Assembly: GCF_003856495.1 (NCBI RefSeq) | Contig: NZ_CP034118.1 | Coordinates: 2,511,842 to 2,543,841, forward strand | Direction: 5' to 3' | DNA from: Staphylospora marina | Lineage (GTDB): Bacteria > Bacillota > Bacilli > Thermoactinomycetales > Thermoactinomycetaceae | DNA: 32,000 bases | Shown here: piece after piece, positions 1-32,000 of the stretch | Position numbering within the stretch: the stretch's first letter is position 1 | Layout: the number at the start of each line of letters is the position of its first letter | Notes under the pieces: generated by a model | The model's input: the letters and a program-made list of their open reading frames with translations, nothing else | Databases searched by the model: none | Told to the model about the DNA's origin: nothing | Program-made: the position numbers and the translations under genes

Positions 1-15
1 TTTTTCCGTTCCTCC

Positions 16-687
16 TCACAAAAACCGGGGATCCAGCCTCTCTCCGAGCTCCTCCTTCAACTGCCGGAGCGTCTCCCCGTCCCGCGCGGAAACTTGTACC
101 GTCAAATACTCCGTAATGCTCGCCACCCATTTCCCGCCACAGAAAAACAAAAGGGGCACGCCCTTGATCGACGCTTGTCCCAACAGCCTCACCTCCGCCC
201 AAGATTCCACCGCCGCCGCGCGCGCATCGTCCCACTCCGCCGGTCCCCGGGAAATGATCCGGGCCCCCGCCAACAGGTCCTCATACGCTTGGCACGCCGG
301 GCCGAACCATTCCTCAAACCGGGGATGTTCCTCTTTCCAGCCGGGCGCAAGATACGCATCCACCCGCCATTCCCGGGACAGATCCGGCGAGACCACCGTG
401 TTCCCCGAAGGAAACAGAAACTCCCCCGCCGTCTCCAGCCAATCGAAAAACGCCTGCTCCCAAGCGATCCATTCCCGGGGGGTGAATGTGGGATCGGCGG
501 ATTTGTTGTTGACGGCTTCAAATCCCCAATAAAGCGGGCTGGCCACATTGATCTTCCGATTAAACTGTTCTTCCGGCATGGTGAAGCAGATGCGGTGCGG
601 GCAGGGTTTCCCCTCTTCGCCGTTCCAGGAAAACCAGTCGTACGGGCTGATTTCCTTCAAGAGCTGTGATGTGTTCAGTCGTTTCAA
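16..687 (-). CDS. hypothetical protein (Trp-rich, ~223 aa), family not recognised
   Basis: ORF 16..789. Its first 34 codons run into the repeat array. An in-frame TTG at 685-687 is preceded by GGAGG (697-701) at 9-nt spacing. The remaining sequence looks like a normal globular protein. Confidence 0.5.
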   Translation of the reverse strand: MKRLNTSQLLKEISPYDWFSWNGEEGKPCPHRICFTMPEEQFNRKINVASPLYWGFEAVNNKSADPTFTPREWIAWEQAFFDWLETAGEFLFPSGNTVVSPDLSREWRVDAYLAPGWKEEHPRFEEWFGPACQAYEDLLAGARIISRGPAEWDDARAAAVESWAEVRLLGQASIKGVPLLFFCGGKWVASITEYLTVQVSARDGETLRQLKEELGERLDPRFL

Positions 688-726
688 GGGATGAGACCTC
701 CGTGTGTTTATTTGTTGCAGAGTCTG

Positions 727-1321
727 CCGCCGTGGCTGTTCCCGGCGATTGCCTTTGCGCCAGCAATGAAATGAGCCGGGAACGGCCACGGATTCGGATT
801 TTTAGCATTGTGTGACCAAGCATACCGAAGACAACCCCTGCTTGTTTCGTTGCAATGGCAAAGGCACTCGCAGGGATTGGGGCCGGCTTTCTCACAAATG
901 CATCACCGCCGTGACTGTTCCCGGTGAATGCCTTTGCGTCAGCAACGAAATGAGCCGGGAACGGCCACGGATTCGGATTTTTAGCATTGTGTGACCAAGC
1001 ATGCCGAAGACAACCCCTGCTTGTTTCGTTGCAATGGCAAAGGCACTCGCAGGGGTTGGCTTCGGCTTTCTCAACAAGCCAATACCTCTGCCGCGTGACT
1101 GTTCCCGGCGATTGCCTTTGCATCAGCAACGAAATGAGCCGGGAACAGCCACGGTTTTCCGGCTGTCCAGATGCTCGCCGGATGCCAAACTCCCGCTCGT
1201 TTCATTGCAATGGCAAAGGCACTCACAGGGATTGGGGCCGGCTTTCTCACAAATGCATCACCACCGTGTTCCCGGTGAATGCCTTTGCGTCAGCAACGAA
1301 ATGAGCCGGGAACAGCCACGG
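727..1321 (+). repeat. Repeat array 1: alternating hairpin modules A and B with a ~180-bp period (3.5 units)
   Basis: A modules (46 nt; stem GTTCCCGG/CCGGGAAC; 30-nt loop) lie at 738-783, 917-962, 1101-1146 and 1268-1313. B modules (stem CCCTGC/GCAGGG; 28-nt loop) lie at 836-875, 1015-1054 and ~1191-1230. The A loop and the reverse complement of the B loop share the core TGCCTTTGC-N4-GCAAYGAAA. Confidence 0.9.
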
Positions 1322-1436
1322 ATCAAGGATTGACCTGTCTTTGATATTCGAGGACGAAAGAAATTTTGGGGCCGATTCAACCGCCTTCGGTGCGATGTCA
1401 TGAATGCGTCCCGTTTGAGGACTCACCGTCGCTCTT

Positions 1437-1485
1437 GCAAAGAAAAAGGGAACTCTCCCACCCGAAAGGGTGAAGAAAGTTCCCT
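1437..1485 (-). terminator. Rho-independent terminator of the arg operon
   Basis: Minus strand reads AGGGAACTttcttCACCCtttcGGGTGggagAGTTCCCT followed by TTTTTCTTTG, about 80 nt after the argF stop. Confidence 0.75.
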
Positions 1486-1567
1486 CGCCAAGAAAAGTCG
1501 GGGGCAATCAGCTTCATCCGGCAAAGCTTTGAATCCTGCCGGGAGACTGCCGAACGGAGATAGCCGT

Positions 1568-2530
1568 TCACTCTCCCAGCAGGGCCATCAGCAGCGCCTT
1601 CTGCGCATGCAGGCGGTTTTCCGCCTGATCAAACACGACCGAGCGGGGGCCGTCGATCACGCCCGGGGATACCTCCCAGTCGCGATAGGCGGGCAAACAG
1701 TGGAGGAAGACCGCGTCTTCCTTCGCCAGCGCCATCAGGGTTTCATTCACCTGATATCCCTGGAAGTCGCGGAGGCGTTTCTCCTTTTCCTCTTCCTGCC
1801 CCATGCTGGCCCACACGTCGGTGTAAACGGCGTCCGCTCCCTGGACGGCGACGAACGGGTCATGGCTGAAGTGCAAGCTGCCTCCGGTGAGAGCGGCCAT
1901 TTCCTCCGCCTGTTTCCACACCTCAGGCAGCGGTTCGTACCCCGGGGGCGTGGAAATGTGGAGGTGAATGCCCGCCAGCGCCGCCCCGTGCATCAGGGAA
2001 TGCAACACGTTGTTCCCGTCGCCGACATACGTCAGCTTCAGCCCGGACAAGGTTCCCTTCACTTCCCACAGCGTCAGCAGGTCGGCGAGAATCTGGCACG
2101 GATGGTACAGGTCGGTCAGTCCGTTGATCACCGGGATTTCGGCATGCGTCGCCAGCTCCTCCACCAGTTCCTGGCTGAATGTGCGGATCAGGATGGCGTC
2201 CACGTAACGGGACAGGACTTTCGCGGTGTCCTCGACCGATTCGCCGCGCCCCATCTGCAACTCTTCCCGCTGAAGGTTGAGCGCATGGCCGCCCAGCTGG
2301 GCCATGCCCACCTCGAAGGACACGCGCGTCCGGGTGGACGGCTTGTCGAAGATCATGGCCAGGGTTTTCCCCTTGAGCGGAGCGCCGATGCTCCAGAGTT
2401 GCCGCTGGGTTTTCATCTGGTGGGCCAGTTCCACCAGCGATTGAAGTCCGGAGGGGGAAAGACCCTCCAGCGTGAGAAAATCCTGCCCCTTGAGCGGGGC
2501 CAATGCCGGTTTGGACAAGAGTGCGTTCAT
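1568..2530 (-). CDS. argF: ornithine carbamoyltransferase
   Basis: STRTR, HPCQ and HCLP motifs are present. The ATG at 2528-2530 overlaps the argD stop (ATGA). The 499-aa ORF extending to 3067 is an upstream over-extension. Confidence 0.93.
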   Translation of the reverse strand: MNALLSKPALAPLKGQDFLTLEGLSPSGLQSLVELAHQMKTQRQLWSIGAPLKGKTLAMIFDKPSTRTRVSFEVGMAQLGGHALNLQREELQMGRGESVEDTAKVLSRYVDAILIRTFSQELVEELATHAEIPVINGLTDLYHPCQILADLLTLWEVKGTLSGLKLTYVGDGNNVLHSLMHGAALAGIHLHISTPPGYEPLPEVWKQAEEMAALTGGSLHFSHDPFVAVQGADAVYTDVWASMGQEEEKEKRLRDFQGYQVNETLMALAKEDAVFLHCLPAYRDWEVSPGVIDGPRSVVFDQAENRLHAQKALLMALLGE

Positions 2531-3735
2531 TTGGCGACAACCTCCCTGATCTCGCTCAATCCTTCCATTTTCCCTCCGAACCGCTTTTCGGCCACCTGCC
2601 CGATGATCCGGACCGCCTGCCGGATCTCCGTTTCGCCGACCACCAGGGGAGGGAGCAGGCGCAGCACCGTTTCCCCCGCCGGAAGCGTGACCAGTCCCGC
2701 ATGCAGCAGCTCCCGGATGAAGGGCTGAACCGGAACGGTGAGCTCCACGCCGATCATCAGCCCGAGACCGCGGACATCGATCACTTCCGCGTACGGAGAC
2801 AGCACTTGGCGCAATCCGTCCCTCAGCAACCGGCTTTTCGCTTCCACTTCCCCGATCAGTCCCGACACCTCCAACTCCTCCAGCACCGCTCCCGCCGCCG
2901 CCATGGCCAGCAAGTTTCCGCCGAAGGTGGTTCCGTGCGAACCGGGTCCCAAATGCGGCTTCAATTCCTCTCGGGCCAGCATGGCGCCCACGGGGAATCC
3001 GTTGCCGAGTCCCTTGGCCGTCGTGATCACGTCCGGGGTGATGCCGTATCGTTGAAAGGCAAACCATGCGCCGGTTCTTCCGATGCCGGTCTGCACTTCA
3101 TCCACCATCAGGAGCAACCGTTTCTCGCGGCACCAGTCGGCCAGCTCCCGGACAAACCCGGGATCGACGGGTTTCACGCCGCCCTCCCCCCGTACCAACT
3201 CCAACAGCACCGCCGCGGTGGCCGCTCCGGTGGCTTCCCGCACCGCGTCCATGTTCTCCGGCGGCAGAATGCGGAATCCGCCCGGAAGCGGGTCGAATCC
3301 CCGTTTCACCTTCTCCTGACCGGTGGCGGTGAGGGTGGCCAACGTCCGCCCGTGAAACGATCCCTCAAACGTCAGAATCTGCGGTTCGGCAATCACCTTG
3401 GCTTCCCGGGCCCAGCGGCGGGCCAGCTTGATGGCCGCCTCATTGGCCTCCGCGCCGCTGTTGCAGAAGAACACCGCTCCCATCCCCGACACCCGGCAAA
3501 GGGCTTCCGCCACCCGTTCCTGAAGCCTGTGGGGAAAGAGATTGGACAGGTGCCAAAGCTGCCCGGCCTGCCGGATCAGGGCTGCCCGCACGCGGGGATG
3601 ATTGTGTCCCAGTCCGGTCACCCCGATTCCGGAAGCGAAATCCAGCCATCGCCGTCCCGACCGGTCAGTCAGCCAGACGCCTTCTCCTTTTTCGAACTCC
3701 ACATCATACCGGATGTAAGTGGGAAACAGCTTCAC
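2527..3735 (-). CDS. argD: acetylornithine aminotransferase (PLP-dependent, class III)
   Basis: 402 aa. The N-terminus MKLFPTYIRYDV... aligns with Bacillus ArgD, and the protein has the typical class-III aminotransferase layout. It sits between argB and argF. Confidence 0.92.
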   Translation of the reverse strand: MKLFPTYIRYDVEFEKGEGVWLTDRSGRRWLDFASGIGVTGLGHNHPRVRAALIRQAGQLWHLSNLFPHRLQERVAEALCRVSGMGAVFFCNSGAEANEAAIKLARRWAREAKVIAEPQILTFEGSFHGRTLATLTATGQEKVKRGFDPLPGGFRILPPENMDAVREATGAATAAVLLELVRGEGGVKPVDPGFVRELADWCREKRLLLMVDEVQTGIGRTGAWFAFQRYGITPDVITTAKGLGNGFPVGAMLAREELKPHLGPGSHGTTFGGNLLAMAAAGAVLEELEVSGLIGEVEAKSRLLRDGLRQVLSPYAEVIDVRGLGLMIGVELTVPVQPFIRELLHAGLVTLPAGETVLRLLPPLVVGETEIRQAVRIIGQVAEKRFGGKMEGLSEIREVVAK

Positions 3736-4516
3736 CCGTCTTCACCTCTTCCCTCACCAGGCAGGTGCCCGTTCCTTCCTCTCCGGGGAGAACCGGGGAC
3801 TTGCCGCCCGTGATCCACACCTCTTCCACCGACCCGCGCAGGCAGCGGATGCCCGCACGCGTTTTGGGAATCATCCCTCCCGTGATCCAGCCGTTCCGGA
3901 TGCCTTCTTCCAGCTGCTGCAACGTGGCCTTGGACAACCGGATGCGTTTGGCCCCTTCGGTGCGGTAAATGCCGTCGACGTCCGTCACCAGTACGAGACG
4001 TTTGGCCGAGATCGATTCCGCCAGCGCGGCGGCCGCCTCGTCCGCATTGATGTTGTAGTGTCGGCCCTGTTGATCCGCCCCGACGGAAGCGATCACCGGC
4101 ACCCATCCGTCCGCGAGCATGCTGCGGAGGGCTTCCCGGTTCACCTCTTCCACCTCGCCGACAAATCCCAATCGGGCATCGGCCGGTTTGACCCGCAGGA
4201 GGGAGAGATCCACCCCGCTCAGCCCGATTGCCGGAATGCCCGCCATCAAGAGCGTCGACACCAACCGCTTGTTGATATCTCCGGCCAGCACCATCCTGGC
4301 CGCTTCGAGGGTTTGTTCATCGGTGACCCGGCGGCCGTCGACGAAACGGGGGACGATGCCCCTCTCCCGCAGGAATTCCGACAGGCGCGGACCACCGCCG
4401 TGCACCACGACCAGCGGTGTGCCTTCGGCATGCAAACGGGCGATTTGTTCGAGAAACCGGGATTCCATCCGGTCCATCGCGTGTCCTCCCAGTTTCACCA
4501 CGACCGCTTTCTCCAC
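3704..4516 (-). CDS. argB: acetylglutamate kinase
   Basis: KLGG...VVHGGGP and NINAD motifs are present. The preferred start is the GTG at 4514-4516, 11 nt after GGAGG, which gives VEKAVVVKLGG like B. subtilis ArgB. The alternative ATG at 4552 would overlap argJ by 20 nt. Confidence 0.9.
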   Translation of the reverse strand: MEKAVVVKLGGHAMDRMESRFLEQIARLHAEGTPLVVVHGGGPRLSEFLRERGIVPRFVDGRRVTDEQTLEAARMVLAGDINKRLVSTLLMAGIPAIGLSGVDLSLLRVKPADARLGFVGEVEEVNREALRSMLADGWVPVIASVGADQQGRHYNINADEAAAALAESISAKRLVLVTDVDGIYRTEGAKRIRLSKATLQQLEEGIRNGWITGGMIPKTRAGIRCLRGSVEEVWITGGKSPVLPGEEGTGTCLVREEVKTGEAVSHLHPV

Positions 4517-4532
4517 GACTTCCCTTCCCTCC

Positions 4533-5765
4533 TCATGTGCGGTAACTCGCATTGATGGTCACGTAATCATGGGTCAGATCGCATCCCCACGCCACGGCCT
4601 TTCCCTCCCCGGAGTGGAGCTTCAGACGGATGCACACCGTCTCCCGCCCCAGTTCCGCCTCGGCGGCTCCGGCGTCAAACACCAGCGGGATTCCTCCGCG
4701 CACCACCTGAACGTCTCCGAGAAACACTTCCGTCTTCTCCGGATCGAGCGTGGGATCCCCGTATCCGGCCGCACACACGATCCGGCCCCAGTTGGCATCC
4801 CTGCCGAACACCGCCGTTTTCACCAGGCTGGATCCGGCCACCGCCCGCGCGACGGCCGCGGCTCTCTTTGCGTCGGACGCTCCTTCCACCTGCACTTCGA
4901 TCAGGCGGGTGGCACCTTCCCCGTCCCTGGCGATTGCCTTGGACAGCTCCCGGCACACATGAAGAAACGCCGCGGAAAACGCCTCCCAATCGGGATGGTC
5001 GGGAGTGAGAGTCCGATTGCCCGCCAGTCCGCTGGCCATCGCCACCGTCATGTCGTTGGTGCTGGAATCCCCGTCGACCGTGATCATGTTGAACGTTTCG
5101 TCCGTTGCTTTCCACAGCAGCGACTGAAGCATGTCGGGGGAAATCCGCGCATCGGTCGTGATGAAGGCGAGCATGGTGGCCATGTTGGGATGAATCATGC
5201 CGGACCCTTTGGCCGCCCCCGCCACCACCACCGGGACTCCGTCCACCGTCAGCCTGACTTCGGCCTGTTTGATACAGGTGTCGGTGGTCAGGATCGCTTT
5301 GGCGAACGAACGTCCTCCTTCCTTGCTCACCGTCAGCTGCCGGAGTCCGCCGACAATCCGGTCCATCGGCAGGAATTCCCCGATCACGCCGGTGGAGGCC
5401 ACCGCCACTTCATGCCGGTTCACTCCCAGAAGCTCCGCCGCCGTATCCCGCATCATCCGGGCATCTTCCAAACCGCGAGGACCGGTGCATGAATTGGCGT
5501 TCCCGCTGTTGACCACCACGGCCCGCAGGGTTCCGCCGGCGCCAAGACTTTCCTGGGTCACCTTGATGGGAGCCGCCTGAAAGGCATTGGTGGTGTACAC
5601 GGCCGCCGCACTGGCCGGCCGTTCGCAAACGATCATGCCCAGATCCGGTCGCTTTCTCTTGATCCCGCAATGCATGCCTCCGGCCGCAAACCCTTTCGGC
5701 GATGCGACATTGGGTTCATTCACGATGACAAACGGCGTTTTCCCGATCAGGATCCCTTGTTCCAC
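4533..5765 (-). CDS. argJ: bifunctional glutamate N-acetyltransferase / amino-acid acetyltransferase
   Basis: 410 aa with the autoprocessing site context PNMATMLAF. GTG start at 5765 with GGAGG 8 nt upstream. Confidence 0.93.
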   Translation of the reverse strand: MEQGILIGKTPFVIVNEPNVASPKGFAAGGMHCGIKRKRPDLGMIVCERPASAAAVYTTNAFQAAPIKVTQESLGAGGTLRAVVVNSGNANSCTGPRGLEDARMMRDTAAELLGVNRHEVAVASTGVIGEFLPMDRIVGGLRQLTVSKEGGRSFAKAILTTDTCIKQAEVRLTVDGVPVVVAGAAKGSGMIHPNMATMLAFITTDARISPDMLQSLLWKATDETFNMITVDGDSSTNDMTVAMASGLAGNRTLTPDHPDWEAFSAAFLHVCRELSKAIARDGEGATRLIEVQVEGASDAKRAAAVARAVAGSSLVKTAVFGRDANWGRIVCAAGYGDPTLDPEKTEVFLGDVQVVRGGIPLVFDAGAAEAELGRETVCIRLKLHSGEGKAVAWGCDLTHDYVTINASYRT

Positions 5766-5808
5766 GTCCGTTCCCTCCTCTCCGGAACATTCCTGTACGC
5801 GCTTGCTC

Positions 5809-6840
5809 TCACGGGTATTGGGGAAGTGCCTTCAGTCCGGTTTCCTCGGACCACCCCAGCCGGATGTTGGCATTTTGCATCGCCTGACCGGCGGCTCCTT
5901 TCATCAGATTGTCGATCGCCGCCATGAGGATCACCCGCCCCGTCCGCTCGTCGACCCGCACGGCGATGTCACAAAAATTGCTGCCTCGCACGGCACCGGT
6001 TTCCGGCGGACGGTCCGTCAGGATCCGGATGAACGGTTTGTCCCGATACGCGTCCCGATACAGGTCGGTCAGTTCCTTTTCTGTATATTTATTCATCAAT
6101 GATGCATAAACGGTGACCAAGATTCCGCGGTTCATGGGAACCAGGTGAGGAACAAAACTGATGCGAAGCTCCCGTCCGGCAAAGCGCGCCGCCCCTTCTT
6201 CGATCTCCGTCGTGTGAGGGTGACCCGTCACCCGGTAAGGCCTGAGGTTTTCATTCACCTCGCAATACAGCAGTTCCCGCTTCAGACCGCGGCCGGCACC
6301 GGTCACGCCCGACTTGGCGTCGACGATCACCCCGGCCGGATTCACGATCCCTTCCCTCAGAAGCGGAAGGAGCGCAAGGAGCGTCGCGGTCGGATAACAA
6401 CCCGGATTGGCGATCAGTTCCGCCTCCCGAAGTCGCTCCCGGTTCCATTCCGACAATCCGTACACGGCGCGTTCCAACCATTCTTTCGGCGCCGGCGGCT
6501 TGCCGTACCGCTCCTCATACACGGCCGGATCGTGAAACCGGAAATCGGCCGACAGATCGATCACGATGCAGCCCGCCTCAAGGAACGGGGCCGCCCATCG
6601 GGCGCAGATTCCCGGAGGAGTGGCGAAAAAGACCAGATCCGCCTTCCGGCACACCCGCTCCGGATCGAGCTCTTCGTACATCCGTCCCAGGTGGGACAGA
6701 GAGAGCCAGGAAGTGCCCAGTTCCTCCCCCGCCTGGGAAGTGGAAACCGCCGCCGACAACTCCAGCTCCGGATGCCCTTCGATCAGCCGGATCAGTTCCG
6801 CCCCTCCGTATCCCGTTGAACCGATCACCGCCGCTTTCAT
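5809..6840 (-). CDS. argC: N-acetyl-gamma-glutamyl-phosphate reductase
   Basis: MKAAVIGSTGYGG Rossmann N-terminus and the PGCYPT active-site Cys motif are present. ATG at 6838-6840 with GAGGAGG 8 nt upstream. The ORF extension to 7437 crosses the promoter and the repeat array and is spurious. Confidence 0.93.
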   Translation of the reverse strand: MKAAVIGSTGYGGAELIRLIEGHPELELSAAVSTSQAGEELGTSWLSLSHLGRMYEELDPERVCRKADLVFFATPPGICARWAAPFLEAGCIVIDLSADFRFHDPAVYEERYGKPPAPKEWLERAVYGLSEWNRERLREAELIANPGCYPTATLLALLPLLREGIVNPAGVIVDAKSGVTGAGRGLKRELLYCEVNENLRPYRVTGHPHTTEIEEGAARFAGRELRISFVPHLVPMNRGILVTVYASLMNKYTEKELTDLYRDAYRDKPFIRILTDRPPETGAVRGSNFCDIAVRVDERTGRVILMAAIDNLMKGAAGQAMQNANIRLGWSEETGLKALPQYP

Positions 6841-6861
6841 GCTCATTCCCTCCTCGATATG

Positions 6862-6895
6862 CATCATTATACATTCGAGTTCATATTTATTCAAC
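6862..6895 (-). promoter_or_regulatory. argC sigmaA-type promoter overlapped by two ARG-box-like (ArgR/AhrC) sites
   Basis: Minus strand: TTGAAT (6889-6894), 17-nt spacer, TATAAT (6866-6871). The candidate boxes are gtTGAATaaatATGAAct (6878-6895) and ctCGAATgtatAATGAtg (6862-6879), compared with the consensus wnTGAATwwwwATTCAnw. Confidence 0.6.
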
Positions 6896-6964
6896 ACTTT
6901 TTTCCCGTTTCGTTTTCGCCGGGGAAACGGAAGATTCCGGAAATGAACGGCGACTCCATCCAGC

Positions 6965-7630
6965 CTCCGCGATGAAATGCATTTTCCCATGCCAGGCGAG
7001 AAAGCCGGATCATTCCCGCGAGTAACTTTGCCACCACAACGAAATGAGCGGAGAATTCTCCGGCAGACATTGCGCACACAATGAAAGCCCGACCCAATCC
7101 CTGTGAGCGCCTTTGCCATCGCAACGAAACGAACAGGGATTGGCGTCCGGCGAGCATCCGGACAAGCGGAAAACCATGTCTGTTCCCGGCTCATTTCATT
7201 GCTGACGCAAAGGCATTCGCCGGGAACAGTCACGCCGACGACGCAATTGCTTGGTGAGAAAGCCGTAGCCAACCCCTGCGAGTGCCTTTGCCATCGCAAC
7301 GAAACGAGCGGAGAATACTCCGGCAGACATTGCGCACACAATGAAAGCCCGACCCAATCCCTGTGAGCGCCTTTGCCATCGCAACGAAACGAACAGGGAT
7401 TGGCGTCCGGCGAGCATCCGGACAAGCGGAAAACCATGTCTGTTCCCGGCTCATTTCATTGCTGACGCAAAGGCATTCGCCGGGAACAGTCACGGTGGCA
7501 AGGTATTTGCCTGGTGCGAAAGCCGGGTCATTCCCCGCGAGTAACTTTGCCACCACAACGAAACGAGCGGAGAATACTCCGGCAGACATTGCGCACACAA
7601 TGAAAGCCGGACCCAATCCCCGCGAGAGCA
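6965..7630 (-). repeat. Repeat array 2: same module family as array 1 in inverted orientation, with a 260-bp-period tandem duplication
   Basis: Core-containing modules begin near 7019, 7094, 7186 (inverted), 7270, 7354, 7446 (inverted), 7527 and 7613. Segment 7046-7234 matches 7306-7494 with one mismatch (177 bp identical). Segment 7011-7100 is approximately repeated at 7520-7612. Confidence 0.9.
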
Positions 7631-7666
7631 AACCCGTCTTCCCTTGCGTTCTTGCATTTGGAGGAC

Positions 7667-7697
7667 AAAAAAACAAACGCTCGCTTGTTCGCGAGCG
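7667..7697 (-). terminator. Rho-independent terminator downstream of the cytochrome c gene
   Basis: Stem CGCTCGC (7678-7684) / GCGAGCG (7691-7697) is followed on the minus strand by TTTGTTTTTTT (7667-7677). Confidence 0.65.
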
Positions 7698-7829
7698 CAT
7701 GAACACTTTTTTTTCGATTCGCCGAACGGGATGTTGCAACTTTCGGCGGTCGAAATTCGTCTGTTGCACCAGATAAGCGACAATGGGGGATTGTGTGCGT
7801 TTCCGGTATGAAGCCACGACAAAGATGAC

Positions 7830-8144
7830 TCACTGCTCTTGGGACAACCATTCCGCCAGTTTTTCTCTGTCTTGCTGAGACATGTGAGTTTGTGCGGGCA
7901 TGGTTCCCTTCCCTTTGTTCAGGATTTGAAGAATTCCTTCTTTCCCCAGTTTTTGCCCCACGCCTTTCAAACCCGGCCCGTAAGAACCTTGCATGTTTCC
8001 GCCATGGCAGGCGGCGCAATTGTTCATGTACAGTTCCTCAGGCGTCTGTGCCGATTGCCGGTCCGTTTGAGACGGATTGCCGTTGCAGGCGGCCGTCAAC
8101 AGGAGCAGACTGCATCCGGCAAGAACGGAAATGGCTTTACGCAT
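7830..8144 (-). CDS. cccB: membrane-anchored (lipoprotein) class I cytochrome c, c551-like
   Basis: Signal peptide with the lipobox LLTAAC, heme motif CAACH, and a distal Met in GTMP. The mature part aligns with B. subtilis CccB (PEE.Y..NC.ACHG...G.GP.LKGVG). GGAGG lies 8 nt upstream of the ATG at 8144. Confidence 0.8.
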   Translation of the reverse strand: MRKAISVLAGCSLLLLTAACNGNPSQTDRQSAQTPEELYMNNCAACHGGNMQGSYGPGLKGVGQKLGKEGILQILNKGKGTMPAQTHMSQQDREKLAEWLSQEQ

Positions 8145-8192
8145 GCGTACTTCCTCCTTTTCCGCTTGTGCGCGGCTCCGGATGGCTGCGCC

Positions 8193-8810
8193 TCACTTCG
8201 GCTCTTCATCCCCGGAAAACATCGAAGGATTGATGAGGGTGCGCGGTTTGGTTTCCGCCAGGTCTTCTCCCCGTTGCAGCAGGCTTTTCTTGAACAGGCG
8301 ACGGCCGGTGGTACCGTCCATTCCTTCCTCTTGCTCGTTCGGACGGGCTTCTTTGTCCCCACGGGTTTTGCGGGTGGTGGTCCGAACGGCGAACGTTTGG
8401 TCCAGGTTCTCTCTCCCCCGTCCCGCTCCGGTCCGGGCATTCCCCGTCTTTCCGCTGCCCGAACGCCGGCCTTGGGACGAGGCGTTGTCATTCGCCGCCG
8501 CGGAAGTTGCGTTCGGGTCGGAGCGCACAACGATTTCCTGATCTTCAAACGGCAGGGTTTCCCCTTCTTTCGGGCGTTCCCTGGGAATGCGGGCCCGCTG
8601 CTTTTTCCGTTTTTCCCGTTCCATGGTGGTCCGGCGAACCTTCTCCACCGGGATCTTCGCATGTTCACCGGACAGATTCCCTTCCGGGAACAGCTTGTCC
8701 AGTTCCTCCACTTCTTTTTTCCGTTTGTTGGCCACCACCACGTTGACCACGATGAGAACCACGAGAATCACACCGACGGCGATCCCTCCGAGCACAAAGG
8801 GATTATCCAT
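8193..8810 (-). CDS. hypothetical single-pass membrane protein with a highly charged low-complexity tail
   Basis: ATG at 8808-8810 with GGAGG (8819-8823) 8 nt upstream. It has an N-terminal TM helix (FVLGGIAVGVILVVLIVVNVVV) followed by a K/R/E-rich region. It ends 48 nt upstream of cccB. Confidence 0.55.
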   Translation of the reverse strand: MDNPFVLGGIAVGVILVVLIVVNVVVANKRKKEVEELDKLFPEGNLSGEHAKIPVEKVRRTTMEREKRKKQRARIPRERPKEGETLPFEDQEIVVRSDPNATSAAANDNASSQGRRSGSGKTGNARTGAGRGRENLDQTFAVRTTTRKTRGDKEARPNEQEEGMDGTTGRRLFKKSLLQRGEDLAETKPRTLINPSMFSGDEEPK

Positions 8811-8870
8811 CGAATCAGCCTCCTTCTCAAGGATTTCGCCTCCACCCGAAAGAACCGGGGGCAACGTCCG

Positions 8871-8899
8871 AAATCAACAAAGCCGGCGAAGGCGCCGGC
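8871..8899 (-). terminator. Rho-independent terminator after the enoyl-CoA hydratase gene
   Basis: Perfect stem GCCGGCG (8882-8888) / CGCCGGC (8893-8899) with loop AAGG. The minus strand continues TTTGTTGATTT. Confidence 0.65.
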
Positions 8900-8908
8900 C
8901 TCTGTTGT

Positions 8909-9697
8909 TTATTCGCCTTTGAATTCGGGAGTCCGTTTCTGCAAAAACGCCTCCATGCCCTCCGCACGGTCCCGGGTATCGAACACCACACCGAAGGCAC
9001 CAGCCTCCAGATCCAGCCCCGTTTCCAAGTCCGTTTCAAGACCCCTGTCGATGGTTCTCTTGATCAAACGGAGTGAAACGGGCGCTTTCTTGGCGAGCTC
9101 CGCGGCCAGGGATTTGGCTTCATCGAGCAGGGAACCGGCAGGAACCACTTTCTGAACCACGCCGATCCGCAGCGCTTCGTCCGCACTGATCATTTGTCCG
9201 GTCATGCACAGGTACTTGGCCGTGTTCCGTCCGACCAGGCGAGCCAGCCGTTGCGTTCCTCCGTAGCCGGGAATGACGCCCAGATTGACCTCCGGCAGTC
9301 CGAACCGGGCCTTGTCGGAAGCGAGGATGATGTCCCCGCTGAGCGCCAGCTCAAAGCCGCCGCCGAGGGCGTATCCGTTCACGGCCATGATCACCGGTTT
9401 CGGCAATCGCTCGATGCGCGTCATGATCCGCTGCCCGAATTCCGCTTGGCGCCGGGCTTCATCGGCAGATCCGATCCGGCTGAGCTCGGAGATGTCCGCG
9501 CCGGCCACAAAGGCCTTTTCCCCTTCACCGGTGATGATCAATGCCTTGATCCCGCCGTCCCGCTCCACGTGGGTCAACGCATCGTCCAATTCTTCCAGCG
9601 TTTCGCGGCTGAGGGCATTGAGTACCTTGGGGCGGGAAACGGTCAGAAGGGCCCAGCCTTCCCCCCGCTCCAGCCGCAGATGTTTCCATTCCGCCAT
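8909..9697 (-). CDS. enoyl-CoA hydratase/isomerase (crotonase) family protein
   Basis: 262 aa with crotonase signatures: FVAGADI, NGYALGGGFELAL, and GLPEVNLGVIPGYGGTQRL. Confidence 0.88.
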   Translation of the reverse strand: MAEWKHLRLERGEGWALLTVSRPKVLNALSRETLEELDDALTHVERDGGIKALIITGEGEKAFVAGADISELSRIGSADEARRQAEFGQRIMTRIERLPKPVIMAVNGYALGGGFELALSGDIILASDKARFGLPEVNLGVIPGYGGTQRLARLVGRNTAKYLCMTGQMISADEALRIGVVQKVVPAGSLLDEAKSLAAELAKKAPVSLRLIKRTIDRGLETDLETGLDLEAGAFGVVFDTRDRAEGMEAFLQKRTPEFKGE

Positions 9698-9839
9698 GCA
9701 TGTCCCTCCCGATCCAAGACATCCGGGTGGATGCCCGTCAAACCGACGGGATTCCCGCCAAAACAGTATATCTTTTCGATGTTCGGGTTCATTTTCCTCC
9801 CGGGTATTGTGAAGGAGTGATGTCCAATTCCCGACCGGA

Positions 9840-10953
9840 TCACTGACCGCGATTCAGCTGCATGCGCAGCCATCCTTCGATGAACGGATCGATGTCTCCG
9901 TCCATCACTCCCTGCACGTTGCCCACTTCCACCTGTGTCCGGTGATCTTTCACCAGGCTGTACGGATGGAAAACATAGGAACGGATCTGGTTGCCCCAGC
10001 CGATTTCCGTTTGTTCTCCCTGGAGAGCCTGCAGTTCTTTCTGTTGTTCTTCCAGTTTCCGCTCATAAATGCGGGCCTTCAGGATTTTCATCGCCCGTTC
10101 GCGGTTCTGGATCTGCGAGCGCTCCGACTGACAGGTGACGACGATGCCGGTCGGAATGTGGGTGATTCGCACGGCGGAGTCGGTGGTGTTCACGTGCTGG
10201 CCGCCCGCACCGCTCGACCGGTAGGTGTCGATCTTGATTTCGTCCGGGCGGATTTCCACTTCCACCTCATTGTCGATCTCCGGCATCACATGGACGGAGA
10301 CAAACGACGTGTGACGGCGCCCCGAAGCGTCGAACGGCGAGATGCGGACCAGACGGTGCACCCCTTTTTCCGCCTTGAGGTAACCGTAAGCGTTGAGCCC
10401 CTTGATGAGCAGCGTCACGCTTTTGATGCCGGCTTCCTCCCCGGGCAGATAATCGAGGGTTTCCACTTTGTACCCCTTGTCCTCCGCCCACCGGGTGTAC
10501 ATGCGGAGCAACATTTCCGCCCAGTCCTGCGACTCCGTGCCGCCCGCGCCCGGGTGAATTTCCAGAATCGCCGAGTTCTTGTCGTAGGGGCCGTTCAGCA
10601 TGACGTGGATCTCGAAGGCATCCAGCTCTTCGGCCAACGTTTTCAGGCTTCCCGCCACGTCGTTCAGCATGTCCGGGTCTTCCCCTTCTTCGGCGATCAG
10701 TTCCAACATGAGTTGGGCCTCTTCCAGCTTTTCTTCCAGCTCGGACATTTTTTCGACCAGATCCTTCAGCCCTTTCATCTCATCGATGACTTTCTGGGCT
10801 TCCTGCTGGTCGTTCCAGAAGTCGGGAAGAGCCATCCGCTCTTCCAGTTCGTTCAGGCGGGCCTTCTTTTGATCGTGGTCAAAGAGACCCCCTGATGTCC
10901 GCCAATTTCTTGGCTGTATTTTGCAGAAGCTGTCTGATTTCGTACATTTCCAT
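9840..10953 (-). CDS. prfB: peptide chain release factor 2, expressed through a programmed +1 frameshift
   Basis: Frame 0 runs from the ATG at 10953 through 24 codons ([24 protein letters not shown]) to the TGA at 10879-10881. The +1 frame continues [14 protein letters not shown]... and carries the SPF and GGQ motifs. The RBS GAGGTG lies 7 nt upstream of the ATG. Confidence 0.93.
10879..10893 (-). promoter_or_regulatory. RF2 autoregulatory frameshift site (internal SD + CTT TGA C)
   Basis: Minus strand reads AGGGGG TCT CTT TGA C. The SD-like AGGGGG (10888-10893) lies 3 nt before the slippery CTT (10882-10884), followed by TGA (10879-10881). Confidence 0.9.
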
Positions 10954-11020
10954 GGAAAGTCACCTCGTTCGATTCGTCTTTTTCCATTATAACGACACTC
11001 TTCCGGTTTGGCGACCTCGC

Positions 11021-11055
11021 AAAACGGAAACGGCAGGGAAACGGCTTTCCCTGCC
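11021..11055 (-). terminator. Hairpin/terminator between secA and prfB
   Basis: Stem GGCAGGGAAA (11032-11041) / TTTCCCTGCC (11046-11055) with loop CGGC. The minus strand continues GTTTCCGTTTTG, and the plus strand also has TTTT, so the element looks bidirectional. A TATAAT (10986-10991, minus) follows it. Confidence 0.55.
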
Positions 11056-11114
11056 GCTTTTGACCGTGATTCCGTTTTGTTTCCGTGCTGCCGGGACATC
11101 GGGGCTTCGCGTCG

Positions 11115-13658
11115 TCAGCGCGCCGGTTGGGCGGCTTTTTCCGTCTTGAGACAGCAGTTCTTGTACTTCTTGCCGCTGCCGCACGGACAAGGATCATTCC
11201 GCCCCACCTTTTCCCCCTTGCGAACCGGCTCTTTGCGCGGGGGCTCTTCCGACGTTTCTCCGCCGGACACGGCGGTCACGTTGACGGCCACTTCTTCCCG
11301 CTCGATTTCCTCTTCCTCGACGATCACCGATTTCATCACATACTTGACGATTTCCTCCTGGATCTCCTGGACCATCGCCTCGAACATGGCGTACCCTTCA
11401 AACTGGTACGCGCGAAGCGGGTTGTCCTGTCCGTACGCCCGCAGGTGGATGCCTTGACGGAGCTGTTCCATCGCGTCGATGTGATCCATCCATTTCCGGT
11501 CGACGGCGCGCAGGATGACCATCTTCGCAAATTCGTTCATCCGTTCCCGACCGATCTCCGCGAGACGTTCGTCGTAATACTTCTCCGTCTCCTCCATGAT
11601 GAGGGAGATCATTTCCTCCGGTTCCAGCTCATCCAGATCGTCTTCGGTGACGCGTCCCTCGGGAAGCAAATTGTGCTGCACGTAATCCTCGATCGCCGAG
11701 AGGTTCCATTCTTCTTCCAGCTCGTCGGAAGTGTGCAGACCCACGACCCGTTCGATTTCCGCCTTGGCCATGCCGAGGACCACATCTTTCAGATCGTCGG
11801 CAAACAGCACTTCACGGCGCTGCTTGTAGATGATCTCCCGCTGCTGGTTCAAAACGTCGTCGTATTGAAGCACCCAGCGGCGCGCGTCGAAGTTGTTCGC
11901 TTCCACTTTTCGCTGGGCGTTGGCGACCGCTTTGGTGAACATCTTGCCCTCGATCGGCTGGTCGTCCGGAAGCCCGAGCTTTTCCAGCATGTTGTACAGA
12001 TTTTCCCCGCCGAACCGGCGCATCAGCTCATCTTCCAGCGACAGATAGAACTGCGAGGACCCGGGGTCCCCCTGACGCCCGGAACGACCGCGCAACTGGT
12101 TGTCAATCCGCCGGCTTTCATGCCGCTCCGTTCCGATCACGTGCAAACCGCCCAGTTCGGCCACGCCCTCGCCCAGCATGATGTCGGTTCCGCGTCCGGC
12201 CATGTTGGTGGCGATGGTGACCGCTCCGCGCTGACCGGCACGGGCGATGATTTCCGCTTCCCGCTCGTGATGCTTGGCGTTCAGCACTTCATGGGGAATG
12301 CCGTGCCGTTTCAGCATTCCGGAAAGGTGCTCCGATTTCTCGATCGACGTGGTGCCGACCAGGATCGGTTGTCCTTTCTTGTGCCGCCGGATGATCTCCT
12401 CGACCACCGCGTTGAACTTGGCTTCTTCGGTCTTGTACAGGAGGTCGGTCATGTCCACGCGGATGGTCGGCTTGTTGGTCGGGATTTGGTAGACGTCCAT
12501 GTTGTAAATCTTCCGGAATTCTTCCTCTTCCGTCTTGGCCGTCCCGGTCATGCCCGCCAGCTTTTTGTACATCCGGAAGTAGTTCTGCAGGGTGATGGTG
12601 GCCAGCGTCATGCTCTCACGCTGCACCTGCAGTCCTTCCTTGGCCTCGATCGCCTGGTGCAATCCGTCGGAATAACGCCGTCCGTACATCAGACGTCCGG
12701 TGAACTCGTCGACGATGACCACGCCGTCCTCGTTCACCACGTAATCCTGGTCGCGCTTCATCAGCACGTGAGCCTTGAGCGCCTGCTGCACGTGATGGTT
12801 CAGCGTCAGGTGCTTCATGTCGTACAGGTTGTCGATCCCGAGGAAGCTTTCCACTTTGCGGACGCCCTCTTCGGTGAGAGTCACCTGTTTCGTCTTGATG
12901 TCGACCGTGAAATCCTCGTCCTTCCGGAGCCGGCGCACGATCCGGTCCGCGACGTAGTAAAGATCGGTCGCCTTGTTGGCTTGTCCGCTGATGATGAGCG
13001 GCGTCCGGGCTTCGTCAATCAGGATGCTGTCCACTTCGTCGATGATGGCATAGTTGAGTTCCCGTTGCACCAACTGCTCCGGGTACAACACCATGTTGTC
13101 CCGCAGATAGTCAAAGCCGAACTCGTTGTTGGTGCCGTACGTGATGTCCGCCTGATAGGCCGCCCGTTTCTCTTCGGAGGACATCATCGGCAGGTTGAGC
13201 CCCACGGTCAAACCGAGAAACTCGAAAATTTGACCCATCCATTCGCGGTCACGCTTCGCCAGGTAATCGTTGACCGTGACCACGTGGACGCCCTTGCCGG
13301 GGAGCGCGTTCAGATAAGCGGGCAGGGTGGAGACCAGCGTTTTCCCCTCACCCGTGCGCATCTCGGCGATGTCGCCTTCGTGCAGCACCATGCCGCCCAC
13401 CAGCTGAACCCGGAAATGGCGCATGCCGAGCACGCGTTTGGACGCTTCCCGGACCACGGCGAACGCTTCGGGAAGCAGCGCGTCAAGGTCTTCGCCGTCG
13501 GCCAACCGATTGCGGAATTCATCGGTTTTTGCCCTGAGTTCCTTGTCGCTCAGCTTCTCCATGTCCGGTTCCATCGCCTCGATCCGGTCGGCCAGGGCGA
13601 AGTATTTTTTGAGTTGCCGCTCTTGCGGGTCAAACAGTTTGCGAAGGGTTTTCAGCAC
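11115..13658 (-). CDS. secA: preprotein translocase ATPase SecA
   Basis: Full-length collinear similarity to B. subtilis SecA, including the C-terminal zinc motif [13 protein letters not shown]. The preferred start is the GTG at 13656-13658, because [11 protein letters not shown] aligns with MLGILNKMFDP and GGGAG lies 9 nt upstream. Alternative starts are at 13664 and 13685. Confidence 0.95.
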
Positions 13659-13792
13659 CCTCATCAACTCCCGTTTCAGGATCACACTCTATGCATTGAC
13701 GGAACATGGTCCGACTCGACTTCAAATAGATAGAATAGTCCACATTCAACAGTGTATCAAATTTGCGGACCGATTTCACTTTTTTCATATGA

Positions 13793-13826
13793 CAAGAAAA
13801 CGAAGAAAGGAGCCGGAAATGCTCCT
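13793..13826 (-). terminator. Rho-independent terminator after the GT4 gene
   Basis: Minus strand reads GAGGAGCatttccgGCTCCTT followed by TCTTCGTTTTCTTG, about 65 nt after the stop at 13894. Confidence 0.6.
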
Positions 13827-13893
13827 CCTGAGAGCACTCCCGACTCCCGTCCGCCGGTCGACGATCCGTGTCGCTCCGGTTCAAATGACATGT

Positions 13894-15150
13894 TCACCCG
13901 GCCGTTTCCGCCCGTTTCGAAGGTTCTTCTTTCCCGCTCACCAGCTCGCGAAGGAGTTCATGGAACTTGCGGGCCAGCTTCTTGCGGTCCCCTTCCCGGT
14001 CGATATAGTCGCGCCCGCGCTTTTTGATTTCCTCTCTCTCTTCGTCGGTCAAGGCCCGCGCCCGGTCGATCGCTTCGGCAAGGCCTTCCGGATTTTCCGC
14101 GCCGGCGAAGAATCCGAGTCCGTTCCCTTCCACGATTTCCCGGACTTCCCCGTCCACCGTGGTGACGATGGGCAAGCCGATGAACGCGTAATCAAACAGT
14201 TTGTTGGGCCGGGCCCCGCGGAAAATCTCGTTGTCCGCGAGGGAAATGATGCCCACGTCGGCCGCCTGCGTATAATCGAAAATCTCCGCCTTGGGGACGG
14301 GATCCAGCAGATGGACGTTGTCCAGCCCTTCTTCGCGTTTGAGACGGATCAGTTTCTCCTTTTCGGGACCGTCTCCGATCAACACGATGGAAATGCCGGG
14401 CTTCAGATGTTTGCCGGCCTTGACCACATGTTCCAACGCGTTGGCCGGCCCGTGAGCCCCGGTGTAAACGGCGACGAATCCGTCTCCGGTGAGTCCCATT
14501 TTCCGCCGGTATTCCGCCCGCTTGGACGGATCGGGCGTCCATGAGCCGACCACGATGCCGTTGGGGATCAGCGTGATGCGGGACTCGTCGATCCCCCGGT
14601 CCATGATGTACTTGCGTTGGTGTTCGGTGAGCACCACGATCCGGTCCGATTTCTCGTAGAGCCATTGTTCCATCCAGGTGAGCAACCGGATGACGTGCCG
14701 GTTGTTCAAACCGCCCATCTTGATGAGCGAATCGGGCCACAGATCACGCACTTCGAAAACAAACGGGCATCCTTTCAGTTTGGCCAGCATCCAGCCGGCA
14801 AACGCCGTGAACAAATGCGGGCTGGATGCGACCAACACGTCCGGTTTCCGCTTGAACAGACCGGACAGAAAGAACACCGCGGCAAAGCTGCCCATGTTGA
14901 TGATGCGTCGAAAATCGTTCACCTTGTGCGGGAAGGACCACAGCCAGTTCAGCTTCAGTCCCGGGATGTTTTCCAGTTCGTTCTTCTCCTCTTCCGTCAC
15001 GAACGTGCGTCTGGGATGGACGAAGCTCGACAGGAAAAGGGTCACCTCGGACCCTTCTTCCGTCGCCCATTCCCTCGCCAGTTCGTAATGCCGGGTGATG
15101 CCCGCGATGTTGGGCGGAACGGCATAATGGTTGACCAACCAGATCCGCAT
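13894..15150 (-). CDS. glycosyltransferase family 4 (WcaI-like)
   Basis: 418 aa. The N-terminus MRIWLVNHYAVPP is typical of this GT-B group, and the C-terminal half has the E-x7-E region context (GEVREIVEGNGLGF). Confidence 0.82.
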   Translation of the reverse strand: MRIWLVNHYAVPPNIAGITRHYELAREWATEEGSEVTLFLSSFVHPRRTFVTEEEKNELENIPGLKLNWLWSFPHKVNDFRRIINMGSFAAVFFLSGLFKRKPDVLVASSPHLFTAFAGWMLAKLKGCPFVFEVRDLWPDSLIKMGGLNNRHVIRLLTWMEQWLYEKSDRIVVLTEHQRKYIMDRGIDESRITLIPNGIVVGSWTPDPSKRAEYRRKMGLTGDGFVAVYTGAHGPANALEHVVKAGKHLKPGISIVLIGDGPEKEKLIRLKREEGLDNVHLLDPVPKAEIFDYTQAADVGIISLADNEIFRGARPNKLFDYAFIGLPIVTTVDGEVREIVEGNGLGFFAGAENPEGLAEAIDRARALTDEEREEIKKRGRDYIDREGDRKKLARKFHELLRELVSGKEEPSKRAETAG

Positions 15151-15228
15151 GTTCGTTTCACATCCTCATTTCGCAGAAAACTTGTTCCATTCACCGTGTC
15201 CGCATCGGTTCCGGGGACTCTCCGCGCT

Positions 15229-16614
15229 TCACCGCGGATCCCCGGTCCGGATCGGCTCCCCGCGCCCGCCCAGGGCAAGAACCGCCAGTCCCAACCCGAT
15301 CACCGTCCACATGGGAGTGAAATGAATCGCGGTGCTGGGAGCCATGCCTCCGAACACATACCCCGTCAAGGAAAGTACGCAGGACAGGGCCGCCCAGCGA
15401 ACGAGCGGGGGCGTGTCCGGAGACCGGCGCAAACTGGCCAGCCGCCACAGGCGAATCCACAGGCTTGCATAGAAAATCATCCAGAAAACAAATACCACAA
15501 CCCCGTAATTGACCAGCACTTCCGCCCACCAGTTGTGGATGTTGGTCTTGTCGATCCCTTTTTGTCCTTGCATGTAATGCTCGACGTTTCCGGCTCCCAC
15601 TCCGAAGTACCCGCTTTGGTGCAGGAACCTGAATCCGTACAACAACAAATACTTGCGAACCGTGATGCTCCGCCCGCCAGTCCCTTCCCCTTCCTGCACG
15701 CCGGCGTCCAGTTCGTCCAGATCCATCGGTCCGCTGCTCAGATCGAGAAAAATCCCCAAAACGCTGGCCAGTTTGTCCCGCCCACCCTGATGCAGCAGCG
15801 TTCCGCTCAACGTTCCCGCCGCCAAGACGATCAAGAGGGCGGTCACCGTTCCCCGGACCAGATGTCTCCGGATCGTTTCCGGTTCCAGCACCCGCCGCAA
15901 CGTGGCCAGCCAGGCGAAGACCACCACCGGAAGAACGAAGAAGGTGTTGATGCGGGAAGCGGTGGCCAGGATGCCGTACAGGGAGAGAACCAACAGCACG
16001 TACAGAAACCATCTGAGAAGCCGGCCCGGTCTGAGCAGGCAAAGTGCGGTGATCAGAAACGGCAGGGCCAACGTGAGGGCCGTGGCGAAATCGTTTTGGT
16101 TCGTGAAAAACGACGTGACGGCGGGTGCCGCCGTGTCCCGGTACCGGGACACGGGAAGGTGATACCGGGTGATGGATTCAAAAAAGCCGTAAAACACCAG
16201 GCATCCCGTGGCGACCAACAAGACGGCCGCCGCATGTTTCAATCGCCGCGTTGACCGGACAAACAGCACAAAACACAGCGCGTACCCCAACATCATGCCC
16301 AAAAACACGGTGTAGCGGACAGCGGCAGCCGTGTCCGCCGCCCACGTCAGCGAAAGCACCGACCATGCGAACCAGCCCGCGAATAACCACGTCGCTTTCC
16401 GGACGGGCTCCGTTTCCGGAAGCAGGAAGCGATTTCCACGGACCGCCTGAACAAAGATCCAGCCCGACACCGCCACAAATGCGATCCGAAACAGCGTCAG
16501 CCGGAAATTGTCGGTCAAACTCACTCCGAGCATCGGGCCCATGACAGCGGAAAACACCAACAAAAGGAACAGACTGTCCGGCCACGTCAATCGCCGGTGA
16601 TTCGCAGGATTCAA
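15229..16614 (-). CDS. O-antigen ligase / polymerase-like (Wzy_C domain) polytopic membrane protein
   Basis: 461 aa with roughly 10-12 predicted TM segments and a large loop containing the conserved R/H context (ASRINTFF, HNWWAEVLVNYG). TTG start at 16614 with AGGTGGAGG upstream. Confidence 0.72.
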   Translation of the reverse strand: MNPANHRRLTWPDSLFLLLVFSAVMGPMLGVSLTDNFRLTLFRIAFVAVSGWIFVQAVRGNRFLLPETEPVRKATWLFAGWFAWSVLSLTWAADTAAAVRYTVFLGMMLGYALCFVLFVRSTRRLKHAAAVLLVATGCLVFYGFFESITRYHLPVSRYRDTAAPAVTSFFTNQNDFATALTLALPFLITALCLLRPGRLLRWFLYVLLVLSLYGILATASRINTFFVLPVVVFAWLATLRRVLEPETIRRHLVRGTVTALLIVLAAGTLSGTLLHQGGRDKLASVLGIFLDLSSGPMDLDELDAGVQEGEGTGGRSITVRKYLLLYGFRFLHQSGYFGVGAGNVEHYMQGQKGIDKTNIHNWWAEVLVNYGVVVFVFWMIFYASLWIRLWRLASLRRSPDTPPLVRWAALSCVLSLTGYVFGGMAPSTAIHFTPMWTVIGLGLAVLALGGRGEPIRTGDPR

Positions 16615-16861
16615 CGTCCTCCACCTTTCCGGTCCACGGATTGCCGATTGTCCCGCCCGGGCCTGAATGTCTGGACCATGGGATGCCTGTCTTTGTCATA
16701 TTACAGTAACATTGTTACAGAAAATGCGTCAATCCAAGGTCAATGTAACACAGCCGAAATGTTTTGGGTATCCCTTTCGAAAAAAAGTCAACATTGGGAT
16801 TTCCGAAAACACGGGCCACTCCCCGCGTTCTCCGGATGTCTGAATCATTCTTCCGGACATC

Positions 16862-16917
16862 GACAAAAGGGATTCGGTCCGGCTCCCCGACATGCGGGAG
16901 CCTGCCGAATCCCTTTT
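16862..16917 (-). terminator. Long bidirectional hairpin terminator after the epimerase gene
   Basis: Outer stem AAAGGGATTCGG / CCGAATCCCTTT and inner stem GGCTCCC / GGGAGCC span 16865-16917. T-runs follow the hairpin on both strands. Confidence 0.75.
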
Positions 16918-16934
16918 CAAAGAAACCCGAAATG

Positions 16935-18005
16935 TCAACGGCTCAGATCGCCGGCCAAAAGATCGACGATCTTTTCCGCGGCCCGTCCGTCCCCGAACAC
17001 CGGATCGACGCGGGAGAAGTCCACTTCAAACGTCTCCACGGCCCGGAGAATTTTCTCCCGGTCGGCCCCGACGAGTACGTTGGCTCCCAGTTCGACCGTT
17101 TCCGTCCACTCGGTCTCGTCGCGCATGGTGATGCACGGAACGCGGGCAAAAAACGCTTCCTTCTGGACGCCGCCGGAGTCGGTCAGAATCTTGCGGGCGT
17201 TCACTTCCAGCTCCAGCATGTCCAGATATCCCACCGGATCGATCAAGCGGACATGGGGATTGTGGATGGAAAGACCCCATTTGGGGAGCTTGTCCCGGGT
17301 CCTCGGATGAAGCGGCAGCACGGCCGGCAGCGGCAATTCGTTGATCGCCCCGACAATGGCCGACAGTCTGGCGGGGTCATCCGTGTTTTCGGCACGATGC
17401 AACGTGATCAGCACGTATTCTCCGCGGTTGAGTCCAAGCTCCTCCAAAACGCGGGATTTTTCCCGGGCCAGTCGGCTGTTGTACCCGACCGCATCCAGCA
17501 TGACATCCCCCACGAGATGAACCCCGCGGGTGATTCCCTCGTCTTTCAGATGATTCACCGCCGTTTGAGTGGGACAGAACAGCCACTCGGAGACATGGTC
17601 GGTCAGCACCCGGTTGATCTCCTCCGGCATGCGGCGGTTGAAGCTTCTCAGCCCCGCTTCCACATGAGCCACCGGGATGTGCAGCTTGGCGGCGGCCAAC
17701 GCACCGGCCAACGTGGAGTTGGTGTCTCCGTAAACCAGCAGGCAATCCGGCTTTTCCCGGAGGATCACCTCTTCCACCTTCGCAAGCATGTCGCCGGTTT
17801 GGGCCCCGTGGGATTTGGAGCCCACATGCAGATGATAATCCGGCACCGGAATGTTCAACTCTTCAAAAAAGACATCGGACATCGACTTGTCATAATGCTG
17901 TCCGGTATGTACCAGGATTTCGGTCCCCCGCTTCCGGATTTCCCGGGAAACGGGTGCGGCCTTGATGAATTGAGGCCTTGCTCCCACTACGGTCAGGACT
18001 TTCAT
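16935..18005 (-). CDS. wecB: UDP-N-acetylglucosamine 2-epimerase (non-hydrolysing)
   Basis: MKVLTVVGARPQFIK N-terminus, with HTGQHYD, DTNSTLAGALAA and HVEAGLRS motifs. ATG at 18003-18005 with GGGGG 7 nt upstream. The ORF extension to 18233 crosses an upstream terminator. Confidence 0.92.
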   Translation of the reverse strand: MKVLTVVGARPQFIKAAPVSREIRKRGTEILVHTGQHYDKSMSDVFFEELNIPVPDYHLHVGSKSHGAQTGDMLAKVEEVILREKPDCLLVYGDTNSTLAGALAAAKLHIPVAHVEAGLRSFNRRMPEEINRVLTDHVSEWLFCPTQTAVNHLKDEGITRGVHLVGDVMLDAVGYNSRLAREKSRVLEELGLNRGEYVLITLHRAENTDDPARLSAIVGAINELPLPAVLPLHPRTRDKLPKWGLSIHNPHVRLIDPVGYLDMLELEVNARKILTDSGGVQKEAFFARVPCITMRDETEWTETVELGANVLVGADREKILRAVETFEVDFSRVDPVFGDGRAAEKIVDLLAGDLSR

Positions 18006-18189
18006 GAGGATACCCCCTGCGGTGTACACTGGTTCCTGTTTGCTCCCGTCTATGATAACACAGGACGCCGCCGAATCCATCATCTGCCCGGCGACCGTCA
18101 AAAAATGATCCGTTCCCCTGTTCAGCCCTTGCACTCCGAAGGCACCGGCCGGTTTCGGGACGGAAGAGGCTTGATGCAACACATCTCCC

Positions 18190-18241
18190 GGGAAACACAA
18201 AGAACCACCTCTTGCGTGAGGCCGTTTCCTCACGCAAGAGG
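18190..18241 (-). terminator. Rho-independent terminator after the nuclease gene
   Basis: Perfect 14-bp stem CCTCTTGCGTGAGG (18208-18221) / CCTCACGCAAGAGG (18228-18241). The minus strand continues TGGTTCTTTGTGTTT. Confidence 0.75.
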
Positions 18242-18269
18242 CGGTTGCGGATCTCCTTCACGCCCCGGA

Positions 18270-18902
18270 TCAGTAAGAGCAGGTGTTGAGCATGGCTTGC
18301 AGGGCGGATTTTTCCGAAGCCTGAACGCTCAGACCCCAGTTGTATTTGGTTCGGATCCACCACTTGGCATAAGCGCACCGGGCACCGGTTCTGGGCGGCT
18401 GCCAGGTGGACGGATCCTGGTCTCCCTTGCTTCTGTTCACGGAAGACGTCACGGCGATCAGTTGGGGGCCCGAGAGATCATTGGCGAATGCTTGCCGTTT
18501 CGACTGGGACCAGCTGCTTGCTCCCGAACGCCATGCCTCGGCCAAGGGCACGATATGATCAATGTCCACTTCGGAAGGACTGTAGACGACCACACCGTCA
18601 TAGTAGCTGTACCATTTGCCCGAGGTCACCGGACAGTTGCCGGAATAATAGTCCGCATCCCGTTTCAACACCACCTGACGGGTGTTGCAGCCGCCTCCCT
18701 GATTGGTCCAATGCGGGAATTTGTCGCGGGAGTATCCGGACATGGATCCTTCCGGCTCCACTTTGAGCGCGTTCAATTCAGCCTGGGCGCTGGCGAGCGA
18801 GGGAGTCGACGGCAGCGCAAAGGCGGATTCGGTCGGATAAACGATGGACAATGACAAAGCCAGCATCAACGCCAACGACATCATCAAGGGTTTGTGAACC
18901 AT
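18270..18902 (-). CDS. secreted HNH/DUF1524-type (GmrSD C-terminal-like) nuclease family protein
   Basis: ATG at 18900-18902 with GGAGG 7 nt upstream. It has a signal peptide with an AFA|L cleavage context and the His-Me finger context DIDHIVPLAEAW...NRSKGD. Confidence 0.7.
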   Translation of the reverse strand: MVHKPLMMSLALMLALSLSIVYPTESAFALPSTPSLASAQAELNALKVEPEGSMSGYSRDKFPHWTNQGGGCNTRQVVLKRDADYYSGNCPVTSGKWYSYYDGVVVYSPSEVDIDHIVPLAEAWRSGASSWSQSKRQAFANDLSGPQLIAVTSSVNRSKGDQDPSTWQPPRTGARCAYAKWWIRTKYNWGLSVQASEKSALQAMLNTCSY

Positions 18903-19030
18903 GATGCAACCTCCTGTTGTCAGAATCAAACCCTTCTATATCATAACATTCCGTTGGGTTGATGCATTAGTTTTTCTAATAAAAAAATACAGATAAATAA
19001 TATATCCATCTTTGACAATATCAAGATCGA

Positions 19031-19066
19031 CGCAAAAAGATCCGTCCCGCACTTGGCGAAACGGAT
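19031..19066 (-). terminator. Rho-independent terminator downstream of hpf
   Basis: Stem GATCCGT (19038-19044) / ACGGATC (19060-19066) is followed on the minus strand by TTTTTG (19031-19037). Confidence 0.55.
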
Positions 19067-19206
19067 CTCGGATTTCCGGTCAAACTCCGGTCGGCGGTTT
19101 TCTCTCCGCCGGTCCGTTCCGGAACCGGCCGGTCACCGCGCGAGCCGGCGGGGATGTTCTCGGTGAATTTTTCGCCGCGTTTGACCGATGGGACGAATCA
19201 TACGGT

Positions 19207-19758
19207 TCATTCGGGCTCAATCAGTCCGAATTTTCCGTCTCTTCGTTTGTAGATCACGTTGATCTGTTCGGTTGCGGCATTGGTGAACACAAAGAAATTG
19301 TGTCCCAGAAGCTCCATTTGCATCGCCGCTTCCTCCGCATCCATCGGTTTGAGGCTGAAGCGTTTGGTACGGACAATCTTGACGTCGCCTTCCTCATCAT
19401 CCGCCGGATCCCGGAGACTGACCGCATCCGGGAACGACTCCCTGAACTGACGGAACGCATCCTGTCTGGGCTTTCGGTTGATGCGAGTTTTGTACTTGCG
19501 GATCTGCCGTTCCAACTTCTCCACAACCAGATCCACGGAAGCGTACATGTCCTCGCTGGACTCCTCGGCGCGGACCAACAGTCCCGGAGCGGGAATGGTC
19601 ACTTCGACGCGATGTTGATCCTTGACCACGCTGAGAACCACGTTGGCTCGCGGTTTCTCACCGTCGAAGTACTTGCCCAGGCGCCCCAGCTTCTTGCGGG
19701 TATGCTCGCGGAGTGCATCTGTCACTTTCAGGTTGTTACCTCGGATGACATATCTCAT
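19207..19758 (-). CDS. hpf: ribosome hibernation-promoting factor (long HPF, YvyD-type)
   Basis: 183 aa with an N-terminal S30AE domain (MRYVIRGNNLKVTDALREH...) and a C-terminal dimerisation domain (KPMDAEEAAMQMELLGHNFFVF). GGAGG lies 8 nt upstream of the ATG at 19758. Confidence 0.93.
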   Translation of the reverse strand: MRYVIRGNNLKVTDALREHTRKKLGRLGKYFDGEKPRANVVLSVVKDQHRVEVTIPAPGLLVRAEESSEDMYASVDLVVEKLERQIRKYKTRINRKPRQDAFRQFRESFPDAVSLRDPADDEEGDVKIVRTKRFSLKPMDAEEAAMQMELLGHNFFVFTNAATEQINVIYKRRDGKFGLIEPE

Positions 19759-19791
19759 GGCGACATCCTCCTTACGCTTTGTACACTATTT

Positions 19792-19817
19792 ATTCCCCTG
19801 ATTCAGACGAATTTCCT
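19792..19817 (-). promoter_or_regulatory. possible SigH-type promoter for hpf
   Basis: Minus strand has AGGAAAT (19811-19817), a 14-nt spacer, then GGAAT (19792-19796), resembling the AGGAwwT / RGAAT consensus. B. subtilis hpf (yvyD) has a SigH promoter. Confidence 0.3.
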
Positions 19818-19872
19818 CTTGTTTTTTTTGAGAAATTTTTTGGAAATCAAAGGGAAGAACACGGACATCGCC

Positions 19873-19907
19873 AAATCAAAAAGTCCTCCGGACCAAAGTC
19901 CGGAGGA
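19873..19907 (-). terminator. Rho-independent terminator after the cold-shock gene
   Basis: Perfect 10-bp stem TCCTCCGGAC (19884-19893) / GTCCGGAGGA (19898-19907). The minus strand continues CTTTTTGATTT. Confidence 0.85.
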
Positions 19908-19923
19908 CATGCATTTTCCGAAA

Positions 19924-20130
19924 TCACTCAGCGTCAAGTTTGACCACGTTCGCGGCTTGCGGCCCGCGCGGACCCTCCACGATCTCAAACTCTACGCGTT
20001 GGCCTTCTTCCAGCGATTTGAAACCTTCCATTTGGATGGCGGAAAAATGGACGAACACGTCGCCGCCGTCCTCACGCTCGATGAAGCCGTAGCCTTTTTC
20101 CGCGCTGAACCACTTGACTTTGCCTTGCAT
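19924..20130 (-). CDS. cold-shock protein (CspA family)
   Basis: 68 aa beginning [29 protein letters not shown], with the RNP1 and RNP2 motifs. ATG at 20128-20130. The ORF extension to 20340 is spurious. Confidence 0.95.
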
Positions 20131-20366
20131 GAAAAACAGTCCCTTCTTGAAACAGATATTTCGCGCGGCTTGCTCCGAAAGCGGAGCTTGTCGGGCAGAC
20201 GGGACATCGGCCCGCAACCCGCAGGCTTTGCCAGAAGCCTGGTGGAGGAGGGTCCCGGAATCACTGGAAGAGTGTTCGAGCGCTCCTTCCTTGAGTTCCG
20301 GACACACGTCCCGCAAGGGGAGAGACGGAACCCAAAGCATAAGAATGAAAATTCTTACGCCACTCC

Positions 20367-20396
20367 ACTATATCACTGGGAAACAGTGCATGTCAA
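20367..20396 (-). promoter_or_regulatory. strong sigmaA-type promoter of the csp gene (gives a ~230-nt 5' UTR)
   Basis: Minus strand: TTGACA (20391-20396), 18-nt spacer, TATAGT (20367-20372). Confidence 0.6.
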
Positions 20397-20409
20397 GCGA
20401 CGCGCGGGC

Positions 20410-21147
20410 TCACAGCACTTTGCTCAGGAAGGCTTTCAAGCGATCATGCTTGGGATTTCCAAATACTTCTTCGGGCGTCCCTTCTTCGATGATGCGACCC
20501 TGATCCATGAACAGAACGCGGTCGCCCACTTCGCGGGCAAAGCCCATTTCGTGGGTCACCACCACCATGGTCATGCCTTCCTTGGCCAGCTGTTTCATGA
20601 CCTCAAGCACTTCTTTCACCATCTCCGGATCCAGTGCGGAGGTGGGTTCGTCAAACAGCATGAGTTTGGGTTCCATCGCCAGCGCCCGTGCGATCGCGAC
20701 ACGTTGTTTTTGTCCGCCGGACAGCTCTTCCGGCCAAGCGTTCGCCTTGTCTTTCAAGCCCACTTTTTCCAGGAGCTCCAGCGCTTTTTTCTCCGCCTGC
20801 TCTTTGGAAACCTTGCGGACATGGATCGGGCCGAGCGTGATGTTGTCCAACACTTTTTTGTGCGGAAACAGCTCAAATTGCTGAAACACCATGCCCACGT
20901 CGGTGCGCACTTTGTTGATGTCCGTGGCGGGATCGGTCAGATCGTGACCGTTGACGACCACCTTTCCGGAGCTGACCGCTTCCAGGAGATTGAGGCAGCG
21001 AAGAAACGTACTCTTGCCGGAACCGCTCGGTCCGATGACGCAGACCACTTCCCCTTCACGGATCTCGGCATCGATGTCTTTGAGCACATGGTGGGAACCG
21101 AACGATTTGTTCAGTTTCTCCACGTGAATCACAACGTTTCCGCTCAT
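20410..21147 (-). CDS. polar amino-acid ABC transporter ATP-binding protein
   Basis: Walker [10 protein letters not shown], signature LSGGQKQR, Walker [13 protein letters not shown], and the typical GlnQ/ArtM-family length (245 aa). The ATG overlaps the permease stop (ATGA). Confidence 0.93.
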
Positions 21148-21836
21148 GCCGCTCCTCCTTTCCGGCTTCCGGTTTCAAAGCGTTTTTCCAGATGGAGCAC
21201 GACCCGGGACAAAAGCAGGGTCAAAATCAGATACATCACGCCGGCCATCAGATACGGCGGAATCCGCTCGAAGGTGTTTTTGGCCGTGGTGAAGGCGGCG
21301 TACGTAATGTCATTGACGGCGATCATCGCCACCAGCGAAGAGTCTTTGAGCAGGGCGATGAATTCATTGCCCAGCGGAGGGAGCATCCGCTTGAACGCCT
21401 GGGGCAGGATCACCAGTTTCATGGCCTGGCCGTACGTCATGCCCAGCGAACGGGCCGCTTCCATCTGTCCCTTGTCGATCGACTGAATGCCTCCGCGGAA
21501 GATTTCCGCGATGTATGCGCCGGCGTTCAGCGAAAGCGCGACGAAGCTTGAGAACAGGGCGTCCGGAGGAACCATGCCCAACGATTCAAACAGGGTGGGC
21601 AACACGGCGAAGTGAATGGCGAGGATCTGCAAAAACAGGGGCGTTCCCCGGAACAGATCGACATAAGCTTTGGCCGGCCAGATCAGCCATTTTTTTCCGG
21701 AAATCCGCATCAGACCGAGCGTCAGCCCGATCAACAGTCCCACCAGCACGGCCACGACCGTCAACTGGATCGTGGTAAACAACCCTCGAATGAACAAATC
21801 CTTGTAATCAATGAGGACGGACCAGTCAAAACTCAT
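21144..21836 (-). CDS. amino-acid ABC transporter permease (HisMQ/GlnP family)
   Basis: About 5 TM segments and the EAA-like loop ([28 protein letters not shown]). The preferred start is the ATG at 21834-21836. The alternative GTG at 21845 is only 2 nt from GGAGG. Confidence 0.9.
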
Positions 21837-21837
21837 G

Positions 21838-21954
21838 TTATCCACAACCTCCTTCTCCCGAAATGCATGACCGTCAAGTTGTGCACAATTTTATCCACAT
21901 CATCCACAACCGGAACGCCAAAAATTCACACAGGTTTTTCACAAGTTATCCACA
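21838..21954 (+). promoter_or_regulatory. DnaA-box cluster (7 co-oriented boxes)
   Basis: Perfect TTATCCACA boxes lie at 21838-21846, 21891-21899 and 21946-21954. One-mismatch boxes are TTGTGCACA (21879-21887), TCATCCACA (21900-21908) and TTTTTCACA (21935-21943). AAATTCACA (21922-21930) has two mismatches. Confidence 0.8.
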
Positions 21955-21990
21955 AGAACGGACATTCCCGTCATGGTGACGTTCTGACAC

Positions 21991-22018
21991 GAAAGGGAGT
22001 GCCGGAGCACTCCCTTTT
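21991..22018. terminator. Intra-operon hairpin (attenuator/terminator) just after the binding-protein gene
   Basis: Stem GGGAGTGC (21995-22002) / GCACTCCC (22007-22014) lies 7 nt past the stop at 22022. It is followed by TTTC on the minus strand and TTTT on the plus strand. Confidence 0.55.
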
Positions 22019-22021
22019 CCA

Positions 22022-22807
22022 TCACTGCGCGGCGCCGAAATATTTGTCGTAAATTTTGTCGTAGGTGCCGTCTTCCTTGATTTTCTTCAGGCCCTCATTC
22101 AGCATTTCAAGCACTTTGGTGTTGCCTTTTTTCACCATGATGCCGTACTGTTCGGGCGCGATGGAGGTATCTTCCACCAGCTTGAATTTGTCGGAGCCCA
22201 GTTTTTTGATGTATTCGTTCACGACGGCATTGTCCACCACCACGGCATCCAGACGGCCCACTTGCAGGTCGTTGATCGCACCGGCGATATCGTCATACCC
22301 TTTGAGGCCCTGGTACGTTTTTCCGAATGCTTCCTGCACCACGGCTTCCCCGGTGGTGGCGGATTGCACGCCGATTTTCTTGCCGTTCAATTCTTTCAGG
22401 GATTGGACCGTGGAGTTGGTCGGGACGAGAATCAGCTGTTTTGCATCAAAATACGGCTCGGTGAAGTCGTATTTTTGCTTCCGCTCTTCGGTGATCGTGA
22501 TGGCGGAAATGGCGGCATCCAGCTTGCCGCGGTCGATGCCTTCAAACAGCGGGTCCCAGCCCACGTGCTGCAGCTGCACTTCAAACCCGCCGGCGTTGGC
22601 CACCGCGTTCAGGATCTCCACGTCAAAACCGGTGATTTCACCGTTGCCTTCCTGTTTTTCGAACGGCGGGAACTGCGCGTCCGTTCCCACTTTCAGAACG
22701 GTTTTGCCGCCTTCGCCGGTTTGCTCCTTGCCCGCATCGCCACAGCCGGCGAGCACCGAGAAGGACAACAGCAGGGCGAAAAGCACGAGTCCGATTCGTT
22801 TCATCAT
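22022..22807 (-). CDS. amino-acid ABC transporter substrate-binding lipoprotein (paralog 1)
   Basis: Start at the ATGATG at 22802-22807 with GGAGG 9 nt upstream. It has the lipobox VLAGC and the family-3 SBP motif GTDAQFPPFE. Confidence 0.9.
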   Translation of the reverse strand: MMKRIGLVLFALLLSFSVLAGCGDAGKEQTGEGGKTVLKVGTDAQFPPFEKQEGNGEITGFDVEILNAVANAGGFEVQLQHVGWDPLFEGIDRGKLDAAISAITITEERKQKYDFTEPYFDAKQLILVPTNSTVQSLKELNGKKIGVQSATTGEAVVQEAFGKTYQGLKGYDDIAGAINDLQVGRLDAVVVDNAVVNEYIKKLGSDKFKLVEDTSIAPEQYGIMVKKGNTKVLEMLNEGLKKIKEDGTYDKIYDKYFGAAQ

Positions 22808-22889
22808 TGAAGTGCTCCTCCTTTTCCTGAAACCGGAACCGAACGTGAAGCCGGTCACCCGGGCATGATCTTCGTGAATCACGGTTCAT

Positions 22890-22919
22890 ATTATAAAACT
22901 TTCCTGCATGAACATGCAA
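22890..22919 (-). promoter_or_regulatory. sigmaA-type promoter of the SBP1-permease-ATPase operon
   Basis: Minus strand: TTGCAT (22914-22919), 18-nt spacer, TATAAT (22890-22895). The palindrome TGCATGaaCATGCA (22905-22918) overlaps the -35. TGAATcacgGTTCA (22875-22888) lies just downstream of the -10. Confidence 0.5.
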
Positions 22920-23017
22920 TTGGAATAGTTTTCTATAAAATCCGTATTATCACCCATCTTTATTCCGTCCGACGGACGCAAAAGGGGCAACCCGGTTCCG
23001 GTCGAACGTTCCACTTG

Positions 23018-23821
23018 TCATTCAAGAGGAACGGAAGACTCAATCGCCGAGAAATATTCCAGGAAGATCTGGTCATAAATTCCGTCTTTCCGGACTTTGT
23101 CGAGACCGTCGTCAATCATTTTCAAGAGTTCCGTGTTCCCTTTTTTGACCATGATGCCGTACTGTTCGGACGGAAACGAAGGATCTTCCACAACCTTGAA
23201 CTGTTCATCCCCGAGTTGCTTCAACCAATACAGGATCAGCCCCCGGTCGGCAAGCACCGCGTCGATGCGTCCGGCCTTCAAATCCTTGATTCCTTCACCG
23301 ACATCCTTGTATTTCCGGATCCCCGGATCGTTTTTCCCAAGACGTTCCTCGGCCAGTTCTTCCCCGGTCGTGCCGGAAGCAACGCCCACTTTCTTGCCTT
23401 TCACGTCCTTGAATGACTTGATCGGTGAATGGGCCGGTACGAGAATCATTTGGGTCGCTTCGAAATAAGGAGCGGAAAAATCGAAATCCTTCTTTCGTTC
23501 TTCCGTGATGGAAATGGCGGAAATGGCCGCGTCGATTTCTCCCGACTTCAGCTTTTCAAACATCGGATCCCAGCCGGTATGAATGATTTGAACATCCTGT
23601 CCCGTCTCCGAAGCAATCGCTTTCATCAGATCGATGTCAAACCCGCTGAGCTGATCGGAGGAATCTTTCATCTCGAACGGGGGAAATTGGGCGTCGGTCC
23701 CGACTTTGATCGTGACGGCTTTTTTCTCCCCGCCGCTGACGGCCCCGCCTCCGCACCCTGTCAACATCAACACCAATCCCACAATCGCCAGGAACCACCT
23801 GCATGATTTCAGCCTCAGCAA
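23018..23821 (-). CDS. amino-acid ABC transporter substrate-binding lipoprotein (paralog 2)
   Basis: TTG start at 23819-23821 after AAGGAGAGAAGGGA gives MLRLKSCRWFLAIVGLVLMLTGC, with a lipobox. By eye it is about half identical to paralog 1, including GTDAQFPPFE and EQYGIMVKKGNT. Confidence 0.88.
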   Translation of the reverse strand: MLRLKSCRWFLAIVGLVLMLTGCGGGAVSGGEKKAVTIKVGTDAQFPPFEMKDSSDQLSGFDIDLMKAIASETGQDVQIIHTGWDPMFEKLKSGEIDAAISAISITEERKKDFDFSAPYFEATQMILVPAHSPIKSFKDVKGKKVGVASGTTGEELAEERLGKNDPGIRKYKDVGEGIKDLKAGRIDAVLADRGLILYWLKQLGDEQFKVVEDPSFPSEQYGIMVKKGNTELLKMIDDGLDKVRKDGIYDQIFLEYFSAIESSVPLE

Positions 23822-23906
23822 ATCCCTTCTCTCCTTGTCAAGGTTTGGAAAAAACGTTTCGAGAGTAAAAATAGTTTCGAAAAGTGAAATAACAACTTTT
23901 TGTCTC

Positions 23907-23936
23907 ATTATAAAACAAGCCCTGACACAAATTCAA
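23907..23936 (-). promoter_or_regulatory. sigmaA-type promoter of SBP paralog 2
   Basis: Minus strand: TTGAAT (23931-23936), 18-nt spacer, TATAAT (23907-23912). Confidence 0.5.
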
Positions 23937-23948
23937 TTCACATTTTCG

Positions 23949-23990
23949 ACAAGAACAAAGCCCCTGTCCCGCATGATTCGGGAAAGGGGC
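23949..23990 (-). terminator. Rho-independent terminator after the HU gene
   Basis: Minus strand reads GCCCCTttCCCGaatcatgCGGGacAGGGGC followed by TTTGTTCTTG. Confidence 0.7.
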
Positions 23991-24103
23991 TGTCAGCCAA
24001 CTTTTCATTCCGAAATTTTCCTTTCAATTTGTCGGGATCCCGCAGGATGATCGAATGATTCCGTGTCGACCGTCACCGCGGGCGGACCCGTTTCCCCGCA
24101 AAA

Positions 24104-24379
24104 TCAGCCGTTGACCAGCTCTTTGAGCTGTTTGCCGGGCTTGAAGACGGGGGTTTTGCTTGCCTCGATGTGAATTTCTTCGCCGGTCTGCGGGTTGCGC
24201 CCCTTCCGGGCGGCACGATCGCGGACCTCGAAGTTTCCGAATCCGATCAACGTCACTTTTTCACCGTTTTTGAGCGCTTCGGAGATGGACGAAAGAACGG
24301 CCTCCACCACCGCTCCGGCTTCTTTCTTGGTCTTTCCCGTGCTTTCGGCCACCCGATCGATCAGTTCCGCCTTGTTCAT
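24104..24379 (-). CDS. hbs: DNA-binding protein HU
   Basis: 91 aa: [12 protein letters not shown]...[24 protein letters not shown]..., the canonical HU fold sequence. Confidence 0.95.
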
Positions 24380-24475
24380 GTTTCACAACTCTCCTTGTCG
24401 GTTTGATAGGTTGGAAGAGAATTCCTATTCCCTTGTGTTGCCTCATTCGCCGGATTCTATACCAATTGAAACCAT

Positions 24476-25201
24476 CTATCTCGCAAACGTCACCGCAAGA
24501 ATCGGGCCGGCGCCGGCCCTTCTGAGCGGTTCCGCACATTCCCTGAGCGTGGTTCCGGTCGTGTACACGTCATCCACCAGCAAGATGGTCTTGCCGCCAA
24601 GATCTTTCTTGACAAATCCGGGAGCCAATCGAAAAGCTCCCCGCAAGGAAACCAGCCGTTCCCTCCGGCTTCCGAGGGCCTGGGATGCGGTCGGCCGCCC
24701 GCGCTCCAAAACCCGCGCCATGGGAATGCCGGTTTTTTCACTGATCACCCGGCCCAGCAATTCGGACTGGTTGAATCCCCTCTCCCTCAATCTGTCCGGA
24801 TGAAGGGGAACCGCCGTCAGCCGGTCAATGTTCAAATGCCCGTAGTGTTTCCGAACCACCTCCGCCATCCACTCGCCCATGAAACCGGCCAGGCTCTCTT
24901 TTCCCCGATATTTGAGTGTCCGGATCCACTCCCCGGCTTCGCCGTCGTAACGAACGGCACTGCGACAGGGAACGCGCTCCGATGCATCCACCCGGAGACA
25001 ATCCCCGCACAGGGGGAAATCCCCCGGTTCCCGCATCCGTCCGCAAGACTCGCACAATTCCCCTTCGATCGGCAGGATCCCTTGCCGGCAACCGGCACAA
25101 ATCCGACGAACGGCGGGATCCCACGGATGCGCCCGGACCGGTCGTTCACAGATCGGGCAGCCCGCCGGCGGAGCAAACAGTTTGAACCACCACTCTGTCA
25201 A
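24476..25201 (-). CDS. comFC: ComF family protein (ComFC, PRTase-like with N-terminal Cys4 zinc ribbon)
   Basis: CPICERP...CAGC and CESCG...CGDC cysteine pairs, plus the C-terminal PRT motif ILLVDDVYTTGTT. The TTG start at 25199-25201 overlaps the comFA stop by 4 nt. Confidence 0.85.
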   Translation of the reverse strand: MTEWWFKLFAPPAGCPICERPVRAHPWDPAVRRICAGCRQGILPIEGELCESCGRMREPGDFPLCGDCLRVDASERVPCRSAVRYDGEAGEWIRTLKYRGKESLAGFMGEWMAEVVRKHYGHLNIDRLTAVPLHPDRLRERGFNQSELLGRVISEKTGIPMARVLERGRPTASQALGSRRERLVSLRGAFRLAPGFVKKDLGGKTILLVDDVYTTGTTLRECAEPLRRAGAGPILAVTFAR

Positions 25202-26859
25202 TGTTTATACGTCCTTTCCTCCGCAATTCCTTCTTCCCGGGCCCTGTCATTCAGCCTGCGGATCTCATTTCGGGCAAGAACCTGGCTTCGGGTGGACTCT
25301 TCTCCCAAAAAGACGACGGTTCCCGCCCGGTATTCCGGCGACCTTCCCACCCTTCCGGCCATCTGCACCAATGCCTCTCGTCCGAACACGGGATGATCCG
25401 CACCGATCACCATCACGTGGGCACGCGGGACGGTCACCCCCCTTTCCAAAATGGTGGTGGTGACCAACAGCCTCAAGGATCCTTCCCGGAACTTGGCGAT
25501 TTTTTCATCCCGGCCGCGGTCCCGGGAAAACACTCCTCCGGCAGACAGTCCCCAGTCCGGCTCATGCTCCTTGAGCCACCTCAGCATCGCCGGAACATCT
25601 TCCACGACCGGAACGAACAAAAAAGCCTGTCCGTCCGTGTGTTCCACTTCCCTCAACCACGCGGAAAGCGGGGGAACGGGCCGAAGATCATGAATGCGTC
25701 TTCTCAGCCCCCGGAACCTCACCAATTTGGGTTCCGGGAGGGGAAGTCCGTGATAGCGGACCGGAAGTTCCACGACGGACAATCGCCCCTGCCTCGCCAG
25801 ACTCTTCCATCCCGCCGGAGGTGTCGCCGTGAGCAAAATGAGCGGAGCTCCGGGACGAAGCGAACGAAGCACGCTCGCTTCCAGCGCCTCGTTTCCGTAG
25901 AGGGGGAACGCGTCCGCTTCGTCGGCCACCGCCAGATCGAACTTTCCGGCAAAGCGCAAGGTCTGATGAGCCGTGGCCACGAACAGGGAACCGTCCAGAC
26001 GCCATTCCCCGGTGCCTCCGCAAAGCGCCCTCACTTCCGTCCCGGGAAAGACCGCCCGAAAACGGGGGGCCAGCTCCGTCACCACGTCTTTGCGCGGAGT
26101 GACCCAAAGCACCTGCCGACCTTCCCGGAGCATCCGCAAGATGAGCGGCATGAGCGTTTCCGTCTTCCCCGCTCCCGTGACCGCGTGAAACAGAATTCGC
26201 CGCTGCCCGCCTTCCACCAGTTCTTCCAATCGGGAGGCCGCTCCCGCCTGCGCGGGAGTCAGCGGCGGCCCCGAAAAGGCGGCGGAAACGGCCACCGCCG
26301 GATGAGCCCGGTGAACGGCAAATTCGAACAGGGGCAGGCAGCTTCGGGCCCGCCCCAACAGAAGACACTCCTCACACAGAAGACACCTGTCCCCGCACCA
26401 TGCACAGAAACTTTCCACGATCCGTGTCCGTGACCCGCAACGCCGGCAAAGCGCCGTTCCGTCCGGACCTTTGGTCACCGCGGGCTCCATTCGGCACATT
26501 CCCTCCAGGATCATCCATTGCAACACGCGGCGAACCGTTCGCTTCGGCACATCCCGGCTCCCCGTCGCCAGCACGGCTTTCAATTCTTCCGGAAGCAGGC
26601 GGCGTCCAGCCAACAGGGCGCTCCAATCCTCCGCCAGCTCCCGGATCCCGAAAAGGTCGATCCCGTCCGCATCGGGGGGCTCTCCTCCCTCCGGGGCCGA
26701 CGGATCTTCCGCAGCCCGGCGAAAAGCGGATTCCGCGGAGCGTACGCTTCCCACGATCCATATCCGTTTGCCCTGCTCTTTCCACCACAGCCCGTCCGTT
26801 TCCGGAGCAAGGCTCACCCGAAGCCCGGGCTTTCCCGCGACTTTCACCCACGAAAACAT
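25198..26859 (-). CDS. comFA: competence helicase/translocase ComFA (DEAD-box)
   Basis: Cys-rich zinc region (CRRCGS...CAWCGDRCLLCEEC), Walker A TGAGKT, DEAD (VADEADAF) and motif VI QMAGRVGR. ATG at 26857-26859 with GGGAGGG 7 nt upstream. Starts further upstream would overlap the preceding gene. Confidence 0.85.
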   Translation of the reverse strand: MFSWVKVAGKPGLRVSLAPETDGLWWKEQGKRIWIVGSVRSAESAFRRAAEDPSAPEGGEPPDADGIDLFGIRELAEDWSALLAGRRLLPEELKAVLATGSRDVPKRTVRRVLQWMILEGMCRMEPAVTKGPDGTALCRRCGSRTRIVESFCAWCGDRCLLCEECLLLGRARSCLPLFEFAVHRAHPAVAVSAAFSGPPLTPAQAGAASRLEELVEGGQRRILFHAVTGAGKTETLMPLILRMLREGRQVLWVTPRKDVVTELAPRFRAVFPGTEVRALCGGTGEWRLDGSLFVATAHQTLRFAGKFDLAVADEADAFPLYGNEALEASVLRSLRPGAPLILLTATPPAGWKSLARQGRLSVVELPVRYHGLPLPEPKLVRFRGLRRRIHDLRPVPPLSAWLREVEHTDGQAFLFVPVVEDVPAMLRWLKEHEPDWGLSAGGVFSRDRGRDEKIAKFREGSLRLLVTTTILERGVTVPRAHVMVIGADHPVFGREALVQMAGRVGRSPEYRAGTVVFLGEESTRSQVLARNEIRRLNDRAREEGIAEERTYKH

Positions 26860-26920
26860 GCCGACGCCCTCCCGAAAAAAAATGGCCGGGCGTCCCCGGG
26901 TGGGGCCCGGTGCCCGACTT

Positions 26921-27343
26921 TCACGCTGGATGCCGCTCGTTTTCCCTGTCCGCTTCCGGTTCCCGAAGATCCAGGACAATCAGTTTCTCCCGGTTCTGAT
27001 CCTGGTTCTGCAGCCATTCATGGATGGCGTCTTCACCGTCCACGGGCCCGAAGCGAATCACTTCGAGTTCCGGATATCGCTGTTTCAGCCGCTCCAAAAT
27101 CAACAGCGTGTCATCCGTGGAACCGGTATCGATGCAAGTCATGGCCCCCTTCTTTCCCTTGGCTCCGTTCCAAAAGTGGTATGACCGGATCATCCATTCA
27201 ATCGAATGCTGGCTGTTCCGGGTCAGGATCACCAAGTGGACGGCCTTGTTGTGGTACGATTCACCGATCCACACGGAGAGCTTCTTGATCAGCCAAAACA
27301 GGCCGATGCAGAGCAGCGCACTCCACACGATCCACATTTCCAT
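26921..27343 (-). CDS. small membrane-anchored protein resembling only the N-terminal half of a GT-A (GT2) glycosyltransferase
   Basis: 140 aa. GGAGG lies 7 nt upstream of the ATG at 27343. It has an N-terminal TM helix, then LVILTRNSQHSIEW...CIDTGSTDDTLLILERL, compared with the GT2 pattern IIPxYN...VDDGSTDxT. There is no acceptor-side half. Confidence 0.6.
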   Translation of the reverse strand: MEMWIVWSALLCIGLFWLIKKLSVWIGESYHNKAVHLVILTRNSQHSIEWMIRSYHFWNGAKGKKGAMTCIDTGSTDDTLLILERLKQRYPELEVIRFGPVDGEDAIHEWLQNQDQNREKLIVLDLREPEADRENERHPA

Positions 27344-27448
27344 GTGTCGCCCTCCTTCAGGGGGTGTTCCGCCCCGGGGACCTTCCTCCGCCGGAAGGAA
27401 GGCACGGTCCGAACGGCGGAGAGAAACCGATGATTCCGGAAAAACCCG

Positions 27449-28183
27449 TCAAAGCAGCCGGACCCAACCGTACCGGATGGCCGCCAGCACCGCTTGTGTC
27501 CGGTCCTGGACATTCAGTTTGTACAAAATGTTGCTCACATGGTTTTTGACGGTTTTTTCGCTGATATATAAATGTTCGCTGATCGCGCGATTGTTCTTCC
27601 CTTGTGACATCAGCCTCAACACTTCCATCTCCCGGGCGGTGAGCACTTCCTGCCACGGAACGGCGCGCGATTCGGTATGGAGATGGTGCATGGCCCCCTC
27701 CATCCGGCTCAACCGCCGAAATTCTCCCAACAGCCGGACCATCGCGATCGGGTGAATATAGACTCCACCCCGGGCAATCACCTTCACGGCTTCGACAATC
27801 GATTCGATTCCCATGTTTTTGAGCAAGTATCCGGTTGCTCCGGAACGAATCGCCTCGATCGCGCAAGGATCGTCACCATCGGAGATCACCAGGACTTTCG
27901 TCTGCGGGGCCGTCTGGCACAGTCTGAACGTGGCTTCCGCTCCGTCCACACGGGGAAGATGGAGGTTGAGGACGGCCACATGAGGAGCCAATGAAGAACA
28001 CAGAAGCGGTACATCCTGTCCGTCACAACACTCTCCCACCAAAGCTAGACCTTTCTCTTCCGCCAGCGCGTCGCGGAGCAGTCCGCGAAATCCCGCATCA
28101 CTGTCCGCCACGAGCACCCGGATTGTCTCGCCGGAAGGCGAGTCACCGGTGACGGCATTCGCTTGCGCCGATCTGCCGGTCAA
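27449..28183 (-). CDS. degU: DegU-like NarL/LuxR-family response regulator with an atypical receiver (Asn at the phospho-acceptor position)
   Basis: It aligns end to end with B. subtilis DegU, and the HTH region ISEKTVKNHVSNIL.K.NV.DRTQAV is nearly identical. The preferred start is the TTG at 28181-28183, 6 nt after AAAGGGGTG. The alternative ATG at 28216 has no RBS. Confidence 0.85.
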   Translation of the reverse strand: MTGRSAQANAVTGDSPSGETIRVLVADSDAGFRGLLRDALAEEKGLALVGECCDGQDVPLLCSSLAPHVAVLNLHLPRVDGAEATFRLCQTAPQTKVLVISDGDDPCAIEAIRSGATGYLLKNMGIESIVEAVKVIARGGVYIHPIAMVRLLGEFRRLSRMEGAMHHLHTESRAVPWQEVLTAREMEVLRLMSQGKNNRAISEHLYISEKTVKNHVSNILYKLNVQDRTQAVLAAIRYGWVRLL

Positions 28184-28222
28184 GGGGTTCACCCCTTTCT
28201 CGCAATATTCACCCATATTTAA

Positions 28223-28251
28223 ATTTTACCACGAAGATCGACCCATTGAAA
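28223..28251 (-). promoter_or_regulatory. sigmaA-type promoter (extended -10) of the degU-like gene
   Basis: Minus strand: TTTCAA (28246-28251), 17-nt spacer, TGgTAAAAT (-10 at 28223-28228). Confidence 0.45.
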
Positions 28252-28292
28252 CCGATTTTGCCTTGTCTGCCGCCCTTTTTGCCCTGACAATC

Positions 28293-28335
28293 AAAAAGCC
28301 CCCGCCGCGCTCATCGCGCAGACGGAGGCTTTTTT
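28293..28335. terminator. Bidirectional rho-independent terminator after metK
   Basis: A GC-rich hairpin at 28298-28329 (GCCCCCG...CGGAGGC with an inner GCGC/GCGC stem) is flanked by A5 (28293-28297) and T6 (28330-28335). Confidence 0.8.
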
Positions 28336-28358
28336 GCACTTGTCGGACCGGAGCCGGT

Positions 28359-29558
28359 TCACAGTCCGGCATCGGCTCTGAGGATTTCCGCTTTGTCCGT
28401 GCGTTCCCACGGCAGATCGATGTCGGTGCGTCCGAAGTGTCCGTATGCGGCGGTTTGCCGGTAGATCGGACGGCGCAGGTCCAGGGCACGGATGATGCCG
28501 GCGGGACGCAGGTCGAAGTGTTTTTTCACCAGTTCCACCAGCTTGTCTTCGTTCACTTTGCCGGTACCGAACGTCTCGACGCGGATGGAGACCGGACGGG
28601 CCACTCCGATGGCGTAAGCCAGCTGCACTTCGCATTTGTCGGCAAGACCGGCGGCCACGATGTTCTTGGCGACGTAACGGGCGGCATATGCGGCGGAGCG
28701 GTCCACCTTGGTCGGGTCTTTTCCGGAGAAGGCACCGCCGCCGTGACGGGCGTAACCGCCGTACGTGTCAACAATGATCTTGCGGCCGGTGAGTCCGGCA
28801 TCCCCTTGCGGACCGCCGATCACGAAACGGCCGGTCGGGTTGATGAAGTACTTGGTGTTTTCATCCAGCATGTCGGCCGGCACCACCGGGAGAACCACAT
28901 GTTCCATGACGTCCTTCTTGATTTGCTCCAAGGTGGCGTCTTCGGAATGCTGGGTGGAAACGACGACGGTGTCGATCCGCACCGGTTTGTCTCCCTCGTA
29001 TTCGACCGTCACTTGGGTTTTTCCGTCGGGACGCAGATAACCGATGGTACCGTTCACCCGCACTTCATGCAGACGGCGGGCCAGCTTGTGCGCCAAGGAA
29101 ATCGGCAGCGGCATCAACTCGGGGGTCTCGTTGCACGCGAATCCGAACATGAGCCCCTGGTCGCCGGCTCCGATGGCCTCGATTTCTTCTTCGGTCATTT
29201 GACCTTCCCGTTTCTCCAGGGCCACATCCACGCCCATGGCGATATCCGGCGATTGCTCGTCAATGGAAGTGAGCACGGCGCACGTTTCGGCGTCGAAACC
29301 GTATTTGGCACGGGTATATCCGATTTCGGCAATGGTCTGGCGAACGATTTTCGGAATGTCCACATAGCAGCTGGTGGAGATTTCTCCGGCCACCAGCACC
29401 AGACCGGTGGTCACCGACGTCTCGCAAGCCACACGGGCGTTGGGGTCCTTGGCCAGGATGGCGTCCAGGATGGCGTCGGAAATTTGGTCACAAATTTTGT
29501 CGGGGTGACCCACCGTCACCGATTCGGAAGTAAACAGGCTGCGTTTGTTTTCTGCCAA
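28359..29558 (-). CDS. metK: S-adenosylmethionine synthase
   Basis: 399 aa with the canonical motifs GHPDK, GAGDQG and [12 protein letters not shown] start at 29556-29558 with GGGGGAG 7 nt upstream. Confidence 0.96.
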
Positions 29559-29600
29559 TTTGATTCTCCCCCTCGTCTTTCACAGAGTGGCTTCGGGCAA

Positions 29601-29629
29601 ATAAAAAACCCTTTCCTTCGAGGAAAGGT
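29601..29629 (-). terminator. Leader (attenuator) terminator immediately upstream of the metK RBS
   Basis: Minus strand reads CCTTTCC-tcgaa-GGAAAGG followed by GTTTTTTATTT, about 45 nt before the start codon. Confidence 0.8.
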
Positions 29630-29857
29630 CAGACTGCCCCCAAGTTTCGCCCGACGCCCTCCCCGCATGGCGGACGACCGCGGGAAGTTCGCCGGCGTGG
29701 AAAGGGTTCACCCCTTTCCTTCGAGGAAAGGCGGCGGTTTTTTGAAGGACCGGGCCCTCGAGACTGACGGAGCCGGAAGACCGGTCGGTTCCTTGTCGCT
29801 TTCTTTGAACCTCGCGGCTTTCGGACATTGTTCTTTCTTCAATCAACATATAGAATA
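29630..29857 (-). promoter_or_regulatory. metK 5' leader: structured RNA with alternative pairings; riboswitch class not assignable by eye
   Basis: A possible promoter is TTGTAT (29875-29880), 17-nt spacer, TATTCT (29852-29857). A 20-nt module, CCTTTCCTCGAAGGAAAGGG, occurs at 29712-29731 and again in the terminator at 29609-29628. A 13-bp interrupted helix spans 29654-29698. Confidence 0.55.
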
Positions 29858-29898
29858 ACCCAACGCCCTGTTAAATACAACTGCCCTTTGCATGAAAC

Positions 29899-32000
29899 CT
29901 ATTGCGTTCGACTTGGCAACTTTTTCACCTTCGAATGAAGGAGATACCATCCGCTCACATGGCTTTGCATCCGGATCCGCAAATACCATCGACCGGGCGG
30001 AAGCACGCGGGTCCAAGTGCGCCACTTTCCCGGTGTCAACTCCCCGCTTCCCGAGTCCCGGACGCGAAGCCCGGAATCGTGGAGAGTCCACTCCACATGC
30101 AACCGATGTTCGGACGAAAACAGGCTCCACTCCACCGTGGAGTGCTCAGTCAGTTCCACCACTCCCCAATTCCGGTCAGCGCCCGGATCCACCCGAACGC
30201 GCCACCGACTTCCGTCTTTCAACGTTCGGGCGGCGGATGGCATCTCCCGGCCCGCGAAACCCTCTCCTTCCCCTTCCCGCCGTCGCAAAAAGATCCGGTA
30301 GGGTTCGTCTCCGGAGGCACTCCCGTAGTCCGTCACCCTGAATATCAGCTCTTCCGGATCGGATGCGGAGATGGAGATCTGTTCCGCCTCTCCTTCGTTG
30401 CCCCGGTCCACTTTCCCGCCGGGGATGTTTTTGCCGGGCAACAGGGTGATCACCGGGTCAAACCGCGGAGACAGCGGGCGGACTTCCAGATCGAAACGAC
30501 CGTTTTCCGGAATGCGAACCCGGTACCAATCTTCATCACCGGCCCGGTGCAGGGTCGCTTCCCAAGCGGCGTTTCCGGTCGTCGCGGGCAGATTCCCTGC
30601 TTGCCACGGGGCCTCGTTGGGCTCAAACGGATCGGGCAATAAAGCATATTCCGCCGACAAACGGTACGCCACCGACTTCCTGTTCTCCCGTGCGGAAAGT
30701 CCGATCCGCACCGAACCGGCGGGAACGGTGAGCCGCACGGGCCCGTCAGTCGCCGCTTCCGTCCGTTTCCCGTCCGGGAGAAGCGCCGTGAGGCGGAACT
30801 TTGCGTCACCGCCCGTCACCTTCAGCGTCAGGGTTCCGGGATGCCTGAAGGAAAAACGGTACCAATCGCTGTCTCCCGGTTCCAGCCACCCTTGCAATTC
30901 GTGCGCCGTGGAAACGGGAAAGGCTTCCTGCGGACGGTCATTGGGCTCATAAAGGTCCGGCTTCAATTCTTCCTTCAAAGCCCGTGCGGCATTCACCACT
31001 CCGAACCCCGTCCGTTCATCCCAACGGTCTTCTCCGTTCGGCCGGTCCGCGGTCTGGCAAAGCAGCCGTCGCAATTCGGCCGGTTTCAACGTGGGCTTCG
31101 TTTGCCAGACCATGGCCGCCACACCCGCCACCTGGGGAGCCGCGTAGGACGTGCCGGAATCCATGTCGATGTCTCGAAAGAGACCGGCCGTCTGGATCCA
31201 CTCCCCCGGAGCCGCCAGATCAAGGCCGGGGCCCGCGTTGGACGAAGGCTCATGCGTTCCGTCCATCCGAACGGAGCCGACGGAAAGCACTTCCCCGATG
31301 GCGGCGGGGACATAGAGCGGCCGGTGATAGACGATGTTTCCGTCCGTTCCGTAGACGGCGTTTCCCGCCGCAGCCACGACCAACACGCCGGCGGCTTCCG
31401 CCTCCCGGACCGCTTCCGCCATCAATTCCGACCAAGTCCAGCTCCCCTGCGCAAGGACGATGATGTTCGCCCCCCGCCTCACCGCCTCGCGCATTCCTTC
31501 CACGGTGTGGTAAATCTCTCCGTCATCTCCGTTTTCCATCACTTTCACCGGCATGATCCTGCCGATCTCCTCCGCTTTTTGTCCGGAGAACGCCCCCCAA
31601 ACGGCGGCGATCACACCGGCAACGCCCGTTCCGTGCCCCATTTCGTCCATGGGGGGTTCCTTCTTGTTCCTCACGTTGATTCCCGGAACCAACAAAGGCT
31701 TCAGCACCGGATGGTCGAGGTTCACCCCGGTGTCCACCACCGCCACGATCACCGGCCGCGGAAGGCCGCGGGGATGTCTCTGCGTTTCCGCCAGGCGCCA
31801 TGCCTCTTCCGCCCGGATCCGCTTCAGATAATAAAACGGTTCGGGATGCGGGGAGAGGGAATCCCCGCTCACCTCCCCGAGACGGTGCGGAAAATTGGGA
31901 TGCATGTAACGGGCCCGGGGACTCCATTTCTCCACGAACCGTTCCGTTTCCGTCCCGCTTCTCGGGCGCACCAGCATCACTTCGGAGCCGTCTTGCATCG
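29899..32000 (-). CDS. S8 (subtilisin-like) serine peptidase with C-terminal PPC-type domains; N-terminus lies outside the window
   Basis: Catalytic motifs VVDTGV (Asp), HGTGVAG (His), AAGN (oxyanion) and SGTSYAAPQVAG (Ser). Two EPND/EPNE...DxDWYR repeats are typical of pre-peptidase C-terminal domains. The ORF is open to the window edge and no signal peptide is visible. Confidence 0.85.
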   Translation of the reverse strand, partial: MQDGSEVMLVRPRSGTETERFVEKWSPRARYMHPNFPHRLGEVSGDSLSPHPEPFYYLKRIRAEEAWRLAETQRHPRGLPRPVIVAVVDTGVNLDHPVLKPLLVPGINVRNKKEPPMDEMGHGTGVAGVIAAVWGAFSGQKAEEIGRIMPVKVMENGDDGEIYHTVEGMREAVRRGANIIVLAQGSWTWSELMAEAVREAEAAGVLVVAAAGNAVYGTDGNIVYHRPLYVPAAIGEVLSVGSVRMDGTHEPSSNAGPGLDLAAPGEWIQTAGLFRDIDMDSGTSYAAPQVAGVAAMVWQTKPTLKPAELRRLLCQTADRPNGEDRWDERTGFGVVNAARALKEELKPDLYEPNDRPQEAFPVSTAHELQGWLEPGDSDWYRFSFRHPGTLTLKVTGGDAKFRLTALLPDGKRTEAATDGPVRLTVPAGSVRIGLSARENRKSVAYRLSAEYALLPDPFEPNEAPWQAGNLPATTGNAAWEATLHRAGDEDWYRVRIPENGRFDLEVRPLSPRFDPVITLLPGKNIPGGKVDRGNEGEAEQISISASDPEELIFRVTDYGSASGDEPYRIFLRRREGEGEGFAGREMPSAARTLKDGSRWRVRVDPGADRNWGVVELTEHSTVEWSLFSSEHRLHVEWTLHDSGLRVRDSGSGELTPGKWRTWTRVLPPGRWYLRIRMQSHVSGWYLLHSKVKKLPSRTQ

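Follow-up and report, generated by a model that had tools for sequence, protein, structure and literature searches.

The closest described counterparts of the repeats reported here are the REP sequences and BIMEs of Enterobacteria and Pseudomonas, intergenic imperfect palindromes of about 20-40 nt that often lie just past operon ends, build mosaics of alternating orientation and reach tens of copies per genome, with a cognate Y1 transposase gene (RAYT) as their defining feature. A second body of comparison is provided by the bacterial MITEs, such as Correia/NEMIS in Neisseria, ERIC/IRU in enterobacteria, RUP/BOX in pneumococci and bcr1 in the Bacillus cereus group. In Correia elements the conserved centre is an IHF site. 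Among insertion sequences, a 4-bp YTAR target duplication is the signature of IS5-group elements (ISfinder). The hairpin family that we describe from the genome of Staphylospora marina (2.75 Mb, two contigs, 57% G+C, 99.8% complete) has points of likeness with each of these systems. We found no published description or name of it in the literature, in keeping with the first-pass annotation, which had not recognised a named element, and the family is apparently undescribed.

The arrays flanking the arg operon

The window, which is the whole stretch of 32,000 nucleotides analysed (C1:2511842-2543841), carries argCJBDF on its minus strand. In the gap between the terminator of this operon and the next gene, the first-pass annotation had placed a repeat array of seven modules alternating in orientation, and this array is indeed present at window 723-1329. 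The same core was said to flip from one hairpin to the next with a period of about 180 bp; correspondingly, a 21-nt core, GCCTTTGCNNNNGCAAYGAAA, occurs seven times in the array on alternating strands, and Tandem Repeats Finder (TRF) reports a 179-bp period with 3.4 copies at 727-1323. Across the whole window the core occurs 12 times, against 0 expected from 100 shuffles. The linkers between the modules of this array (array 1) are themselves repeated. The features of the region are as follows, with the module coordinates taken from covariance model R1.

723-799, plus strand: module A1, with stem CCGTGGCTGTTCCCGGC/GCCGGGAACGGCCACGG and core GATTGCCTTTGCGCCAGCAATGAAATGA; covariance model 71.7 bits; DNA fold -27.4 kcal/mol, z -6.3
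817-893, minus strand: module B1, with the core on the minus strand; covariance model 76.3 bits; flanked by MITE-like terminal-repeat remnants, GCATTTGTGAGAAAGCC ... GGTCACACAATGC
902-978, plus strand: module A2; covariance model 77.8 bits; DNA fold z -3.5
996-1072, minus strand: module B2, the best-preserved B copy; covariance model 82.1 bits; DNA fold -23 kcal/mol, z -6.2
1086-1162, plus strand: module A3; covariance model 71.6 bits; DNA fold z -4.9
1171-1248, minus strand: module B3, with degenerate stem CCCGCT/CACAGGG; covariance model 69.4 bits; DNA fold z only -1.3
1253-1329, plus strand: module A4, with the 5' arm partly deleted; covariance model 58.4 bits; DNA fold z -3.2
~1440-1487, minus strand: canonical intrinsic terminator of argCJBDF, separate from array 1; RNA fold -32.9 kcal/mol, z -3.7; stem followed by UUUUUCUUU
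6998-7589, mixed strands: array 2, of the same family; seven modules in the order ++-++-+, 260-bp period (TRF); covariance model places them at 6998-7071, 7081-7157, 7166-7242 (minus), 7256-7331, 7341-7417, 7426-7502 (minus) and 7516-7589

Array 1 thus lies downstream of the arg terminator and ends 36 nt from the start, at 687, of the next gene, whose 223-aa product has no Pfam match. The A-module stems were located exactly as previously given in all four copies (GTTCCCGG at 738, 917, 1101 and 1268; CCGGGAAC at 776, 955, 1139 and 1306). The stems given for the B modules were exact in two of three (CCCTGC at 836 and 1015; GCAGGG at 870 and 1049), the third being degenerate (CCCGCT at 1192, CACAGGG at 1224). 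When each copy was folded, the stem lengths of 8 bp and 6 bp originally assigned to the A and B modules proved too short, with real stems of about 17-18 bp containing one bulge, as in the CCGTGGCTGTTCCCGGC/GCCGGGAACGGCCACGG stem of A1. Likewise, what had been drawn as an open loop of 28-30 nt is instead an irregular helix consisting of tandem G.A/A.G, two Watson-Crick pairs, a small internal loop, a 4-bp TTGC/GCAA mini-stem and a variable tetraloop. Past the hairpin, nothing more than CTTTCTC is found in the B modules, and no T-run adjoins the A modules. The flanks of B1 resemble the terminal repeat AAGCGTTGTGAAAAAG of the related genus Paludifilum, a likeness judged by eye.

The array had been considered very unlikely to be coding, and a codon-usage gene caller places no gene within it; the sole ORF call reaching into it belongs to the neighbouring gene, whose start was called too far out. 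Nor is it a CRISPR array, in which direct repeats of 28-37 nt alternate with unique spacers of similar length, whereas array 1 has 179-bp units, alternating orientation and repeated linkers; true CRISPR arrays with different repeats are found elsewhere in the genome. Rfam 15 returned no match over the whole window at gathering thresholds, and at E<=10 over 650-1600 only chance miRNA-type hairpin matches far below threshold.

Array 2 is positioned with the terminator of the upstream gene (7677-7698) on one side and an arg promoter-like site (6866-6894) on the other. Arrays 1 and 2 are in inverted orientation and match on opposite strands at 84-87% identity for about 230 nt, so that they bracket argCJBDF as long inverted repeats, which could in principle invert or mobilise the 5.6-kb operon. 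At 6850-6900 we also noted a sigma-A-like promoter, TTGAAT-17-TATAAT, upstream of argC (minus strand); an AT-rich stretch overlapping this promoter resembles an ARG box by eye.

Copies across the genome and their CRISPR neighbourhood

The family is dispersed and not confined to this locus: when the whole genome was searched with covariance model R1, about 79 distinct copies were recovered in 31 clusters. An intergenic bias was also found, all ~79 copies in all 31 clusters being intergenic according to the codon-usage gene caller, whose 2,276 calls cover 83% of the chromosome; many clusters are placed either 13-100 nt beyond a stop codon or in the gap of a convergent gene pair. Further arrays, at 566.7, 706.5, 922.6, 1767.6 and 1996.0 kb, consist of multi-module units in tandem, and several of them alternate in orientation; orientations are mixed within the arrays at 922 kb and 1996 kb as well as in the two arrays of the window (723-1329 and 6998-7589). 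Orientation with respect to genes turned out to be mixed in this genome. Among copies without a link to type-1 CRISPR arrays the core is mostly on the lagging-strand template, a tendency inseparable from co-orientation with genes. A T-run follows one orientation of some copies, namely the type-1 CRISPR-linked ones and three others, at 63052, 392934 and 2013389. In many copies one orientation would be read as a hairpin followed by a U-tract, resembling a terminator, with the other orientation reading through.

A CRISPR repeat is found within 300 nt of 16-17 of the 31 clusters. At C1 2405720-2411640 there are ten tandem CRISPR mini-arrays of 2-10 repeats each, built from slightly different repeat variants, every one with its own conserved leader of about 190 nt and with one hairpin between neighbours, 3-5 nt beyond the degenerate terminal repeat; no cas genes adjoin this ten-mini-array locus. 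It is these mini-arrays that account for the evenly spaced copies at 2.406-2.411 Mb, for which integron attC sites were considered and rejected. A second CRISPR repeat type, GTTATTGAATCCAGTGTGGATTGGAAAC, forms tiny arrays beside a truncated cas1, and here too the hairpin follows the terminal repeat, in the opposite orientation. In both repeat types the hairpin stands 0-28 nt beyond the terminal degenerate repeat, and in type-1 copies a T-run comes next. The segment at C1 2010873-2013699 contains the truncated cas1 (Pfam Cas_Cas1, 5e-65, profile positions 43-282) and a short ORF, possibly cas2, flanked by two near-identical hairpins 2,000 bp apart, and looks like a relic adaptation module.

These associations raise the possibility that the hairpin is a CRISPR accessory, which would mark or terminate the trailer ends of arrays or seed mini-arrays, with the arg-flanking arrays as strays. 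The share of clusters close to a CRISPR repeat, the recurrent placement past the terminal repeat in both types together with the T-run in type-1, and the hairpins flanking the cas1-cas2 relic all speak for it, but the hairpin is oriented oppositely in the two CRISPR types, one hairpin-plus-leader block has probably given rise to most of the linked copies by duplication, CRISPR arrays are close to only 1-2 of the approximately 45 Paludifilum copies, and the arrays in the window have no CRISPR repeats near them. We accordingly regard this explanation as very unlikely.

Two further observations were made at the CRISPR-linked copies. In one leader copy, at C1 2408825-2409014, the hairpin is almost entirely deleted (aaagccggaaccct/CACACAAT), apparently by a deletion with short CCCT direct repeats at its borders. 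Also, the motif CTCnCACACnAAT occurs in direct orientation on both sides of CRISPR-linked hairpins (C1 2406061-2411291 and 2010873/2388636); a long target duplication, a part of the element and a part of a degenerate terminal repeat are all candidates for its nature.

MITEs in related genera and the search for a transposase

When 53 Thermoactinomycetales genomes from 30 genera were searched with covariance model R1, the element was detected in 12 genomes and 9 genera, a patchy distribution, and it was detected in none of eight genomes from outside this order. An exact-pattern scan of one genome per species (185,579 species) matched Paludifilum halophilum about 45 times, a Planifilum MAG twice and Kroppenstedtia guangzhouensis once; the singletons elsewhere amount to a handful, about as many as estimated by chance. 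In metagenomes seven true copies were recovered, and a single sample accounts for six. The family is specific to Thermoactinomycetales. A phage origin was considered as well and rejected, since none of three pattern matches in viral contigs is a real hairpin.

In Paludifilum the hairpin is the centre of near-identical elements of about 150 bp that end in terminal inverted repeats, AAGCGTTGTGA ... TCACAACGCTT. Among the 33 copies with both ends recognisable, 29 are flanked by identical 4-nt sequences, 26 of which are CTAG, the others being TTAA and, as direct repeats that are not palindromes, GTAG/GTAG and TTAG/TTAG. From these last flanks it follows that the duplication comprises 4 bp (CTAG/YTAR) and not TA only, and a TA duplication of the IS630/Tc1-like kind was rejected on this ground. 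Insertion at such sites can be followed in a second dispersed repeat family of Paludifilum (about 38 copies, ending ...CCCAACTTGGTTNCCAGATGGGGCACTAG (...GGGGCACTAG)), the terminal CTAG of which is a recurrent MITE insertion site: some copies are empty and some have the MITE inserted exactly at the terminal CTAG. The same core was found in a member of another genus (G045, 28 copies) within a MITE that has different ends, GGGCGTGTCTG.../...CAGACACGCCC. In S. marina remnants of MITE-like ends are seen only around B modules (GCATTTGTGA ... TCACACAATGC), and for the majority of local copies neither terminal repeats nor target duplications can be recognised, with no target duplication detectable for the copies in the window. 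One of the Paludifilum MITEs has its core inverted with respect to the arms on either side, the outcome to be expected when recombination or template switching takes place inside the inverted repeat.

The Paludifilum copies between co-directional genes show an orientation bias, with the core sense in 20 and antisense in 3 (binomial p ~2e-4), a count that leaves out three more sense-strand copies overlapping doubtful ORF calls. In the antisense orientation the MITE has CTTTTTC right after the hairpin, resembling a terminator, and in the sense orientation it presents an outward-facing TGCTAAAAT, which resembles an extended -10. The bias was not reproduced in G045, where 7 sense and 4 antisense copies were counted and the MITE has no T-run. 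Because the MITE without a T-run shows only this 7:4 distribution, the terminator-like polarity suffices for the bias in Paludifilum, and no RNA function of the core is required for it.

The first-pass annotation had likened the array to BIMEs and pointed to a RAYT or IS200/IS605-type transposase as a possible partner. The architectural part of this likeness stands, in that the repeats are intergenic and multi-copy and form clusters of alternating orientation, and the part concerning membership does not. No Y1 transposase (PF01797) was detected in the 99.8%-complete genome in a search to which the controls responded; the defining feature, a cognate Y1 gene, being absent, membership in the REP/RAYT group fails. 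Domains of TnpB, DDE_3 (IS630-type) and DDE_Tnp_1 (IS4/IS5-type) were likewise not found in this genome, and the search for Y2_Tnp was uninformative, as its controls were silent. Among the relatives, Y1 genes are present in Paludifilum, G001 and G045 and absent from G038 and G049, which also carry the element, and no hairpin occurs within about 2 kb of the Y1 genes examined in Paludifilum and G001. A hairpin inside or beside IS630-like or Y1 genes was sought and not found. An autonomous partner with matching ends was found in none of the genomes at the DDE_3 or DDE_Tnp_1 genes examined, in a search that was not exhaustive since the relatives are draft assemblies. Hence, although intergenic hairpins in clusters of alternating orientation are what a true REP/BIME system mobilised by a RAYT would produce, we consider such a system exceedingly improbable here, given the lack of Y1 in this genome and in two other carriers, the Y1 genes without an adjacent hairpin, and modules of 77 nt, twice the REP length of ~35 nt.

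We consider it somewhat better than an even bet that array 1 represents fossil MITE-derived palindromic repeats which were locally amplified by tandem duplication. According to this explanation, a palindromic repeat of about 77 nt is carried in related genera by MITEs of about 150 bp, in Paludifilum inserted with a 4-bp CTAG/YTAR duplication as is seen for IS5-group elements. The copies in S. marina are most likely immobile descendants of such MITEs, because the tested transposase families are all absent from its genome, and they would have survived in 'safe' DNA outside genes, in this case the gap that separates a terminator from the gene after it. Array 1 would then have grown by tandem duplication of an inverted A-B pair, the 179-bp unit, and this duplication would have generated a BIME-like mosaic without a RAYT. 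Orientation-dependent effects on transcription are a likely consequence.

The conserved core and comparison with known systems

Every copy folds into a long hairpin. The module of about 77 nt has three layers, a variable but self-complementary basal stem, a nearly invariant internal-loop helix and a variable apical loop. The invariant irregular helix reads 5'-GA GU GC C U UUGC-N4-GCAA C G AA AC GA-3', and its internal-loop bases, GAGUGCCUUUG / CAACGAAACG (... CAACGAAACGR), are almost invariant across genera. The basal stems, on the other hand, are unrelated in sequence across genera and differ between copies, yet they are complementary, and the apical loop varies in length from 4 to 11 nt across genera. 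In an RNAalifold analysis of 42 local copies, compensatory double changes were found at 12 of 18 predicted pairs. An alignment of 90 distinct copies from 12 genomes (S. marina and eleven relatives), which was fitted to the model and so favours the structure, gave standard pairing in 90.9% of cells, compared with 67.4% after shuffling and 33-44% when the partner was slid; the covariation score was 0.576 against 0.167 for shuffled data, and 19 of 23 pairs had changes on both sides. Two pairs inside the former 'loop' show Watson-Crick covariation, from G-C to A-U and from U-A to C-G. Positions 31 and 48 co-change in a non-Watson-Crick fashion, with C/A in 72 copies, A/G in 10 and C/G in 0. The A/G state, which makes a second tandem G.A, seems from a reading of the listed sequences to have arisen at least four times independently. 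This co-change argues for a folded single strand, RNA and DNA not being distinguished by it.

If the family were purely a selfish fossil descended from MITEs, there would be no explanation for internal-loop bases that stay near-invariant across genera while stems and terminal repeats diverge, nor for the C/A to A/G co-change at 31/48. A protein-binding or structure-specific role of the core, in RNA, single-stranded DNA or duplex DNA, is a live alternative, and it can take more than one form.

One possibility, to which we assign a low probability, is that the conserved internal-loop helix is a functional single-stranded motif, either a site for a conserved RNA- or ssDNA-binding protein or a processing signal, with the arrays as multivalent platforms and with MITEs and tandem duplication merely spreading the motif. 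The pattern of conservation is that of a binding motif, in that the internal-loop bases are invariant, the basal stem is free to change and the apical loop ranges from 4 to 11 nt; the Watson-Crick covariation inside the 'loop', the recurrent change from C31/A48 to A31/G48 as read from the listed sequences, the occurrence of the purine-purine mismatches on one strand only and the sense-orientation bias in Paludifilum point the same way. Mismatches in the stems, however, show no strand signal in an unbiased count (46 G.U-type vs 48 A.C-type; a model-fitted count of 67:36 leans to G.U and is biased by the model), orientation to genes is mixed in both S. marina and G045, transcription may be low at the sites of the arrays here, which have a terminator on one side and a gene or promoter on the other, and no Rfam family matches.

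The symmetry of G.U and A.C mismatches (46:48) is rather what would be expected of a palindrome kept at the DNA level. The hairpins might thus constitute a DNA-level architectural element, as proposed for BIMEs, in which the palindromes would either extrude or recruit a nucleoid, bending or topoisomerase protein, their central site would help MITE ends to synapse, and the arrays would organise or insulate the arg region. The core dyad TTGC-N4-GCAA, the two inverted arrays bracketing the arg operon and the location of copies outside transcription units are consistent with this, and a central site for a host factor would account for a conserved core beside diverging terminal repeats. The co-change at 31/48, on the contrary, is a misfit for two half-sites in duplex DNA, and we know of no candidate protein; we judge an architectural role to be distinctly improbable.

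More speculatively, the invariant irregular helix, with its two G.A-rich internal loops around two Watson-Crick pairs, could be a new structured motif read by a conserved factor of Thermoactinomycetales and spread, by MITEs with different ends and by tandem duplication, as a portable regulatory or architectural module that reached CRISPR tails as well. We put this forward tentatively, as an idea with perhaps a modest chance of being right.

The repeats represent a new, defined family of intergenic palindromic repeats for a Gram-positive order in which we found none described, and they suggest that BIME-like mosaics can arise without a RAYT. The contrast between an invariant hairpin centre with structural covariation and freely changing stems and transposon ends points to a constraint other than transposase recognition. 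The conserved core offers a concrete motif for tests of binding partners, and a second lead comes from the repeated placement of the hairpin immediately beyond the final CRISPR repeat.

Compared with the REP/BIME systems, with which they share intergenic imperfect palindromes often just past operon ends, alternating mosaics and tens of copies per genome, the present modules are about 77 nt long and not ~35 nt, their stems are variable and only the asymmetric internal loop is conserved, whereas the REP stem is conserved; they have no cognate RAYT, reside in a Gram-positive order and have relatives with terminal inverted repeats and target duplications. Integron attC sites, which stand in one orientation between cassettes and have conserved R''/R' sites at the stem base and a variable centre, are the reverse of this hairpin, in which the centre is conserved and the base variable. 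The direct 4-bp repeats flanking the Paludifilum copies, overwhelmingly CTAG with TTAG, TTAA and GTAG variants, are like those of the IS5 group, although no IS5-type transposase gene with matching ends was found and the S. marina genome is without any DDE_Tnp_1 domain. With respect to bacterial MITEs, here it is the central hairpin core that is most conserved across genera while the terminal repeats differ between genera, most copies in S. marina lack terminal repeats and occur in tandem arrays, and the autonomous partner was not found. Nevertheless, the elements of Paludifilum and G045 are MITE-like in being about 150 bp long and non-coding, with terminal inverted repeats and tens of near-identical intergenic copies, and those of Paludifilum also in their short target duplications and orientation-dependent terminator- or promoter-like features; like a Correia element, the hairpin element is a long foldback with a conserved centre. 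Because the hairpin forms the centre of MITEs in two related genera, we class the family with the MITE-type repeats that form BIME-like mosaics.

Follow-up and report, generated by a model that had tools for sequence, protein, structure and literature searches.

A conserved DnaA-box cluster outside the replication origin, within an amino-acid ABC transporter operon of Thermoactinomycetaceae

Operon setting and layout of the box array

The DNA analyzed here, referred to as the window, is a 32-kb stretch in which the following genes, all on the - strand, were assigned with Pfam and NCBIfam: subtilase, metK, a DegU-like regulator, comFA, comFC, an HU-like gene (24104-24379, 2.2 kb upstream of the array), two SBP_bac_3 substrate-binding protein (SBP) genes, the permease and ATPase genes of an ABC transporter, csp, and hpf. 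The DnaA boxes described in this report lie between the second SBP gene and the permease gene. Beyond hpf there are cell-envelope genes, secA and prfB, and further on argCJBDF. The first SBP gene (23018-23908) is of the polar amino-acid type; the second one (SBP2, 22022-22882) was taken as its longest ORF. They are followed by the permease gene (21144-21836; BPD_transp_1, HEQRo/PAAT type), whose product is 100% identical to the permease of Staphylospora marina (Thermoactinomycetaceae), and by the ATPase gene (20410-21147), whose first codon shares nucleotides with the permease stop codon. The transporter is a member of the polar amino-acid (HEQRo/PAAT) family and is of the Arg/Gln/cystine type according to NCBIfam; no equivalog threshold of NCBIfam or Pfam was reached that would name its substrate.

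SBP2 and the permease gene are separated by 185 nt (21837-22021), the length given in the original prediction, and this spacer has a GC content of 47.6% compared with 58.5% in the window. Both SBP genes have clear promoter-like sites, i.e., TTGAAT-18-TATAAT at 23936-23907 for the first (promoter scan) and TTGCAT-18-TATAAT at 22919-22890 for SBP2 (sequence inspection), whereas no sigma-A-type promoter turned up at a conserved spacer position when 11 family loci were scanned with a simple consensus; a non-canonical or alternative-sigma promoter may escape such a scan. The spacer, which is probably transcribed, carries a GC-rich hairpin on the - strand (21995-22014; sequence and RNA fold) that reads GGGAGTGC-UCCG-GCACUCCC and is followed by UUUCGUGU. 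It begins 8 nt past the SBP2 stop codon and has a weak U-tract, and we consider it a putative terminator/attenuator-like element. A hairpin is found at the same place in most, not all, relatives, including several that have no boxes. The fold z-score of the spacer is -2.2, mainly due to this hairpin; Rfam gave no known RNA element in the spacer, and a conserved RNA structure was not found there.

We found three perfect copies of TTATCCACA on the + strand, at 21838-21846, 21891-21899, and 21946-21954, and no other perfect copy in the 32-kb window, in line with the earlier description of three perfect boxes on the same strand within 117 bp. The scoring reference for the imperfect boxes was TTATNCACA, the consensus for B. 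subtilis (Ishikawa 2007; Smith & Grossman 2015). Three same-strand boxes have one mismatch to it, i.e., TTGTGCACA at 21879, TCATCCACA at 21900, and TTTTTCACA at 21935, and the three one-mismatch boxes reported before are right under this consensus; against the strict TTATCCACA the mismatches number two, one, and two, respectively. The genes are on the - strand, and in their sense direction the boxes read TGTGGATAA.

The boxes are named A to G from the distal end. Box A (21946-21954, +, perfect, -118 from the permease ATG) is the distal anchor and starts 40 nt downstream of the hairpin. Box B (21935-21943, +, TTTTTCACA) is 2 bp off box A, and 2 bp off box B there is a weak site C (21924-21932, +, ATTCACACA), which has three mismatches to TTATNCACA and four to TTATCCACA. 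This is most likely what had been counted as a seventh, two-mismatch box; it is weaker than claimed, and that it is a box by itself is doubtful. Its TGTG part is kept in relatives (gap alignment). Boxes A and B and site C follow an 11-bp period with 2-bp gaps; a break of 15 nt separates them from the core D|E-nnn-F. Box D (21900-21908, +, one mismatch, -72) is the first of this invariant triple core and abuts box E (21891-21899, +, perfect, -63); the third, box F (21879-21887, +, one mismatch to TTATNCACA, -51), is 3 bp off box E, has a palindromic core, and has TGTGNATAAC as its counterpart in relatives. Box G (21838-21846, +, perfect, about -10) begins 32 nt past the end of box F and fills the spacer between the permease Shine-Dalgarno (SD) sequence GGAGG (21848-21852, -) and the ATG at 21836, exactly where the original prediction had put it. 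Boxes E and G are 53 bp apart from start to start, i.e., about five helical turns, so box G and the core should lie on the same face of the helix. The gaps of 2, 2, 0, and 3 bp (A-B, B-C, D-E, and E-F) can be compared with ChIP-seq results in E. coli, where DnaA favors box pairs 2-3 bp apart and a 2-bp gap is the preferred one. On the - strand, a TAAAAT (21893 to 21888) overlaps box E. Both this overlap and the direct contact of the 21891 and 21900 boxes had been pointed out before and are indeed present; the TAAAAT, named there as a -10-like element, is not conserved in relatives.

Box statistics, predicted DnaA binding and origin features

The chance of finding such a cluster was evaluated with 400 first-order Markov simulations of the window, with a cluster defined as boxes with at most one mismatch on the same strand within 120 bp. 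The largest simulated same-strand cluster had two members, compared with six observed; a simulated 32-kb sequence contained 0-2 perfect boxes, compared with three observed, all three of them inside 117 bp. A chance origin of the cluster, which had been called negligible, is thus excluded. We then used the index A of Ishikawa 2007, which was calibrated on B. subtilis DnaA sites with a threshold of 0.3; in that work, values above 0.3 were exclusive to the eight in vivo DnaA sites of B. subtilis, which range from 0.36 to 1.64. The region 21891-21954 has an A of 0.97 and is the sole region of the window above 0.3, with a value about the same as that of the B. subtilis rpmH-dnaA and gcp-ydiF sites (0.94). 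Stable DnaA binding is therefore predicted at the array, and it is very probable, judged from the sequence, that the array is a genuine and selected DnaA-binding cluster.

A dense array of DnaA boxes in one direction would also be expected of a cryptic or secondary replication origin, or of the remnant of a plasmid or prophage origin. Neither dnaA nor dnaN is among the ORFs of the 32-kb window, and no rep gene is nearby. Each of the 32 one-kb bins has a negative GC skew, without a switch. The spacer has no AT-rich unwinding element (the lowest GC of any 25-bp stretch is 28%), and inspection of the sequence showed no DnaA-trio-like repeats. The site is, moreover, vertically conserved inside a housekeeping syntenic block (see below). 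The locus is not oriC: dnaA/dnaN, an unwinding element or trios, and a skew switch are all absent within the 32-kb window. The earlier statement that this is not a typical oriC is thereby borne out, and its check for a nearby origin, as far as the 32-kb window reaches, gave no origin feature. On the basis of GC skew, gene content, and vertical conservation, we rejected an origin or mobile-element remnant, a reading to which we attach almost no weight.

Conservation in the family and recurrence in other Bacillota

Family loci were collected in two ways. A permease-based genome scan gave Lihuaxuella, four Laceyella species, Marininema, and a Planifilum MAG; exact-protein look-ups gave two Thermoactinomyces, Thermoflavimicrobium, Paenactinomyces, a Marinithermofilum-like locus, and Risungbinella. 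The synteny comFA-comFC-HU-SBP(1-2)-permease-ATPase-csp-hpf is common to all of them. Sense-strand TGTGNATAA boxes directly upstream of the permease gene are present in 12 of the 13 family loci, at near-fixed positions, and the Planifilum MAG is the only one of the 13 without any box; the conservation in relatives that had been named as a check is thus found. The triple core is located at -72/-63/-51 (±3 nt) relative to the permease start in 10 loci of eight genera: exactly at these positions in the window, three Laceyella, and the Marinithermofilum-like locus, at -74/-65/-53 in a Thermoactinomyces sp. and Paenactinomyces, at -75/-66/-54 in Lihuaxuella, and at -70/-62/-50 in Thermoflavimicrobium. 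A box between SD and ATG (-9 to -12) is found in eight of the 13. It is missing, with other boxes present, in Marininema, Thermoflavimicrobium, the Marinithermofilum-like locus, and Risungbinella, and because these four family members do without it, it is not essential.

At the level of single positions, box E is identical in all nine columns among the six sequences of the gap alignment, and six further family loci have a perfect box at the matching position. A footprint alignment of the window, Lihuaxuella, and two Laceyella species, i.e., four sequences with genus-level divergence, has 26 of 27 columns identical in boxes D, E, and G; over all boxes 47 of 63 columns are conserved, compared with 13 of 54 between the boxes, which suggests that the inter-box DNA is free to vary. 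Box A is conserved in Laceyella, and in Lihuaxuella the perfect distal box is displaced by one 11-bp register, as expected if selection acts on DnaA binding and not on some overlapping signal. Taken together, the array seems to be under strong purifying selection, with its position locked to the permease start.

The block comF-SBP-permease-ATPase-csp-hpf-secA is kept across Bacilli, Desulfitobacteriia, and Negativicutes, and we surveyed 1.32 Mb in total, i.e., the window and 160 loci, for regions with A > 0.3. Outside the family, such clusters at this operon were found in nine Desulfosporosinus genomes, three Desulfosporosinus-like metagenome contigs, Desulfitispora, two Peptococcaceae/Bacillota MAGs, and one 33%-GC Bacillaceae MAG. 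The metagenome scan added few close relatives, and the three Desulfosporosinus-like loci were the only ones from it with clusters. On one side of these non-family clusters is the binding-protein gene, and on the other the gene before it, which is a YvyF-like zinc-finger gene, comFC, or fliS-x. In Desulfosporosinus, the cluster consists of a tandem TTATCCACATTATCCACA with inverted partners, the tandem pair being opposite in orientation, and it lies a variable distance of about 50-250 bp upstream of the conserved SBP promoter TTGtAT-17-TATAAT without overlapping it. The Bacillaceae MAG has the same core as Thermoactinomycetaceae, i.e., two adjacent boxes, nnn, and then TGTGAATAAC, yet upstream of the binding-protein gene. 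In the 1.32 Mb, 21 sequences have an A > 0.3 region, each exactly one and always adjoining this operon; no cluster was found away from it. Please note that two of the 21 clusters are at the edge of their locus, 3-5 kb upstream of the permease gene (L024, where it precedes another SBP gene, and L089). That all clusters of three Bacillota lineages in this survey are at one operon suggests that they are tied to the operon itself.

Known DnaA systems and the possible role of the array

Six non-origin DnaA-box clusters (DBCs) have been described in B. subtilis, i.e., gcp-ydiF, yqeG-sda, ywlC-ywlB, ywcI-vpr, yydA-yycS, and thdF-jag (Ishikawa 2007; Okumura 2011); they regulate a small gene set (sda, ywlC, yydA, and dnaA) and restrain initiation, and their combined deletion causes early initiation. 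They tend to sit near oriC, a tendency that is not strictly defining, and species-specific DBCs exist (Ishikawa 2007). Like them, the array is intergenic, has an A within the in vivo range, and recurs at its locus in related species; it has six boxes with at most one mismatch to TTATNCACA in 117 bp, where at least four are needed, and lies outside oriC as far as the 32-kb window is concerned. A dual role in control of the neighboring genes and DnaA sequestration, as in B. subtilis, would be expected here. Unlike the array, none of the six is located in the comF-hpf-secA block, and they lie in promoter regions, whereas the array is inside an operon behind a hairpin, with one box in the SD-ATG spacer and all boxes in one orientation. 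The sequence features and the conservation support the original proposal, i.e., a cluster of DnaA boxes away from the origin that would either titrate DnaA or serve as its operator for the permease and ATPase genes, with binding predicted from the motif. As a transcription factor, B. subtilis DnaA represses the ywlC, yydA, and dnaA promoters and activates the sda promoter, and repression by occlusion and/or roadblock has been proposed (Ishikawa 2007). Clustered boxes and, putatively, DnaA acting on transcription are what the array shares with these promoters; in those cases a mapped promoter lies under or beside the boxes, whereas no promoter was detected in the spacer here.

Systems in E. coli provide further comparisons. 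The datA locus is likewise a DnaA-box cluster outside the origin that adjoins a terminator, and read-through transcription matters there, but it needs an IHF site and stimulates the hydrolysis of DnaA-bound ATP, and it has no sequence or synteny relationship with the array. IHF is not known in Bacillota. As there is no homology between the two, the array is probably not a datA-type site. At asnC, a complex of terminator and dnaA box is reported to block elongating RNA polymerase (Schaefer & Messer 1988 and 1989, as cited in later work). The hairpin-then-box order is the same here, with the putative terminator-like hairpin 40 nt upstream of box A in a spacer that is probably transcribed and in which the consensus scan found no promoter; the difference is a single box at a gene end in asnC compared with six or seven boxes between the cistrons of one operon. 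In the his leader, DnaA-box-like sequences also adjoin an attenuator hairpin in an amino-acid-related operon; RNA binding by DnaA was proposed there (Yao et al. 2023, who call it "possible"), whereas our evidence favors a DNA-level element. Our literature searches brought up no DnaA-box cluster described at comF, hpf, or an amino-acid ABC transporter. Unusual features of the array are its position inside an operon, the box in the SD-ATG spacer, and the fact that distantly related Bacillota have clusters at this operon too.

The reading we favor, with a probability of about 0.5, is that the array is a non-origin DBC maintained by selection in Thermoactinomycetaceae, and that its main role would be the DnaA-dependent throttling of permease and ATPase expression. 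Briefly, DnaA, preferably in its ATP form, would nucleate on the three perfect boxes and spread to the weaker neighboring boxes 0-3 bp away to form an oligomer. The permease and ATPase genes would be expressed by read-through of the attenuating hairpin, and the bound oligomer would act as a roadblock to RNA polymerase that has passed the hairpin, for which asnC and the roadblock proposed in B. subtilis are precedents. When DnaA activity is high, for example, when replication lags, less permease and ATPase would be made because the oligomer stops the read-through polymerase, and the binding-protein genes would be unaffected; the effect might also be an activation, as at sda. As a by-product, the array would sequester several DnaA molecules, like the B. 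subtilis DBCs; such a sink function follows automatically from binding. We dropped promoter occlusion as the main mechanism: given that the TAAAAT is not conserved and that the 11 loci have no conserved sigma-A-type promoter, a roadblock in a transcribed spacer seems likelier.

The sink may also be the whole function, i.e., the array titrates DnaA or modulates its nucleotide state in the style of a B. subtilis DBC or datA, with no effect on transporter expression. This is a serious, if less probable, explanation. In box number and A value the array resembles the B. subtilis DBCs, the joint deletion of which brings initiation forward, DBCs particular to a species had been predicted before for other Bacilli (Ishikawa 2007), and the Desulfosporosinus cluster is not tied to a promoter; its variable distance and partly opposite orientation fit a position-independent sink better than a precise operator. 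On the other hand, a mere sink does not need a near-fixed distance to the permease start across eight genera or a box exactly in the SD-ATG spacer in eight loci, and the confinement of every cluster in 1.32 Mb to this one operon suggests a link with the operon. In a more speculative explanation, which we think rather unlikely, the array is a transcription-coupled DnaA reservoir that couples amino-acid supply and replication initiation in both directions: nutrient-dependent read-through from the two strongly promoted SBP genes would periodically sweep DnaA off the six or seven sites, and the reverse would hold as well, with bound DnaA shutting off the permease and ATPase genes. The independent clusters at the comF-ABC-csp-hpf-secA block in Thermoactinomycetaceae, in Desulfosporosinus/Desulfitispora, and in the Bacillaceae MAG would then mark an old and recurrent, hitherto unrecognized node in the DnaA network of Bacillota.

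Two other explanations involve a different level or a different protein. Since every box lies on the sense strand of a spacer that is probably transcribed, with a GGA within each box and one box between SD and AUG, a CsrA-like (GGA) or another RNA-binding protein could act on the UGUGGAUAA repeats and control permease translation; DnaA itself has been claimed to bind "rDnaA boxes" in the E. coli his leader RNA (Yao et al. 2023). CsrA-type operators would have GGA motifs with variable flanks, one of them overlapping the SD, and be confined to sense RNA, whereas here the flanks are part of invariant 9-mers; the match to the DnaA DNA box extends over the full nine positions, and so does the conservation, far beyond the GGA core. 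The Desulfosporosinus boxes, upstream of the promoter with the tandem pair opposite and with inverted partners, carry the signature of a double-stranded-DNA element, and the spacer has neither a conserved RNA structure nor an Rfam match. Because the full 9-mer is kept and the clostridial clusters are partly inverted upstream of the promoter, the CsrA-like explanation is improbable. Slightly less credit still goes to another DNA-binding regulator, for example, an amino-acid-responsive repressor with a DnaA-box-like motif. Box F in relatives (TGTGAATAAC) includes TGAATAA, which resembles an ARG-box half-site; the transporter is of the Arg/Gln/cystine type and there are arg genes in the window. 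The palindromic partner half-site is absent, however, in each species the three to six strongest sites match TTATCCACA, the DnaA box of highest affinity, exactly, and head-to-tail arrays with 0-3 bp gaps are a habit of DnaA and not of dimeric repressors. With no palindromic partner and an exact DnaA-box match, we rejected an ARG box or other regulator.

To our knowledge, non-origin DnaA-box clusters have been characterized experimentally in few organisms only. The locus adds to them a strongly conserved, family-wide cluster that is tied to amino-acid import and not to replication or sporulation genes. That its position is nearly constant across the family points to a connection, not described before, between the status of replication and the import of nutrients, and the recurrence in distant classes argues that such a link between nutrients and DnaA, if real, is no accident of one genome. 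If DnaA controls the transcription of this operon, or is controlled by it, spore-forming Bacillota would have a direct and easily testable molecular connection from the initiator of replication to the uptake of nutrients.

Placement of DnaA-box clusters and adjoining sites

In Desulfosporosinus and similar bacteria, DnaA-box clusters are carried by the fetched loci L026, L031, L033, L034, L036, L038, L043, L044, L048, L090, and L127, with which L012, L072, and L009 were grouped. In these loci, the clusters lie upstream of the binding-protein gene, starting 20-100 bp past the stop codon of a co-directional gene that precedes them; in the Desulfosporosinus layout, a tandem TTATCCACATTATCCACA is followed, after n6, by the inverted TGTGTGTAAC and GGGGATAA. 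Within the permease coding region of Thermoactinomyces intermedius (L165), there are two extra perfect DnaA boxes in convergent orientation, at 3360-3368 (−) and 3405-3413 (+) of that locus.

A perfect Spo0A-box-like heptamer, TGTCGAA (window 23945-23951, −), sits 9 nt upstream of the -35 element of the first binding-protein gene promoter (23936-23907), and in Risungbinella (L166, about 2925-2935) TTTGTCGAAT is directly upstream of the DnaA boxes.

Genes of the operon block and arginine gene starts

Four fetched loci, i.e., L006 (a Bacillota MAG), L007 (Ammoniphilus), and L008 and L010 (both Aneurinibacillus), have csp directly 3' of the permease gene, the operon having no ATPase gene at the position between the two. 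In the window, an Rfam cspA thermoregulator match spans the csp gene and its leader (19879-20229, −); at 69.6 bits (E = 1.6e-16), it falls short of the gathering score, which is 78. An ORF that encodes a GmrSD_C restriction-endonuclease C-terminal domain (18270-18929, −) separates hpf from the UDP-GlcNAc 2-epimerase gene, and may represent a small insertion related to defence amid an otherwise housekeeping block. On the Marinithermofilum-like metagenome contig (L164, 1-113), a Cas12f1-like/TnpB fragment lies immediately upstream of comFC.

The longest ORFs of argC (window 5809-7437, −, 542 aa) and argF (1568-3067, −, 499 aa) begin some 200 codons ahead of the first Pfam domain, and the true starts are therefore placed internally; the stretches upstream of these internal starts may contain regulatory sequence, e.g., ARG boxes.

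A nucleoid-protein gene near the cluster

In the window and in six family relatives, comFC is separated from the first binding-protein gene by an HU-like (Bac_DNA_binding) gene that encodes 90-91 aa, located at 24104-24379 (−) in the window and, in the coordinates of each locus, at 1155-1430 (L161), 288-563 (L162), 811-1086 (L163), 1275-1547 (L164), 1656-1931 (T. intermedius), and 1387-1662 (Risungbinella). This arrangement, with a nucleoid-protein gene 2 kb away from the DnaA-box cluster, may recall datA, which depends on IHF.

Follow-up and report, generated by a model that had tools for sequence, protein, structure and literature searches.

The leader of metK (SAM synthetase) in the window, i.e., the whole 32-kb stretch of DNA that was analysed, raised the question of what a terminator was doing before this gene when no S-box (SAM-I) core could be recognised in front of it. 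The original prediction had left two answers open: a divergent or new SAM-responsive element, and a protein-dependent attenuator. The region was read here as the metK promoter plus a leader of about 245 nt that descended from a Bacilli S-box metK leader and lost its SAM-binding aptamer, and a probability of roughly 0.75 was given to this reading.

metK (28359 to 29558, minus strand) was a single-copy gene (one match in the genome of the window) with a TTG start and a 399-aa product containing three S-AdoMet synthetase Pfam domains (E values of 3e-46 to 5e-73). Its Shine-Dalgarno region GAGGGGGAG (29566 to 29574, minus strand), as read from the sequence, lay 7 nt 5′ of the TTG start, and a purine-rich Shine-Dalgarno sequence was found at the same place before metK in the relatives. 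The leader occupied a 340-nt spacer (29559 to 29898, minus strand) with one terminator-like site. The predicted metK promoter (29852 to 29880, minus strand) was composed of –35 box TTGTAT (29880 to 29875), a 17-nt spacer, and –10 box TATTCT (29857 to 29852), which placed the predicted transcription start near 29847 to 29843; TTGTAA/TTGTAT-17-TATTCT with conserved flanks also stood before metK in the relatives, and a generic promoter scan picked an overlapping weaker site instead of this one. Conservation of the –10 box and of roughly 14 bases from the transcription start onward (29838 to 29857 in the window, and likewise in the relatives) far exceeded the needs of a promoter: the first transcribed bases were TATTCTATTGATGATGTAGA in many genera and TATTCTATATGTTGATTGAAG in the window, and AUGAUGUAG, which lay at the predicted 5′ end, would encode Met-Met-stop.

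Upstream of metK lay an S8 subtilase gene (29899 to 31998, minus strand; Pfam Peptidase_S8), whose stop codon (29901 to 29899) was 18 nt before the metK –35 box; this tight protease–metK arrangement (29875 to 29901 in the window) recurred in several relatives. The terminator scan gave a single terminator-like site across 29400 to 30100, that is, the protease gene had no terminator of its own, and the metK leader terminator was the first stop signal downstream of it; the upstream gene thus supplied a second reason for this terminator to be kept, which would be the only stop signal for the protease transcript. An 89-aa ORF (29580 to 29849, minus strand) started at the predicted transcription start and spanned the whole leader; it was probably a by-product of high G+C content. 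Attenuation through a leader peptide was rejected: this ORF had no counterpart in the relatives, whose leaders, inspected by eye, ran into a stop after 2 to 10 codons or were open in unrelated frames.

The search with Rfam 15 gave no family at gathering score anywhere in the 32-kb window. Within 29450 to 30000 (551 nt), searched with permissive filters, no SAM, SAH, or T-box family appeared at E≤10, the models of SAM-II, III, IV, V, VI, SAM/SAH, and SAH included, and the only matches at this level were terminator look-alikes. The claim that the leader had no recognisable S-box core was thereby borne out, since the Rfam SAM/SAH covariance models returned no RF00162 match even at E≤10 and the negative stood. 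The same search found six SAM-I elements elsewhere in the genome (66 to 90 bits), so the missing metK aptamer was no failure of the tool; these six preceded genes for an ABC-transporter ATPase, a homocysteine methyltransferase with a pterin-binding domain, an APH-family kinase, a RuBisCO-like protein, and others, and they represented the usual S-box regulon without metK. The one of the six located before the ABC-transporter ATPase gene (G000:C1:2549145-2549264, minus strand) was rather near metK, about 5 kb past the end of the window.

The search was also applied to the metK loci of 29 relatives covering all seven families of the order: no Rfam match was found within 1.5 kb of metK in these 29 loci, and in 17 of them no SAM-I or other SAM/SAH-class match was found at E≤5. 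A divergent SAM-I aptamer that fell below the Rfam cut-off and escaped the eye was extremely improbable, given that RF00162 was missing from the 551 nt of this genome and from the 17 loci of its relatives even at these permissive levels, and that in some relatives a mere 36 nt separated the transcription start from the antiterminator strand, which leaves no space for a four-way junction. Three other known systems were considered and rejected: (i) T-box (RF00230), for which no Rfam match was found in the window or the relatives and whose UGGN was absent from the antiterminator bulges of the relatives; (ii) the YezD/DUF2292-linked antiterminator hairpin, whose loop ACCGCA(C/A)ACGGA was not in the leader; and (iii) CsrA binding to the GGA-rich strands. 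DUF2292/YezD and CsrA were excluded because the genome had neither a DUF2292 gene nor csrA.

What the relatives' metK leaders shared was the promoter, followed by 36 to 125 nt that could not be aligned between genera, and then a near-invariant core, which ended about 25 to 60 nt before the metK Shine-Dalgarno sequence. This core displayed the organization YCGAGGR, often a 6- to 9-nt bulge plus AAGG, an A-rich linker, CCUUUCCUCG–loop–GGAAAGG, and a U-run. CGAGGA therein was complementary to UCCUCG, which formed the top of the terminator 5′ arm plus part of the loop, and in transcripts cut before the 3′ arm the minimum free energy (MFE) structure was the antiterminator hairpin in most species. 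The same relation of a P1 3′ strand to a terminator 5′ arm that marks a SAM-I-type platform was found in the window: CGAGGG (29755 to 29760, minus strand; designated the A element, the 5′ strand of the antiterminator) was complementary to UCCUCG in both copies of the terminator 5′ arm (B1 and B2; see below), and it was homologous to the 3′ end of S-box P1 (see below).

A covariance model built from the relatives' cores (R1) matched 22 of the 53 genomes of the order, each of them once and each time immediately 5′ of metK; these 22 genomes belonged to families f1, f5, and f7, harbored the core in a single copy, and had CGAGGR or AGAGGA as the A element. Several other genera of the order showed a decayed core. 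In most relatives, the interval from the U-run to the ribosome-binding site was too short to hold a promoter, and thus metK transcription must pass the terminator there. Two further observations were made on metK loci of the order: (i) in genus g10 (L021), the leader had a terminator remnant CCUUUCC-GCAU-GGAGGGG-U5 followed by about 110 nt with a promoter-like site TTGTTT-17-TATAGA, and metK of this genus may have escaped from the attenuator through a new downstream promoter; and (ii) in both genomes of family f2 (G025:C1:3371079-3372253 and G031:C9:3356643-3357999), metK was matched in two overlapping segments, with TGA or TAG as an internal stop, which suggests a frameshift or split gene, or a sequencing or recoding issue common to the family.

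The sequence comparison was further applied to the pairing within the core. Because MAFFT alignment of all 32 cores misaligned the A element, pair counts were obtained by anchored parsing in scripts instead. The pairs were CGAGG/CCUCG in most genera versus AGAGG/CCUCU in genus g12 and family f10; in g12, the strand AGAGGA faced the partner UCCUCU, a compensatory double change. In the metK DNA tree rooted with f10, g12 was basal in the order and all CGAGG/CCUCG leaders fell in the remainder; with g12 basal and sharing the pairs of f10, the covariation amounted to one event, whose direction was from A-U to C-G. That the covariation consisted of a single compensatory event on the metK tree counted against the reading of S-box descent.

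Between platform-bearing genomes of different genera, the four-fold degenerate sites of metK had a mean identity of 0.33, which is saturation, while the A element and nine bases of the terminator 5′ arm, taken together, had a mean identity of 0.93 in the same genome pairs; the platform was under strong purifying selection. The predicted energies of the antiterminator ranged from –6.4 to –12.4 kcal/mol in the aptamer-less leaders of the order and from –6.5 to –10.8 kcal/mol in SAM-I-bearing f10 leaders, and those of the terminator ranged from –9.3 to –15.1 kcal/mol and from –10.7 to –15.5 kcal/mol, respectively; energies in the same ranges with and without the aptamer argue for a switch that remains in use and against a relic in decay.

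The origin of the core was indicated by family f10, which belongs to a different order. R1 gave three further weak matches (about 35 bits) in a 151-genome sample of the class, all of them in f10 and just 5′ of metK; the f10 homology thus started from weak scores rescued by the position before metK, which was a second point against S-box descent. All 15 f10 genomes were examined at metK, and six of the 15 leaders had a bona fide SAM-I aptamer (61 to 80 bits). The SAM-I match there ended in GAUAAGAG, the 3′ strand of P1, followed by a G, and overlapped the A element; the A element therefore corresponded to the end of P1 together with the start of the S-box antiterminator. Behind GAUAAGAG, these six leaders continued with AGAGGU-AAAGC, after which came GCCUUUCCUCU–loop–GGAAAGGC with a U-run. 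The P1 helix of a SAM-I leader is the anti-antiterminator: once SAM has stabilised it, the antiterminator is blocked and the terminator forms (PMC5602112). The idea that the module represented a new kind of switch was consequently abandoned: it was the S-box metK expression platform, common to the SAM-I-bearing leaders of f10.

Four other f10 leaders (L193, L195, L196, and L198) kept the platform but gave no SAM-I match: in L195 (2751-2816), the aptamer was reduced to CUCUUAU–9 nt–AUAAGAGG followed by an intact S-box terminator; in L198 (2743-2802), the same P1 closed a 17-nt loop, again followed by an intact S-box terminator; and L193 and L196 did not even have the P1 5′ strand. L195 and L198 look like snapshots of aptamer deletion, and the aptamer loss in f10 was a second, separate loss in a different order. 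Seven f10 leaders (L192 and L194 to L199) also harbored a conserved block, approximately GAGTACCGT...ATAGATG.ACATAMTAA, located 20 to 60 nt before the metK Shine-Dalgarno sequence, with or without the aptamer; this block, a possible second promoter or a further RNA element, was missing in the order of the window.

The same comparison bore on the main idea of the original prediction, a new SAM-responsive element, taken here as a small riboswitch for SAM or another metabolite whose pocket would be formed by the core itself, either in the antiterminator helix with its 6- to 9-nt bulge or in a pseudoknot that involves the terminator loop. The core was indeed conserved before a gene that other SAM riboswitch classes control, the antiterminator consisted of two helices split by the bulge in most genera, and the minimal leader of about 70 nt was within the size range of small riboswitches. 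The bulge, however, was unconserved in sequence and missing in genera g14 and g15 and in this genome; the same core stood 3′ of true SAM-I aptamers and can do without a separate ligand there; a ligand stabilising the antiterminator would have the wrong sign for feedback; and no match to SAM-II to SAM-VI or SAM/SAH was found. A small riboswitch of this kind was accordingly judged unlikely.

Returning to the leader in the window, its terminator-like end was found as predicted, a GC-containing hairpin plus U-run at 29628 to 29603. This putative working intrinsic terminator (29603 to 29628, minus strand; copy 2) was composed of B2 CCUUUCCUCG (29628 to 29619), C2 AAGGAAAGGG (29618 to 29609), and U6 (29608 to 29603); the terminator scan gave a stem at 29628 to 29610 with eight pairs and a 3-nt loop, followed by T6 at 29608 to 29603 (activity predicted), and copy 2 matched R1 at 36.3 bits. 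The 20-nt stem-loop CCTTTCCTCGAAGGAAAGGG was present twice, at 29628 to 29609 and 29731 to 29712, with a spacing of 103 nt; the repeat was exact, as the earlier reading had it, and allowing up to two mismatches gave no further copy in the 2.75-Mb genome. Copy 1 (B1/C1; 29712 to 29731, minus strand) had no U-run, and it occupied the ancestral terminator position relative to the antiterminator strand: an R1 match at 23 bits covered copy 1 and the CGAGGG strand (29709 to 29766). With the U-run found only after copy 2, the old antiterminator was uncoupled from the working terminator.

The two copies were separated by an 83-nt insert (29629 to 29711, minus strand), which held B′ AACCCUUUCC (29708 to 29699) and a GC-rich interrupted helix (29698 to 29654). 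The segment CCCUUUCC described as following copy 1 was present, and AACCCTTTCC (29708 to 29699) was complementary at 10 of 10 positions to 29616 to 29607, i.e., the terminator 3′ arm plus the first two U; B′ could pair with C1 or with C2. The expectation that the duplicated module would be conserved in orthologous leaders held in part: the module itself was kept there as a single copy, but the duplication, the 83-nt insert, and the 13-bp helix occurred only in this genome. The 103-nt duplication was seen nowhere else among the relatives and metagenome contigs searched, the insert had no second copy in the genome and was not found in the relatives, and a scan of metagenome contigs for the insert hairpin gave two unrelated matches only. 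Two sources of this arrangement were rejected: (i) tandem duplication with divergence, since the insert and the 83 nt before copy 1 were no more alike than shuffles, and (ii) a mobile element or genome-wide repeat, since module and insert occurred at this locus only.

The predicted fold agreed with the earlier reading at one of two places. The interrupted helix (29654 to 29698) was present in both the MFE and centroid folds; the closing helix AAGGAACCG/CGGUCCUU of the suggested three-way junction was not in the MFE fold, which instead closed this region with GACCGG/CCGGUC (29786 to 29781 and 29753 to 29748) and paired UCUUC (29780 to 29776) with GAGGG (29759 to 29755). The resulting predicted local helix GACCGGUCUUC/GAGGG-C-CCGGUC (29748 to 29786, minus strand; MFE and centroid folds) would sequester the A element, and it had no comparative support. 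The whole leader folded no better than shuffled sequence (z = –1.27), and the support for its elements therefore came from the comparison with relatives rather than from folding energy.

Constrained folding of the 245-nt leader gave three states within 2.2 kcal/mol: (i) the MFE state, with the copy-1 hairpin plus B′:C2 (10 bp; terminator 3′ arm captured), at –98.7 kcal/mol; (ii) the terminator forced, at –96.7 kcal/mol; and (iii) the C1:B′ hairpin forced, at –96.5 kcal/mol, the prediction then including the terminator. Stepwise MFE folding of the growing chain switched back and forth between "A:B1 plus C1:B′" and "B1:C1"; when the 3′ end was at 29611, the MFE structure was the terminator hairpin, and B′:C2 took over from 29605. 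These near-isoenergetic folds and flips during chain growth lend model-based support to the original prediction of a terminator-based switch with mutually exclusive pairings. The terminator stem-loop was duplicated together with the 83-nt insert; the old antiterminator strand faces copy 1, which lacks a U-run, and the working terminator (copy 2) would compete with a new partner, AACCCUUUCC (29708 to 29699), which would hold either the copy-1 3′ arm or the terminator 3′ arm. According to the folding model, pairing of A with B1 would free C1 to capture B′, and the terminator would form; with A held elsewhere, copy 1 would fold on itself and leave B′ free to compete for the terminator 3′ arm. Since the MFE fold holds A in GACCGGUCUUC/GAGGG-C-CCGGUC, the ancestral sign would be inverted in this model; both the sequestration of A and the relay through the insert are thermodynamic predictions.

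In the relatives, with their single core, the platform would work as a transcription attenuator. The antiterminator strand would pair with the terminator 5′ arm as soon as the latter is made, giving read-through; were that strand unavailable, the terminator would form and transcription would stop before metK. The platform kept in the window consisted of the purine strand CGAGGG, formerly the 3′ end of P1 and the putative 5′ strand of the antiterminator, and of the terminator CCUUUCCUCG–loop–GGAAAGG with U6. Without an aptamer, an antiterminator that always formed would leave the terminator with no purpose; that the terminator is conserved therefore implies an input, which was a further point against the reading. 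As a best guess, we infer that read-through is the default and that a trans-acting factor, not a cis aptamer, shifts the balance. The search for the input within the leaders was negative: duplex energies of upstream sequence with the A region were not better than those of shuffles in 22 leaders (z about 0), no conserved ligand-binding structure or shared fold was found upstream of the platform (folds differed between genera and even within one genus), and the A element of genus g14 had no more than 36 bases before it, mostly A-rich. Pairing in trans with the genome's own S-box RNAs was dropped as a candidate, because duplex energies are uninformative in GC-rich RNA without a proper control.

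A factor binding the purine-rich antiterminator strand and so allowing termination might be an RNA-binding protein, the 30S subunit, or a small RNA such as the product of termination at an S-box leader; this proposal was compatible with S-box descent, of which it specifies the missing input. It was put forward tentatively, as a possibility well short of even odds. The core was invariant in sequence and not only in structure, behind 36 to 125 nt of unalignable leader; no cis anti-antiterminator was present; and the purifying selection on the core was strong. Sequence invariance could, however, also come from one strand having two pairing partners, no candidate factor was found with CsrA and DUF2292/YezD absent, and no conserved neighbouring regulator gene was seen. 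With similar reserve, the orphaned S-box platform may still be a working switch answering to an undescribed sensor, either a protein or RNA that acts in trans and reports the SAM or methionine status, or a minimal ligand pocket in the antiterminator.

The platform could instead be an unregulated relic, in which the antiterminator forms by default, with the terminator as a constant partial attenuator, trimming metK expression and terminating the S8 protease transcripts. The aptamer was gone, the A strand was predicted to be free in most relatives, the protease gene had no terminator of its own, and several genera had lost a recognisable core to decay, all of which would fit; yet conservation of the antiterminator strand, with its compensatory change, is not needed for a fixed attenuator, identity over A, B, C, and the U-run was 0.93 against saturated silent sites, and the energy balance was still like that of working riboswitches. 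On these grounds the relic was held to be doubtful.

Riboswitches are usually treated as an aptamer and a platform that evolve together. Here, the platform of an essential gene outlived its aptamer across at least 10 genera and was still under strong selection, and in the same genomes the other genes of the methionine regulon are still served by intact SAM-I switches. The two halves of a riboswitch were thus separated in nature, which raises the question of what has taken over the control of SAM synthetase in this group, and annotation by aptamer models misses such leaders entirely. If a new sensor has indeed taken over, the cis aptamer would have been replaced by a different input across the order with reuse of the old output module, to which the duplication in this genome would add an inverting relay.

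Among known systems, the PyrR, TRAP, LicT/SacY, and HutP attenuators of Bacillus had terminator/antiterminator competition in common with this leader, a resemblance in logic only; in protein-dependent attenuators, a factor binding one strand could make the choice between terminator and antiterminator. Their motifs (RAT hairpin, GAG/UAG repeats, and PyrR loop) were presumably absent in this leader, and we take no such regulator to be linked to the locus. The S-box (SAM-I, RF00162) metK leaders of Bacilli were much closer, with the same gene, the same promoter–leader–terminator layout, and the same platform, in which the antiterminator strand is the P1 3′ end and the terminator is GCCUUUCCUC(U/G)–loop–GGAAAGGC with a U-run; compared to them, the leader in the window had neither the four-way-junction aptamer nor the P1 5′ strand (the anti-antiterminator), and its stem-loop was doubled around the 83-nt insert. 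The aptamer-less f10 leaders resembled the core of this order in carrying AAGAGGU and then GCCUUUCCUCU..GGAAAGG plus a U-run before metK. Unlike this order, two of them had a complete P1 hairpin (9- or 17-nt loop) that would hold the antiterminator strand permanently, and in the aptamer-less f10 leaders 60 to 130 nt with the conserved block, which might be a second promoter, lay between the terminator and metK.
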